Part shown: positions 1 to 64,000 of the stretch, piece by piece
Position numbering within the stretch: position 1 is the first letter of the stretch
Layout of the letters: each line of letters starts with the position of its first letter
Assembly (NCBI GenBank): GCA_947476405.1
Contig: CANJQG010000004.1
Location: forward strand, 12,085-76,084
Direction of reading: 5' to 3'
Source: Thiotrichales bacterium
GTDB lineage: Bacteria > Pseudomonadota > Gammaproteobacteria > Francisellales > CACEW01
DNA length: 64,000 bases
Notes under the pieces: model-generated
The model's database searches: none
Told to the model about the DNA's origin: nothing
The model's input: only the letters and a program-made list of their open reading frames with translations
Position numbers and translations under genes: made by a program

Positions 1-228
1 GGCCACTTGATTGACATTCCCGGCATTCGTGAATTTAAACTTCCTAAAAATCAGCAACCCAACTTAGCCCAGGGATTTCGAGATTTCTGGCCCTATCTAG
101 GCCACTGCCGCTATCGCAATTGCAGTCATAAAGACGATCCCGGCTGTGCGATTCTAGCCGCAGTAAAATCTGGACAGATTCAAAAGCAACGCCTCAATAA
201 TTATGAACGGATGCAGAATATAGATTAA
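1..228 (+). CDS. rsgA: Ribosome small-subunit-dependent GTPase RsgA (YjeQ), C-terminal fragment; 5' end is outside the window
   Basis: Frame 1 is open from nt 1. The tail IDIPGIREF...GHCRYRNCSHKDDPGCAILAAV..G.I has the C-x4-C-x-H-x5-C zinc-knuckle typical of the RsgA C-terminus. Confidence 0.8.
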   Translation, partial: GHLIDIPGIREFKLPKNQQPNLAQGFRDFWPYLGHCRYRNCSHKDDPGCAILAAVKSGQIQKQRLNNYERMQNID

Positions 229-250
229 GCACATAAAAGATACACGGCTT

Positions 251-1708
251 TTAATCTAAATCTAATGCTTTTGGAAATGTAGCGCCAGGATGATTTAAGC
301 CAAACTGTTCCAAAAAACTGCAGCGCAAAGCAGAAGATCCAGCGCCCGCGCTCGCTTCATCTATTTCTCTGCTTTTAACGACTTCTAGACGTGCTCTACA
401 GTCCTGAAGCCCTGCCTCAAACGCTGTAAAATAAGCACAATCTTTCTCTTCGCCTGGAGCACTGAATTTTGTTTTCTGTGCGAAAATTAAACTTTCTGCT
501 GAATTGCCAGTCACATTTTCTATGGAAAAACTTACATCTAAATAAAGCAGCTGCTTCAAAACAAAAGCTCGACCTTCCATGCATTTTTTTATATCAATAT
601 CTGTAGGCGCATGACCATAATGATATTCATACACTTCCAGAAACAATCCAGTTACGCCACGCCTCATCGCAACATAATGGGAGGCTCCTCTTTGCTTAAG
701 ATCTTTATAATCAGGATCTACACCACTCAATAAAAGAGTCATCGCTGCTGCCCAGTTTCCTAATGCGCATGCCGCTAAAAATCCTGCTGAACCTGAAAAT
801 GGCCGAATTTTACTTTGTTTTTGACTTAATACAGATAGGCTCGATTGAAATGTTTCAAAAGGCATTTTAGGATCAGAAAACAATCCAATAAGACCAGGAG
901 AGTTATGCTGCATCATTTTTTTGGCAATATTAAATTGCATACAAAAATCTTCTGTTATCTCGTCACGCCTAAGGAGTCCAAAATGACAATCTCTAATTTT
1001 TAATAAAACTTGATGCTCTACCACCCCATAAATTACGGTGGGATTAAGCCAGGGATCATAGACAAAGGAGGACCCGTCTTTAGTACCTATTTCAACCCAG
1101 GCATGACCACCATCAGGCAAGGTGCTGGGGAGTGCGCTTAAGCCCAAATCAGTCAGCGCCCTCGGCTCAACTGCAATAGAACGATCTTTGGTAGGAAGAA
1201 TTTTGACGAGAGCAATGGTAAGATCGTCATTGAAATTTTTTAACAAAACGGATGCAATGGTGGCACGCTGAATGCAGTTTCCTATATGCGTTATTTCTGA
1301 AAGCAATGCATCAAAAATCTGTTTTTGTACTGGCGCCAAAGAGCGCTCAGCAATATGACTGCAAAAAAAAATGGTTTTTTTCATGTAAAAATCAAGGCGC
1401 TGTTCCTTGGGAACATCTAAGTACTCATCACAAGGACGTATACCTTCCCATGACTCTGGATAATAATCCCTTAATGACCCAGCTGGAGAGGCATTAAGTA
1501 GCGATAGTAAGTGAGCGCACAGTCCAGTATGGCGAGATAAGCCACCACCAAACTGAGCCAGAAAACTGTAAAATCTAAACTCAGTAAAATTTAAAGCCTC
1601 TTCGGAAAATATGGATAACATAGTAGGCTTTATTGCATAAGATATCATTCTGCTTACATACTGAAACTGTGGCGTTTTACTGGATTTTACTGGTGATTCA
1701 AAGCTCAA
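251..1708 (-). CDS. Hypothetical protein with a transglutaminase-like Cys/His/Asp core and a possible ankyrin-like repeat; secreted-effector candidate
   Basis: Long uninterrupted ORF of 485 aa. It has GNC(145)IQRATIASVLL, then GGH(202)AWVEIG, then VYD(218)PW, the C...HAW.E...DP pattern of the transglutaminase-like cysteine-protease fold. Residues about 309-351 (GFLAACALGNWAAAMTLLLSGVDPDYKD..G.S..) resemble one ankyrin repeat. An AT-rich promoter region lies upstream. Confidence 0.7.
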   Translation of the reverse strand: MSFESPVKSSKTPQFQYVSRMISYAIKPTMLSIFSEEALNFTEFRFYSFLAQFGGGLSRHTGLCAHLLSLLNASPAGSLRDYYPESWEGIRPCDEYLDVPKEQRLDFYMKKTIFFCSHIAERSLAPVQKQIFDALLSEITHIGNCIQRATIASVLLKNFNDDLTIALVKILPTKDRSIAVEPRALTDLGLSALPSTLPDGGHAWVEIGTKDGSSFVYDPWLNPTVIYGVVEHQVLLKIRDCHFGLLRRDEITEDFCMQFNIAKKMMQHNSPGLIGLFSDPKMPFETFQSSLSVLSQKQSKIRPFSGSAGFLAACALGNWAAAMTLLLSGVDPDYKDLKQRGASHYVAMRRGVTGLFLEVYEYHYGHAPTDIDIKKCMEGRAFVLKQLLYLDVSFSIENVTGNSAESLIFAQKTKFSAPGEEKDCAYFTAFEAGLQDCRARLEVVKSREIDEASAGAGSSALRCSFLEQFGLNHPGATFPKALDLD

Positions 1709-2021
1709 AGATCCTCCCCTAACAAGAAATATTCTAGTTATAATTATTAATATAGAGGAAACATTATATATACATTTATAAAATAAGTCGATATAAATTT
1801 TAATTATATGTCATTTTGAGCGGACTCTCTTTTCATGCAAGGTTTCAAACACTAAAGTAGCGTAGCGGAGAGATCTAAAGAGCGGTTAGTTTGGTTTAAA
1901 CACCAGAACAACGGTACACACTAAAACTAAGCCGCCTAATTTAGTTAGGATCTTGCTTTCAAGCAAGGTCAAAACCTGCTTCGTTGCTAATTGATCTTCA
2001 ACCACTGCAGCCAAAGCCTCT

Positions 2022-2050
2022 GCCTAGCCTAGCCTAGCCTAGCCTAGCCT
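2022..2050. repeat. Pentanucleotide tandem repeat (AGCCT)n: five perfect units plus a partial unit
   Basis: Read directly: gcct agcct agcct agcct agcct agcct. It contains CTAG, and so TAG, on both strands, so it must be non-coding. Confidence 0.95.
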
Positions 2051-2183
2051 TCAGCTTAACGCTGTGAAAATCCCGCACCCATTAATACCTTCGAATATTT
2101 CAACGTATCAAATGTAATCACAGTAATGGTCATTATAGCATGATTTACTCGAAACTCGTATAATGCTGATGGAGGAAACTGAT

Positions 2184-2420
2184 ATGTCTATTCACACTGC
2201 TTTAACATCCCAACCTTATCCAGGCGCTTTAGGCGCGCGGATTTTAGCCGAAATTTCTCAGGAAAAATGGCAGGCATGGCTCGCCCATCAAACGACCTTA
2301 ATCAATGAATATCGCTTTAATTTGATGGATATTTCGGCGCGTACATTTTTGCGAGATGAAATGGAAAAATTTTTGTTTACCGGCGGTGCTGAAAAACCCT
2401 CTGGATTTATTGAAAAATGA
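2184..2420 (+). CDS. yggX: Fe(2+)-trafficking / oxidative-damage protection protein YggX
   Basis: [38 protein letters not shown]...EMEKFLF aligns with E. coli YggX (YPGELGKRIYNEISKEAW..W...QTMLINE..LN). GGAGG lies 7 nt upstream of the ATG at 2184. The track ORF starts at 2163. Confidence 0.85.
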
Positions 2421-3247
2421 CACAAGAAAACGAAATACTCCCACCCGATAGCGAAGAATCCGCAGAAGTGGTTGAAACACCCCTACCCAAAAAAAAGAAA
2501 CACTTCTTACCCTTTCATTTTAGCTGGAAACGCTTTTTCTGTGTCATGGGGTTTTTAATAGGGTTTTTGCTGATTGCTTATACCATGCTATTCTTTTATT
2601 TAGATTATAACAATGCCTTACCGATTAAACAGGTCAAAGTAATCGGAACCTATCAATATGTGAATGAACAAGCCATCCAAAAAACCGTTAATCCTTTTTT
2701 AGCTGGAAAAGGATTATTTTCATTTTCAGAATTTCAAGCTGAAAATGCTTTAAAAAGTCTCCCAGGAGTTGAAAGTGCAAGCCTTTGGCGTATTTATCCA
2801 GGTACAGTACGCATTATCTTACGTGAAAAATCAGCCGCTGCACGCCTACCAAGCGGCGCTTTATTGGCCAGCGATGGCTCGACTTTTGTGATCAATAACC
2901 TAGCCGGCGCCCAAAACCTCCCCTTACTCAATGGAAACGTACAGTATGCAAAGCAAATGCTAGAATTTTCAAATAGCATTACCCCCGTTTTTGCAGAAGA
3001 AAATCTGACTGTAACGGGTTTAAGTCTGGCTGAAAACGGCGGCTGGAGCGTGCAAATCAATCATCAATTTTGGATCACTTTAGGCAAGGATCACCTTCAA
3101 GATCGTGTCGTTGATTTTCTAACCGACTATCCTGTTTTAATAGCCAATACGCCTGCAGGCCAACAACTCAGTACCGTTGATTTACGCTATACGCATGGTT
3201 TTACCGCTTCCTGGCAAAAGACAGTCGTCAGCGCATCCAATAGCTGA
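2417..3247 (+). CDS. ftsQ: Cell division protein FtsQ (POTRA domain), outside a dcw cluster
   Basis: Charged N-terminus, one TM segment ([22 protein letters not shown]), a POTRA-like [18 protein letters not shown]...[24 protein letters not shown], and a C-terminal [13 protein letters not shown]. The ATGA start overlaps the yggX stop. Confidence 0.75.
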
Positions 3248-4383
3248 TCCGCTTGTTTAAACGTATGAAGCGCAGTGGGGGAGATTCGTAAACGTTCCTG
3301 ACCCTTCCGAACCGTGGGATAATTCACCGCTTGCACATAAATATGATGCTCTGAAAACAAACGCTCCGTGATCGCCTGACAACGCAGCGCATCGCCAATT
3401 AAAATCGGGATTATTTGACTGGAGGAGTCTGTCATTGGCAAGCCTGCTTTTTTAAGACCTGATTTGAGATAGCAGACCAATTCAGCGAGATAACGCTGCA
3501 TTTCAGTATGCGTTTTAAGATAGTCCAAGACAAACAGACCGCTCGCACAAATATGGGGTGGCAAGGAAACGGTAAAAATAAAGCCATTTCCCATGAGGCG
3601 AATACTATCCACAATAGCCGCTGAGGCCGTGATATAGCCGCCTAAAAGACCAAACCCTTTGCCCAAAGTCCCCTGAACAATATCAACCTGAGACGATAGC
3701 CCTAATGCTTCAATCAATCCGCCTCCCTGAGGCCCATACACACCCAGTGCATGCACTTCATCCGCATAAGTCAGTGCGTTGTATTTTTTTGCCAAAGAAA
3801 CAATCTCTGCAATGGGGGCAAAATCACCACTCATAGAATAAACAGTTTCAAATACAATGATTTTAGGCTGATTAAGCGGAAAAGAAGCTAATTTTTTTTC
3901 TAAATCTTGAACATGATTATGTTCAAAAATAATGCGCTTCGCATGGCTTTCACGAATGCCTTCGATAATGGACATATGATTTTCAGCATCGGATACATAC
4001 ACTAAATCGGGTAGAATTTTACCCAGTGTTGAAAGAGTCGTTTGATTGGCAACATAGCCAGAAGTAAATAAAAGCGCGGCCTCCTGCTGGTGCAGTTCTG
4101 CGAGGCGGGCTTCAAGCTCCACATGTTTGAAATGGGTCCCCCCAATATTGCGCGTCCCTCCCGCACCCGTTCCATAGCGCTGAATACTAGCGCTCATGGC
4201 TTGTTTGATCTCTGGATTTTGAGTGAGGCCTAGATAATCGACTCCGCACCAGGAAATAATCTCCTTTCCTGCACAGGAAGTTTCAGGAAAGCGAGCATCA
4301 CGATCTAGAGGCCGAAAAATCCGATACCGATTTTCCGCCTTAATGGCATTCAAACTTTGAGCAAAATAGTCTGCATAATTCAT
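3187..4383 (-). CDS. hemA: 5-aminolevulinate synthase (ALAS, C4 haem pathway), PLP-dependent alpha-oxoamine synthase family
   Basis: ENRYRIFRPLDRDARFPE, GTGAGGTRNIGGT, SDAENHMSIIEGIR, VYSMSGDFAPI, ADEVHALGVYG, GTLGKGFG (PLP lysine) and VQAVNYPTVRKGQERLRISP match ALAS signatures rather than BioF/Kbl. The start at ATG 4383 (MNYADYF) aligns with ALAS N-termini. Alternative starts are 4392 and TTG 4419. Confidence 0.75.
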   Translation of the reverse strand: MNYADYFAQSLNAIKAENRYRIFRPLDRDARFPETSCAGKEIISWCGVDYLGLTQNPEIKQAMSASIQRYGTGAGGTRNIGGTHFKHVELEARLAELHQQEAALLFTSGYVANQTTLSTLGKILPDLVYVSDAENHMSIIEGIRESHAKRIIFEHNHVQDLEKKLASFPLNQPKIIVFETVYSMSGDFAPIAEIVSLAKKYNALTYADEVHALGVYGPQGGGLIEALGLSSQVDIVQGTLGKGFGLLGGYITASAAIVDSIRLMGNGFIFTVSLPPHICASGLFVLDYLKTHTEMQRYLAELVCYLKSGLKKAGLPMTDSSSQIIPILIGDALRCQAITERLFSEHHIYVQAVNYPTVRKGQERLRISPTALHTFKQADQLLDALTTVFCQEAVKPCV

Positions 4384-4452
4384 GCCTGGCATTATCCTGG
4401 ATATGCGAGGCAGGATCAAGTAAAATGAGTCAAATGCCGTGCTGGATCAACA

Positions 4453-4899
4453 ATGACGATGCCTGTTTTCCATGATGTACCGATTTCCTGCATTAATCAG
4501 GCAGCTGAAACCTATGCAATCCCTGCAGAATTGATTATGGCCATTATTTTTGTTGAAGGCGGACGCAACGGGATTGCAATGGCCAACAACAATGGCACCT
4601 TCGATTATGGGGTCATGCAAATTAATAGCACCTGGCTGGAACGCGCCAGACAGAAAGGCGCCAGCGCATATGACCTCCAATACGATGCCTGTCAAAATGT
4701 CATGATTGGCACTTGGATTCTCAGTCAAAATCTCCAAATGGAACCCAATCTCATTAAGGCTGTCGGCAATTATCATTCGCACACGCCCGCCCTCAATTAC
4801 AATTATGCCAAGCAGGTTTTATTTATTTATGGCAAAATTCGAAAAATTCTCGCACCCGGCGTTAGCAAAAACTGCGATAAACTTGGAAAAATATGTTAA
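4453..4899 (+). CDS. Lytic transglycosylase, SLT domain (IagB/VirB1-like), with no recognisable signal peptide
   Basis: AIIFVEGGRNGIAMANNNGTFDYGVMQINSTW is the catalytic Glu plus N.NG..DYG.MQIN motif of family-1 SLT enzymes. An in-frame TGA at 4426-4428 rules out a longer N-terminus. Confidence 0.7.
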   Translation: MTMPVFHDVPISCINQAAETYAIPAELIMAIIFVEGGRNGIAMANNNGTFDYGVMQINSTWLERARQKGASAYDLQYDACQNVMIGTWILSQNLQMEPNLIKAVGNYHSHTPALNYNYAKQVLFIYGKIRKILAPGVSKNCDKLGKIC

Positions 4900-6962
4900 T
4901 GCACCGTCTTCAACACATCATTGCGACACACGCTCAGGCTCTTTAGCATGGTTAATAAATGGATAATTTTAATTGAATCGAGAAAAGGCAAGCGATCTCC
5001 TGCTAAAAATCGTTGACGTAATTGATCTTGATAAGCCCTTAGGTCTTCAATCAGTGCGCTCAAACTCATGGCACTTTGATTAAAAGACAGCGCGCGCTTA
5101 GTCAATTCAATAATGAGAGGATCTTTCTCTCTCAAATTAATCGCCTGTAAAGATAAAACAATTCCCGCCAAAAGATGATAATCCCGATACCATAAAGTGA
5201 CGAGCGCCTGCATTCTTTTACCAAAAAGAGGAGCACGCCAATGAAATCCTGAAAACGATTTGATTTGTTGACGCAAAGCATTCAACTCGCTCCTTAAAAA
5301 CAAATGAGGCTGATCGATAGACTGAATCAGCAAGGATTGAATGACCGCCCGATACCAGTCCAACTGGGCTTGATAATGCTGCGCCACTTTTTTATCCGAA
5401 AACGGCCAAATCCAGCTAATGAAAATAAATAAAAATAAAGCGCCACCTAAGGCAATCAGCAATAACTGCACTGCATTTTTTGCACTTTCCAGTGGACCCA
5501 AGCCTTCCATAATATTTGTAAAAAATAAATAGGCGGAGAACAAGCCTGACAGATTAAGACGATCAGGCGCATACTTAATATAAGCCAAAATAAAACTAAA
5601 GCCCGCAACCGCAAGCAAATAGGGCAGAAGATGGGTAAAATTAAAGAGCATAAAGACGAGTGCAGCACCCGTCCCAATCAGACAACCTGTCACAATTTGT
5701 AAAATTCGGGCACGACTGACCGTTAAATCAAATTGGAGAGACAGTGCGGTCACCAGACTTAAAATGACAACCCCGCTCAAATCTAAGTGAATCGCAATAA
5801 AGGGGAGGAGCACAACTAACAAAGCTACTTTAAATGCATATTCCCAATAAATACGATCAAAAATAAAAAAATGACCCAACTCTGTTTTAAAGGGCAGCCG
5901 GGTGGGCTGCACACACATTTCCTGATTAAAATTCTGCATCAGAATCAAAAATTCCTCTTGCCGCACTAAAAACTGATTCCACTCCATAATCGCTTCTGCA
6001 GCAAAGTCAGCCGCATGATGTTCACGAAACAGGGCGGCTTCACGCATTAACTGGGAAAAATTTTCTTGCCATCCTAAAAATGAAGGGGAACGCCCCTGAA
6101 TCAATCCCTCAAAAGTCTCCGTAATGGCTTTTTGTAATGCATCAAGCGGGAGCGAAAAATGGCGAAAAATTTGATCTGCCCGATGATGATACTGCACATA
6201 TAAATTTAACATCATTTCCTGAGCGATAAATGCAATTTCCCCTAAAGTCCAACGATTTTTTTTTGGAATAAACCGCTGTAAAGCCATTTGTATTTCAGCC
6301 AACTGAAGCATCTCTGTCATTTTGACTTTGAAATGAGGGTCTTTCCGATTCAATCGATACAAATCAAAGCAGGCATTTTGAAGCGCCGAAAGTTTTTTGA
6401 AAAGTTCAATATTATTCGTATTCAAGCGGATGGCAGCGGACGGACTTTGAAATAAAAGCGTAATGAGCAATGCACATAAACTACCAATCGTGACTTCCAA
6501 ACCGCGATAATACGCAGTTTCAGTAACGATAGGTGAGGAAATTAATCCCGGGCTGCTAAACAAAACTAATAAAAAAGTAATGGGCCCATATAACCACACA
6601 AACGGAGCCTGACTTTTTGCTGAAAAATATAAACAAATCGTCAAGGCGATAATCGATATGCTCAATAATAAAGGCGTAGGTGTATTCAAAACCCCAAGCA
6701 AAACCCATGCAGAAGTGACCCCCAACAGCGTCGCTAAAATGCGCTCCAACGTATGGCGAATCGTTGCACCGCGAGAAACCTGCACCACTGCAAAAGCCGT
6801 CCACGCAGCCCAAGTAGGATTGTGAATTTTAAATAACCAAGCCATCCACAAAGCCAATAAAGCTGCAAGACTTGCTTTTAAGGAAAAGAGCGTGCGCTCA
6901 GACTTCCAGGACATCTGCTTTAAACCAGCTATCCAACTAGAAAATAAGGTCCACTGATGCAT
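4896..6962 (-). CDS. FUSC-family (fusaric-acid-resistance / YccS / AaeB-like) inner-membrane protein
   Basis: Two multi-TM blocks flank a central cytoplasmic helical region, about 690 aa, which is the typical FUSC architecture. The start is set at ATG 6962 (MHQWTLF...). The 56 codons upstream in the track ORF would overlap the divergent gene. Confidence 0.6.
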   Translation of the reverse strand: MHQWTLFSSWIAGLKQMSWKSERTLFSLKASLAALLALWMAWLFKIHNPTWAAWTAFAVVQVSRGATIRHTLERILATLLGVTSAWVLLGVLNTPTPLLLSISIIALTICLYFSAKSQAPFVWLYGPITFLLVLFSSPGLISSPIVTETAYYRGLEVTIGSLCALLITLLFQSPSAAIRLNTNNIELFKKLSALQNACFDLYRLNRKDPHFKVKMTEMLQLAEIQMALQRFIPKKNRWTLGEIAFIAQEMMLNLYVQYHHRADQIFRHFSLPLDALQKAITETFEGLIQGRSPSFLGWQENFSQLMREAALFREHHAADFAAEAIMEWNQFLVRQEEFLILMQNFNQEMCVQPTRLPFKTELGHFFIFDRIYWEYAFKVALLVVLLPFIAIHLDLSGVVILSLVTALSLQFDLTVSRARILQIVTGCLIGTGAALVFMLFNFTHLLPYLLAVAGFSFILAYIKYAPDRLNLSGLFSAYLFFTNIMEGLGPLESAKNAVQLLLIALGGALFLFIFISWIWPFSDKKVAQHYQAQLDWYRAVIQSLLIQSIDQPHLFLRSELNALRQQIKSFSGFHWRAPLFGKRMQALVTLWYRDYHLLAGIVLSLQAINLREKDPLIIELTKRALSFNQSAMSLSALIEDLRAYQDQLRQRFLAGDRLPFLDSIKIIHLLTMLKSLSVCRNDVLKTVH

Positions 6963-7105
6963 GCATCTCTCTTTAATAAAAATTTCATTCCACAAGCGTA
7001 TCAGAAAAACCGGCTGAGAGAGAAGAAGAGGAGAATACACAGCTTGAATTTGAAACACATTTCCGATTAAATGAACACATGATCTGAATCGGAGAATACA
7101 AAGGC

Positions 7106-8008
7106 GTGAAAGTATTAATTGCAGGGGCAACGGGCTTTATTGGAAAAGCGCTGGCACGTGCATTTATTTTGCGTGGGGATCAAGTGATTGTTTTAGGTCG
7201 CTCCAAAGCAAAAATGAAATTTGTATTTGAAGAACCCATCACACTTTGGACTTGGATCGACCTTGAAACGCATTCTGAGCCCATTGATCTCATTGTCAAT
7301 CTATCGGGTGAAAATATCGGCGGATGGTGGAGCAAAAAGAAAAAAGAAAAAATCCTAAACAGCCGCCTGGCTGCGATTAAAAGACTCATTGCCTATTGCA
7401 ATCGCCAAAAAGAAACTTCAGAAAAAAGCCCACGCCTCCTACAAGCAAGCGGTATCGGTATCTATGGCATACGCGGGGATCGTGTTTATGACGAAAACAG
7501 CCCCCTACCGGAAGACCCTGATTTTTTAACTGAAGTGGCCCGAAGTGTTGAAAATTCAGCCTCTGACGCTGCAAGTGACAAAGTTCCCCTCCTGATCATG
7601 CGTTTTGGCGTGGTCTTAAACGCCAATGGCGGAATGCTGGAACAACTCTTCCCCCTCTATAAATACGGTTTTGGCACTATTTTTGGCACCGGAAAACAGT
7701 TTTTAAGCTGGATCAGTCGCACCGATCTCATCAAAGCCATTCTCTTTCTCAGCGACCACCCGGATTTGAATGGATCCATCAATCTCGTCGCGAAGGAACC
7801 CATTACGCAGCGTGCTTTTTCAAAAGCCTATGCTAAGTACCTCAACCGCCCACTTTGGCTCCGTTTTCCAGAATTCATGGTTAAAATTCTGCTCGGTGAA
7901 ATGGGTGAAACTTTACTTCTAGGGAGTCAAAAAGTGATTCCAACACGTCTACTTGAAGCAGGCTTTGATTTTGAATATCCTAATCTCAATTATTATTTTT
8001 CAAAATGA
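7106..8008 (+). CDS. NAD-dependent epimerase-family protein, YfcH/TIGR01777-like (SDR with C-terminal DUF1731-like region)
   Basis: N-terminal Rossmann motif KVLIAGATGFIGKAL, length 300 aa, C-terminal ...PTRLLEAGFDFEYPNL typical of the YfcH family. GTG start. Confidence 0.65.
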   Translation: MKVLIAGATGFIGKALARAFILRGDQVIVLGRSKAKMKFVFEEPITLWTWIDLETHSEPIDLIVNLSGENIGGWWSKKKKEKILNSRLAAIKRLIAYCNRQKETSEKSPRLLQASGIGIYGIRGDRVYDENSPLPEDPDFLTEVARSVENSASDAASDKVPLLIMRFGVVLNANGGMLEQLFPLYKYGFGTIFGTGKQFLSWISRTDLIKAILFLSDHPDLNGSINLVAKEPITQRAFSKAYAKYLNRPLWLRFPEFMVKILLGEMGETLLLGSQKVIPTRLLEAGFDFEYPNLNYYFSK

Positions 8009-8084
8009 AAAAATCCTCTGATAATTGTCTTGCCAAATCAACTGAAAATCTATATACTTCAAGCGCAAAATAGGCGGCGCGTGC

Positions 8085-9235
<1,151 letters not shown>

Positions 9236-9244
9236 CCCCTTTAA

Positions 9245-9577
<333 letters not shown>

Positions 9578-9579
9578 AC

Positions 9580-10056
9580 ATGGATATTAACGCCACTTTA
9601 TTTGGCCAAATGATTACCTTCATCATTTTTGTTTTATTCACGATGAAGTATATTTGGCCGCCCCTCATGAAAGTCCTGGAAGAGCGTCGCCACAAGATTG
9701 CCGAAGGGCTGGCTGCTGCGGAAAAAGGTCATCATGACCTCGAACTCGCCGCACGCAAAATCAAGCAATTAATTCTAGATGCCAAAGCAGAAGCCTCTTT
9801 GATCGTTGATCACGCCAATCAACGCGCACATCAAATTGAAGAAGAAGCGCGCACTGAAGCCTTAGAAATCATTGCACGCATGAAAAAAGTCGGCGAATCT
9901 GAAATCTCCGCCGAGCGCGATACCCTGCGTGAACAACTGAAACAAGAAGCCATCGATTGGGCGTTTCAATGCACTGAGAAATTGCTGCACAAAAATATTG
10001 ATCGCGCAGCCAATGAGGGCTTGATTCATCAGATGCAGGAAGCGCTTCATTCATGA
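9580..10056 (+). CDS. atpF: F0F1 ATP synthase subunit b
   Basis: Single N-terminal TM followed by a long charged helix; position in the operon. Confidence 0.85.
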
Positions 10057-10586
10057 AAAACGATACCCTTGCCCGACCTTATGCCAAAGCAGCCTACCTC
10101 TACGCAAAAGAGCAAGGCACGGTTGAGCTTTGGTTTCAGTTTTTAGGAAAATTGGGATTAGTATTTGCAGATCATACGATGCAAAATCTGCTCCAAAATC
10201 CGCAGTTGCCTAAAGAAACGCTGCTGGCCATTATCACCGAAAATATGAGCCCTTCACCCGATCAGGGCATGCAAAATTTTCTCAAGGAGTTGACCCATCA
10301 ACAACGCCTAGCGGTTTTGCCTGAAATGGTGGAGCTTTTTGCAGAAGATTGGCAAATGGATCGTCATGTTAAAGAGTTTACAGTCAGTTCTGCAACAGCA
10401 CTCTCCACAGCACAAATTACTGAACTCGAACAAAATTTAACTGCACAATTCAAACAGCCTGTTTTTTTGACCCTGAAAATCGATGAAAGTCTCATGGGTG
10501 GCATGATGATTCAAAGTGGCGATTATGTGGTGGATGGCTCATTGAAAGGCCAATTAAATCGGCTTAAATATTCATTAAGGAAGTAA
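10053..10586 (+). CDS. atpH: F0F1 ATP synthase subunit delta (OSCP)
   Basis: [10 protein letters not shown]-terminus, 177 aa, ATGA overlap with atpF, operon position. Confidence 0.85.
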
Positions 10587-10590
10587 AAAG

Positions 10591-12144
10591 ATGACAAAAC
10601 AGTTAAGTAGTACTGAAATCACCAAACTCATCAAAGAACGAATTGAACATTTCGAAACCGGCCCTGAAATCCGCCGTGAAGGCACGATTGTCAGCGTTCG
10701 CGATGGCGTGGTGAAAATCTATGGCTTGACCGATGTCGCCTATCACGAAATGCTTGAATTTGAAGGCGGCCTGTTTGGCATTGCTTTAAATCTCGAACGC
10801 GATAATGTCGGTGCAGTGGTTTTAGGCATGGCAAATGATTTGGCTGAAGGTCAGAAAGTTCGAGCAACGGGACGCATTCTGGAAGTCCCTGTTGGCCCCG
10901 AATTATTAGGTCGCGTTGTGGACGCACTGGGCAACCCCCTTGATGGAAAGGGCCCCATCGCCACCACACAATTTTCCACCGTTGAAAAAGTAGCGCCAGG
11001 TGTCATTGCCCGTCAAAGCGTCGATCAACCGCTTCAAACCGGAATCAAAGCGATTGATGCGATGGTTCCCATTGGACGCGGTCAGCGTGAATTAATCATC
11101 GGCGATCGACAAACAGGTAAAACCGCGGTCTGCATCGATGCGATCATCAACCAAAAACACACCGGCGTTAAATGTATTTATGTAGCCATCGGGCAAAAAG
11201 CATCCAGCGTTGCAGCCGTTGTCCGAAAATTAGAAGAACATGGCGCCTTATCGAATACCATCATCGTTGTCGCAACCGCATCAGATGCAGCTGCATTACA
11301 GTTTCTGGCCCCTTATTCAGGGTGTGCCATGGGCGAATACTTCCGGGATCGCGGTGAAGATGCGCTGATTGTTTATGATGATTTGACCAAGCAAGCCTGG
11401 GCTTATCGCCAAATGTCCCTCTTATTGCGTCGCCCACCAGGACGTGAAGCTTACCCTGGTGATGTATTCTATCTGCATTCTCGTCTGCTCGAACGCGCTG
11501 CACGCGTCAATGCCGCTTATGTTGAAAAACTTACCAACGGTGAAATCAAAGGCAAAACAGGTTCATTAACCGCTATTCCCATTATCGAAACGCAAGCAGG
11601 CGATATTTCGGCGTTTGTTCCAACCAATGTCATTTCGATTACAGACGGACAGATTTTCTTAGAAAGCGGCTTATTTAATGCAGGCATTCGTCCTGCCATC
11701 AATGCTGGCGCATCCGTATCGCGTGTTGGGGGTGCCGCCCAAAGCAAAATTATTAAAAAACTCGGGGGGGGGGTTCGTTTAGCTCTGGCGCAATTCCGTG
11801 AACTCGAAGCGTTTGCGCAATTTGCCTCCGATTTAGATGATGCCACCCGCAAGCAATTAGAACGCGGTCAACGGGTCATGGAACTCATGAAACAAAAGCA
11901 ATATCGCCCGCTCTCTGTTGCTGAAATGGCGATCTCTTTATTTGCAGTTGAACGCGGTTTATTGGATGATGTGATCATCCCTAAAATCGTGTCTTTTGAA
12001 ACAGATCTCCATCAATACATGAATGATAAACATAAAGCATTTATGGATGAAATCAATGCGCATTGTGGTTTTGATGACAAAATTGCAGATCAGATGAAAG
12101 AGGCCATTATTGCCTTTAAAAAATTAGGAAACTGGAACGCATAA
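10591..12144 (+). CDS. atpA: F0F1 ATP synthase subunit alpha
   Basis: Walker A GDRQTGKT, plus [27 protein letters not shown]. Confidence 0.97.
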
Positions 12145-13001
12145 TGGCCACCGCAAAGGAAATTAAAAGCCGCATCCGCAGTATCGAAAGCACGAAAAAA
12201 ATCACGCGTGCTATGGAACTGATTGCAGCCAGTAAACTACGTAAAGCACGCGACCGCGTTGAGGCCAGCAAGCCTTATGCAGCGCGGATTTTAGAAGTAA
12301 TTAGCCATATTGCGAATGCAAAAACAGAATACAATCACCCTTATCTTGCTCAGCGTGATGTCAAACGGATTGGCATTTTGCTGGTTTCGACAGATCGCGG
12401 CCTCTGCGGTGGTCTAAATAATCATCTTTTCAAAAAAGCATTGCAGCAAATCAAAATCTGGCAAAGCCAAAATATTGAGATTGATGTCGCCTTAATTGGC
12501 CATAAAGCGGAGCTGTTTTTCAAGCGTTTGCCTGTGAAAGTGGTGGCTTATGCACATCATCTTGGCGATGCACCAACCAGCCAAGATATTATCGGTTCCG
12601 TTCGCGTCATGCTGGATGCGTTTGTCGAAGGGAAAATTGATGAGTTGCATCTTTTTAGCAATACCTTTATCAATACGATTAAGCAAACCCCTAAAAGTCA
12701 TTTACTCTTGCCGGTTGGAATTCCTGAAGATCAACGAACCAGCCATTGGGATTATATTTATGAACCCGATGCAAAGTCTCTACTGACCTTGCTTTTGGAG
12801 CGTTATGTTGAGTCCATGACCTATCAAGGCGTGGTAGAAAATATAGCCTGCGAGCAAGCTTCACGCATGATGGCGATGAAAAATGCTTCGGATAATGCAA
12901 CTGAAGTCATTGATGAACTAAAATTAGATTATAACAAAGCGCGTCAAGCGTTGATTACCAAAGAGTTGTCTGAAATTGTTTCAGGATCTGAAGCAATCTA
13001 A
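12144..13001 (+). CDS. atpG: F0F1 ATP synthase subunit gamma
   Basis: IKSRIRSIESTKKITRAMELIAASKLRKA N-terminus and C-terminal ARQALITKELSEIVSG. Confidence 0.95.
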   Translation: MATAKEIKSRIRSIESTKKITRAMELIAASKLRKARDRVEASKPYAARILEVISHIANAKTEYNHPYLAQRDVKRIGILLVSTDRGLCGGLNNHLFKKALQQIKIWQSQNIEIDVALIGHKAELFFKRLPVKVVAYAHHLGDAPTSQDIIGSVRVMLDAFVEGKIDELHLFSNTFINTIKQTPKSHLLLPVGIPEDQRTSHWDYIYEPDAKSLLTLLLERYVESMTYQGVVENIACEQASRMMAMKNASDNATEVIDELKLDYNKARQALITKELSEIVSGSEAI

Positions 13002-13008
13002 AATTTGA

Positions 13009-14400
<1,392 letters not shown>

Positions 14401-14402
14401 TT

Positions 14403-14834
14403 ATGAAAACGCCTTCCACCATGAAAGTGACTGTCGTCAGTCAAGAAGCCGAAATGTATTCTGGTGAAGCCACTCGCGTCTATATTCGTGGCGCGATGGG
14501 CGAGCTGGGTATTGCTCCAGGTCACTTGCAATTATTAACGACCATCAAACCCGGCCCCTTGCGCTTAATTCACGGCGTAGACGAACAGGAAGAGTTACTC
14601 TATGTATCCGGCGGCATTCTCGAGATTCAACCCGATTGTGTTTCAATTCTAGCCGATACTTTGGAGCGCCCTCAAGATGTAAATGAAGCCGCAGCGTTAG
14701 AAGTTAAAAAAGCCGCAGAAGATTTACTGTTAGGACAACAAGAACCGCTTGATCGTATGCGTATTCAAGCAGAGCTGACCGAAGCACTCGCTAAATTAGA
14801 AGTGCTTGAATTGATGCGCAATCGGACGAAATAA
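14403..14834 (+). CDS. atpC: F0F1 ATP synthase subunit epsilon
   Basis: Last gene of the operon. VVSQEAEMYSGEA...GIAPGHLQLLT resembles epsilon N-terminal beta-sandwich motifs. Confidence 0.9.
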   Translation: MKTPSTMKVTVVSQEAEMYSGEATRVYIRGAMGELGIAPGHLQLLTTIKPGPLRLIHGVDEQEELLYVSGGILEIQPDCVSILADTLERPQDVNEAAALEVKKAAEDLLLGQQEPLDRMRIQAELTEALAKLEVLELMRNRTK

Positions 14835-14875
14835 TCAACCCGCATAACATGCCCGTAATGATAAAGGTAATTTTA

Positions 14876-15826
14876 TTATAAAAAAGCATCGCTGAAAATC
14901 TGTGAGGAGGGTACGCCCGCACAAAAGGCTTTCATTTTTAATTGATGGGTGATTTCAGAGGGACCACAGATAAAAACTTTCAAGTTTTTTGGATGGCTCA
15001 TATAGCCTAAAATATAGTGCTCAATGGACTCAGACGGGCCGGAATCACTTTTTAAAACACAACGATGGTAATGAAATTGAGGATAGAAGGCGGCAAGATT
15101 TTTGAGTTCATTCACGCAATACAAGTCTTGATTTGTCAGACAAGCATGGATCAAATTGATTTCTCCTCTATGTTGTTGTGATAAGGCATCACGGACAATG
15201 GCTAATAATGGTGCAAGTCCGGTTCCTGTTCCGGCAAGCAATATATCATAATTTAATTTTTGTGGATTGAAATAAAAGCACTTTCCCAATGGACCTCTAA
15301 TTTTGATTAGATCATTGATCTTTGCTTCTTTTTGCAGCCATTGGCTCATGGCACCTTGATTAAGAAGCTTAATATGTAGCTCAATAAAACCATCTTGCAT
15401 AGGGAGATTGGCAATGGAATAGCTCCGGATGATCCCTTGTGGATGAACCCAATTCAAGTATTGACCCGGTGTCCAGGGCATCAAATTTTCAACAGAAAGC
15501 CTGACTTGCAAAACATTATGATTGAGTTTATTTAAACTTAGAATCTGCGCATTTACTTCACATTCATTGGCCAGTGGGGGCAGAAGCTTTAGATCATGAC
15601 AGGGCTTGGCAAGACAAGCCAAAAAATAGCCCTGTGCTTTCAATGTTTCCTGTATGCCTTCCTGCCAAGCCGTTTCAATCTGTCCTGTGCTTTTGATCAG
15701 GCAAGACTGACAGACCCCAGCCTGACAGGAGTGAGGGTATTCAATGCTATGCCGAAGCAAGCATTCTAAGACGGTCTCACCTGCATTCAGCTGATACTCT
15801 TTGTCTCCATAAACGAGCTGAGCCAT
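14876..15826 (-). CDS. Ferredoxin-NAD(P)H reductase-type oxidoreductase (N-terminal plant-type 2Fe-2S ferredoxin plus FNR-like FAD/NAD module)
   Basis: C-x4-C-x2-C (HSCQAGVCQSC) plus a distal Cys (FLAC). RSYSIAN (RxYS FAD motif), GTGTGLAPLLAIV (NAD-binding) and a VFICGP tail. Lies 6 nt downstream of the globin gene. Confidence 0.8.
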   Translation of the reverse strand: MAQLVYGDKEYQLNAGETVLECLLRHSIEYPHSCQAGVCQSCLIKSTGQIETAWQEGIQETLKAQGYFLACLAKPCHDLKLLPPLANECEVNAQILSLNKLNHNVLQVRLSVENLMPWTPGQYLNWVHPQGIIRSYSIANLPMQDGFIELHIKLLNQGAMSQWLQKEAKINDLIKIRGPLGKCFYFNPQKLNYDILLAGTGTGLAPLLAIVRDALSQQHRGEINLIHACLTNQDLYCVNELKNLAAFYPQFHYHRCVLKSDSGPSESIEHYILGYMSHPKNLKVFICGPSEITHQLKMKAFCAGVPSSQIFSDAFL

Positions 15827-15832
15827 GATAAT

Positions 15833-16201
15833 TTAACGGTCTAAAACGTCATCACGGACACTATTTGCAATTGCAGCGACTTCAGCAATATCGGCATCTT
15901 GAACGCCGAGCTCTTTCAAAGTGCCCCCCAAAAGCGCTATGATCACATCCACATGCGTATCATTTAGGCCTCTTGCAACTAAATGGCGATGACCATCACG
16001 CATGCTCTGACCGCTGTAATGATTAGGGCCACCAAAAACCATGGTTAGAAACCCTTTTTGCTTATTGATTTGTTTTTCCATATCAACGCCTTCAAAAAAG
16101 AAGTTGACACGATCATCTGCCAAAACTTTCCTGTAAAAAATATCCACTGCGGCATTCACCGCATCTGCTCCGCCTAAGCGTTCATAAAGGCTTTTAGTCA
16201 T
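15833..16201 (-). CDS. glbN: Group I truncated haemoglobin (trHbN)
   Basis: SLYERLGG, FGGP and MRDGHRHL (proximal His region) are characteristic of 2-on-2 globins. The start is set at ATG 16201, preceded by GGAGAG. The track ORF starts at 16213. Confidence 0.85.
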   Translation of the reverse strand: MTKSLYERLGGADAVNAAVDIFYRKVLADDRVNFFFEGVDMEKQINKQKGFLTMVFGGPNHYSGQSMRDGHRHLVARGLNDTHVDVIIALLGGTLKELGVQDADIAEVAAIANSVRDDVLDR

Positions 16202-16219
16202 GATACTCTCCATTGGTTA

Positions 16220-16242
16220 AACATATATTTGAAATACATGTT
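16220..16242. promoter_or_regulatory. Candidate NsrR operator: 11-1-11 AT-rich palindrome in the glbN / nsrR divergent region
   Basis: AACATATATTT-G-AAATACATGTT has 10 of 11 complementary pairs (counted). From memory, it resembles the published gammaproteobacterial NsrR box (..ATGyAT-N5-ATrCAT..). It abuts a TATAAT at 16242-16247 facing nsrR. Confidence 0.5.
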
Positions 16243-16286
16243 ATAATACTGCATAATGATTGTCAATATACAAAACAGGCTTATCC

Positions 16287-16715
16287 GTGCAGCTGACTCA
16301 ATTTACAGATTATTCATTAAGGGCTTTAATTTTTATTACGCTTAAGCAACAAACTTGTACGATTACTGAAATCGCTCAGGCCTATGGTATTTCTCAGCAT
16401 CATTTGACCAAAATCATCCATAATCTCTCAAAATTAGGCATCATCAAAACAGTGCGTGGCCGGAATGGAGGCATAAGTCTAGCAGTCGATGCGCAAAGCT
16501 TAAATCTGAAAACATTGATTTTACAATTAGAGCCACATTTTGATATCGTTCCTTGTTTCAATGTCAAAAAACAAAATTGTTGTATTGCTCCCTCCTGTAA
16601 ACTGAAACGGGTTCTACATGACGCTCAGCGAGCATTTTTTAAAGTACTGGAGCAGGTGACATTGGCAGATGTTTTAGAAAATAAGCAAGATCTTCAAGGA
16701 TTATTAGGATTATGA
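16287..16715 (+). CDS. nsrR: Rrf2-family transcriptional regulator, NsrR-like (NO-sensing Fe-S repressor)
   Basis: (V)QLTQFTDYSLRALIF... wHTH typical of Rrf2, and a Cys cluster C-x8-CC-x4-C (CFNVKKQNCCIAPSC). Divergent from the globin-reductase pair. The GTG 16287 start matches the canonical MQLT..TDY N-terminus. The track ORF starts at TTG 16260. Confidence 0.75.
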   Translation: MQLTQFTDYSLRALIFITLKQQTCTITEIAQAYGISQHHLTKIIHNLSKLGIIKTVRGRNGGISLAVDAQSLNLKTLILQLEPHFDIVPCFNVKKQNCCIAPSCKLKRVLHDAQRAFFKVLEQVTLADVLENKQDLQGLLGL

Positions 16716-16743
16716 TATAAACTCATTTCAATGAGCATATTTT

Positions 16744-18375
16744 TTAAGAGAATGCATTTCTTTGGATAGCGCGCAACTCTTTCTTCAGAATTTTACCTAC
16801 TGTACTTTTAGGTAAAGCCTCCACAAACTCAACTTCATGCGGGCATTTGTAAGCAGCCAAATTTTTATGTGCAAAATCAATAACCTCCTTACTTGTTAAC
16901 ACCGCATTTTTCTCTTTAACCACAAAAGCTTTGACGACCTCCCCATGATCTAGATCAGGAATGCCAATCACGGCGACTTCGTTAATTTTCGGAATGATTT
17001 TAAGCATATTTTCGACTTCTGCAGGATAGACATTAAAGCCTGACACAATAATCATATCTTTAAGGCGATCAACGATATAACAAAACCCAGCCTCATCAAT
17101 ATAGGCTGCATCGCCAGTATGCAACCACCCCTCATACAGAACAGCGTCAGTCTCATGAGGACGCTGATAATAACCTTGCATGACTTGCGGACCCTGCACG
17201 CATAATTCGCCAATCGTATTGAGAGGCAAATCATCACCCTGCGGATCTTTAATCGTGATTTTTGTATCCAAAATCGGCAATCCGATACTGCCACTAAAGC
17301 GAGGGGCATCAAAAGGCGTAATCGTCACCACTGGCGAGGTCTCAGTCAGACCATACCCTTGAATCAAAACATGACCCGTCACTTTTTGCCATTCATCCGC
17401 CACCGCTTTTTGTACCGCCATGCCGCCCCCAATCGTTAGCTTAACCCGAGAGTGATCCATCTCACAAAAAGGCTGATGATGCAAAAGCGCATTAAACAAA
17501 GTATTTACGCCACTAAAACAGGTATAATGACTTTTCTTCATGACTTTAACGAGATCTGCAATATCACGCGGATTGGGAATCAACACATTTTCCCCACCCA
17601 TATCGACAAACAAAAAGCAGTTCACAAGCAAAGAAAAAATATGATATAAGGGCAGCGCCGTGATAATAACTTCCTGGCCTTCCTGCAAATCATTCTCGAT
17701 CCAACTGCGCACTTGAAACAAATTAGACATCAAATTTGAATGAGATAGCATCACGCCCTTGGCAATACCCGTCGTTCCACCTGTATATTGAATAAAAGCT
17801 AAATCTTCGGGCAAGACCTTCACCGCTGTAAACGAAGATTTATGCCCAAGTTGAAGCACCTCTTGAAATCCAATTGAATGCGGAAAATAATAGTCCGGCA
17901 CTTGATGCGCAATGTGACGCAAATATTGATCCACAAAAAAACCTTGAATCGCTGGCAGTTGGCCCCCAATCGATGTCACGATCACTTTTTCAATCTGCGT
18001 TTCAGACAAAGCAAGCGAAAGTTCATGCGCAAAGTTTTCCAAAACTACGATTACCCGCGCGCCGGAATCTTTGAGCTCATGAGCAATCGAAGGGGCCTTA
18101 TCCAACGGATTGATATTTACAATCGTTAATCCTGCTAATACTGCACCAAACACGACAATCGGATATTGCAAAATATTCGGCAGCATGATGGCCAAACGAT
18201 CGCCTTTAACGAGATTGAGTTTAGACTGACAATAATGCGCAAAATCGCGCGCATCAATATAAAGTTCAGAAAACGTAATACTCGCCCCCAGGCAGGTAAA
18301 TGCTTTTTTGTCAGGAAAGGTTTGCTCTGCTCGAATGATTAAGTCTTGCAAGGTTTCGCTTCGGTCATTCATCAA
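16744..18375 (-). CDS. fadD: Long-chain fatty-acid--CoA ligase (AMP-binding enzyme)
   Basis: AMP-binding signature YTGGTTGIAKGVMLSH, GYGLTETSP, TGD...DEAGF.YIVDRLKDMI, C-terminal GKILKKELR. Confidence 0.85.
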   Translation of the reverse strand: MMNDRSETLQDLIIRAEQTFPDKKAFTCLGASITFSELYIDARDFAHYCQSKLNLVKGDRLAIMLPNILQYPIVVFGAVLAGLTIVNINPLDKAPSIAHELKDSGARVIVVLENFAHELSLALSETQIEKVIVTSIGGQLPAIQGFFVDQYLRHIAHQVPDYYFPHSIGFQEVLQLGHKSSFTAVKVLPEDLAFIQYTGGTTGIAKGVMLSHSNLMSNLFQVRSWIENDLQEGQEVIITALPLYHIFSLLVNCFLFVDMGGENVLIPNPRDIADLVKVMKKSHYTCFSGVNTLFNALLHHQPFCEMDHSRVKLTIGGGMAVQKAVADEWQKVTGHVLIQGYGLTETSPVVTITPFDAPRFSGSIGLPILDTKITIKDPQGDDLPLNTIGELCVQGPQVMQGYYQRPHETDAVLYEGWLHTGDAAYIDEAGFCYIVDRLKDMIIVSGFNVYPAEVENMLKIIPKINEVAVIGIPDLDHGEVVKAFVVKEKNAVLTSKEVIDFAHKNLAAYKCPHEVEFVEALPKSTVGKILKKELRAIQRNAFS

Positions 18376-18595
18376 AAATAATCCTTGATCATCATCATGA
18401 TAAGGTATTATATGATGTTATTTTGCCATTACCTATCAGATCATTATTTTAGGCTCTATTTTTTAGCCAAACACTTTATCAGAATTGTAAGAAGCCAATT
18501 ATTCGCGAAGCGCTTGATAATAAAGGCTTTGAAGGGGTGGTTTTTAATTCGAATAAGGGGCTGAGTAGTGACTTATATTTTATGTCAATCAGAAA

Positions 18596-18672
18596 TGGCG
18601 CGCCCGGAGAGAGTCGAACTCCCGACCGCCTGGTTCGTAGCCAGGTACTCTATCCAGCTGAGCTACGGGCGC
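18596..18672 (-). tRNA. tRNA-Arg (anticodon ACG)
   Basis: The reverse complement GCGCCCGTAGCTCAGCTGGATAGAGTACCTGGCTACGAACCAGGCGGTCGGGAGTTCGACTCTCTCCGGGCGCGCCA folds as a cloverleaf. The anticodon loop is CT-ACG-AA, the CCA end is encoded, and the sequence is near-identical in pattern to E. coli tRNA-Arg(ACG). Confidence 0.95.
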
Positions 18673-18696
18673 GTCAAGGGGCCCATACTATACAGG

Positions 18697-20013
18697 CTAA
18701 AGCGTTTTGTCAATAGACTTTTCATTGAATAACGCAATACAGCCTTTAAAAAACCGACTATGCACTGGAAAAGCTTCATTTCCATGCCGCGCATCCTGAA
18801 TAAATCGAGGATCTCGAGCAATCAATGCTTCGACTGTTTGAATATCTTTCCGATCTTCTGAATTGACGTGATAGAAATCAAATTTATTATTTTGAACTAT
18901 TCTATATAAATTGGTTCTCGCAATATCGAGATCACGGGATAATAACTCTTTGACATAGCGCTTCAATAACCCCATTAATTCTGATAAATCATTGATATTG
19001 CTTGAAGATAATGCTGATTTTGGAGAGTATTCCACCGAAATAGGCATGCCCAGAGAAGAATATAAAATTTCGCCAGGACGAGAAAGAGAAGGCTGCATAA
19101 TCACAGGAATATAATCTTTTAAACCATACTCATTTAAATAAATCTCTTGAATCAAAGTACGCGGCATAAAAGAGTTATCAGTTGCAGGTTGAAAAGCAGG
19201 GAAAATGCCAGCGGCTACAGCAAATAAATGTTTTGCAGTATCCAGCAAATGCGCGGATTGTTTAAGATTGCGCAAACATTCAATACGTGAAAAAGTGACC
19301 TGCCAACTGAACAAGTTTCGCCAGAATCCAAAAAATTGACGATTATATTCTAAAAAATAGCTTTTAAGCTCATCACAAGCGGGGTCTTTTAATTTTTCAA
19401 TTAATTTTCGCGAAAAAAACACAACCTCAAAAGTCCAATCACAATTTCGCTTGCGCGCGATTTCACTGAAAACAGACCAATGCTCCGTATAATGCTCTGG
19501 CTTTTTAGCCTCTAACTGATAGATTTTTTTAAGTTTATTGAAAGAAAGCATATCTGAAATTTTCGGAAGCATAAACACACTTCGCGCACCGGAAGTGATC
19601 TCCCATAATCCATAATCATTGAAGCGCTGCTGCTTGGTTAAATCATCCAATACAGTCGTCAGACCCAATAAAGAACCAGGCCCATAGACTGAAAATGGAA
19701 CGATTCGATCTTCGACCATAACGAATTGTTCCATTTTATTACGGATAATAATGCCTGCCCCATTCGCATTAATATTATAATTAAGATCAGAGCGGATGGG
19801 CTCCGGCATATCGTGAACTGAGATAACGCTATAGTCTTCTCCAGGCAAATAGAAAACACTATTTTTTAAAATAGATAAACCATAAGGATAACAGGCCGTA
19901 TAAAAGCGATATTCATCATCTAACGATAGCGCATCGAGAAGCCTAGCAAGATGAGGATCCTGTGCCGCCACTTTTGTACGTACACTTTGCCAGTTTCCAA
20001 CACGAAGGCTCAT
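18697..20013 (-). CDS. Hypothetical protein, 438 aa, no recognisable domain
   Basis: Long ORF with ordinary codon composition. Its start overlaps (ATGA-type, 4 nt) the stop of the upstream 64-aa ORF. No TM segments or motifs that I can name. Confidence 0.7.
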   Translation of the reverse strand: MSLRVGNWQSVRTKVAAQDPHLARLLDALSLDDEYRFYTACYPYGLSILKNSVFYLPGEDYSVISVHDMPEPIRSDLNYNINANGAGIIIRNKMEQFVMVEDRIVPFSVYGPGSLLGLTTVLDDLTKQQRFNDYGLWEITSGARSVFMLPKISDMLSFNKLKKIYQLEAKKPEHYTEHWSVFSEIARKRNCDWTFEVVFFSRKLIEKLKDPACDELKSYFLEYNRQFFGFWRNLFSWQVTFSRIECLRNLKQSAHLLDTAKHLFAVAAGIFPAFQPATDNSFMPRTLIQEIYLNEYGLKDYIPVIMQPSLSRPGEILYSSLGMPISVEYSPKSALSSSNINDLSELMGLLKRYVKELLSRDLDIARTNLYRIVQNNKFDFYHVNSEDRKDIQTVEALIARDPRFIQDARHGNEAFPVHSRFFKGCIALFNEKSIDKTL

Positions 20014-20204
20014 AGTTTTTCAATCACCCGACCTACAAAACCAATGACAATCAAGATGATAATCACCTTATAGCTGAGCTTGAGGCTCGTGAATTGCTTC
20101 CAGATTTTTTTTAGAAAGCGCACTTCTTGTGTGGCTTGAGGGGCGGCCTTAAGCGGCTTTTTTGCAATTACTTTTTTTAAAACAGGTTTTTTTTCTTCTG
20201 CCAT
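20010..20204 (-). CDS. Small Lys-rich protein with a C-terminal transmembrane segment (64 aa)
   Basis: MAEEKKPVLKKVIAKKPLKAAPQ... followed by the hydrophobic VIIILIVIGFVGRVI. Translationally coupled to the 438-aa ORF. Confidence 0.5.
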   Translation of the reverse strand: MAEEKKPVLKKVIAKKPLKAAPQATQEVRFLKKIWKQFTSLKLSYKVIIILIVIGFVGRVIEKL

Positions 20205-20371
20205 CAGAGAACTCCTTACCTTTAGCCCATTAAAAAACTAAAATTATTCTAAACTAATTTTATTGAATACTCAAGACATACAAATCAAAATGCTTGCACT
20301 CTTGACAGATAAATAAAATAAAAAAATAATATAATTGCTTTTTATTTTTAATTAAATAGGCGGATGAATAA

Positions 20372-21052
20372 ATGATGAACTCGCATGCAGAATTGACCAA
20401 TGCCACCTCTCCGTACCCTCATGTTGGCGCGACGACGCAAATCCCGGCGCACACTTACCCGAGTAATCCTGGTGATACGGACAGTTTCTTGTATGACCTC
20501 GGGGTCGCGTTCAATTTGGCTGCCCCCCACCCATTGGATCGGCCATCCGATTGTAAGGAGCCCCAGCCTGTTGTTCATACGGAGAGGCCATCCATGGCTG
20601 AGCTCGGCTTCGTGTTCTTTTCCGCAGGCTTGCCAACACCCTTACCGGCTGCGCCATCCTATCATTGCAAGCCCATATTGGCACTTTACCTGCTTGATAT
20701 CGCCCATATCCGCTCGGCGCTTAAATCTGGAGAGGCGCCTCTCGAGCCGATCAGGCGCCCTATACCTGCTAACGATATTCAAGCGGCTTTATTTGCGTTG
20801 CATCACTTTCTCTGCAACAAAACTAACGTCTCTGACACCCAGAAATGTGATACCCTGCGCCAGGCCTTTGATGACTTTCTCAATCACTATCCGCTGACAA
20901 GCACGAGGGAGATCGAGACCCTGGCCGCCTTTTTGCTGGAGTGTTCAAAGCAGAAACCCCTCTTATCCGATGCACTGATGGGCTTGAGCAAGGAATTATC
21001 CGCGCTTGTCAAGCCAACCTATGACTCAAGCAGCGACATTTTCATGCCGTAA
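20372..21052 (+). CDS. Hypothetical Pro-rich protein encoded in a GC-rich patch (226 aa); foreign-origin / effector candidate
   Basis: ORF in a segment with 30/60 and 35/60 G+C in two counted lines, against 13/60 in the line just upstream and 23/60 in the next housekeeping gene. No family recognised. Confidence 0.55.
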   Translation: MMNSHAELTNATSPYPHVGATTQIPAHTYPSNPGDTDSFLYDLGVAFNLAAPHPLDRPSDCKEPQPVVHTERPSMAELGFVFFSAGLPTPLPAAPSYHCKPILALYLLDIAHIRSALKSGEAPLEPIRRPIPANDIQAALFALHHFLCNKTNVSDTQKCDTLRQAFDDFLNHYPLTSTREIETLAAFLLECSKQKPLLSDALMGLSKELSALVKPTYDSSSDIFMP

Positions 21053-21177
21053 TTAAATTAACGAGCATAACCCCATAAAAAGCAGTTGGCCTATTTTGTA
21101 ATGAGTGATTTTAAAAACTTGCATTCGCCCCTCTAAAAAACTATCATTATTTTAAACGCATCCAATGGAAGATTGAA

Positions 21178-30892: not shown

Positions 30893-31897
30893 ATGACACA
30901 AAAAATACTGATTATTGCCCCAGCCTGGTTAGGCGATATGGTCATGGCCCATAGCCTGATCCAGGTGATTCAGCAACACAATCCTGAGGCAAGTCTGGCT
31001 ATTTTAGCGCCCAGCTCAACCCTTCAAATCACAGAATTGATGCCTGAAATCAGCATACGCTTTTTGATTCCAGATCAACATGGGCAGTTTAATCTCAAAG
31101 CACGCTTTAAATTAGCCCGTCAATTGCGGGCCCAGAAATTTACTGCGGCCTATGTCTTACCCAATACCTGGAAATCTGCACTGATTCCCTTTCTAGCGGG
31201 GATTCCAAAGCGAATTGGTGCCCTGGGCGAACAGCGCTATTTTTTACTGAATGATCTCAGAAAGGGCGTGAAAAAACTGCCATTAATGGTACAACGCTAT
31301 GTCACACTTGCCCATGCCCCGAATGCGTTTACAGAAGCGATGCCTTTTCCTTATCCACATCTCACGGTACCTGAAACTTTACGCGACCGAATCAAGCAAA
31401 AATTCAATCTGAATTTAGAAAAACCCGTCCTCACTTTATCTCCTGGAGCCGCATTTGGCCCTGCAAAACGCTGGCCCGTCCATTATTTTGCAGAAGTGGC
31501 CCGTGCAAAGAGTGATGCAGGGTTTCAAGTCTGGATTATCGGTGGGCCAGCAGAAGTCACGCTCGGTGCAGAAATAGCGACTCTGGAGCCACGCGTGCAT
31601 AATTTTACAATGAAAACCTCACTGCTCGAAATGGCGGCCTTACTTTCGTTTTCAAATCAAGTCTTAACCAATGATTCGGGCCCGATGCATATTGCGGCAA
31701 GCCTCAATGTACCGGTATTTGCGATCTTTGGTTCATCGAGCCCTGGATTTACCCCCCCATTAGGTGATAAAGTAATGATTATTGAAAAGCTTGGCTTAGA
31801 TTGTCGCCCCTGTTTTGAGCGTGTCTGTCCTTTTGGACATTATGCTTGCCTCAAGGAAATCACGCCGGAGCAGGTTTTAATGAGGATGACTCCATGA
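30893..31897 (+). CDS. waaF: ADP-heptose--LPS heptosyltransferase II (GT9)
   Basis: ILIIAPAWLGDMVMA, GAAFGPAKRWP and NDSGPMHIAASL are typical WaaF motifs. Starts 13 nt after nuoN. Confidence 0.8.
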   Translation: MTQKILIIAPAWLGDMVMAHSLIQVIQQHNPEASLAILAPSSTLQITELMPEISIRFLIPDQHGQFNLKARFKLARQLRAQKFTAAYVLPNTWKSALIPFLAGIPKRIGALGEQRYFLLNDLRKGVKKLPLMVQRYVTLAHAPNAFTEAMPFPYPHLTVPETLRDRIKQKFNLNLEKPVLTLSPGAAFGPAKRWPVHYFAEVARAKSDAGFQVWIIGGPAEVTLGAEIATLEPRVHNFTMKTSLLEMAALLSFSNQVLTNDSGPMHIAASLNVPVFAIFGSSSPGFTPPLGDKVMIIEKLGLDCRPCFERVCPFGHYACLKEITPEQVLMRMTP

Positions 31898-32943
31898 AAG
31901 TATTAAAAAAAATGAAACAGCAAAACAACGACGCCACCCATTTTAAAATATTGCTCATTAAACTTTCTTCCCTCGGGGATATCATTCATGTCTTTCCCGC
32001 TTTGACTGAATTGCTAAAGCACCACCCCGAGGCTGAAGTCACCTGGGTCGTAGATCAACCTTTCGCGGAAGTCCCCCTCTGGCATCCGGCCGTTAAAAAA
32101 GTCATTGTGGCCCCATTGCGTGACTTGAAAAAACAAGGCTGGGGTTTAAAAGCATTCTCTACTCTCAAAAATTTAATCACAGCCATTCGCGCCGAACAAT
32201 ATGATTTTGTGATCGATGCGCAGGGCTTATTTAAAAGTGCAATGTTGGCCCGCCTTGCAAAAGGATATCGCGTTGGTTTTGGTCGCGGCTGTCTGCGTGA
32301 AAACGTCTGGTGGCTTTATCAACATTGGGTCTTTATCCCCTTTAAGGAACATGCTATTAAGCGCGTAAAAGCCTTATTTTCTGAAGTAGGAAAGTATGTT
32401 TCCATGCCTGAAATCCAATATGGTTTAGAAAAATGGACGCCTGTTAAGAACAAAGTGATTCTTTTTGCACATGGCACCACCTGGGCCAGCAAGCATTATC
32501 CTGATCCCTTGTGGAAGAAGCTGGCTGAATGCGTCACCGCAGCCGGTTATGAAGTCTGGCTCGCTCATACGAATGCGCATGAACTCAAACGAGCTGAATG
32601 GCTGAAAGTGAATGATCAGGTCAAAGTCCTTCCCAAAATGTCTCTCAATCAAATCAAAGCCGCCTTGCTGAAGGTCTCGGGCGTGATTGCAGTGGACACA
32701 GGCCTCGCGCATATTTCAGCGGCTTTATCCATCCCCTGTGTCACGCTTTATGGCCCAACGGATCCAAGTAAAATCGGCACGATGGGTGAACATCAAAAAC
32801 AACTCCAAGCCGTTTTTGAATGCGCTCCCTGTGGGAATCGCCAATGCACCCATGCAGATGCACTGAAGACCATCAGACCCCCTTGTTTCAAAACCCTTCC
32901 CCCTAGCGAAGTCTGGAAGGCCCTACAGGAATTATTATCCTAA
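31894..32943 (+). CDS. waaC: ADP-heptose--LPS heptosyltransferase I (GT9)
   Basis: KILLIKLSSLGDIIHVFPALTEL, HGTTWASKHYP, VDTGLAHISAAL. The ATGA start overlaps the waaF stop. The track ORF start at 31846 is an upstream extension. Confidence 0.75.
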   Translation: MKVLKKMKQQNNDATHFKILLIKLSSLGDIIHVFPALTELLKHHPEAEVTWVVDQPFAEVPLWHPAVKKVIVAPLRDLKKQGWGLKAFSTLKNLITAIRAEQYDFVIDAQGLFKSAMLARLAKGYRVGFGRGCLRENVWWLYQHWVFIPFKEHAIKRVKALFSEVGKYVSMPEIQYGLEKWTPVKNKVILFAHGTTWASKHYPDPLWKKLAECVTAAGYEVWLAHTNAHELKRAEWLKVNDQVKVLPKMSLNQIKAALLKVSGVIAVDTGLAHISAALSIPCVTLYGPTDPSKIGTMGEHQKQLQAVFECAPCGNRQCTHADALKTIRPPCFKTLPPSEVWKALQELLS

Positions 32944-32991
32944 AAAATACAGTCGATCTATTAAGGATATTCAGCGCCTTGGCATTCTATT

Positions 32992-33378
32992 TTACCCTGA
33001 AAGCGTAAACAAACTTTTAGCTTGAGTAGACTGAACCATCGGTGCTGCAGGACAATTTCCTGCATTAATAATTTTGATGGCACTATTTGTCACAACGCTT
33101 TTCCCCCCAATCAGGAATTTTTTGGAAGTGCCGCTTACCGCTTTACCGATACTGTTGGTTGTACCGCTTATCGCACCTGGATCGTTGGGAATGGATAAAG
33201 TCAGTGGGTGAATCATATTAGTGGTTTCGATGGGCGACCCCTCAAAGGTCATGAGCGTATTCCCACCCATGAGGTCTTCCTGCGGGGCGATTGCTACCCC
33301 AGGAACGACTGCTCCCTGAACCATTAAAGGCTGAACGGAAGCAAATTGACCCGAGTTTCGAGTATTGATAAGTGACAT
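32992..33378 (-). CDS. Hypothetical small Gly/Ser/Thr/Asn-rich protein (128 aa); any PAAR-like/DUF4150 relationship is unverified
   Basis: Isolated ORF with its own intergenic regions. The segment PLTLSIPNDPG...GTSKKFLIGGKSVVTNSA...NCPAAP loosely recalls DUF4150/PAAR-like spike proteins. No secretion-system genes nearby. Confidence 0.45.
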   Translation of the reverse strand: MSLINTRNSGQFASVQPLMVQGAVVPGVAIAPQEDLMGGNTLMTFEGSPIETTNMIHPLTLSIPNDPGAISGTTNSIGKAVSGTSKKFLIGGKSVVTNSAIKIINAGNCPAAPMVQSTQAKSLFTLSG

Positions 33379-33522
33379 AATATTGGCCCACCCAAATAGA
33401 TCTTTTGTTATTCTGTTGATATATTATTCTTTAATTTAAAGGTCGTCAAGGACAATTTAGGCTTTCGGGAATGACAGGATGAATCTACGAAGATAGAATC
33501 CCCTGCAGTCTTGCTATTTTAA

Positions 33523-34793
<1,271 letters not shown>

Positions 34794-34866
34794 AATACTT
34801 CCTTTTTTTTAAACTACAGGATGCATTATATATGATCCATCCTACTTTTAAATAAAAATATAATCC

Positions 34867-35802
34867 TTAAGAATTCTTTATTGCGTATTTTATTGAATCT
34901 AAGACGTGACCTCCTCTGCTTAAGATTGATTCCATGCTTAGGTTTTCGACATCAGGCCAGGCTCGCAGCCAAGTCAATTGGCGCTTTGCATATTGACGGG
35001 TAGCGAAAAGAATGTGATCAGGTAGCATTTTTTCAGAAATCTTATTTTCTAGAAAATTCCAGACTTGCCGATAGCCAACAGCACGCATGGATGGGAGATG
35101 GTCATACAGGATGTACTTTTTTTTCAGCAAGATCACCTCATCAATCAACCCCGCTTCAAGCATTTGATTGATCCGCACTTGAATACGTTGATGCAAAACG
35201 CTGCGATCCTCTGGAATCAAAGCAAAAGGAAGAAAGGTAAGCGCTGAGGGGCGATGATTTTGTGTTTGTAAAAAGCTTAATGGCTGACCCGTTAAATAAA
35301 AAACTTCCAGGCCGCGTCCAATTCTTTGCGTATCATTTACACTGATTTTAGAAGCGAAGACTGGATCGATTTGGAGGAGTTCCGCATACAACGCAGCCCA
35401 GCCTTGCTGCTCAGCCTTCTTGTAAATTTCTGCGCGAATCTCTGCATTGTCGGTGGGCAATTGCGCAAGGCCCTGCTGCAAGGCTTTAAAATAAAGCATG
35501 GTGCCGCCCACTAAAAGGGGAATTTTATTTTTTTGCCTAATTTGATGAATCAGCGCCGTCGCATCAGTGACAAATTGGCCGACAGAATAATGTTCCGTTG
35601 GATTGAGAATATCAATCAAGTGATGTGGGACCGTAGATAATTCGTGCATTGTCGGTTTTGCCGTACCGATATTCATATCCTGATAAATCAGAGCTGAATC
35701 TACACTGATGATTTCAATAGGAAATTCACGCGCCAAATCTAATGCCAGCGCAGTTTTACCACTTGCTGTTGGCCCCATGAGAAATAAAATCGATTTTTTC
35801 AT
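34867..35802 (-). CDS. miaA: tRNA dimethylallyltransferase
   Basis: P-loop LMGPTASGKTALAL, VDSALIYQDMNIGTAKP, LVGGTMLYFKAL, RQYAKRQLTW. Confidence 0.93.
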   Translation of the reverse strand: MKKSILFLMGPTASGKTALALDLAREFPIEIISVDSALIYQDMNIGTAKPTMHELSTVPHHLIDILNPTEHYSVGQFVTDATALIHQIRQKNKIPLLVGGTMLYFKALQQGLAQLPTDNAEIRAEIYKKAEQQGWAALYAELLQIDPVFASKISVNDTQRIGRGLEVFYLTGQPLSFLQTQNHRPSALTFLPFALIPEDRSVLHQRIQVRINQMLEAGLIDEVILLKKKYILYDHLPSMRAVGYRQVWNFLENKISEKMLPDHILFATRQYAKRQLTWLRAWPDVENLSMESILSRGGHVLDSIKYAIKNS

Positions 35803-35903
35803 TTGATGAGCATATGCAAATTTTAGCCTCAGCGCAATGCTTGATTATTTTTAAGCGAAGATTTACCATAGCTTTACTGCTTTAAAATAATGGAGAAGAA
35901 TAG

Positions 35904-36284
35904 ATGCGTAAAACTGAATGTGGTGTGGGCAAAAAATGTGGCGGTAAAAATAGCTATGCGGCCTATTTTCTTTATGCGGTGAGCCTGGTCGGTTTTTTGG
36001 ACCTCTTTTCCTCGGGAAGCATTACAGGGCATTATACGCCTTTGATCGGTGTGGATATTGCAGTTTATATCGTGATGATTTTACTGGCGATACGCATTCA
36101 TCAAGGTCACTGCTTTGCAAAATGGGCTTATGGGATTTTGGCCGTAGTTTGGTACTGCGCCCTGCTCTTTTATCTCCCTAAATTTCATCATACCTTAGAT
36201 TGGTATACTTTATTTATGCAGTGGGTATTGAGCATTTTGGCGCTGTGGGCGTTGCTGCGTCCGAAAAAATCTCAGGATCTTTAA
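35904..36284 (+). CDS. Hypothetical small membrane protein (3-4 TM)
   Basis: 126-aa ORF with hydrophobic segments. Its 3' end overlaps the convergent MFS gene by 71 nt. Confidence 0.4.
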   Translation: MRKTECGVGKKCGGKNSYAAYFLYAVSLVGFLDLFSSGSITGHYTPLIGVDIAVYIVMILLAIRIHQGHCFAKWAYGILAVVWYCALLFYLPKFHHTLDWYTLFMQWVLSILALWALLRPKKSQDL

Positions 36285-37602
36285 AAATCTGTTTATCAAT
36301 TTTAAGATAGGCTATTTTTTCTTGAGGGCAAACCATTGCATCAAAAATACCAGGGGTCGCCAGCAATTTAGCTTGTAAAGCTTTTGCAGCTGGCTCATCC
36401 AATTCACCAATCGTAATGATTTTTGAACTCAAGTGCCGTGGCTTTTTCATGAAAATCGAAACAGCCAACCAAAGCAAGCCGATTGCAGCACACAGAATAA
36501 AAATACTTCCAAACCCAAAATGACTAAAGACCAAGCCTGAAAGCCCTCCTCCAGCCAGAATTCCCAAAAACTGCGCGCTAGAATAGATCCCCATTGCGGT
36601 TCCTTTATTGCCCGCAGGGGCAATTTTGGCAATCAGTGAAGGCAAGCTGGATTCTAAAAAAGTAAACGCCGCAAAAAACAAGATGAGAATCAGACCCATG
36701 ATAATGATGTTTTGATGAAAAAATCCAAGGAGAATTTCAGAGAAGGTCAGCAAAGCAATGGCGCCAATAAAAATCGGTTTCATCAAGCGCTTTTTCTCCG
36801 CAATAATAATAAAGGGCAGCATCAACGCAAATGAAATCAGCAGAACGGGTAAATAAATCATCCATTGATGATTATTGGCAAGATCCAGGTGATCCACCAA
36901 AATAATCGGCACCGCAACGAAAAGCGCCGTTAAAATCGCATGGAGGCAAAAAATTCCGAAATCTAAACGCAGGAGTTCAGGCATCATCAGAATGGTTTTA
37001 AATTGCCCCAAGACAGCCTCGTTATCCCTCTGAATAAACAAATGATTGGGTGTGGGAATCAAAAATAAGACGACCAAAATCCCCACGATGGCTAAAATCG
37101 CAGTAAACCAAAAAATCCCAGACAAACCGATCCAACTATTTAAAACAGGGCCGATCATCAGGGCAATAATAAATGAAAAACCTATGGTCATGCCAAGGAC
37201 AGACATCGCTTTTAGTCGATGCTCCTCTGCAGTATGGTCCGCAAGAAGCGCAGTCAAGGTGCTCCCAATCGCTCCGGCCCCTTGAATTGCACGGCCTAAA
37301 ATCAGCATATTAATGCTGTGCGATTTTGCGGCCACAATACTGCCGATTACAAATAAAATTAGGCCAAAAATAATCACGGGCTTGCGGCCAATGCGGTCAG
37401 AACACAAACCAAATGGAATTTGTAAAATCCCCTGCGTTAAACCGTAAATCCCCAAAGCAAGTCCCATCATCACAGGCGTTGCATTTTTGAAATCATTGAT
37501 ATACAAGCTAAAAACAGGCAAGATCATAAACAGGCCTAACATGCGAAATGCATAGATACTGGCAATCGAAAAGGTGGCTTTTTTTTCAAGGAGGGTCATC
37601 AT
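36214..37602 (-). CDS. MFS transporter, YajR-like, with a C-terminal soluble (YAM-like) domain
   Basis: 12-TM MFS with motif A (GLCSDRIGRKPVI), plus a tail of about 70 aa (ITIGELDEPAAKALQAKLLATPGIFDAMVCPQEKIAYLKID) like the YajR extra domain. Confidence 0.75.
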   Translation of the reverse strand: MMTLLEKKATFSIASIYAFRMLGLFMILPVFSLYINDFKNATPVMMGLALGIYGLTQGILQIPFGLCSDRIGRKPVIIFGLILFVIGSIVAAKSHSINMLILGRAIQGAGAIGSTLTALLADHTAEEHRLKAMSVLGMTIGFSFIIALMIGPVLNSWIGLSGIFWFTAILAIVGILVVLFLIPTPNHLFIQRDNEAVLGQFKTILMMPELLRLDFGIFCLHAILTALFVAVPIILVDHLDLANNHQWMIYLPVLLISFALMLPFIIIAEKKRLMKPIFIGAIALLTFSEILLGFFHQNIIIMGLILILFFAAFTFLESSLPSLIAKIAPAGNKGTAMGIYSSAQFLGILAGGGLSGLVFSHFGFGSIFILCAAIGLLWLAVSIFMKKPRHLSSKIITIGELDEPAAKALQAKLLATPGIFDAMVCPQEKIAYLKIDKQIFKDPEIFSDAATPTAPKCSIPTA

Positions 37603-37690
37603 ATTTATGTAAACTGTTGCAAATAAAGATGGCTATGGTAGCATAGGCGTTAATTTTCTGACAGCTTGATTGCAAAGGGAGTCAAACAGC

Positions 37691-38569
37691 ATGCTTAAAT
37701 TACGGCGTTTTTTATCAACGATTCTATCATTAGGCATGCTTCTGCTTATAACAGGTTGCAGCAAAATGGAAGTGTTGAATCCCATGGGCCCCATTGCCGA
37801 AGATGAAAAACAATTGCTCATCGATGCACTCTGCCTCATGCTCATCATTATTATTCCGGTGATTATTTTAACGCTCTTAATTGCACGTCGTTATCGCGCC
37901 TCAAATACCAAAGCAAAATACTCACCTAACTGGAGTCACGGCACCTTGCTTGAAGCAGGCTGGTGGGTTTTGCCTATTATTATTATTGCGGTATTGGGAA
38001 CGATGACCTGGCGCACGACGCATTCTTTAGACCCCTACAAACCCATTAACAGCAAAGTTCCAGCCTTGAATATTCAAGTGGTTTCTTTGCAATGGCGTTG
38101 GTTATTCATCTATCCTGCGCAAAATATCGCAACGCTTGATTTTGTTGAGTTTCCCGTTGATACACCGATTAATTTCAGCGTAACCTCTGATGCACCAATG
38201 AACTCTTTCCAAATTCGTCAATTAGCAGGGCAAATTTACGCCATGAATGGCATGAAAACTGAACTGCATTTGATTGCTAGCCATACGGGTGATTATGCGG
38301 GACGCTCCGTAAACTTCAGTGGCCCCGGCTTTGCAGATATGACTTTTGTGGCACATGTGGTGTCAGAAAATGACTTTAATACCTGGGTTCAAACCGTTAA
38401 AAAAGGCAATTCTATTTTAACGCTGCCTGCGTACAAGCAATTAGCGCTTCCTTCACAAGATCACAGCGTGCAATTGTATTCTAATGTGGCACCCGATTTA
38501 TTTAATCATATTATTATGAGCTATATGGGCCCTGATATGCCCAATATGAAAATGACTTCTGGGTCTTAA
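37691..38569 (+). CDS. cyoA: Cytochrome o ubiquinol oxidase subunit II
   Basis: Lipoprotein signal LLLITGC, two TM segments, a cupredoxin-like C-terminal domain, first gene of the cyoABCDE order. Start at ATG 37691; the track ORF starts at 37670. Confidence 0.88.
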   Translation: MLKLRRFLSTILSLGMLLLITGCSKMEVLNPMGPIAEDEKQLLIDALCLMLIIIIPVIILTLLIARRYRASNTKAKYSPNWSHGTLLEAGWWVLPIIIIAVLGTMTWRTTHSLDPYKPINSKVPALNIQVVSLQWRWLFIYPAQNIATLDFVEFPVDTPINFSVTSDAPMNSFQIRQLAGQIYAMNGMKTELHLIASHTGDYAGRSVNFSGPGFADMTFVAHVVSENDFNTWVQTVKKGNSILTLPAYKQLALPSQDHSVQLYSNVAPDLFNHIIMSYMGPDMPNMKMTSGS

Positions 38570-38599
38570 TTTAATTCTGGCTAATGACAAGGAAATAAC

Positions 38600-40585
38600 A
38601 TGCTTGAACATCTCATTTTTGGCAAACTGACACTCGATGCCATCCCCTACAAAAACCCGATCGTTATGGGTGCGGGCGGTGGAATGATGGGCTTGGTTGC
38701 CCTTCTCGTGATGGGTTCTCTGTTCTATTTCAAACGCTGGACTTGGCTATGGAAAGAGTGGCTGACTTCTGTTGATCATAAAAAAATTGGGATTATGTAT
38801 ATTATCCTCGCCTTTTTAATGTTATTACGCGGGTTTGCAGATGCCATTATGATGCGAACACAGCAGGCCATCGCGGTGGGCAACTCGATGGGCTATTTAC
38901 CACCAGATCATTATGATCAAATCTTCACCGCGCATGGGGTGGTCATGATTTTCTTTGTGGCAATGTCTTTTGTATTTGGCCTGACAAATCTTGTCGTGCC
39001 TTTACAAATTGGTGCACGCGATGTGGCCTATCCTTATCTCAACTCTTTAAGCTTTTGGCTTTCAGCCATGGGTGCAATGTTATTAATGGTTTCTTTGCTT
39101 GTCGGTGATTTTGCAGCAACTGGCTGGTTAGCCTATCCGCCTCTTTCTGAATTACAATACAGTCCAGGTGTAGGCGTCGATTATTATCTTTGGGCCTTGA
39201 CGGTTTCGGGCTTTGGAACCTTAATTGGTGGAATCAATATTCTCGTGACCATTATCAAAATGCGTTGCCCAGGCATGAGCCTCATGAAAATGCCTCTTTT
39301 TACCTGGTCAGTCCTCTGCTCCATGATTTTGATTGTCATTGCATTCCCCATTCTCAATATCACTTTGGGCATGCTCTTTTTTGATCGTTTCTTTGGCATG
39401 CACTTTTTTACGTCAGGAATGGGCGGAAACCCGATGATGTATATCAATTTGATTTGGACTTGGGGACATCCAGAGGTCTATATTTTAGTCTTGCCCGCCT
39501 TTGGTATTTTCTCTGAAGTGATTTCAACTTTTTCTAAAAAAACTATTTTCGGTTATGCTGCGATGGTTTGGGCGACGTTTGTCATTACCTTTCTGTCCTT
39601 TACCGTCTGGGTGCATCACTTCTTTACCATGGGCGCTGGAGCAGACGTCAATGCGGTCTTCGGGATTGCGACGATGATTATTTCGGTACCGACTGGCGTC
39701 AAAATTTTCAACTGGATGGCGACGATGTATCGTGGCCGGATTACGTTTTCAACGCCCATGATGTGGGCCGTTGCCTTCTTAATTACCTTCTCCATTGGTG
39801 GAATGACGGGGGTATTGATGTCCGTTCCCGGAGTTGATTTCCAAATGCATAACAGCGTATTTTTGATTGCGCATTTCCATAATACGATTATTGGCGGCGT
39901 CCTCTTTGGCTTGTTTGCAGGCTATACGTATTGGTTTCCCAAAGCAACCGGTATTAAATTAAGTGAAAAACTGGGTAAATATATCTTCTGGTGTTGGTTC
40001 CTGGGCTTTCTTTTGGCCTTTATGCCTCTGTATGCATTGGGCTTGATGGGCATGACACGACGAATTAATCATTATTCAGTTGCATCAGGTTTTCATCCAT
40101 TTCTAGTCTGCGCATGCGTGGGTGCCTTTGTGATTATGGCAGGCATTGTGCTTCAACTCGTTCAATTGGGACATGCCATGAAAAATCATGCTAAAAATAA
40201 AGTCGGTGCTGATCCCTGGGATGGTCGAACTTTGGAATGGTCGATTCCCTCACCTCCGCCCTTCTATAATTTTGCGCATGAACCGCATGTTCGTCATCGC
40301 GATGACTTTTGGCATACCAAACAAGCGGGGACCCCGCCTTCAAATAAACCCTACGAAGATATTCACATGCCTAAAAATACTTCGCTGGGCTTTATTGTCG
40401 GAGTTTTAGCGGGTCTCTTTGCTTTTGCCATGGTCTGGGAAATGCCGATTCCAGGAACAGTGACCGGTATAGCACTGGTAATCTGTATTCTAGTCCGGAC
40501 GTTCAATTTTAAAACCGACTATTATGTTAAGGCTGCTGAAGTCGAAAAAATTGAAGCCACTTATTTAAAAGGAGCAAGCGCATGA
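38600..40585 (+). CDS. cyoB: Cytochrome o ubiquinol oxidase subunit I
   Basis: Haem-copper oxidase motifs [36 protein letters not shown]. 661 aa. Confidence 0.95.
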
Positions 40586-41187
40586 CGACTCATTCCGTCA
40601 CAGATCATTCCCATGGCCATCATCACGATGGCCCCGATGCCAAGGCCACGTTTGGATTTTGGATTTATATCATGACCGATTGCATGATGTTTGCCGCGCT
40701 GTTTGCGACATATATTGTCTTGCGAAATAATACGTATGGCGGCCCCGGCATTACGCTCATTTCGAATTTGCATGATGTCCTAGCCCGCAGTATTGTTTTA
40801 TTAGTGATGGTACTGACTTCAGGCTTAAGTATGGTCGCAATGCATCGACAATCCGTTTGTAAAACACAATTCTGGCTCATCATCAGCTTTTTAATCGGAC
40901 TACTGTTTTTAGGAATGCAATATCAAGAGTTTGATTGTGTATTCAAAATGGGATACACCTGGCAGAGCAATGCCTTTATGTCAGCTTACTTCACGACTGT
41001 TGGTCTTTTTTGTGTTCATATTGTGGTGGTATTATTATGGACAGTTATTTTGATGATTCAATTGGCGATGCAAAAATTTAGTTCAATGATGCAAACCCGA
41101 CTGATTTGTTTGAATATGTTTTTAAACTTTTTAAGCATTATCTGGATATTTGTATTCAGTATTGTTTATTTAATGGGAGCGATTTAA
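40582..41187 (+). CDS. cyoC: Cytochrome o ubiquinol oxidase subunit III
   Basis: 201-aa 5-TM protein ([21 protein letters not shown]), overlapping the cyoB stop. Confidence 0.9.
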
Positions 41188-41188
41188 G

Positions 41189-41506
41189 ATGGCTAAAAAT
41201 AAAGGCAATGGCTTATTGGCCTCCTATTTAATTGGTTTCGTGATTTCCGTTGTATTGACGATCATCAGCTTTAATCTAGTCATGCATCATCACTTTTCAA
41301 GTATTGATCTTTACACTTCTATTGCGCTCTTGGCAGTACTCTTGTTATTTGTACAATCGATATTTTTTCTTCGTTTGAATGCAAAAGCCAGTTATGACAA
41401 ATGGAATTTAGTCGTGTTTTTCTTCACCATTTTCATTATTTGTTTGGTTGTTTCAGGCTCGCTCTGGATCATGTATAACCTCAATTACAATATGGTGAGT
41501 CATTAG
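41189..41506 (+). CDS. cyoD: Cytochrome o ubiquinol oxidase subunit IV
   Basis: 105-aa 3-TM protein (YLIGFVISVVLTIISF) in the conserved position. Confidence 0.85.
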   Translation: MAKNKGNGLLASYLIGFVISVVLTIISFNLVMHHHFSSIDLYTSIALLAVLLLFVQSIFFLRLNAKASYDKWNLVVFFFTIFIICLVVSGSLWIMYNLNYNMVSH

Positions 41507-42348
41507 TGAAGTTTTTTGAGGTCACTAAGCCTGGGATTATTTTTGGAAATGTCGTTACAGTTTCGGGCGGTTTTTTTTTAGGGTCTCATACGCATTTTAA
41601 TTTTTGGCTATTTCTGTCTACCTTACTGGCAATGTCACTTGTTGTCGCATGTGGTTGCGTACTCAATAATATAATTGATCGAGACATTGATCACCTGATG
41701 GATCGCACTAAAAATAGAGTCATCGTAAAAGGCTTGATCTCTCTACCAATTGCTTTTTTTTATGCCTTGATTTTGGGTGCGTTGGGGTTTGTGATTTTTT
41801 ATTTTGGCACTAATCTTTTAGCGCTGAGCGTTGCTGCGATTGGCCTGTTTTTTTATGTCATCGTGTATAGTCTATTCTGGAAGCGTCGCTCAACCTTAGG
41901 AACCACCATTGGTGGCATTGCTGGCGCAGTTCCCCCTGTTGTGGGTTATTGTGCGGCAACTCATCAATTTAACGCCGCTGCAGTCATTTTGTTTCTGATT
42001 TTATTTTTCTGGCAAATGCCCCACTTTTATGCAATTTCGATCTATCGCCTAAAAGATTTCGCCGCAGCAGGCATCCCTATATTACCGATTAAAAAAAGCA
42101 TTCCATACACCAAAGTCTGCATTCTTCTTTACATCATCGCCTTTACAATTGTTGCGGTGATGCCCACTCTTTTCGGCTATATCGGCTGGATTTATTTTAG
42201 CGTTGCACTCGCTCTAGGATTGATATGGCTTGCCTTAGGCATCAAAGGATTTCGCACCCAAGATAATCGACGCTGGGCGCGTAAAATGTTTTTATTTTCA
42301 ATCCTTAATATCACGCTGTTATCTTTAGTCATGATAGTCAAAATGTAA
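41506..42348 (+). CDS. cyoE: Protohaem IX farnesyltransferase (haem O synthase)
   Basis: UbiA-family motif NNIIDRDIDHLMDRTKNR; 9-TM protein; GTG start overlapping the cyoD stop. Confidence 0.9.
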   Translation: MKFFEVTKPGIIFGNVVTVSGGFFLGSHTHFNFWLFLSTLLAMSLVVACGCVLNNIIDRDIDHLMDRTKNRVIVKGLISLPIAFFYALILGALGFVIFYFGTNLLALSVAAIGLFFYVIVYSLFWKRRSTLGTTIGGIAGAVPPVVGYCAATHQFNAAAVILFLILFFWQMPHFYAISIYRLKDFAAAGIPILPIKKSIPYTKVCILLYIIAFTIVAVMPTLFGYIGWIYFSVALALGLIWLALGIKGFRTQDNRRWARKMFLFSILNITLLSLVMIVKM

Positions 42349-42394
42349 GCCCCCTAAAATCAGAAATAACAATGATATTTGAATAGCGCCACAT

Positions 42395-43165
42395 TTACAA
42401 AAAGTAGTTCAACTCACCCAGAATAATACTTGGAATCAACGTACCTGCATTGGCCGCATTATCGCCATGAAGTTTAACAGGAAAATAATAGTCATATTCA
42501 AAGCGAAATGAAAGCCTTGGTGTAAAAAAATACTCATCGCCCACCCCTAAAATAGGGTTAATTTGGTTCCAGAAATTGCTATGATTGCTCGAATTCGTTT
42601 GAGCATACAGTGGGATCGTTCGCGCATCAGGCGTATTGGGTAAAAAATTGAGATCAATTTCCACATTACTTTGTGTGGTGACATTCATATAGGCCGCTCC
42701 TGCCCGGGCAAATAAATCAAACTTTTGCGTAATGGGATAGTTAAATTTAGCGCTTAAATCAATCGCACTGGCATTAATGGTATTTTTAACATTTAAATTT
42801 TCGTTGAAATAGTGGTTCACAGGTGCGAAATTAGAAATACATTTTTCCAAGTCGCCCGAGGTGCAGATAAATTGATTGTTACTGCCGTTATTATGATAGG
42901 TTCCAATGTTGGTATACCCTAATTCTATACCCCAATGACGGGTGAATTGATATCCTAAATAAAGTCGCCCCCCTAATACCCCATGCTCTGCATCGGCAAT
43001 CGGGAATAATTCATAATCAGGCTTAAAATATTGAATCCCCACCCCAGCACCCGCACCCACATAAACTTTTGAAAAAAGGGTATCATCCGCTGAAAGAAAC
43101 AATGGAACAAAGATAAACATGAAAAAACTTAGGGCGCGAAACTTTAAAGTTGAACTAAAAAACAA
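42395..43165 (-). CDS. Outer-membrane beta-barrel protein (OmpA-like/opacity-type small porin family)
   Basis: Signal peptide (FFMFIFVPLFLSA/DD), alternating beta-strand pattern rich in Gly/Tyr/Asn, C-terminal aromatic-containing strand (GELNYFL). TTG start. Confidence 0.65.
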   Translation of the reverse strand: MFFSSTLKFRALSFFMFIFVPLFLSADDTLFSKVYVGAGAGVGIQYFKPDYELFPIADAEHGVLGGRLYLGYQFTRHWGIELGYTNIGTYHNNGSNNQFICTSGDLEKCISNFAPVNHYFNENLNVKNTINASAIDLSAKFNYPITQKFDLFARAGAAYMNVTTQSNVEIDLNFLPNTPDARTIPLYAQTNSSNHSNFWNQINPILGVGDEYFFTPRLSFRFEYDYYFPVKLHGDNAANAGTLIPSIILGELNYFL

Positions 43166-43234
43166 ATTTTCTTAAGATAGCATTTGAATACGAAGCATGA
43201 TATAACATTGGCAGGTCATCATCAATGTAAAACT

Positions 43235-44203
43235 ATGAACCAAAGCACTTTTATTTCAGGCTGGTATGCTATTTTGCCCTCGCATATTTTAAAAAATAAA
43301 CCAATGCCTTTAAAACGCTTTGGCATTGATTTGGTTTTATGGCGTCAAAACAATCATCAACTCTCTATTTTTCTAGATCGCTGTCCACATCGAGGCGCAA
43401 AACTGAGCTTGGGCAAAGTGCATGATGATCACATTCAATGTCCTTTTCATGGATTTCGATTTGACAGTCAAGGCCAATGTGCTTTTGCGCCAGAATTTAA
43501 CAAGCCGATTCCAGGTCTCCAAGCCCGTTGTTTTGAGGCAAAAGAAGCCTTTGACATGATTTGGATCTATTGGGGAGAAGGCGCGCCTCAGCCCTTTGAA
43601 TATCAAGCACTATCTGATATCCATACTCAATTTAAAACCTACAGCACTATTCAAAAAATATGGCATTCTCACATGACTTATTGCATTGAAAATCAGCTAG
43701 ATTACACTCATTTACGTTTTGTACATAAAAGTACGATTGGCAGAGGTTTCAAAATGCCAGAAAATCCAAAAGTGGTGACTGGCGATCAAAAAATCAGTAT
43801 TTATTTTAACAACCAAGATGTCCCTGCAACCACCTTTTTATTCACTAACGCCTGGATTTTAAATATCAGCCAGAAAATGAAGCTGGTATTGTATTTTTGC
43901 CCAATTGATGCGACGCAGACACAACTCTACTTGTATAGTTACCGCCAGTTTTTAAGCCAACCAATCATTAAAAAAATAGTAGATCCGCTGATCAATTTAT
44001 CAAATCGCATTATTTTAAAACAGGATCAGCATGTTGTTGCATCACAGGGGACGTTGCCCTCCTATCTTGCAGAAGAGGATAGGCTGATGCGTCATGATCA
44101 GGCTATTCGCGATTTTCGCCAGATTTGGATTGAGAAGCTAATAAATGAACGCATTGAGCCGGATATGCAAAATGAATATCATGCGCAATTTTTACGGCAA
44201 TGA
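43235..44203 (+). CDS. Rieske [2Fe-2S] non-haem-iron oxygenase (PaO/KshA-like alpha subunit)
   Basis: Rieske motif CPHRGAKLSLG-x15-CPFHGFRF, and mononuclear iron motif NQLDYTHLRFVH. Start at ATG 43235; the track ORF starts at TTG 43184. Confidence 0.8.
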   Translation: MNQSTFISGWYAILPSHILKNKPMPLKRFGIDLVLWRQNNHQLSIFLDRCPHRGAKLSLGKVHDDHIQCPFHGFRFDSQGQCAFAPEFNKPIPGLQARCFEAKEAFDMIWIYWGEGAPQPFEYQALSDIHTQFKTYSTIQKIWHSHMTYCIENQLDYTHLRFVHKSTIGRGFKMPENPKVVTGDQKISIYFNNQDVPATTFLFTNAWILNISQKMKLVLYFCPIDATQTQLYLYSYRQFLSQPIIKKIVDPLINLSNRIILKQDQHVVASQGTLPSYLAEEDRLMRHDQAIRDFRQIWIEKLINERIEPDMQNEYHAQFLRQ

Positions 44204-44966
44204 TCCAATCTTGGGTAATCAAATCAATGATTTTTTTCCGGCTGTTTGGATAATAAAAAAAAGTCGACTCTAGGCGAATCAAAGAGCCATCAGATTCATG
44301 AGGAGAAAGAAATACTTCAGGCAACACCTGGAGATGACTTTTATTATTTTTTTTGACCTTTAACTTAGCGTAAATTTCCTGTGTATGTTTGCAAATAATT
44401 TCATGCAGAATTTTTTTTGCCTGAACGGCATCACTTTCGACAGTGATATAAGTCGAAAAATAAAAGCTTAGATGCTCACTTAGTTCAGAATGGTTGATGA
44501 GCTCATGAGTAAAAATAAAATGATTGGGCACTTTAAGATAACCATGCTTTGTATTGGCTTTAGAAAGCAGCGTGAATTCTTGCCAGCCCGTTGAAATAAT
44601 CTCTCCTGAATGTCCTTTAATAGAAATATGATCTCCAATTTTGAAAAGATTTTTACTTTTAATCAATAGCTTGGCACTCATATTTAAAATGAGCTCTTTA
44701 TGAGTCACCACTAATGCAGCACCCATTAAAGAGGCTAAGGCTGTAAAAATACGGAGCGTTTCAAACCAAATTTCCCCCACAATATAGACACTCAAAAAAA
44801 TCGATACGTAGGCGATACGGCCAGTCCATACTTGTCTATAATTTTCATTTTTAATTATTTTATGTAAAAAAATACGCATCATTCCATAAGCTAAAGCCAT
44901 CAGCATTAAGACGACAGCGCTACCCATTAAATTATTGAGATTATTATTAACCCAGGCTAAGATCAT
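44103..44966 (-). CDS. Mechanosensitive ion channel family protein (MscS-like)
   Basis: Three N-terminal TM segments, then FKIGDHISIKGHSGEIISTGWQEFTLL (MscS beta-domain motif). Starts 2 nt after the upstream gene's stop. Confidence 0.7.
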   Translation of the reverse strand: MILAWVNNNLNNLMGSAVVLMLMALAYGMMRIFLHKIIKNENYRQVWTGRIAYVSIFLSVYIVGEIWFETLRIFTALASLMGAALVVTHKELILNMSAKLLIKSKNLFKIGDHISIKGHSGEIISTGWQEFTLLSKANTKHGYLKVPNHFIFTHELINHSELSEHLSFYFSTYITVESDAVQAKKILHEIICKHTQEIYAKLKVKKNNKSHLQVLPEVFLSPHESDGSLIRLESTFFYYPNSRKKIIDLITQDWIIAVKIAHDIHFAYPAQCVHLLASQSKSGENRE

Positions 44967-44968
44967 TT

Positions 44969-45469
44969 TTATCCCCGCTTCATTTTTGAAAAATGAAACA
45001 AACTCACAATACTCAGACTAATCGCTAAAATGCTTAACGAAAAATATAATAAATCAATGCTATGATCATAAGTCATTTCAATTGCAAATTTAAAATACTC
45101 AATGAGCAAGGCAAGCACAATGGTTTTACTTAGGATATCCTTTAATTGATCTAGGCTCTTAATGCTTAAAACCGAATTTTTTGAAATTCCCATTGATTGC
45201 TCATCATTTAAAAAGAGACTATATATCCCATTGCTAAAAATATAAAATAAAAATGCAATTAAATACTGATCAATTGAAAAAATGGCCATCGCAATCGCTG
45301 ATTTTGTTAGAACATAGTCAAAATGGACCGCCCAAATTGCGGGCAATGCAATTATGGCTTGAATCAGCGTCATTGTTGCCATAATCAGCATGAAGAAAAA
45401 GCCAAGCAAGCCTGTAATGCAAGGGATATAAATCAATTTTTTTGATATTTTTAGAATTTTATAAAACAT
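44969..45469 (-). CDS. Small 4-TM membrane protein, YqhA/UPF0114-like
   Basis: 166 aa. Topology and the segment SLDQLKDILSKTIVLALLIEYFKFAI resemble E. coli YqhA ([23 protein letters not shown]). Assignment is tentative. Confidence 0.45.
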   Translation of the reverse strand: MFYKILKISKKLIYIPCITGLLGFFFMLIMATMTLIQAIIALPAIWAVHFDYVLTKSAIAMAIFSIDQYLIAFLFYIFSNGIYSLFLNDEQSMGISKNSVLSIKSLDQLKDILSKTIVLALLIEYFKFAIEMTYDHSIDLLYFSLSILAISLSIVSLFHFSKMKRG

Positions 45470-45484
45470 TTTTTTCTCCTATTA

Positions 45485-46318
45485 TCATGGATTACAGTAC
45501 TCACAATATTGAAGCGGCGCTTGGGTCAGACCATCCAGGCGCTTTGATTTTTCAACGTATTCGCAGGATACGCATTGTTTTAATCGAAACTGGTAGAGTG
45601 TGCTAGGGGCCTCACAGCATTCGCACAAGAGCTTGCCTGTTGTCGCCAATTTTCCAAATCCTGGACTCCTGCATTGCGGGCAGTGCTGCAGGATTCGCTG
45701 TGCCAATTTTTCTGCAGCCGTTGCAATGACGGTCATGCGTGATGGGTTGAAACACGCACGCATATCGGCTTCTAAGCGTATTTGCTGTGACTGTTTAAAT
45801 GCTTGTTCTATTGCAGTGTTTAAGGAAAGGGCGTCTGTAATGCCTTTTTGAATTGATCCGCTTTCTAATGCCCTGACGATTAAGCCATGGCTAGGAAACG
45901 CTACCTGTTTTAAAAAGGCTGCATAATCATCACCAGCGTTGAGATCGAACTGTGCATAATTGGTCTCTGTAGAGATCACGCTTTCAATGATTTCAATACC
46001 GTGTTTTAGATCAATGAGGCCGATCAATTCAATATCTGCAGGAATCATAAAGAAATCAGGATGCGGGCCAAAACTACCCTCACTGGCAATGGCATAGTCA
46101 TAGCCCGCTTTTTGTGCCGCATGTGTGGCTTTCGCAATCAAAGTGGCGAGTGGATTTTGCAGACGCGGAACTTCTCCTGCAAACGTACCAAATTGATCGC
46201 TGTCAAAATCTTTGGCCACGTCGATATCACAGCCAATTAAACGTTTGAAAATCGGCTGGATAACGCGCTCTTTGTGGTGTTTCGTGGCGACTAGGATTCG
46301 GGTATTGCGATAGCGCAT
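45485..46318 (-). CDS. Uncharacterised soluble protein with a C-terminal double zinc ribbon (four CxxC pairs)
   Basis: 277-aa ORF whose start overlaps the dabA stop by 28 nt. The C-terminus has CPQC-x16-CECC and CVSC-x18-CEYC. The N-terminal region (EGSFGPHPDFF...) is not assignable by me. Confidence 0.7.
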   Translation of the reverse strand: MRYRNTRILVATKHHKERVIQPIFKRLIGCDIDVAKDFDSDQFGTFAGEVPRLQNPLATLIAKATHAAQKAGYDYAIASEGSFGPHPDFFMIPADIELIGLIDLKHGIEIIESVISTETNYAQFDLNAGDDYAAFLKQVAFPSHGLIVRALESGSIQKGITDALSLNTAIEQAFKQSQQIRLEADMRACFNPSRMTVIATAAEKLAQRILQHCPQCRSPGFGKLATTGKLLCECCEAPSTLYQFRLKQCVSCEYVEKSKRLDGLTQAPLQYCEYCNP

Positions 46319-48615
46319 GTGGGCTGCTCCGGTTCAATCACAGTAAGAGACAGCCAGTGGCCATGAATCAATTGTTGTAACAGTGGCTGGCGTTGAATAA
46401 TATCAATAACACGCTGCTGAGGGGCATAGACCACAATCAATAAACGCTGAGGCTGATGAAGTAGTTGATTGCCAAAGCGGACACTTTGCTCGGGCAGGCC
46501 GATTTTTAAGTCGCTGTCATTGCCTTCGACCACGCCAATTCTACCGACGATGCTGTGAAGGGTTTTATTGCCTGCGCCAAAAAAGTCTGGGTTAACGGTC
46601 GAAAAATAATATTGCGCGTTAATCCAATGCGCAACCACTGCTGGAGCACATAAAATCGACTCCAATATGCTTCCCGTTGCATCGCTTTTGGGATCATAGC
46701 AATGTAAAAAGGAGCGGCGCTCTAAGTCAATACCCCGAGTAAATAAACGTGGACCAATGATCAACGCGGCATTATTGGCCAGACCTAACTCTGGAATCAT
46801 CTCAGCCCAATCAAAGGGTTTGCGCCAAAGCTTATTGCGGTTGGGCCAACTGATTAAGCGTTCTTGACGAAGGTCGCTGCTAGCCTGATGCAGGTCTTGT
46901 TGAAAAGTATGAAAGGTGGCATTGCTTGGAGTTGGGGTTGGAGCAAGCCAGCGGATTTCATCTGTGGTCGTGTTATGACATGCGGGGATAAATTGCGTCT
47001 CTTCTGGGATATCAATCCCTTTATTGCGCAAGGCGTTTCGAATCTCAGGATCATTCAGGCTTTGTGCGGCCATTGTAGCATTCGCCATGCCGGAGTTTCC
47101 GCCGCAAGCGCCACAGTTCAGTGCGCTGGCAAATGGATTGTTGTCTGACTGTGATTCATGGCCACAAATCACGACCCATTGGGCAAAGTTTTGCGTTAAA
47201 CCTATCGTTTGCAATAATGATGCGGCACTATTCACTGCTTGTTCAAATGGAATATGGGACTGATACTGGGGAAGTGTTTTCTGCTTATGATGGCGCAGAG
47301 GAATCCACTCCTTGATCCATAAGGCAGCCGCGGGAAATAGTGACAGCATTTCAACTAAGCCAAAACAACTGAGCGGATGATTTTTGCTATTTTCCAATAC
47401 CGTTTTGGCCGCCTGTATCGCTTGCCCTAAGCGTGTTTGTGGTCGGGTATTTTGGCTCACCACATCGCTTGGGCTGACCAACGCGGGGCATTGTAGGCGA
47501 CAAGCGCTCGTCTCATCCAGTTTAAAGATAAAGCCAAAAAAACCGGCAATCCCAAAAGTGTGATATTGCGGATGCTGCTCAAGTTTTCTCCGTAATCCTT
47601 CAGAACGGGCATCCATGCAAAAAATCAATTGAACGGCAGGGCACGTATCGGTTTTAGGAGGGGATGGCTTCAAAATTTTTTCGAATAAATCCTGTTGATA
47701 GGCTTGCTCGTAAGCAGTTTGCCAGGTCAATAAAATATCCACATGATCTAGGGGTGGAATAAGAGCACTTCTGCTATTCGCGCGGTACCATTGCTGCCAA
47801 ATCAAACTTTGTGAGGCGGTGCTTGATATCGCGATCACATCGTAGCTTGAATGGTTTGCCAGAATATATTCATAGCATAGCCACATTCCTACCAGGGTGA
47901 TAAGATCCGCATCGCCTTCCAGCCAGGGGTTTTCGGGATGGCGCTGTAGCCATTGAATCAATCCCGCATAACCCTTGAGTTCTAATAAAATACGGCTGAA
48001 ATAAACAGGCAGCATTGTTAAGGGAATGCCTATTTTTTGCAACAGATTTTCAATGGTCACTTCGATCGCGTGTTGTGGTTGAAGTAATGCTTTTAGTTTG
48101 GGTTGCTCAAGCACAATAAAATGGCACCAAAAGGCCCAGAGTGATTGCTTGGGCTTGGGTAGCCAATTGGCCTCTCCTCGGTCAAAATAAGGGGTCATCC
48201 ATTGTAGACATTGTTGCCTGACCCAGTTTTTGTGCTTGCCAGAGGGCAAATGATCCAACTGCTCGCTTAGCAAAATCAAAGTGTGCACGGGAGCGATTTC
48301 CTCGCAGAGCTTTTGCTGCAAGGCAAGATCCAACCAAAAATCGTTGTGCAGATAATCTGAGCCTAGGTTTTTTTGAATGGCTTTTTGGAGATGATCTGGG
48401 CTGATTGTGCCCGCTTTAAAAGCATCCATATAAAAACGGAGTGACATGGTGCCGGATTGACCATGAAGGCTATAGAGTTTCGACAAGACCGTTTTGATGC
48501 TGTGATGTTTAGCCTCCCAGAGCGGATTAGTCGCGATAAAGCTATTGAGTGGCCAGTATTCGCTAATCCATTCGCTGGCTTCGATGATTGCTTGTTTAAT
48601 GATATCTGGATTCAT
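46291..48615 (-). CDS. dabA: DabA (DUF2309/YbcC family), beta-carbonic-anhydrase-like subunit of the DAB inorganic-carbon uptake complex
   Basis: About 775 aa. FC(345)MD(347)ARSEGLRR and ICGH(498)ES...LNC(513)GACGGNSG match the Cys/Asp/His/Cys zinc-ligand pattern reported for DabA. The ATGA start overlaps the dabB stop at 48612-48615. Confidence 0.85.
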   Translation of the reverse strand: MNPDIIKQAIIEASEWISEYWPLNSFIATNPLWEAKHHSIKTVLSKLYSLHGQSGTMSLRFYMDAFKAGTISPDHLQKAIQKNLGSDYLHNDFWLDLALQQKLCEEIAPVHTLILLSEQLDHLPSGKHKNWVRQQCLQWMTPYFDRGEANWLPKPKQSLWAFWCHFIVLEQPKLKALLQPQHAIEVTIENLLQKIGIPLTMLPVYFSRILLELKGYAGLIQWLQRHPENPWLEGDADLITLVGMWLCYEYILANHSSYDVIAISSTASQSLIWQQWYRANSRSALIPPLDHVDILLTWQTAYEQAYQQDLFEKILKPSPPKTDTCPAVQLIFCMDARSEGLRRKLEQHPQYHTFGIAGFFGFIFKLDETSACRLQCPALVSPSDVVSQNTRPQTRLGQAIQAAKTVLENSKNHPLSCFGLVEMLSLFPAAALWIKEWIPLRHHKQKTLPQYQSHIPFEQAVNSAASLLQTIGLTQNFAQWVVICGHESQSDNNPFASALNCGACGGNSGMANATMAAQSLNDPEIRNALRNKGIDIPEETQFIPACHNTTTDEIRWLAPTPTPSNATFHTFQQDLHQASSDLRQERLISWPNRNKLWRKPFDWAEMIPELGLANNAALIIGPRLFTRGIDLERRSFLHCYDPKSDATGSILESILCAPAVVAHWINAQYYFSTVNPDFFGAGNKTLHSIVGRIGVVEGNDSDLKIGLPEQSVRFGNQLLHQPQRLLIVVYAPQQRVIDIIQRQPLLQQLIHGHWLSLTVIEPEQPTCAIAIPES

Positions 48616-50093
48616 AACCATCCCCGGATTAATAATAATAAAGCGACCCATGCCATTAATCCATGAGTCAACCTAGGTGATATTGGAATGAGAATAGCAT
48701 GCTGGAGTCGTTGATAAAACGCGTTAATATAGCCTTTTTGTAAGCTGATTCGGTAGGCCCATTGACCTATTGCGCTTTGCATGAGCTTATTTTTTGGAAT
48801 CAACCACCCTAGCCACTGCCAAGCAAACAGTAATGAGATGATTAACCCCTGAAAGGACGTGCTAAGCGTGATATGGGCAGAACGCTCAGGGAAATACAGA
48901 CAGAGTAAATGCGTCCACCAACAATAAAGATTGACGATTAAAAACAGTCCAATCGCACTGAGAAGTAAAGTCTGCCAGGAGAGTCGTTGTTGCAACACGC
49001 TATGGCAAGCTTGTGCAAGTGTGATGGCGCTAAATCCCCAGAATAAAACAGGCGGTAAGCTGAGTGACCACGATAAATGGCAGCGCCATAATATCAACAA
49101 AGCCACGCTGGTACTGATGAAGGCTGTGCATAATCGCCGGATAGTGCTTGGTTTGATATAGTGGGTTATGACCCAGGATCGATTACCATTATTCAAAAAC
49201 AATCCGGCTTTCAATAAACCATGCGTCATCATATGTAAAAGCGGAGCGCTAAACACGCCCAGGCCAAATTGAAACACCATAAATCCCATCTGTCCCATGG
49301 TTGAATAGGCTAGTTTTTGTTTGACATGGCTGCATGTGAGCATACAAAAACTGCCAAATATGGCGCTGATCAAACCAATCAAAAGCAATGCCAGCATGAC
49401 AGGTGCATGTTGGTAAAATAGCGGTGCCAGTCTTAGCAATAAAAATCCTCCTGCATTAATCACCCCTGCATGCATCAAGGCTGAAACGGGTGTGGGGGTT
49501 TCTAACGTATCTGGCAACCAAACATGAAATGGAAATAGCGCTGATTTGGTCATGATCGCAATCATCAGCAGTACAGCAATCCACCCCGAGTGTTGCGCAT
49601 GAATAATCACGCTGTAATCTGAACTTCCCCAATATTGATAAGATAAAATTACCGCACTTAAAAAACAGATATCGCCGATGCGATTGATCAGAAATTTCTT
49701 CAAAGCCGCTTCGCGTGCCCTCGGTCTGTGGGCATAATGATTGAGCAGCCAATACAAGGTCAAACCAATACATTGCCAGGCAATAAAGGCCGTGAGTAGA
49801 TTGCTTGAGAGGATGAGTAATGTGACACTGGTGCTGACCCAGCACAATCGTGCTAAAAATAAGCGTCTTTTAGGATCTGCAGTCATATAGCGTCGGGCAT
49901 ATCCAAAAATAATAAGACTAATAAAGCTCACTAAAATCAGTATCACAATCGATAGCAGGGGAATCAGGGTCGGCCGGATTAGGCAGCTGATCGCGATGAT
50001 CCATTGCGCAGCAAGCAAGAATTGACTGAGGCGAGAATGATAAAAGCAAGAAATACCCGCAAGCAAGGGCAAGCACAACAGAAGTAGCGTCAT
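48612..50093 (-). CDS. dabB: DabB, NuoL/MrpD-like proton-conducting membrane subunit of the DAB complex
   Basis: 493-aa polytopic protein with the complex I antiporter-subunit motif (FPFHVWLPDTLETPTPVSALMHAGVINAGG). Immediately upstream of, and coupled to, dabA. Confidence 0.8.
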   Translation of the reverse strand: MTLLLLCLPLLAGISCFYHSRLSQFLLAAQWIIAISCLIRPTLIPLLSIVILILVSFISLIIFGYARRYMTADPKRRLFLARLCWVSTSVTLLILSSNLLTAFIAWQCIGLTLYWLLNHYAHRPRAREAALKKFLINRIGDICFLSAVILSYQYWGSSDYSVIIHAQHSGWIAVLLMIAIMTKSALFPFHVWLPDTLETPTPVSALMHAGVINAGGFLLLRLAPLFYQHAPVMLALLLIGLISAIFGSFCMLTCSHVKQKLAYSTMGQMGFMVFQFGLGVFSAPLLHMMTHGLLKAGLFLNNGNRSWVITHYIKPSTIRRLCTAFISTSVALLILWRCHLSWSLSLPPVLFWGFSAITLAQACHSVLQQRLSWQTLLLSAIGLFLIVNLYCWWTHLLCLYFPERSAHITLSTSFQGLIISLLFAWQWLGWLIPKNKLMQSAIGQWAYRISLQKGYINAFYQRLQHAILIPISPRLTHGLMAWVALLLLIRGWL

Positions 50094-50125
50094 TCATATT
50101 ATCCTGGGTTAAGATTGTGTTGATT

Positions 50126-50140
50126 ATAAAGCCGTGTTAT
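50126..50140. promoter_or_regulatory. Candidate LysR-type T-N11-A box (ATAA-N7-TTAT dyad) in the dabB / lysR divergent region
   Basis: ATAAAGCCGTGTTAT, read directly. It lies between divergent start codons at 50093 and 50190. Confidence 0.3.
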
Positions 50141-50189
50141 CATTTTTAAAAATTTATAATTATTGGCTTAACCATCACGAGAAAATGAT

Positions 50190-51104
50190 ATGAGACTCAG
50201 CCTACACCAACTTACTGTATTTCGTGCTATTGCTGATCAAGGTGGCATCACAGCTGCGGCACAGAAGCTACATATGACTCAACCTGCCGTGTCGAATATT
50301 CTCAAGCAACTACACCACTATTATCAGCAACCCCTGGTTGAGGTCATCGCCAAAAAGGTATATTTAACCGAGGCAGGCAAGGTCTTGTATCAGCATGCCG
50401 TTCAAGTGGATCAAATATTGCATAAAGCAGCCACAGAAGTAAAATCGCTGGGGGGTGGCGTACGGGGTAACTTACGATTAGCCGTGGTGTCGACCGCTAA
50501 ATATTTTGTGCCACGTTTATTAGGCGCTTTTAAACGCTGCTATCCCGAGGTGAATATCACCCTGGAAGTCTTAAATCGTGAACAGGTGATTGAGCAGCTT
50601 ACGCAAAACCAGAATGATTTTGTCATTATGAGTCAGCCCCCCTTAAACATTCCCATTGAGGTTGAGCCTTTTTATGAAGATCAATTGGTGCTTTCCTGCG
50701 CCACGGATCACCCCTTATTCAGTCAAAAAAAAATTGCGTTTTCAGTCCTGAGTAACGAGCCCTGGTTAATGCGTGAAAAAGGCTCTGGCACGCGCATGGT
50801 GATGCTGAAATGGATGCATCATCATCAGATTATACCCAATAGTATCATGGAAATTGGCAACAACGAATCCATCAAGCAGTTGGTGATGGCGGGGATGGGC
50901 ATTTCTTTGCTCTCAAAACAAAGCATTGAAATCGAATTAGCCGCTGGATTAATTGCGATATTGCCCGTTAAAGGCTTGCCCTTGAAGCACGAGTGGTATA
51001 TGGTGCGGCATGTCGATAAACAGCCCTCTAATTTGGTGCGCACTTTTTATGAGTTTGTGCAACAACATCCTGACTTGGGACATTTTTTAACGCTAAAAGA
51101 GTGA
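50190..51104 (+). CDS. LysR-family transcriptional regulator, CbbR/CmpR-like
   Basis: The N-terminal HTH LHQLTVFRAIADQGGITAAAQKLHMTQPAVSNILKQLH resembles CbbR-type regulators. 304 aa. Divergent from dabBA. Confidence 0.85.
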   Translation: MRLSLHQLTVFRAIADQGGITAAAQKLHMTQPAVSNILKQLHHYYQQPLVEVIAKKVYLTEAGKVLYQHAVQVDQILHKAATEVKSLGGGVRGNLRLAVVSTAKYFVPRLLGAFKRCYPEVNITLEVLNREQVIEQLTQNQNDFVIMSQPPLNIPIEVEPFYEDQLVLSCATDHPLFSQKKIAFSVLSNEPWLMREKGSGTRMVMLKWMHHHQIIPNSIMEIGNNESIKQLVMAGMGISLLSKQSIEIELAAGLIAILPVKGLPLKHEWYMVRHVDKQPSNLVRTFYEFVQQHPDLGHFLTLKE

Positions 51105-51255
51105 GCTAAATCAATACTAAAGTTCAATCATATGCTATGCTATGTTCGATTTTTTATACTTATTTATTGTTTTATTTTTTAAAAAAATCAATTGCATTTT
51201 ATCAAAAAAAAATTATAATAGGAGCGCTATACTACAACCGATCAGAAGGACACTT

Positions 51256-51549
51256 ATGCTATCCGTCATCAAAAAAAACCCGATTCTAACCACTTGCCTA
51301 ATCATAGCACTCTTATTAGGCTTTATTTTTGCAACCACAAAACCCGGCAATAACTCCAACAATCTAGATAAAGAGGAACCGAAGTACATCTCAGCTGGGC
51401 TTTTCACAATCGCCCTCATGGGCCTGTTTGCGTTATGCCGTAAGTATTGTAAGCGGGACGAGGAAGAATTACACCAACCACTTCTCCCCATGAGAGTAGC
51501 AATGTTAGTGCGCCCTGCCCCCGTTATCGCTCCGCCACTCACCCCATAA
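51256..51549 (+). CDS. Hypothetical small membrane protein (two TM segments, Pro-rich tail)
   Basis: MLSVIKKNPILTTCLIIALLLGFIF... Start at the first ATG, 51256; the track ORF extension from 51142 looks spurious. An antisense ORF of similar size also exists. Confidence 0.35.
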   Translation: MLSVIKKNPILTTCLIIALLLGFIFATTKPGNNSNNLDKEEPKYISAGLFTIALMGLFALCRKYCKRDEEELHQPLLPMRVAMLVRPAPVIAPPLTP

Positions 51550-51652
51550 AAAATTATTTATATCAATGATCGTATTCAATCTAACTTGCATCTTATTATT
51601 TATTTTGAGACAATGACATCCTGCCATTTTATTAGGATGTTGTCATCACAGC

Positions 51653-52684
51653 ATGAAAACTCAAGACCTTCGCATTAAAAGCATCAAGCCCTTGATCTCA
51701 CCGGCATTACTGATTGAAGAATTGCCCCTATCTGATCCACTCGCAATTCAGATTCATCAGGATCGTCAGGCTGTGGCGGATATTATTCAGGGAAAAGATT
51801 CCCGCCTTTTGGTTATTGTAGGTCCCTGCTCTATTCATGACCCTCAATCAGCTTTGGAATATGCGGATCGCCTGGCTGTTTTAGCTAAAAAACTGCAAAA
51901 AAAACTAATGATCGTCATGCGCGTTTATTTTGAAAAACCACGCACGACCGTGGGCTGGAAAGGATTGATTAATGATCCGTATTTGAATGACAGCTATCAA
52001 ATCAATCAAGGCTTGCGAATTGCACGCCATCTCTTATTGGATATTGCTCATAAAGGCCTACCCATTGCAGTGGAATTTTTGGACACCATCTCCCCTCAAT
52101 ATGTGGCGGATTTAGTCAGCTGGGGAGCGATCGGCGCACGAACAACAGAAAGTCAAATTCATCGCGAACTGGCCTCGGGTTTATCCATGCCGATTGGCTT
52201 CAAAAATGCGACTTCCGGTGATATTGATATTGCTTTAGACGCGGTGAAAGCAGCCAGTCATCCTCATAGCTTTTTGGGCGTGACCAGTCAAGGCTTATCA
52301 GCCATTGTGATGACCGCAGGCAACTTAGATACACATATTGTCTTACGTGGCGGAAAAAGTGGCCCCAATTATGACTTAGCGTCATTACAAGCAATGATCA
52401 AAGCACAGGAAGCCCGTCAGATCAAAACAGGTTTGATTGTCGATGCAAGCCATGCAAACAGCCAAAAAGATTATAAGCGGCAGATCGAGGTGCTAGAATC
52501 TGTATTGCAAACCAAACAAAGTCATCCCGAATTACCCATTGTAGGGGTCATGATTGAAAGTCACCTTATAGAAGGACGTCAAGATTTAAAGCCAGGCCAG
52601 ACTTTAGAATATGGTCAAAGTATCACAGACGCCTGTTTAGGCTGGGAGCAAACCGAGGCTATTTTGAATAAACTAGGAGCTTGA
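51653..52684 (+). CDS. 3-deoxy-7-phosphoheptulonate (DAHP) synthase, class I
   Basis: IVGPCSIHD, FEKPRTTVGWKGLINDP, WGAIGARTTESQIHRELASGLS, DASHANS. The isozyme (Phe/Tyr/Trp-sensitive) cannot be decided from sequence. Confidence 0.92.
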   Translation: MKTQDLRIKSIKPLISPALLIEELPLSDPLAIQIHQDRQAVADIIQGKDSRLLVIVGPCSIHDPQSALEYADRLAVLAKKLQKKLMIVMRVYFEKPRTTVGWKGLINDPYLNDSYQINQGLRIARHLLLDIAHKGLPIAVEFLDTISPQYVADLVSWGAIGARTTESQIHRELASGLSMPIGFKNATSGDIDIALDAVKAASHPHSFLGVTSQGLSAIVMTAGNLDTHIVLRGGKSGPNYDLASLQAMIKAQEARQIKTGLIVDASHANSQKDYKRQIEVLESVLQTKQSHPELPIVGVMIESHLIEGRQDLKPGQTLEYGQSITDACLGWEQTEAILNKLGA

Positions 52685-52685
52685 A

Positions 52686-52958
52686 ATGCGCGACCTGCCT
52701 GAAATCCGAATGGAAATAGATCAAATTAATGAAGATTTACTGGCCTTGTTAAATCGTCGAGCCAGCCTAGCCTTAGAAGTTAAGACAGCCAAAATCGCAT
52801 CGGGAATGCATCTAGATGATTATTACTGCCCAGAACGGGAGCAGCATATTCTTGAAGACCTCATCAAAAAAAATAAAGGCCCTTTGCAGGATTCTGATAT
52901 AAAAATTATTTTTCAAGCGGTAATGACTTGTTCTCTTGCATTACAACGCCGAGCATAA
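52686..52958 (+). CDS. Chorismate mutase (monofunctional AroQ type)
   Basis: A 90-aa helical protein. LPEIRMEIDQINEDLLALLNRRASLALEV is the AroQ helix-1 motif. Confidence 0.8.
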   Translation: MRDLPEIRMEIDQINEDLLALLNRRASLALEVKTAKIASGMHLDDYYCPEREQHILEDLIKKNKGPLQDSDIKIIFQAVMTCSLALQRRA

Positions 52959-52960
52959 TC

Positions 52961-53767
52961 ATGCTTCATTTTGGAAAAGTCATCATTGTAGGCCATGGAT
53001 TAATAGGCGGGTCTTTGGCATTGGATATTAAACGTCTCAAGCTTGCAGACCATATCATCACTTATGATTTGCTTAACACTGATTCTGTCCTGATTTCTGC
53101 TGTTCCTGAAACAGACTTAATTATATTTGCAACACCGGTGGAAGCCATTCCTGATTTGGTTCGCACCTGCAAGCCCCATTTGAAAAAACACACTATTTTA
53201 ATGGATGTGGCCAGCACTAAATCCAATCTCATCTTACAATTGACGTCTATTTTAGGCTCTCAAATTGATCAATTTGTTTTTACACATCCTATTGCAGGTA
53301 AAGCAAAGTCCGGATATTCAGAAGCTGAAGTGGGGCTTTTTAACGCAAGGCCCGTCATTATCATCCCTTTAGCTGAGACCCAACCTGCCCTACTCGAACA
53401 GATTCGTCAATTTTGGCAGCTGATCGGCGCAGAGGTGACCCTCATGACGGATACCCAACATGATGCTTTTTATGGGCGTTATAGCCATCTTTCAAATCTA
53501 TTAGCTTATGTTTTAAAGGCACAGCTTAGCGATGCAGATCAAGCCTATTCGCATTTGCTCCCCCCTAGCTTTAAAGCGATGACCCGTCTGGCAGACTCCT
53601 CTCCCGAGATGTGGCGTGATATTTGCATCAGCAATCAGACTGAGATTTTAAAAGCCATTCATTATTTTCAATCCGCGCTCACCCAGCTTGAGTCTTTGAT
53701 TCAAAAAGGAGACCCGCAGGCATTATTAAATCACCTACATAACGCGCATGCAAATATCTCTCTCTAA
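52961..53767 (+). CDS. tyrA: Prephenate (or arogenate) dehydrogenase
   Basis: Rossmann motif VIIVGHGLIGGSLA, DVASTK, FTHPIAGK (catalytic His). ATG 52961 lies 2 nt after the chorismate mutase stop. Confidence 0.85.
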   Translation: MLHFGKVIIVGHGLIGGSLALDIKRLKLADHIITYDLLNTDSVLISAVPETDLIIFATPVEAIPDLVRTCKPHLKKHTILMDVASTKSNLILQLTSILGSQIDQFVFTHPIAGKAKSGYSEAEVGLFNARPVIIIPLAETQPALLEQIRQFWQLIGAEVTLMTDTQHDAFYGRYSHLSNLLAYVLKAQLSDADQAYSHLLPPSFKAMTRLADSSPEMWRDICISNQTEILKAIHYFQSALTQLESLIQKGDPQALLNHLHNAHANISL

Positions 53768-53862
53768 TAAAACAGTTTAATTGTTTTACACTGCATGATC
53801 TAATACTAAGAAACAAGAACTACTTAAGTTTAAAAGTAGCAAACTAAAAAAGGAGAGTACGC

Positions 53863-54252
53863 GTGAATATATTGATGAGCCACTATAAAGAGACCTATAA
53901 TGTTACGCAAGGCAATGCTTTGACAAAAGTAAAAGCGGTGATTATGCATCATTCTGCTGAATGGGAACTCAATGCCGATGCACTCCTCACTGATTTACTG
54001 GATGATCTGCAAATCACTGCAGATGATGTCGTAGATTTCTTGTCAACGATGTGCGATCAAGGCGAAGGAAACGAAGCCTTTCAATCTGCTGTCCGCTCCT
54101 TACAAATTTCACAAAGAAGATCTTATTTACAAGCGATGAAAAAAGAGGGTTCCGATCGGTTTGATATACAAAACCCCGCAGAAGAAGAGGGTGACCTATA
54201 TCAAATGCCGATGCACGCTTTTAATATAGAGGATTATTTAAGCTTAAGATAA
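53863..54252 (+). CDS. Hypothetical acidic protein (129 aa)
   Basis: ORF preceded by AGGAGAG. GTG 53863 or ATG 53875 start. No motif recognised. Confidence 0.5.
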   Translation: MNILMSHYKETYNVTQGNALTKVKAVIMHHSAEWELNADALLTDLLDDLQITADDVVDFLSTMCDQGEGNEAFQSAVRSLQISQRRSYLQAMKKEGSDRFDIQNPAEEEGDLYQMPMHAFNIEDYLSLR

Positions 54253-54255
54253 GAT

Positions 54256-54277
54256 GACACGAATCAAGTGTCGTTTT
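54256..54277 (+). terminator. Weak intrinsic-terminator-like hairpin
   Basis: GACAC-gaatcaa-GTGTC followed by GTTTT, 4 nt after the stop of the 129-aa ORF. Confidence 0.3.
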
Positions 54278-54300
54278 AAAGTTTAAAGCGGGGCAGGGTA

Positions 54301-56037
54301 TTATGAAAAACTTGCTGAAGAATGAAGCTGCGCATACACGCCATCATGCTCTAGCAATGCTTGATGGCTACCTTGCTCCACAATTCGCCCTTGATCCAAA
54401 ACGACAATTAAGTCAGCTTTTTCAATGGTTGAAAGACGATGCGCAATCACTAGAATGGTCCGGTTTTGACGAAGCACTTCTAAAGCTTGTTGTACCGCTC
54501 GTTCAGATTCATTATCCAAGGCGCTTGTGGCTTCATCTAGAATTAAAATGGGTGCATCTTTCAAAATTGCTCGCGCAATGGCAAGACGTTGGCGCTGTCC
54601 ACCTGATAAATTATAGCCATTTTCACCGACTAAGGTTTTCAAACCCTGAGGCATTTTTTCGACAAACTCCCAGGCATGTGCGGCCTTCAGCGCTTGAATG
54701 ACCGCTTCTTCAGACGCTCCTTCTGTATCGCCATACGCGATATTATTATAAATTGAATCATCGAACAAACACACATGTTGCGATACCATTGCAAAATGCT
54801 GGCGCAGATTTTTTAATTTAAGATCTTGAATATTAACCTGATCAAGATAAATCACCCCTTCCGTCGCCTCATAAAAACGGGTCAGTAAGCTGATCAGTGT
54901 TGTTTTGCCTGAACCCGATCGCCCTACAAAAGCCACGGTTTTACCCGCAGGAATGTCCAAATTAATTTCTTTCAAAACTAGATCAGAATCCGCTTGATAA
55001 CGAAAGCTAATATTTTTGAGACACATTTGACCGCTGATTCTTCCCAATTCCTGTGTACCATGATCCTGCTCAGGCTCCTCATCCAATAATTCAAAAATGC
55101 CTTCTGCCGCAGCAAGCCCACGTTGAATACTGCTACTCACCTGACTTAAATCACGAATTGGCTTGAATGCAGCCAGCATCGCCGTCAACATGGAGATAAA
55201 ACTACCCGGACTCATGGCCGTCGGACGTAAGGCCAAATAAATGACTAAGGCCAAAATAAAGGAACAGAACAATTGAATAATTGGTGAATTTAAAGCATTC
55301 GTCAAGGTCACTTTCATTTCCTGAACAAAATTATAGGTTACATTATGGTTAAATTGGCGAATTTGCTGCGCTTCTCCACCAAAAATACGCACTTCACGAT
55401 AGCCGATGATACTTTCTTCTGCCGAATGCATGACATTCCCCATCGCATTTTGAATACGTCGGGAGAGCTTTCGAAAGCGTTGACTGACAAAACGCACAAA
55501 GCTCACCAAAAAAGGCAGTGCCAAAAATATCAAGAGTGTTAGATGCCAGCTATTCAGCAGCATCACGATAATTAAACCCAATAAAAAAAAACTCTGTTGC
55601 ACTAAAATTTGAAAAGTCGCACCCGTTGCTTGAATAATTTGATCAACATTATAAGTTAGTTTAGATAGGAGCCTGGCAGAAGCCGATTGATCAAAAAATT
55701 TCGCAGGCAAGCGCATGATATGTGAAAACATTTCCTGACGTAAAACCATGACAATTTTTTTACTCAAAAAGCCCATATAAAAAGAAGAGAAAAAACTGCC
55801 CACCCCTCGAACAATAAAAATACCAATAATAATGAACGGTAAAATGGCCATAAAATGAATGCTTTTATCAATAAAGCCTTTATCAAGCAACGGTTTAAAT
55901 AAATAAGTCGCATAGGCGTCAGAGGCCGCGCAAAAAATATTGCCCAAAGCTGCAACGATTACCGCCCCCCAGGAAGAGAGAAAATATTTTAAAACACGCT
56001 TATAAAGTACATAGTCTGTGGTATCTGCTTTTGCCAT
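54301..56037 (-). CDS. msbA: Lipid A export ATP-binding/permease protein MsbA
   Basis: N-terminal 6-TM exporter domain plus an ABC domain: Walker A GRSGSGKTT, signature LSGGQRQRLAIARA, Walker B ILILDEATSALD. 578 aa. Confidence 0.85.
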   Translation of the reverse strand: MAKADTTDYVLYKRVLKYFLSSWGAVIVAALGNIFCAASDAYATYLFKPLLDKGFIDKSIHFMAILPFIIIGIFIVRGVGSFFSSFYMGFLSKKIVMVLRQEMFSHIMRLPAKFFDQSASARLLSKLTYNVDQIIQATGATFQILVQQSFFLLGLIIVMLLNSWHLTLLIFLALPFLVSFVRFVSQRFRKLSRRIQNAMGNVMHSAEESIIGYREVRIFGGEAQQIRQFNHNVTYNFVQEMKVTLTNALNSPIIQLFCSFILALVIYLALRPTAMSPGSFISMLTAMLAAFKPIRDLSQVSSSIQRGLAAAEGIFELLDEEPEQDHGTQELGRISGQMCLKNISFRYQADSDLVLKEINLDIPAGKTVAFVGRSGSGKTTLISLLTRFYEATEGVIYLDQVNIQDLKLKNLRQHFAMVSQHVCLFDDSIYNNIAYGDTEGASEEAVIQALKAAHAWEFVEKMPQGLKTLVGENGYNLSGGQRQRLAIARAILKDAPILILDEATSALDNESERAVQQALEVLRQNRTILVIAHRLSTIEKADLIVVLDQGRIVEQGSHQALLEHDGVYAQLHSSASFS

Positions 56038-56157
56038 GGATTTGAAGTGACTGTTATGAAAAAGCTCATTCTAGTCTTGTCAGACCCAGAAGTCCAATTG
56101 CACTTCTGATCTCATCATGCGAAAATAGTGATTCCGCATCTCAAGGAGCGCATTTCA

Positions 56158-57528
56158 ATGAGTATACTCAGAAAATACCTAATGGGTTTGATTATTTTGA
56201 TTTTGGTTCTTTACACCGCGCTTGCATTATACCTAAAAATTTTAGCCACCCTCATGGTGGATCATGCCATGGATGCGATTAAAAAAACCGTGCCTGCAAT
56301 CAGTGAGATTCAATATGACCGGATTCATTTTTATCCCTATGATTTTTTTAATAAAACACTTCACATTGATCATTTAAATATTCGATTTAAAGACTCTAAT
56401 GTGACTTTGAAAATTGATCAAGTCACCCTTCATCATTTTATGAGTTTGCGTACTGATTCTTTTGGTTCTTTTGACTTATCCATGACTCACTTACAAATGA
56501 GCTCCCTACCTGATTTAGTTTCCATGTTATCGGCTTGGAATACCAATTTACCCGTCGCGATTCAGGGGATTTCACTTCCCAGCGGCATGAGCTTGACGCT
56601 CTCCGCAACTGCAAATTATGATGCACCCGCTCATACTCTACAGATTGCTTTGAATACACAGTCTGAACCGAATTTTTTAATCTTAAATGATCAAATCATA
56701 CTGAATCAAATTAACTTGAATCGATCCTTTTTTTCAAAAGCAAATTTCATTCAGGCCATGAATGCGGCAAGTATTGATCAAATCAATTATCATACTGATT
56801 TAACAATCAACTTACCCGTTTCTATTTTACAAAATAGCTTTCCTTTAGCTGGAAATTTTTTACAAAATTTAGGTTATACCACCCTCCCTATTTCACTACA
56901 GGCTGACACCCAATATCATGGGAATAATCATACTCAAACGGGGGATGCGCACCTTTCCATTCTGAATTTAGGACAATTCAATGCAAACTGGGATGTTTTG
57001 GTGACCACCCCGCCGTCTGCAGCCAATTTTGCACAATTACTCATCGATCCCAATGCACTGGCCCTGACCCAAGCGGAAAGCACGCCTAATCTGGTTCAAT
57101 CTGCACAGATCAGCTTTACGGATCAATCTTTTATGAATCGCTTTTTCCAATTTTTGGCGAGCAATACCAATCAATCCGTTGCCGCAGTGCAAAGTGCCAT
57201 TCAAACTGAACTCACGACAGTGACCCAAAATTTACAAATTCCACAACTGACTGCGATCGTCAACACCGTTAATAATTTTGTAGCCAATCCCTCTACTTTA
57301 GTCATTCGTGTCAATCCGATTATTCCCTTCACGCTCACTGATATCACCACCTTTTTCAATGCACAGCAAAGTTTGAAAATGGGCATTCAACAAACGCTCA
57401 GCACCACACCAGCCACCCAAAAGGCAGCGCTTTTCAATCATTACGAAAGTACCAGCATTGAAACCTATAGTAATTTTTTCAATAAAATAGGTCTCAATGT
57501 CAGTGCAGATGGAATTGCTTCCAGTTGA
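56158..57528 (+). CDS. Hypothetical N-terminally membrane-anchored, Asn/Gln/Thr-rich protein
   Basis: AGGAG precedes ATG 56158. One TM segment (LMGLIILILVLYTALALYL), then about 430 aa of polar, beta-rich sequence. Divergent from msbA. Confidence 0.65.
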   Translation: MSILRKYLMGLIILILVLYTALALYLKILATLMVDHAMDAIKKTVPAISEIQYDRIHFYPYDFFNKTLHIDHLNIRFKDSNVTLKIDQVTLHHFMSLRTDSFGSFDLSMTHLQMSSLPDLVSMLSAWNTNLPVAIQGISLPSGMSLTLSATANYDAPAHTLQIALNTQSEPNFLILNDQIILNQINLNRSFFSKANFIQAMNAASIDQINYHTDLTINLPVSILQNSFPLAGNFLQNLGYTTLPISLQADTQYHGNNHTQTGDAHLSILNLGQFNANWDVLVTTPPSAANFAQLLIDPNALALTQAESTPNLVQSAQISFTDQSFMNRFFQFLASNTNQSVAAVQSAIQTELTTVTQNLQIPQLTAIVNTVNNFVANPSTLVIRVNPIIPFTLTDITTFFNAQQSLKMGIQQTLSTTPATQKAALFNHYESTSIETYSNFFNKIGLNVSADGIASS

Positions 57529-57792
57529 TTAAAGGGAACGATAAACATCCTTACGGTGCGCGATATGGATTACCAAAATCCATAATTCTTGATCATTAAA
57601 AGCGTACACAACGCGATAATTTCCAATATGATAGCGCCACAATGCATTCTGTTTCTTTCCTTTCAATGGAGTGCCTTGTCGGGGGTCTTCAGCTAATTTT
57701 TTTTCAATTCCTTCTAAAATACGCGCTTGCTCCTGAATACCCATACGGCGCAAATCTTTTTCGACTGAAGTCTTGAATTTAATGTGATACAC
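57529..57792 (-). CDS. Type II toxin, RelE/ParE superfamily
   Basis: 87 aa. ...WRYHIGNYRVVYAFNDQELWILVIHIAHRKDVY is the typical RelE/StbE C-terminal pattern. Lies 4 nt downstream of the antitoxin. Confidence 0.85.
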   Translation of the reverse strand: MYHIKFKTSVEKDLRRMGIQEQARILEGIEKKLAEDPRQGTPLKGKKQNALWRYHIGNYRVVYAFNDQELWILVIHIAHRKDVYRSL

Positions 57793-57796
57793 CCTT

Positions 57797-58018
57797 TTAC
57801 TCCGATGCTAAACGACGCTTCATTTCGTTCATATCAATCAACTGATCGGCATGATCATTCAATCGATCGAGTGCAATATGATAATCGGCATAATCCTCTA
57901 CATAACGGCTAATCGCTTCTTGAATAATTTCAGATAGCTTGCGCTGACGATTTCCAGCAATATTTTCTAAAGAAAAATACAAATCGTCCTGAAGACGTGC
58001 TGATATGACGTGACTCAT
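57797..58018 (-). CDS. Type II antitoxin, ribbon-helix-helix (RelB/CopG-like)
   Basis: MSHVISARLQDDLYFSLENIA.....LSEIIQEAISRYV is an RHH fold pattern. Directly upstream of the toxin. Confidence 0.75.
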   Translation of the reverse strand: MSHVISARLQDDLYFSLENIAGNRQRKLSEIIQEAISRYVEDYADYHIALDRLNDHADQLIDMNEMKRRLASE

Positions 58019-58118
58019 GATGGCTCTCATTATTTGTATACAATGATTACATTATCATTCCATACAGGGGCAAAGTCAAGAAAATCAGTATCATTTGCCC
58101 CTCTCTGGAAATAGTAGA

Positions 58119-58679
58119 CTAAGATGAAGTCGTCATATTTACCAAAATAGCGCCAATGACTTTACCTTGATCCATAACCGGCACACCAATGGATCCATTG
58201 CCTGTTGCATCTTTAGCGGGTTTTCCATAATACACTGCAGAAGCGCCGTCTTTATTGATTTTTTTCATAAAACCCTGACCGTCTTCAGCATAGTGTTTTG
58301 CGTGATAGGTTTGGCCAATAATCAGACCTTTTTGATCCGTGACCAAAATTCCCGTATAGACGCCCTTGCTACCCGCCACCATCGATTGCAATTCTTGAGT
58401 CAGGGCACTGCCATTAACAGTCGTTAAAACAGCGCTAGGCTTACCTTGTAGACCTTCATGCCATTGACGACCCAATGTACGGATCTCGGTTTTGCTCAGG
58501 GTCGCGTGGGTACTATTTGCGGCATTGACCGCAGCAACGACACTCTGCTCCTGACTCAACGCCTGAACTTGCGGCAACAGCGCCTGCAATGCAGCCTTCG
58601 GTGCCGCCATGGCTTGTGTGCTCCACAATGCTAATAGGGCCAGGCCCAGCAGACTTTTTGGGGTATTTGATGCAAACAT
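58119..58679 (-). CDS. Periplasmic protein with signal peptide, possibly a single Cache/PDC-like fold
   Basis: Signal peptide LLGLALLALWSTQAMA/AP. The mature region (GILVTDQKGLIIGQT...GVPVMDQGKVIGAILV) resembles ligand-binding PDC folds. Tentative. Confidence 0.55.
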   Translation of the reverse strand: MFASNTPKSLLGLALLALWSTQAMAAPKAALQALLPQVQALSQEQSVVAAVNAANSTHATLSKTEIRTLGRQWHEGLQGKPSAVLTTVNGSALTQELQSMVAGSKGVYTGILVTDQKGLIIGQTYHAKHYAEDGQGFMKKINKDGASAVYYGKPAKDATGNGSIGVPVMDQGKVIGAILVNMTTSS

Positions 58680-58706
58680 TTTATCTCCTTATCTTCATTT
58701 TTAATA

Positions 58707-58740
58707 GACAGAGCAGAACTCAACCAAGCTCTGCTCTGTC
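58707..58740 (-). terminator. Perfect 10-bp hairpin downstream of the permease gene (no U-tract)
   Basis: GACAGAGCAG-N14-CTGCTCTGTC, read directly. Lies 52 nt below the permease stop. Confidence 0.35.
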
Positions 58741-58791
58741 ATCATAAGATAAGACTAAATATTATGCAAGCATTTTAGATTAAAAAATCGC

Positions 58792-60351
58792 TTACTTCTC
58801 TGCGCAAAAAAACGCGCCATACACATAGGTCACCGCAGACAATAAGACTAGCAAAAGCATGCTGCCGAATGTCGAAACCAGATTATGGCCTGAATCAGAA
58901 TGATTCCCTAAAAAAGTCACCAAGCTAATCCCCAGAATATAAAAAACCAGCCAGGATGCGCCCCGAAAGGATTTCAGAAAATGAGCAGTAGGATTATTTT
59001 TACGTTCATAATAAAAATAGAAACACAGGCCGGGGATAATTAAAATGAGCATTTCTCCCGTCAAAGGCCAGGCGGCATAAAACAACAAAGTCGATAAGAC
59101 AAAAAGCAATAAAGGGGCCAGAACATGCGCACCCGGCAAAATAAATTGGCCCGCACTTTTAAGAATTTCTTTATGTTTAATGCGATTGGCAATCGTGATA
59201 ATCGGCGCTGCAATGTATGAAAATACATGCAATACGGAGATCACCGCAACCAAATGGTACCACCCTCTAAACAAGAATAAATACAAACAACCAATGATCG
59301 CACTTGCCACCACGGCCTTGCGGGGATTTTTATAAATGGGATTAATGATACTCAAAAAAGCGGGAACATGTTTATTATCCGCCATCGAATACAAAATCCG
59401 TGAACTCGAAGCCATAAAGGCAGCACCACATGCAGTCGGTGAAATAACCGAACCTGCGTAAATAATGGTAACCATGATCTGCAAATTGGCAATCATCAAC
59501 AAATCAACATAAGGTGAACGCATATTAACATGTGCAAATCCTTGAGCCAACATCGAAGGACTAATTGCTCCGACAAACACAATCTGCAACAAGACATACA
59601 AGACTAACGCAATCAAAATACTAGCAATCACCGCAATCGGCAACATTCTTTTAGGATCTTTAATTTCCTCAGAAAAAGTCATCGGCGACTGAAATCCGTT
59701 AAAAGACATCACCACACCACAACTCACCACACTGATTAAGATCGACTTCAAGCCACCAGGCATAAATTCGGTATACGTATAGCCAAAATTAGACCGATGC
59801 AAGCCTAAATGAATCAACGCAATAATTGTCAAAGTAGGCACAATCACTTTAATCACTGTAAAAAAATTATTAAAGCGGGTAAAGATTTTTACGCTCCAAT
59901 AATTAATAAACATGAAGAAAAACATAAAGCCAACCGATGCGGCAATGCCCCATCCCGATAAATTATGCGATTGCATATTATAAAGTAACATCATCTTGGG
60001 ACTGAGCTGACTGATATACTGAACAATCCCCTGAGCCTCAATCGGTGCCACGGCAAGCACAGACAACCAGTTAATCCAAGAGGTTAGAAACCCACAAAAC
60101 CGTCCATGTGTCACATGCGCATAATAGCCAATTCCGCCCGCAGAAGGATTGGCACTTCCAATCTCCACATAAAACAAGCCCACCAACAAAGCCACAATCG
60201 CACCAAAAACCCAGGATAAAATCCCCGCTGGCCCTGCAATTTCAGCAATTTTCTGTGTTCCTAACAACCACCCTGAACCGACAATCGCTGTAACGCCTGT
60301 CATAGTCAGTGAGAAGAGGGACATATTCTTCTTAAAATGCGCTGTACTCAT
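58792..60351 (-). CDS. Amino-acid permease (APC superfamily)
   Basis: 519 aa, about 12-13 TM segments. N-terminal LTMTGVTAIVGSGWLLG is typical of APC transporters. Confidence 0.8.
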   Translation of the reverse strand: MSTAHFKKNMSLFSLTMTGVTAIVGSGWLLGTQKIAEIAGPAGILSWVFGAIVALLVGLFYVEIGSANPSAGGIGYYAHVTHGRFCGFLTSWINWLSVLAVAPIEAQGIVQYISQLSPKMMLLYNMQSHNLSGWGIAASVGFMFFFMFINYWSVKIFTRFNNFFTVIKVIVPTLTIIALIHLGLHRSNFGYTYTEFMPGGLKSILISVVSCGVVMSFNGFQSPMTFSEEIKDPKRMLPIAVIASILIALVLYVLLQIVFVGAISPSMLAQGFAHVNMRSPYVDLLMIANLQIMVTIIYAGSVISPTACGAAFMASSSRILYSMADNKHVPAFLSIINPIYKNPRKAVVASAIIGCLYLFLFRGWYHLVAVISVLHVFSYIAAPIITIANRIKHKEILKSAGQFILPGAHVLAPLLLFVLSTLLFYAAWPLTGEMLILIIPGLCFYFYYERKNNPTAHFLKSFRGASWLVFYILGISLVTFLGNHSDSGHNLVSTFGSMLLLVLLSAVTYVYGAFFCAEK

Positions 60352-60473
60352 TCAATATTCCTTTACTATTTTAAAATAAACGCCTAATTTACCTGATTCA
60401 TGCTTTTTTTGAAAGCATGGGATTGAATAGGGCTGTGTTTTTTAGTTATGGATCAAACATTAAATTATTATTT

Positions 60474-61523
60474 TCAAACTAAAGACGTCATATCAATCAC
60501 AAATCGATATTTCACATCGCTTTGAATCATCCGCTCATACGCAGCATTGATATCCTGCATCTGAATGATTTCAACATCCGAAACAATCTGATTCTGGCCA
60601 CAAAAATCTAACATTTCCTGCGTTTCCGCAATTCCCCCAATCAATGATCCCGCGATGGATTTACGGCCCAATACCAACGGGCCACAATTCACGGGTTCAA
60701 CCGGTTCAATCGCACCCACCATCACCATTGTCGCATCCCGTTTTAATAAATTGACATAGGGATTGAGATCATGACGCGTGGGAATCGTATTCAGCAAAAA
60801 ATCAAATTGATTGGCATATTCTTGCATCGCGACTACATCTGTAGACAAAAGGACTTGATCAGCCCCTAATGCTTTGGCATCTTGACCTTTACTGGCCGAA
60901 CGCGTAATCATCACGACTTTTGCACCCAATGCATGCGCAAATTTGATTCCCATATGGCCCAAGCCACCTAAACCAATCACCCCTACTAAATCTCCAGGCT
61001 TCACTTTCCAATGACGTAAAGGAGACCAGGTGGTAATACCTGCACACAATAAAGGCGCCACGGCTTTTGGGTCAAGATTTTTAGGAATGCTTAACACAAA
61101 ATCTTGATCTACAACAACCTGCTGCGAATACCCGCCATACGTCATCGTATTGTATTTTGGGTCTAAACTACTGTAAGTCATGACTTTATGCGCACAATAT
61201 TGCTCCAGCCCCTCATTGCAATGATCGCAGTTGCGGCAAGAATCAACCATGCATCCCACGCCCACCCAGTCACCCGCTTTATGACGGCTTACGTTTTGAC
61301 CTACTTTTGTGACACGACCGATAATCTCATGCCCAGGCACGACAGGATGCGTCGCAAAACCCCATTCATTTCGTGCCATATGAATATCTGAATGACACAC
61401 GCCACAATATTCAATTGCGATTTGTACATCGTCAAAACCCACTTCACGTCGCGTGATAGTCATGGGTTTCAGGGCCTCAGTTGGGGAGGGTGCCGCATAC
61501 GCAGAAACAATCGTCATACTCAT
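60474..61523 (-). CDS. Zn-dependent NAD(P) alcohol dehydrogenase, cinnamyl-ADH/YahK-like
   Basis: CGVCHSD, GHEIIGRV, structural-zinc cluster CRNCDHCNEGLEQYC, Rossmann motif GLGGLGHMG. Confidence 0.88.
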   Translation of the reverse strand: MSMTIVSAYAAPSPTEALKPMTITRREVGFDDVQIAIEYCGVCHSDIHMARNEWGFATHPVVPGHEIIGRVTKVGQNVSRHKAGDWVGVGCMVDSCRNCDHCNEGLEQYCAHKVMTYSSLDPKYNTMTYGGYSQQVVVDQDFVLSIPKNLDPKAVAPLLCAGITTWSPLRHWKVKPGDLVGVIGLGGLGHMGIKFAHALGAKVVMITRSASKGQDAKALGADQVLLSTDVVAMQEYANQFDFLLNTIPTRHDLNPYVNLLKRDATMVMVGAIEPVEPVNCGPLVLGRKSIAGSLIGGIAETQEMLDFCGQNQIVSDVEIIQMQDINAAYERMIQSDVKYRFVIDMTSLV

Positions 61524-61616
61524 AATTTCCTTTACAATGATTTTTCAGGATTGTACACCTAATGAATTATAAAATCTGCATTCCAATAAAATAAGCGTGA
61601 ATTTAGACAAAAATGC

Positions 61617-63341
61617 TTAACGTCCCCGCAAAAATAAGCGATCCAATTCATCGTTCTTTAATAAACGCCAAGTCGGGCGACCATGATTGCAATAATCAAT
61701 CCGGGGCGTGATTTCCATATCCTGTAATAATTGCTGCATTTCATAAATAGATAATTTTTGATTAGCCTGAATGGCGCTATGACAGGCCACTTCAGCCAAG
61801 ATTTGATCTAAATAGGAGTCGGGTTCAGCCGAACCCAATACGTTCAAATCATGCAGTAATTCCTGCATAAATCGTGTTAAATCTGCTTTGGCTAAGAGTG
61901 CGGGAATTTCACGAATCAGGATTTTTTGGTCTACCCATTCCCCAATCCCCAAACCCAAATGCGTAAAAAGGGCCTCATGCTCTTTAAAAATCGCCCACTC
62001 TGTTCGACTCAGTTGTACGGTTATCGGCAAAAGCAAGCCTTGTTTTGGCAGCGTTTGCTGATGCCATTCTATTTTTAAGCGCTCATATAAAATTCGCTCA
62101 TGCGCGGCATGCATATCAATCAAAATAAGCCCTTCTGAATGTCGACTTAAAATAAATACGCCACTTAACTGGGCAATCACTTCGCCAAAACGGCTTTTGA
62201 TTTCAGGAATCGGCGGTGCAATATCCTGAAGCAAATCGGCATAAATCTGCTGCGCCTGAGGCGGCATTTTGTCATGACAAAATTCAGGTGTGGGTGCGTA
62301 AAGGGGGCGCTGTGGTGCGATCGACATTTCAATCAGGGGGCCCGCTAATGATTTTTTTAACTCACTGACTAAAAAATCATGTACCTGACGCCCTTCCCGA
62401 AACCGCACTTCCAACTTTGCGGGATGCACATTAAAGTCAACCATTTTGGGATCCATCTCTAAAAATAACACATAAGATGGCTGATTCTGGCCATAAAGCA
62501 CATCTTTAAACGCTTCTTTAATGGCATGAAAAATGAGTTTATCGCGAATCGGACGGCCATTTAAAAAAAAGTATTGTGTCTGACTCGTTGCTTTAAGATA
62601 TTTGGGTTCCGTGATTAATCCTTGTAGATTAAAACCCGCGCGATTTGAATCAATGGTTTTAGCTTGCGTATAAAAATCTTTGTGACATAAAGTCTGCCAA
62701 CGCTTGATTTCTGTTGCTGAATTCGTGATCTCTGCGACTTGCCAGGACAATTTTTGATTATGATAAATACTGAAATGAACGTCAGCATGACTCATCGCAA
62801 TTTTACGCATAATTTCGTCAATATGATTGAACTCTGTGCTGAATGATTTCATAAATTTGCGACGTGCGGGCGTATTAAAAAACAAATCCCGTACTTCGAT
62901 TTTAGTGCCTTGATTTAAACTTGCAGGCTCAATGGATCGTGATTCAAGACGACCCTCAAGCTGCAAAGCCCAGGCACTTTCCGCTTCATGATGTTTGGAT
63001 TTCAATACAAATCGGGAAACCGATACAATACTGGCCAAGGCTTCTCCCCGAAATCCCAAGGTCTGCAAATTTTCTAATTCATCCAGAGAGTAAATTTTGC
63101 TGGTTGCATGAGGGGAGACAGCTAAAACAAGTTGATCTTGGGGAATACCCTGACCATCATCTGTAACCTGAATGAGCTTGAGCCCCCCATCTTCAATCCG
63201 GACTTCAATATTTTTTGCACCGGCATCGATGCTGTTTTCGACCAATTCTTTTACAATCGAAGCGGGACGTTCAACGACTTCTCCTGCGGCAATTTGATTG
63301 GCAAGAATCGGTGAAAGTGTTTCAATACGGCGTGATTGCAT
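61617..63341 (-). CDS. mutL: DNA mismatch repair protein MutL
   Basis: GHKL ATPase N-terminus LANQIAAGEVVERPASIVKELVENSIDAGA, GFRGEAL, and a C-terminal dimerisation region ending CNHGRPT. Confidence 0.93.
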   Translation of the reverse strand: MQSRRIETLSPILANQIAAGEVVERPASIVKELVENSIDAGAKNIEVRIEDGGLKLIQVTDDGQGIPQDQLVLAVSPHATSKIYSLDELENLQTLGFRGEALASIVSVSRFVLKSKHHEAESAWALQLEGRLESRSIEPASLNQGTKIEVRDLFFNTPARRKFMKSFSTEFNHIDEIMRKIAMSHADVHFSIYHNQKLSWQVAEITNSATEIKRWQTLCHKDFYTQAKTIDSNRAGFNLQGLITEPKYLKATSQTQYFFLNGRPIRDKLIFHAIKEAFKDVLYGQNQPSYVLFLEMDPKMVDFNVHPAKLEVRFREGRQVHDFLVSELKKSLAGPLIEMSIAPQRPLYAPTPEFCHDKMPPQAQQIYADLLQDIAPPIPEIKSRFGEVIAQLSGVFILSRHSEGLILIDMHAAHERILYERLKIEWHQQTLPKQGLLLPITVQLSRTEWAIFKEHEALFTHLGLGIGEWVDQKILIREIPALLAKADLTRFMQELLHDLNVLGSAEPDSYLDQILAEVACHSAIQANQKLSIYEMQQLLQDMEITPRIDYCNHGRPTWRLLKNDELDRLFLRGR

Positions 63342-63453
63342 ACATTATCCTTGTTTACACAGTTCAATCAATCGATGAATCTGTCCAATCAAATAAAACG
63401 GAATGGAGAGTAACTGATATTCAATCGCTTTGCCAGTATGAAGTCAATAAAAG

Positions 63454-63502
63454 AGACGGTTGTTTTCATGGGCTACTCATTAAAACAGACGGTTGTTTTC
63501 AT
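63454..63502. repeat. Direct repeat at the tsaE 3' end: 16-nt perfect core, 33-nt period, about 26 nt with 3 mismatches
   Basis: AGACGGTTGTTTTCAT occurs at 63454-63469 and 63487-63502. The second copy encodes the last residues (MKTTV) of TsaE; the first lies just past the stop. Confidence 0.85.
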
Positions 63503-63931
63503 TATTACGGATCTTTCTAAGACTCCCTGATTTTCATTTAATGCAAATTCTAAGCATAAATCAGGCTTTAAGCCTAGTTTTTGAAGTAACTCTGGCCATT
63601 CGATTAAAAAAAGTGCATTTTCATCCAAATGATCCAGTAATCCCATTTCATAGAGATCGGTTTCATGTTGCAGCCGATACAAATCCAAATGATATATTTT
63701 CATTTCTGGAGTGGCGTAAGGTTCGATGACGGAATAAGTGGGACTTTTGACGCGTTCAGTCACCCCTAATTTTTGAAGGAGGATTTGGCTGAAGGTTGTT
63801 TTACCACTGCCTAAATTCCCTTTCAGGAAAATAACCGTTTTAGCTCGGGATTTTAAAAAGACCAAAAGGCTTTCAGCAACAAAAGAAGTTTCTTCTTTAT
63901 TATATAATCTTATTAGTTTATTTATTTGCAA
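63473..63931 (-). CDS. tsaE: tRNA t6A37 biosynthesis ATPase TsaE (YjeE)
   Basis: P-loop GNLGSGKTTF, SPTYS and HLDLYRL motifs. TTG start, uncertain. Confidence 0.85.
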   Translation of the reverse strand: MQINKLIRLYNKEETSFVAESLLVFLKSRAKTVIFLKGNLGSGKTTFSQILLQKLGVTERVKSPTYSVIEPYATPEMKIYHLDLYRLQHETDLYEMGLLDHLDENALFLIEWPELLQKLGLKPDLCLEFALNENQGVLERSVIMKTTVCFNE

Positions 63932-64000
63932 TTGTTATAACATCGCGCATTTTGTGTGTATATCTCATTGTAAGCTAAATTTTACGGGATTTGGAGAGGC

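Follow-up and report, generated by a model that had tools for sequence, protein, structure and literature searches.

The 64-kb window, i.e. the whole stretch of DNA analysed, contained a LysR-family regulator gene on the plus strand and, divergent from it, five operon genes all on the minus strand, as read from the ORF layout (Table 1). The dabB/dabA junction reads gttATGAatcc, common to both genes; the longest ORF of dabA, 786 aa, starts at 48651. The DUF6671 gene overlaps 28 nt of dabA, its start being backed by N-terminal alignment of homologues (MRYRN.. versus MFYKN../MHYQN..), and is followed by spacers of 15 nt and then 2 nt, while a gap of 96 nt separates dabB from the LysR gene. Gene coordinates, ATGA overlap, spacings and divergent gap in the original prediction were all borne out in the sequence. 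The 3′-end of the MscS-like gene overlaps a convergent Rieske gene by 101 nt. Scanning revealed no terminator-like site between the operon genes, and 20 promoter-like sites were detected versus 16.6 expected.

Table 1. Features of the dab locus in the 64-kb window
Feature	Position (nt)	Strand	Remarks
LysR-family regulator gene	50190..51104	+	HTH_1 and LysR_substrate; divergent from dabB
Divergent control region, 96 nt	50094..50189		Promoter-like site and ATAA-N7-TTAT dyad
dabB, 493 aa	48612..50093	-	PF00361; putative proton-conducting membrane subunit, NuoL/MrpA-like
dabA, 774 aa from ATG of ATGA overlap	46291..48615	-	PF10070; putative beta-carbonic-anhydrase-like cytosolic subunit
DUF6671 gene, 277 aa	45485..46318	-	PF20376; soluble, predicted ITPase/Maf/YjjX-like fold and double Cys4 zinc ribbon
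UPF0114/YqhA-family membrane protein gene	44969..45469	-	PF03350; probable clade-specific rider
Small MscS-type channel-like protein gene, 287 aa	44103..44966	-	PF00924 beta-domain; probable clade-specific rider

Elsewhere in the 64-kb window, tblastn detected no carbonic anhydrase, SbtA or other gene of an inorganic-carbon (Ci) theme, and no Sua5, PyrC or PurEK was found within it; the Pfam tables, whose genes span about two thirds of the window, list no RuBisCO. Two eukaryote-type kinase genes were the only hint of host association.

The dabB-dabA pair and its regulator

The assignments to the proton-antiporter and DUF2309 families were confirmed by profile searches: DabB matched PF00361 (E 1.2e-44), with DabB2 (9rd0_B) as the best solved-structure match (E 4e-49, residues 8-464 covered), and DabA matched PF10070 with 665 bits (E 1.6e-199). 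In the alignment of DabA with the solved DabA2 (9rd0_A, E 8e-95), FCMDARSE pairs with FCIDVRSE and GH..CGACGG with GH..CGACAG. The ligands claimed previously, C345/D347 in FCMDARSE and H498/C513 in CGHES...NCGACGG (786-aa numbering), were present and align to the C/D/H/C set of DabA2; in the 774-aa protein, C333, D335, H486 and C501 were invariant across 11 DabA sequences. Judged by homology to solved and assayed DABs, on which the functional assignment rests, dabB and dabA make up a true pair of the DAB2 type, and the core of the locus is a known, ordinary two-gene DAB CO2-uptake pump, putatively controlled by LysR.

DAB2 of Halothiobacillus neapolitanus (structures 9rd0, 9rd8 and 9rd9; PMC13144422; bioRxiv 10.1101/476713) shares the two-gene dabB-dabA unit, the C/D/H/C zinc ligands of DabA and the NuoL-like DabB, and for DabB and DabA alike the nearest solved structures are its subunits; in that organism, too, a LysR regulator has been tied to the carbon-concentrating phenotype (PMC13144422; bioRxiv 10.1101/476713). 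Compared with DAB2, the window proteins are shorter (DabA, 774 versus 827 aa, or 870 in the deposited chain; DabB, 493 versus 551 aa), neither RuBisCO nor a carboxysome is seen in the window, and dabA is overlapped by a third, soluble gene (DUF6671) that lies outside the described DAB2 operon. The description of DABs as two-component systems holds for H. neapolitanus DAB2, for which two proteins suffice in E. coli (bioRxiv 10.1101/476713), but is outdated for DAB1, a DabABC heterotrimer (bioRxiv 10.64898/2026.05.01.722082). A DAB in a heterotroph, regarded in the original prediction as worth attention, is already in the literature, including Legionella pneumophila, whose DabA homologue has been noted (bioRxiv 10.1101/476713; PMC6689103). 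MpsAB(C) of Staphylococcus aureus is a further DAB homologue in a heterotroph, supplying bicarbonate at air-level CO2 (PMC6689103).

The family search assigned HTH_1 and LysR_substrate domains to the LysR protein. Its best NCBIfam match was CbbR, in line with the earlier label of CbbR-like, but the score of 260 bits was below the 450-bit cut-off. Of the 80 best-scoring DUF6671 loci, 27 had a LysR gene at least 30% identical no more than 3 kb away, in 26 cases on the opposite strand, and 41 of 80 dabA-centred loci had a LysR gene nearby, mostly on the opposite strand and upstream of dabB. In the divergent control region, where no Rfam element was found, the promoter scan located a dabB promoter-like site, TTTAAA-16-TATAAT (10/12 matches), at 50150..50123 on the minus strand. 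The ATAA-N7-TTAT dyad reported for this gap was present at 50126-50140, overlapping the best -10 hexamer; taken alone it is no more than chance would give, since 48% of shuffled versions of the 96-nt spacer held one or more perfect 4-N7-4 dyads. The half-sites are kept in L087 and L088, relatives of 82% and 70% identity (ATAG-N7-TTAT).

The DUF6671 protein and its neighbours

The 277-aa protein, formerly described as a double zinc-ribbon unknown, matched Pfam DUF6671 (PF20376) with 194 bits and has an N-terminal alpha/beta domain besides the C-terminal double Cys4 zinc ribbon. Over 80 DUF6671 sequences, 49 positions, including 8 Cys, were at least 97% conserved, and numerous acidic and basic residues were invariant; the protein showed no hydrophobic segment, and family searches detected no P-II domain. 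With an AF2 model (pLDDT 89.5), the best Foldseek match was YjjX 1u14 (E 7e-5; TM-score 0.36 query-normalised, 0.55 target-normalised), and the fold match to ITPase/Maf/HAM1/YjjX pyrophosphatases (e.g. E. coli YjjX, 1u5w) covered the N-terminal ~170 residues with a probability of 1.0; an ATKHxKE motif after the first strand resembles TTNPAK of YjjX. Although no significant sequence or profile similarity to these enzymes was observed (E 0.12 versus E. coli YjjX; no match to Pfam ITPase, Maf or Ham1 even at E 10), the N-terminal domain is predicted to possess an ITPase/Maf/YjjX-like fold. DUF6671 differs from them further in the double zinc ribbon and an inserted subdomain, the latter missing in the 218-aa short form of L173. 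Cyanobacterial SbtA-SbtB, with P-II-type regulation, is a known case of a small soluble nucleotide-binding partner gene beside a Ci transporter; DUF6671, in contrast, lacks a P-II domain, is ~2.5 times larger, combines a predicted ITPase-like fold with zinc ribbons and is found together with P-II in Legionella.

A DUF6671 search of 185,579 species genomes gave at least 600 matched stretches, with at least 595 confirmed relatives. Each scan used 80 loci, taken as the top scorers from at least 585 to 595 relatives and not randomly sampled. Of the 80 species-representative DUF6671 loci, 17 have dabA immediately upstream in the same orientation and 22 have SbtA within 3 kb; conversely, 15 of 80 metagenome loci centred on dabA had DUF6671 nearby, so that co-occurrence of the 277-aa protein with dabAB was found both ways. 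Neighbours within 3 kb in the 80 loci, all on the DUF6671 strand, included PyrC (28), IDH (26), Sua5 (20), P-II (9), BioD (4) and PurEK (2), and 68 of the 80 had at least one of these or DabA or SbtA, counts that overstate independent events since much of the Bacteroidota signal derives from a single inherited super-operon (IDH-small ORF-DUF6671-Sua5-PyrC-SbtA). Curated NCBIfam cut-offs were exceeded for the neighbours assigned as dihydroorotase (two distinct classes), TsaC/Sua5, BioD and NADP-IDH. When Pfam domains were tallied for the two nearest genes on either side of DUF6671, the families above came up again, together with Pro_CA, carboxyltransferase, AceK and bestrophin; beta-carbonic anhydrase was directly upstream of DUF6671 in two of the 80 loci (L019 and L058), and a SulP-CA fusion was present at L008.

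On the dabA side, co-directional, convergent and upstream arrangements of DUF6671 were observed, with dabA-DUF6671 gaps of 4 to 90 nt in many relatives and distances of several kb in some dabA-centred loci. In the window and at least eight other loci, LysR and dabBA were the only conserved partners. Identities between the window and L088 were 63% for LysR, 70% for DUF6671, 41% for DabB and 42% for DabA, while L173 has the same LysR/DUF6671 frame with IDH replacing dabBA. The L. pneumophila locus (L090; LysR<->dabB-dabA-PII-DUF6671-purE-purK) shares the order LysR, dabB, dabA and DUF6671, with DUF6671 51-52% identical, but has P-II between dabA and DUF6671, purEK downstream, where the window has the YqhA-like and MscS-like genes, and a LysR of a different subfamily that is only 22-24% identical.

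Extent of the module and role of DUF6671

The YqhA-like protein matched UPF0114 (PF03350, 53 bits) and has about four hydrophobic segments, its gene carrying an AGGAG Shine-Dalgarno; the MscS-like protein matched the PF00924 beta-domain (30.3 bits versus a 20.2-bit cut-off), and only four relatives of it were detected among 5.8 billion proteins. The 15- and 2-nt spacers and the lack of a terminator-like site in the scan suggest that transcription from the same promoter probably extends through both genes; the five-gene order is kept in an 87%-identical relative; and MscS-like relatives with known context, from three lineages, are all in LysR/DUF6671/Sua5 clusters, which makes a local functional link possible. 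Other anion-channel genes are rare near DUF6671 (bestrophin at two loci, an unrelated MscS-domain ORF in L052). That all five genes form one dedicated Ci module, the YqhA-like and MscS-like proteins balancing ions or bicarbonate for the pump, is nevertheless quite unlikely: close relatives of either gene were found in 0 of 80 DUF6671-centred and 0 of 80 dabA-centred loci (tblastn, E 1e-5), phmmer on the former giving three sporadic, weak and unrelated MscS-domain ORFs; both genes are missing from the 70%-identical L088; in L173 the pair follows IDH-DUF6671 with DAB absent; and UPF0114 homologues of 79% and 52% identity adjoin glnA and ftsQ, unrelated contexts. GC content also falls from 46% to 31% at the DUF6671/UPF0114 junction (YqhA-like gene, 30.7%; upstream genes, 44-47%), and S. 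aureus mpsC, a lineage-specific, dispensable downstream third gene, offers a precedent for such riders (PMC6689103). Another narrow-clade relative has the order LysR-Sua5-MscS-like. Absence from the 160 loci and from L088, together with these narrow-clade contexts, indicates that the two genes travel with the LysR/DUF6671 frame and not with DAB, and by this distribution they are riders confined to a narrow gammaproteobacterial clade. The proposal of an accessory role, or of shared regulation with DAB, for the three downstream genes was upheld for DUF6671 (17/80 and 15/80) and not for the other two (0/160).

The locus is probably best explained as a DAB2-type Ci operon with DUF6671 as a conserved partner and two clade-specific riders, the latter attached to the LysR/DUF6671 frame and outside any general five-gene module. 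DabB would act as a NuoL-like proton conduit and DabA would hold a buried beta-carbonic-anhydrase-like zinc site, proton-motive force driving one-way hydration of CO2 to cytosolic bicarbonate; as the window shows no RuBisCO, the bicarbonate would feed biosynthetic carboxylations and not the Calvin cycle. DUF6671, apparently coupled translationally to dabA, would be a soluble, enzyme-like protein with two structural zinc ribbons that seems to associate interchangeably with DAB, SbtA and beta-carbonic anhydrase, three Ci-supply devices unrelated to one another, and to accompany ATP-dependent enzymes using CO2 or bicarbonate (TsaC/Sua5, PurK/PurE and BioD), as well as PyrC and isocitrate dehydrogenase. 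The fold and these neighbours place it presumably among the bicarbonate-using, nucleotide-dependent steps of the cytosol, and suggest a nucleotide-binding or nucleotide-hydrolysing enzyme or regulator instead of a structural pump subunit. DUF6671 is likely to be a genuine, conserved partner of bacterial Ci supply across several phyla, retained beside Ci genes, whereas mpsC adjoins mpsAB only in staphylococci (PMC6689103). The association appears to be new, since no paper describing it was found and a full-text literature search returned no paper naming DUF6671; a known pump would gain a new, testable conserved partner.

DUF6671 could instead belong physically to DAB as a third subunit, or regulate it by direct allostery, by analogy with P-II/SbtB for SbtA or DabC in DAB1, where, in Thermocrinis albus and H. 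neapolitanus, a third gene product is required (bioRxiv 10.64898/2026.05.01.722082). The overlap with dabA, the short gaps in many relatives, dabA directly upstream in 17/80 loci and the common involvement of zinc ribbons in protein contacts agree with this. It is unlikely, however, in view of the linkage of DUF6671 to SbtA and beta-carbonic anhydrase at loci without DAB, its at times convergent or distant position, and the function of DAB2 as two proteins; moreover, DabC resides in the membrane, resembles half of NuoM and falls in no Pfam family (bioRxiv 10.64898/2026.05.01.722082), whereas the third gene here encodes a soluble Pfam-classified protein. In Legionella the P-II gene lies between dabA and DUF6671, indicating that P-II is not replaced by DUF6671.

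A housekeeping role in nucleotide metabolism, e.g. clean-up of non-canonical or modified nucleotides, with PyrC, PurEK and TsaC/Sua5 as the true partners and Ci-uptake genes nearby only through the bicarbonate need of those pathways or operon inheritance, would suit the predicted fold, the PurE and PurK genes adjoining DUF6671 in Legionella, and the rank of PyrC (28/80, of two different classes) and Sua5 (20/80) as most frequent immediate neighbours; PyrC and IDH are only loosely CO2-related, hence the common theme could be nucleotide metabolism. This reading is doubtful as a whole, given that the window and at least eight other loci have only LysR and dabBA as conserved partners, the former without Sua5, PyrC or PurEK in its 64 kb, that three unrelated Ci-supply systems recur beside DUF6671, and that IDH, BioD and P-II are outside nucleotide pathways. 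Chance juxtaposition, with none of the three downstream genes related to DAB, is very improbable: unrelated genes are often tightly packed in operons of reduced or AT-rich genomes, and the promoter and terminator scans were uninformative, but the DUF6671-dabA enrichment is reciprocal, with DUF6671 in 15/80 dabA loci, and extends across phyla and gene arrangements.

Gene layout and control region

The original prediction placed five tightly spaced genes (dabB, dabA, a 277-aa gene, a YqhA-like gene and an MscS-like gene) in one possible inorganic carbon (Ci) module with a divergent CbbR-like LysR gene, and direct reading of the sequence reproduced this six-gene layout and its spacings as described.

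Genes of the dab locus and their positions in the window
Gene	Coordinates	Strand	Basis
dabB	48612-50093	-	ORF reading
dabA	46291-48615	-	ORF reading
277-aa gene (DUF6671)	45485-46318	-	ORF reading
YqhA-like gene	44969-45469	-	ORF reading
MscS-like gene	44103-44966	-	ORF reading
LysR gene, divergent	50190-51104	+	ORF reading

An ATGA stop/start overlap joined dabB and dabA, dabA and the 277-aa gene overlapped by 28 nt, and the spacers that followed measured 15 nt and 2 nt, with a 96-nt gap between dabB and the LysR gene; the start of the 277-aa gene was backed by N-terminal agreement with 20 homologues. A promoter/terminator scan detected no terminator-like sites between the five operon genes and a chance level of promoter-like sites (20 observed versus 16.6 expected), so that co-transcription was neither proven nor refuted by the scan, and an Rfam scan of nt 43000-52000 returned no relevant element.

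The protein predicted for the LysR gene, which diverged from the dab operon, had the HTH_1 plus LysR_substrate architecture. The expected kinship with CbbR held in that CbbR (NF045990) was the nearest curated family; equivalog rank was missed, with 260 bits against a cut-off of 450 bits. The dyad ATAA-N7-TTAT (T-N11-A) predicted in the 96-nt gap was located at nt 50126-50140, where it overlapped the best -10 hexamer, and its half-sites were retained in two relatives (L087 and L088, the latter from a MAG labelled Thiotrichales). It was nevertheless statistically unremarkable, as a 4-N7-4 dyad of such form turned up in 48% of spacer shuffles, and is compatible with a candidate LysR site rather than proof of one.

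The predicted DabB-DabA pump

Profile searches for DUF2309 and for the proton-antiporter family agreed with the original assignments. DabA matched PF10070 at 665.4 bits (cut-off 25), covering profile positions 3-747 of 747. Its alignment to the solved DabA2 (9rd0_A) had E 8e-95 and brought each of the four zinc ligands (Cys, Asp, His, Cys) into register. These residues, C333, D335, H486 and C501, did not vary across a set of 11 DabA proteins encoded at related loci, and they are the ones named earlier as C345/D347 in FCMDARSE and H498/C513 in CGHES...NCGACGG, when counted along the 786-aa ORF. The adjacent and co-oriented partner DabB matched PF00361 (E 1e-44), and its closest solved structure was DabB2 (E 4e-49, nearly full length) rather than any subunit of complex I. 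Genes for complex I (nuoL, nuoM and nuoN) were found at 25937-30880, 20 kb from dabB; NuoL, the sole other strong DabB-like match within the window, was only 30% identical to DabB, which argues that DabB is a paralogue in its own right rather than a nuo gene out of place.

The third subunit of DAB1 (DabABC), DabC, is a membrane protein that resembles half of NuoM, has no Pfam family and is unrelated to DUF6671 (bioRxiv 10.64898/2026.05.01.722082). In the window, in contrast, the third gene encodes a soluble protein of PF20376 and the fourth a member of Pfam UPF0114, so that neither corresponds to DabC, and a DabC role for DUF6671 was rejected on the ground of its solubility, DabC being a membrane protein in the DAB1 preprint. 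Since no DabC-like membrane gene was present at the locus, it represents a DAB2-type pair, and the predicted pump is a further member of the known DAB class. DAB systems in heterotrophs, including L. pneumophila, have been published (bioRxiv 10.1101/476713; PMC6689103), and their role in heterotrophs and pathogens (Legionella, Vibrio, Bacillus, Staphylococcus) is a question raised by the DAB discovery papers; the pumps are under structural study and are being engineered into crops and industrial microbes.

DUF6671: family, neighbourhoods and possible function

The 277-aa protein, originally described as a double zinc-ribbon unknown, did possess the two ribbons; it was not without a family, as it matched Pfam DUF6671 (PF20376) at 194 bits (cut-off 23.8). 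In a set of 80 sequences spanning several phyla, conservation was at least 97% at 49 positions, among them H14, K16, D41, R52, K63, EGSFGPHP80-87, E97, D103, H144, K158, DMRA185-188, R194 and all eight cysteines, and all 49 were present in the window protein. As read from the alignment, conservation of this kind is typical of an enzyme that also has two structural Cys4 sites. The protein lacked a hydrophobic segment and gave no match to the P-II domain (PF00543).

An AlphaFold2 model based on 21 homologues was confident (pLDDT 89.5), and a Foldseek search of the PDB with it returned YjjX (1u14) as the best match (E 7e-5, probability 1.0; TM-score 0.36 by query and 0.55 by target), with HAM1, Maf and ITPA within the top 30. 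Judged by Foldseek alone, the modelled N-terminal alpha/beta domain is similar in fold to the ITPase/Maf/HAM1/YjjX nucleoside-triphosphatases. Comparison with E. coli YjjX by hhalign was not significant (E 0.12 over 19 columns), a search of 21 DUF6671 members at E up to 10 recovered zinc-ribbon families only and none of Pfam ITPase, Maf or Ham1, and profile searching of the PDB yielded no more than weak L37e-type zinc-ribbon matches (E at least 0.016). The idea of a carbonic anhydrase was considered and gained no support: no such fold was among the top 50 Foldseek matches, and the model arranges the eight cysteines as two CxxC-pair ribbons.

Gene neighbourhoods were compared in two scans, each represented by its top-scoring 80 loci and not by a random sample. 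The first, centred on DUF6671, used the family alignment as query against one genome per GTDB species and covered the best 80 of at least 595 relatives confirmed among 600 matched stretches. In 17 of these 80, dabB-dabA was the immediate upstream neighbour, in the same orientation; the 17 belonged to Legionella species, Coxiellaceae, a MAG labelled Thiotrichales, the alphaproteobacterium Aestuariivirga and an unclassified bacterium. Reciprocally, the dabA-centred scan placed DUF6671 in 15 of 80 metagenome loci, co-directional, convergent or upstream depending on the locus. The expected co-occurrence of the 277-aa gene with dabAB was thus seen from both sides, and the varied arrangements around dabA argue for selection on proximity and not mere inheritance of one operon.

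Other genes recurred within 3 kb of DUF6671, always on its strand: those for PyrC (28 of the 80 loci), isocitrate dehydrogenase (IDH; 26), SbtA (22), Sua5 (20), DabA (17), P-II (9, as a separate gene preceding DUF6671), BioD (4) and PurEK (2), with at least one of them in 68 loci, the Bacteroidota counts being phylogenetically non-independent. The Bacteroidota cluster consisted of a LysR gene divergent from IDH, a small ORF, DUF6671, Sua5, dihydroorotase and SbtA, and in L. pneumophila a LysR gene diverged from dabB-dabA-PII-DUF6671-purE-purK. A LysR protein at least 30% identical to that of the window was encoded in 27 of the 80 loci, divergently in 26 of them. A Pfam census of two genes on each side of DUF6671 recovered the same families and added beta-carbonic anhydrase, a biotin-carboxylase carboxyltransferase, AceK and bestrophin; carbonic anhydrase was directly upstream in two loci (L019 and L058). 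Curated NCBIfam models confirmed dihydroorotase (two different classes), TsaC/Sua5, BioD and NADP-IDH.

Three further arrangements were observed. A Coxiellaceae MAG (L008, 10847-14049) carried dabB, dabA, DUF6671, Sua5 and a 727-aa fusion of a SulP transporter with a beta-carbonic anhydrase, thus stringing together two Ci-supply systems. In the Bacteroidota clusters, DUF6671 was directly preceded by a conserved ORF encoding about 100 aa (L038 9712-10038; L073 9712-10014; about 20 others), for which no Pfam or NCBIfam match was found. Two dihydroorotase classes were translationally coupled to DUF6671, namely TIGR00856 in Methylocystis rosea (L022 8125-10825), where it followed BioD, and, in Bacteroidota such as Algoriphagus (L052 8640-10834), NF006688.

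By homology, the LysR protein would control expression of a CO2 hydratase driven by the proton-motive force, which would work in one direction only and fill the cytosolic bicarbonate pool (PMC13144422; bioRxiv 10.1101/476713). DUF6671, presumably co-translated with DabA, may take part in the consumption or regulation of this pool in the cytosol; the main argument that it is not a pump subunit is that it is common to three mechanistically unrelated Ci-supply systems. It is kept beside the ATP-dependent CO2/bicarbonate-taking enzymes PurK, TsaC/Sua5 and BioD, and also beside dihydroorotase, which has a carbamylated-lysine metal centre, and IDH, which yields CO2 and 2-oxoglutarate, a classical effector of P-II and LysR proteins. 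Read jointly, and with functional statements beyond homology being guilt by association, these data allow the tentative proposal that DUF6671 is an unrecognised, widespread component of Ci homeostasis, a zinc-ribbon protein of ITPase-like fold, kept by heterotrophs and possibly by some autotrophs beside whichever Ci-supply system they have (DAB, SbtA or beta-carbonic anhydrase), that would be needed to control the cytosolic bicarbonate pool or to draw on it for ATP-dependent carboxylation and carbamoylation reactions (PurK, TsaC, BioD and carbamoyl-phosphate-dependent pyrimidine synthesis). The modelled fold suggests nucleotide binding or hydrolysis, and a protein of nucleotide metabolism is a serious rival, to be weighed against the recurrence beside Ci-supply systems.

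A soluble gene recurring with DAB, SbtA, carbonic anhydrase and CO2/bicarbonate enzymes would point to an unrecognised step in bicarbonate sensing or spending, and the Ci link makes this domain of unknown function concretely and cheaply testable. Within the literature collection searched, no paper mentioned DUF6671 and none paired DUF2309 with Legionella; as far as these searches can tell, the conserved DUF6671-Ci association is new.

The LysR-DUF6671 frame and the two downstream genes

Between the window and L088, LysR and DUF6671 shared 63% and 70% identity, but DabB and DabA only 41% and 42%, which suggests that the dabBA pair between the frame genes may have been exchanged (window 46291-50093 versus L088 3874-7315). 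In L088, TerC additionally separated LysR from dabB, and LysR was followed by Sua5. Protein-level searches located the frame in two relatives (L173 and L174). On its 26-kb contig, L173 (70-2113) had LysR divergent from IDH, DUF6671, UPF0114 and an MscS-like gene, with no dabBA, followed by a convergent Rieske gene (66%) and OmpA; identities to the window were 32% for DUF6671, 70% for UPF0114 and 52% for the MscS-like protein, its DUF6671 being a 218-aa short form without the segment matching window residues ~121-184. The context of a second MscS-like relative was LysR (59%), Sua5 and the MscS-like gene. LysR and DUF6671 are therefore read as a conserved frame with exchangeable cargo between them, either dabBA of different lineages or IDH, that additionally carries two membrane-protein genes in one narrow clade.

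The YqhA-like protein matched PF03350 (UPF0114) at 53 bits (cut-off 23.1). The MscS-like protein matched the PF00924 beta-domain at 30.3 bits (cut-off 20.2; residues 92-160), with hydrophobic segments at 16-34 and 70-88, N-terminal of this domain, and is, by these features, a minimal MscS-type protein and putative channel. The proposal that all three genes downstream of dabA are accessory to or co-regulated with DAB is supported for DUF6671 by the reciprocal counts and not for these two, as tblastn found relatives of neither in the 160 comparison loci; phmmer on the DUF6671-centred loci returned three sporadic, weak MscS-domain ORFs only. Both were missing from L088 and present in a relative at 87% identity; a search of 5.8 billion proteins detected just four relatives of the MscS-like protein, and UPF0114 homologues 79% and 52% identical adjoined glnA and ftsQ. 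The two genes are probably co-transcribed with the operon and are not general to DAB; the five-gene reading was misled by tight spacing alone, and they are not for inclusion in DAB models. A precedent is S. aureus mpsC, a dispensable, lineage-specific downstream gene (PMC6689103).

A step in GC content was observed at the DUF6671/UPF0114 junction, from 44-47% in LysR, dabB, dabA and DUF6671 to 31-35% in the last two genes. Its reading as a sign of recent horizontal arrival was weakened by the orthologous pair of L173, which is also AT-rich (36%), and the low GC may be intrinsic to these genes. The MscS-like gene (-) converged with a Rieske/VanA_C oxygenase gene (+, 43184-44203) in a 101-nt coding overlap at 44103-44203, and a similar convergent overlap was kept in relatives, measuring 47 nt in the one at 87% identity and 68 nt in L173. 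Elsewhere in the window, tandem genes on the plus strand (22681-23808 and 23805-24989) encoded eukaryote-type Ser/Thr protein-kinase domains (PF00069), the window's only hint of a Legionellales-like, host-associated lifestyle.
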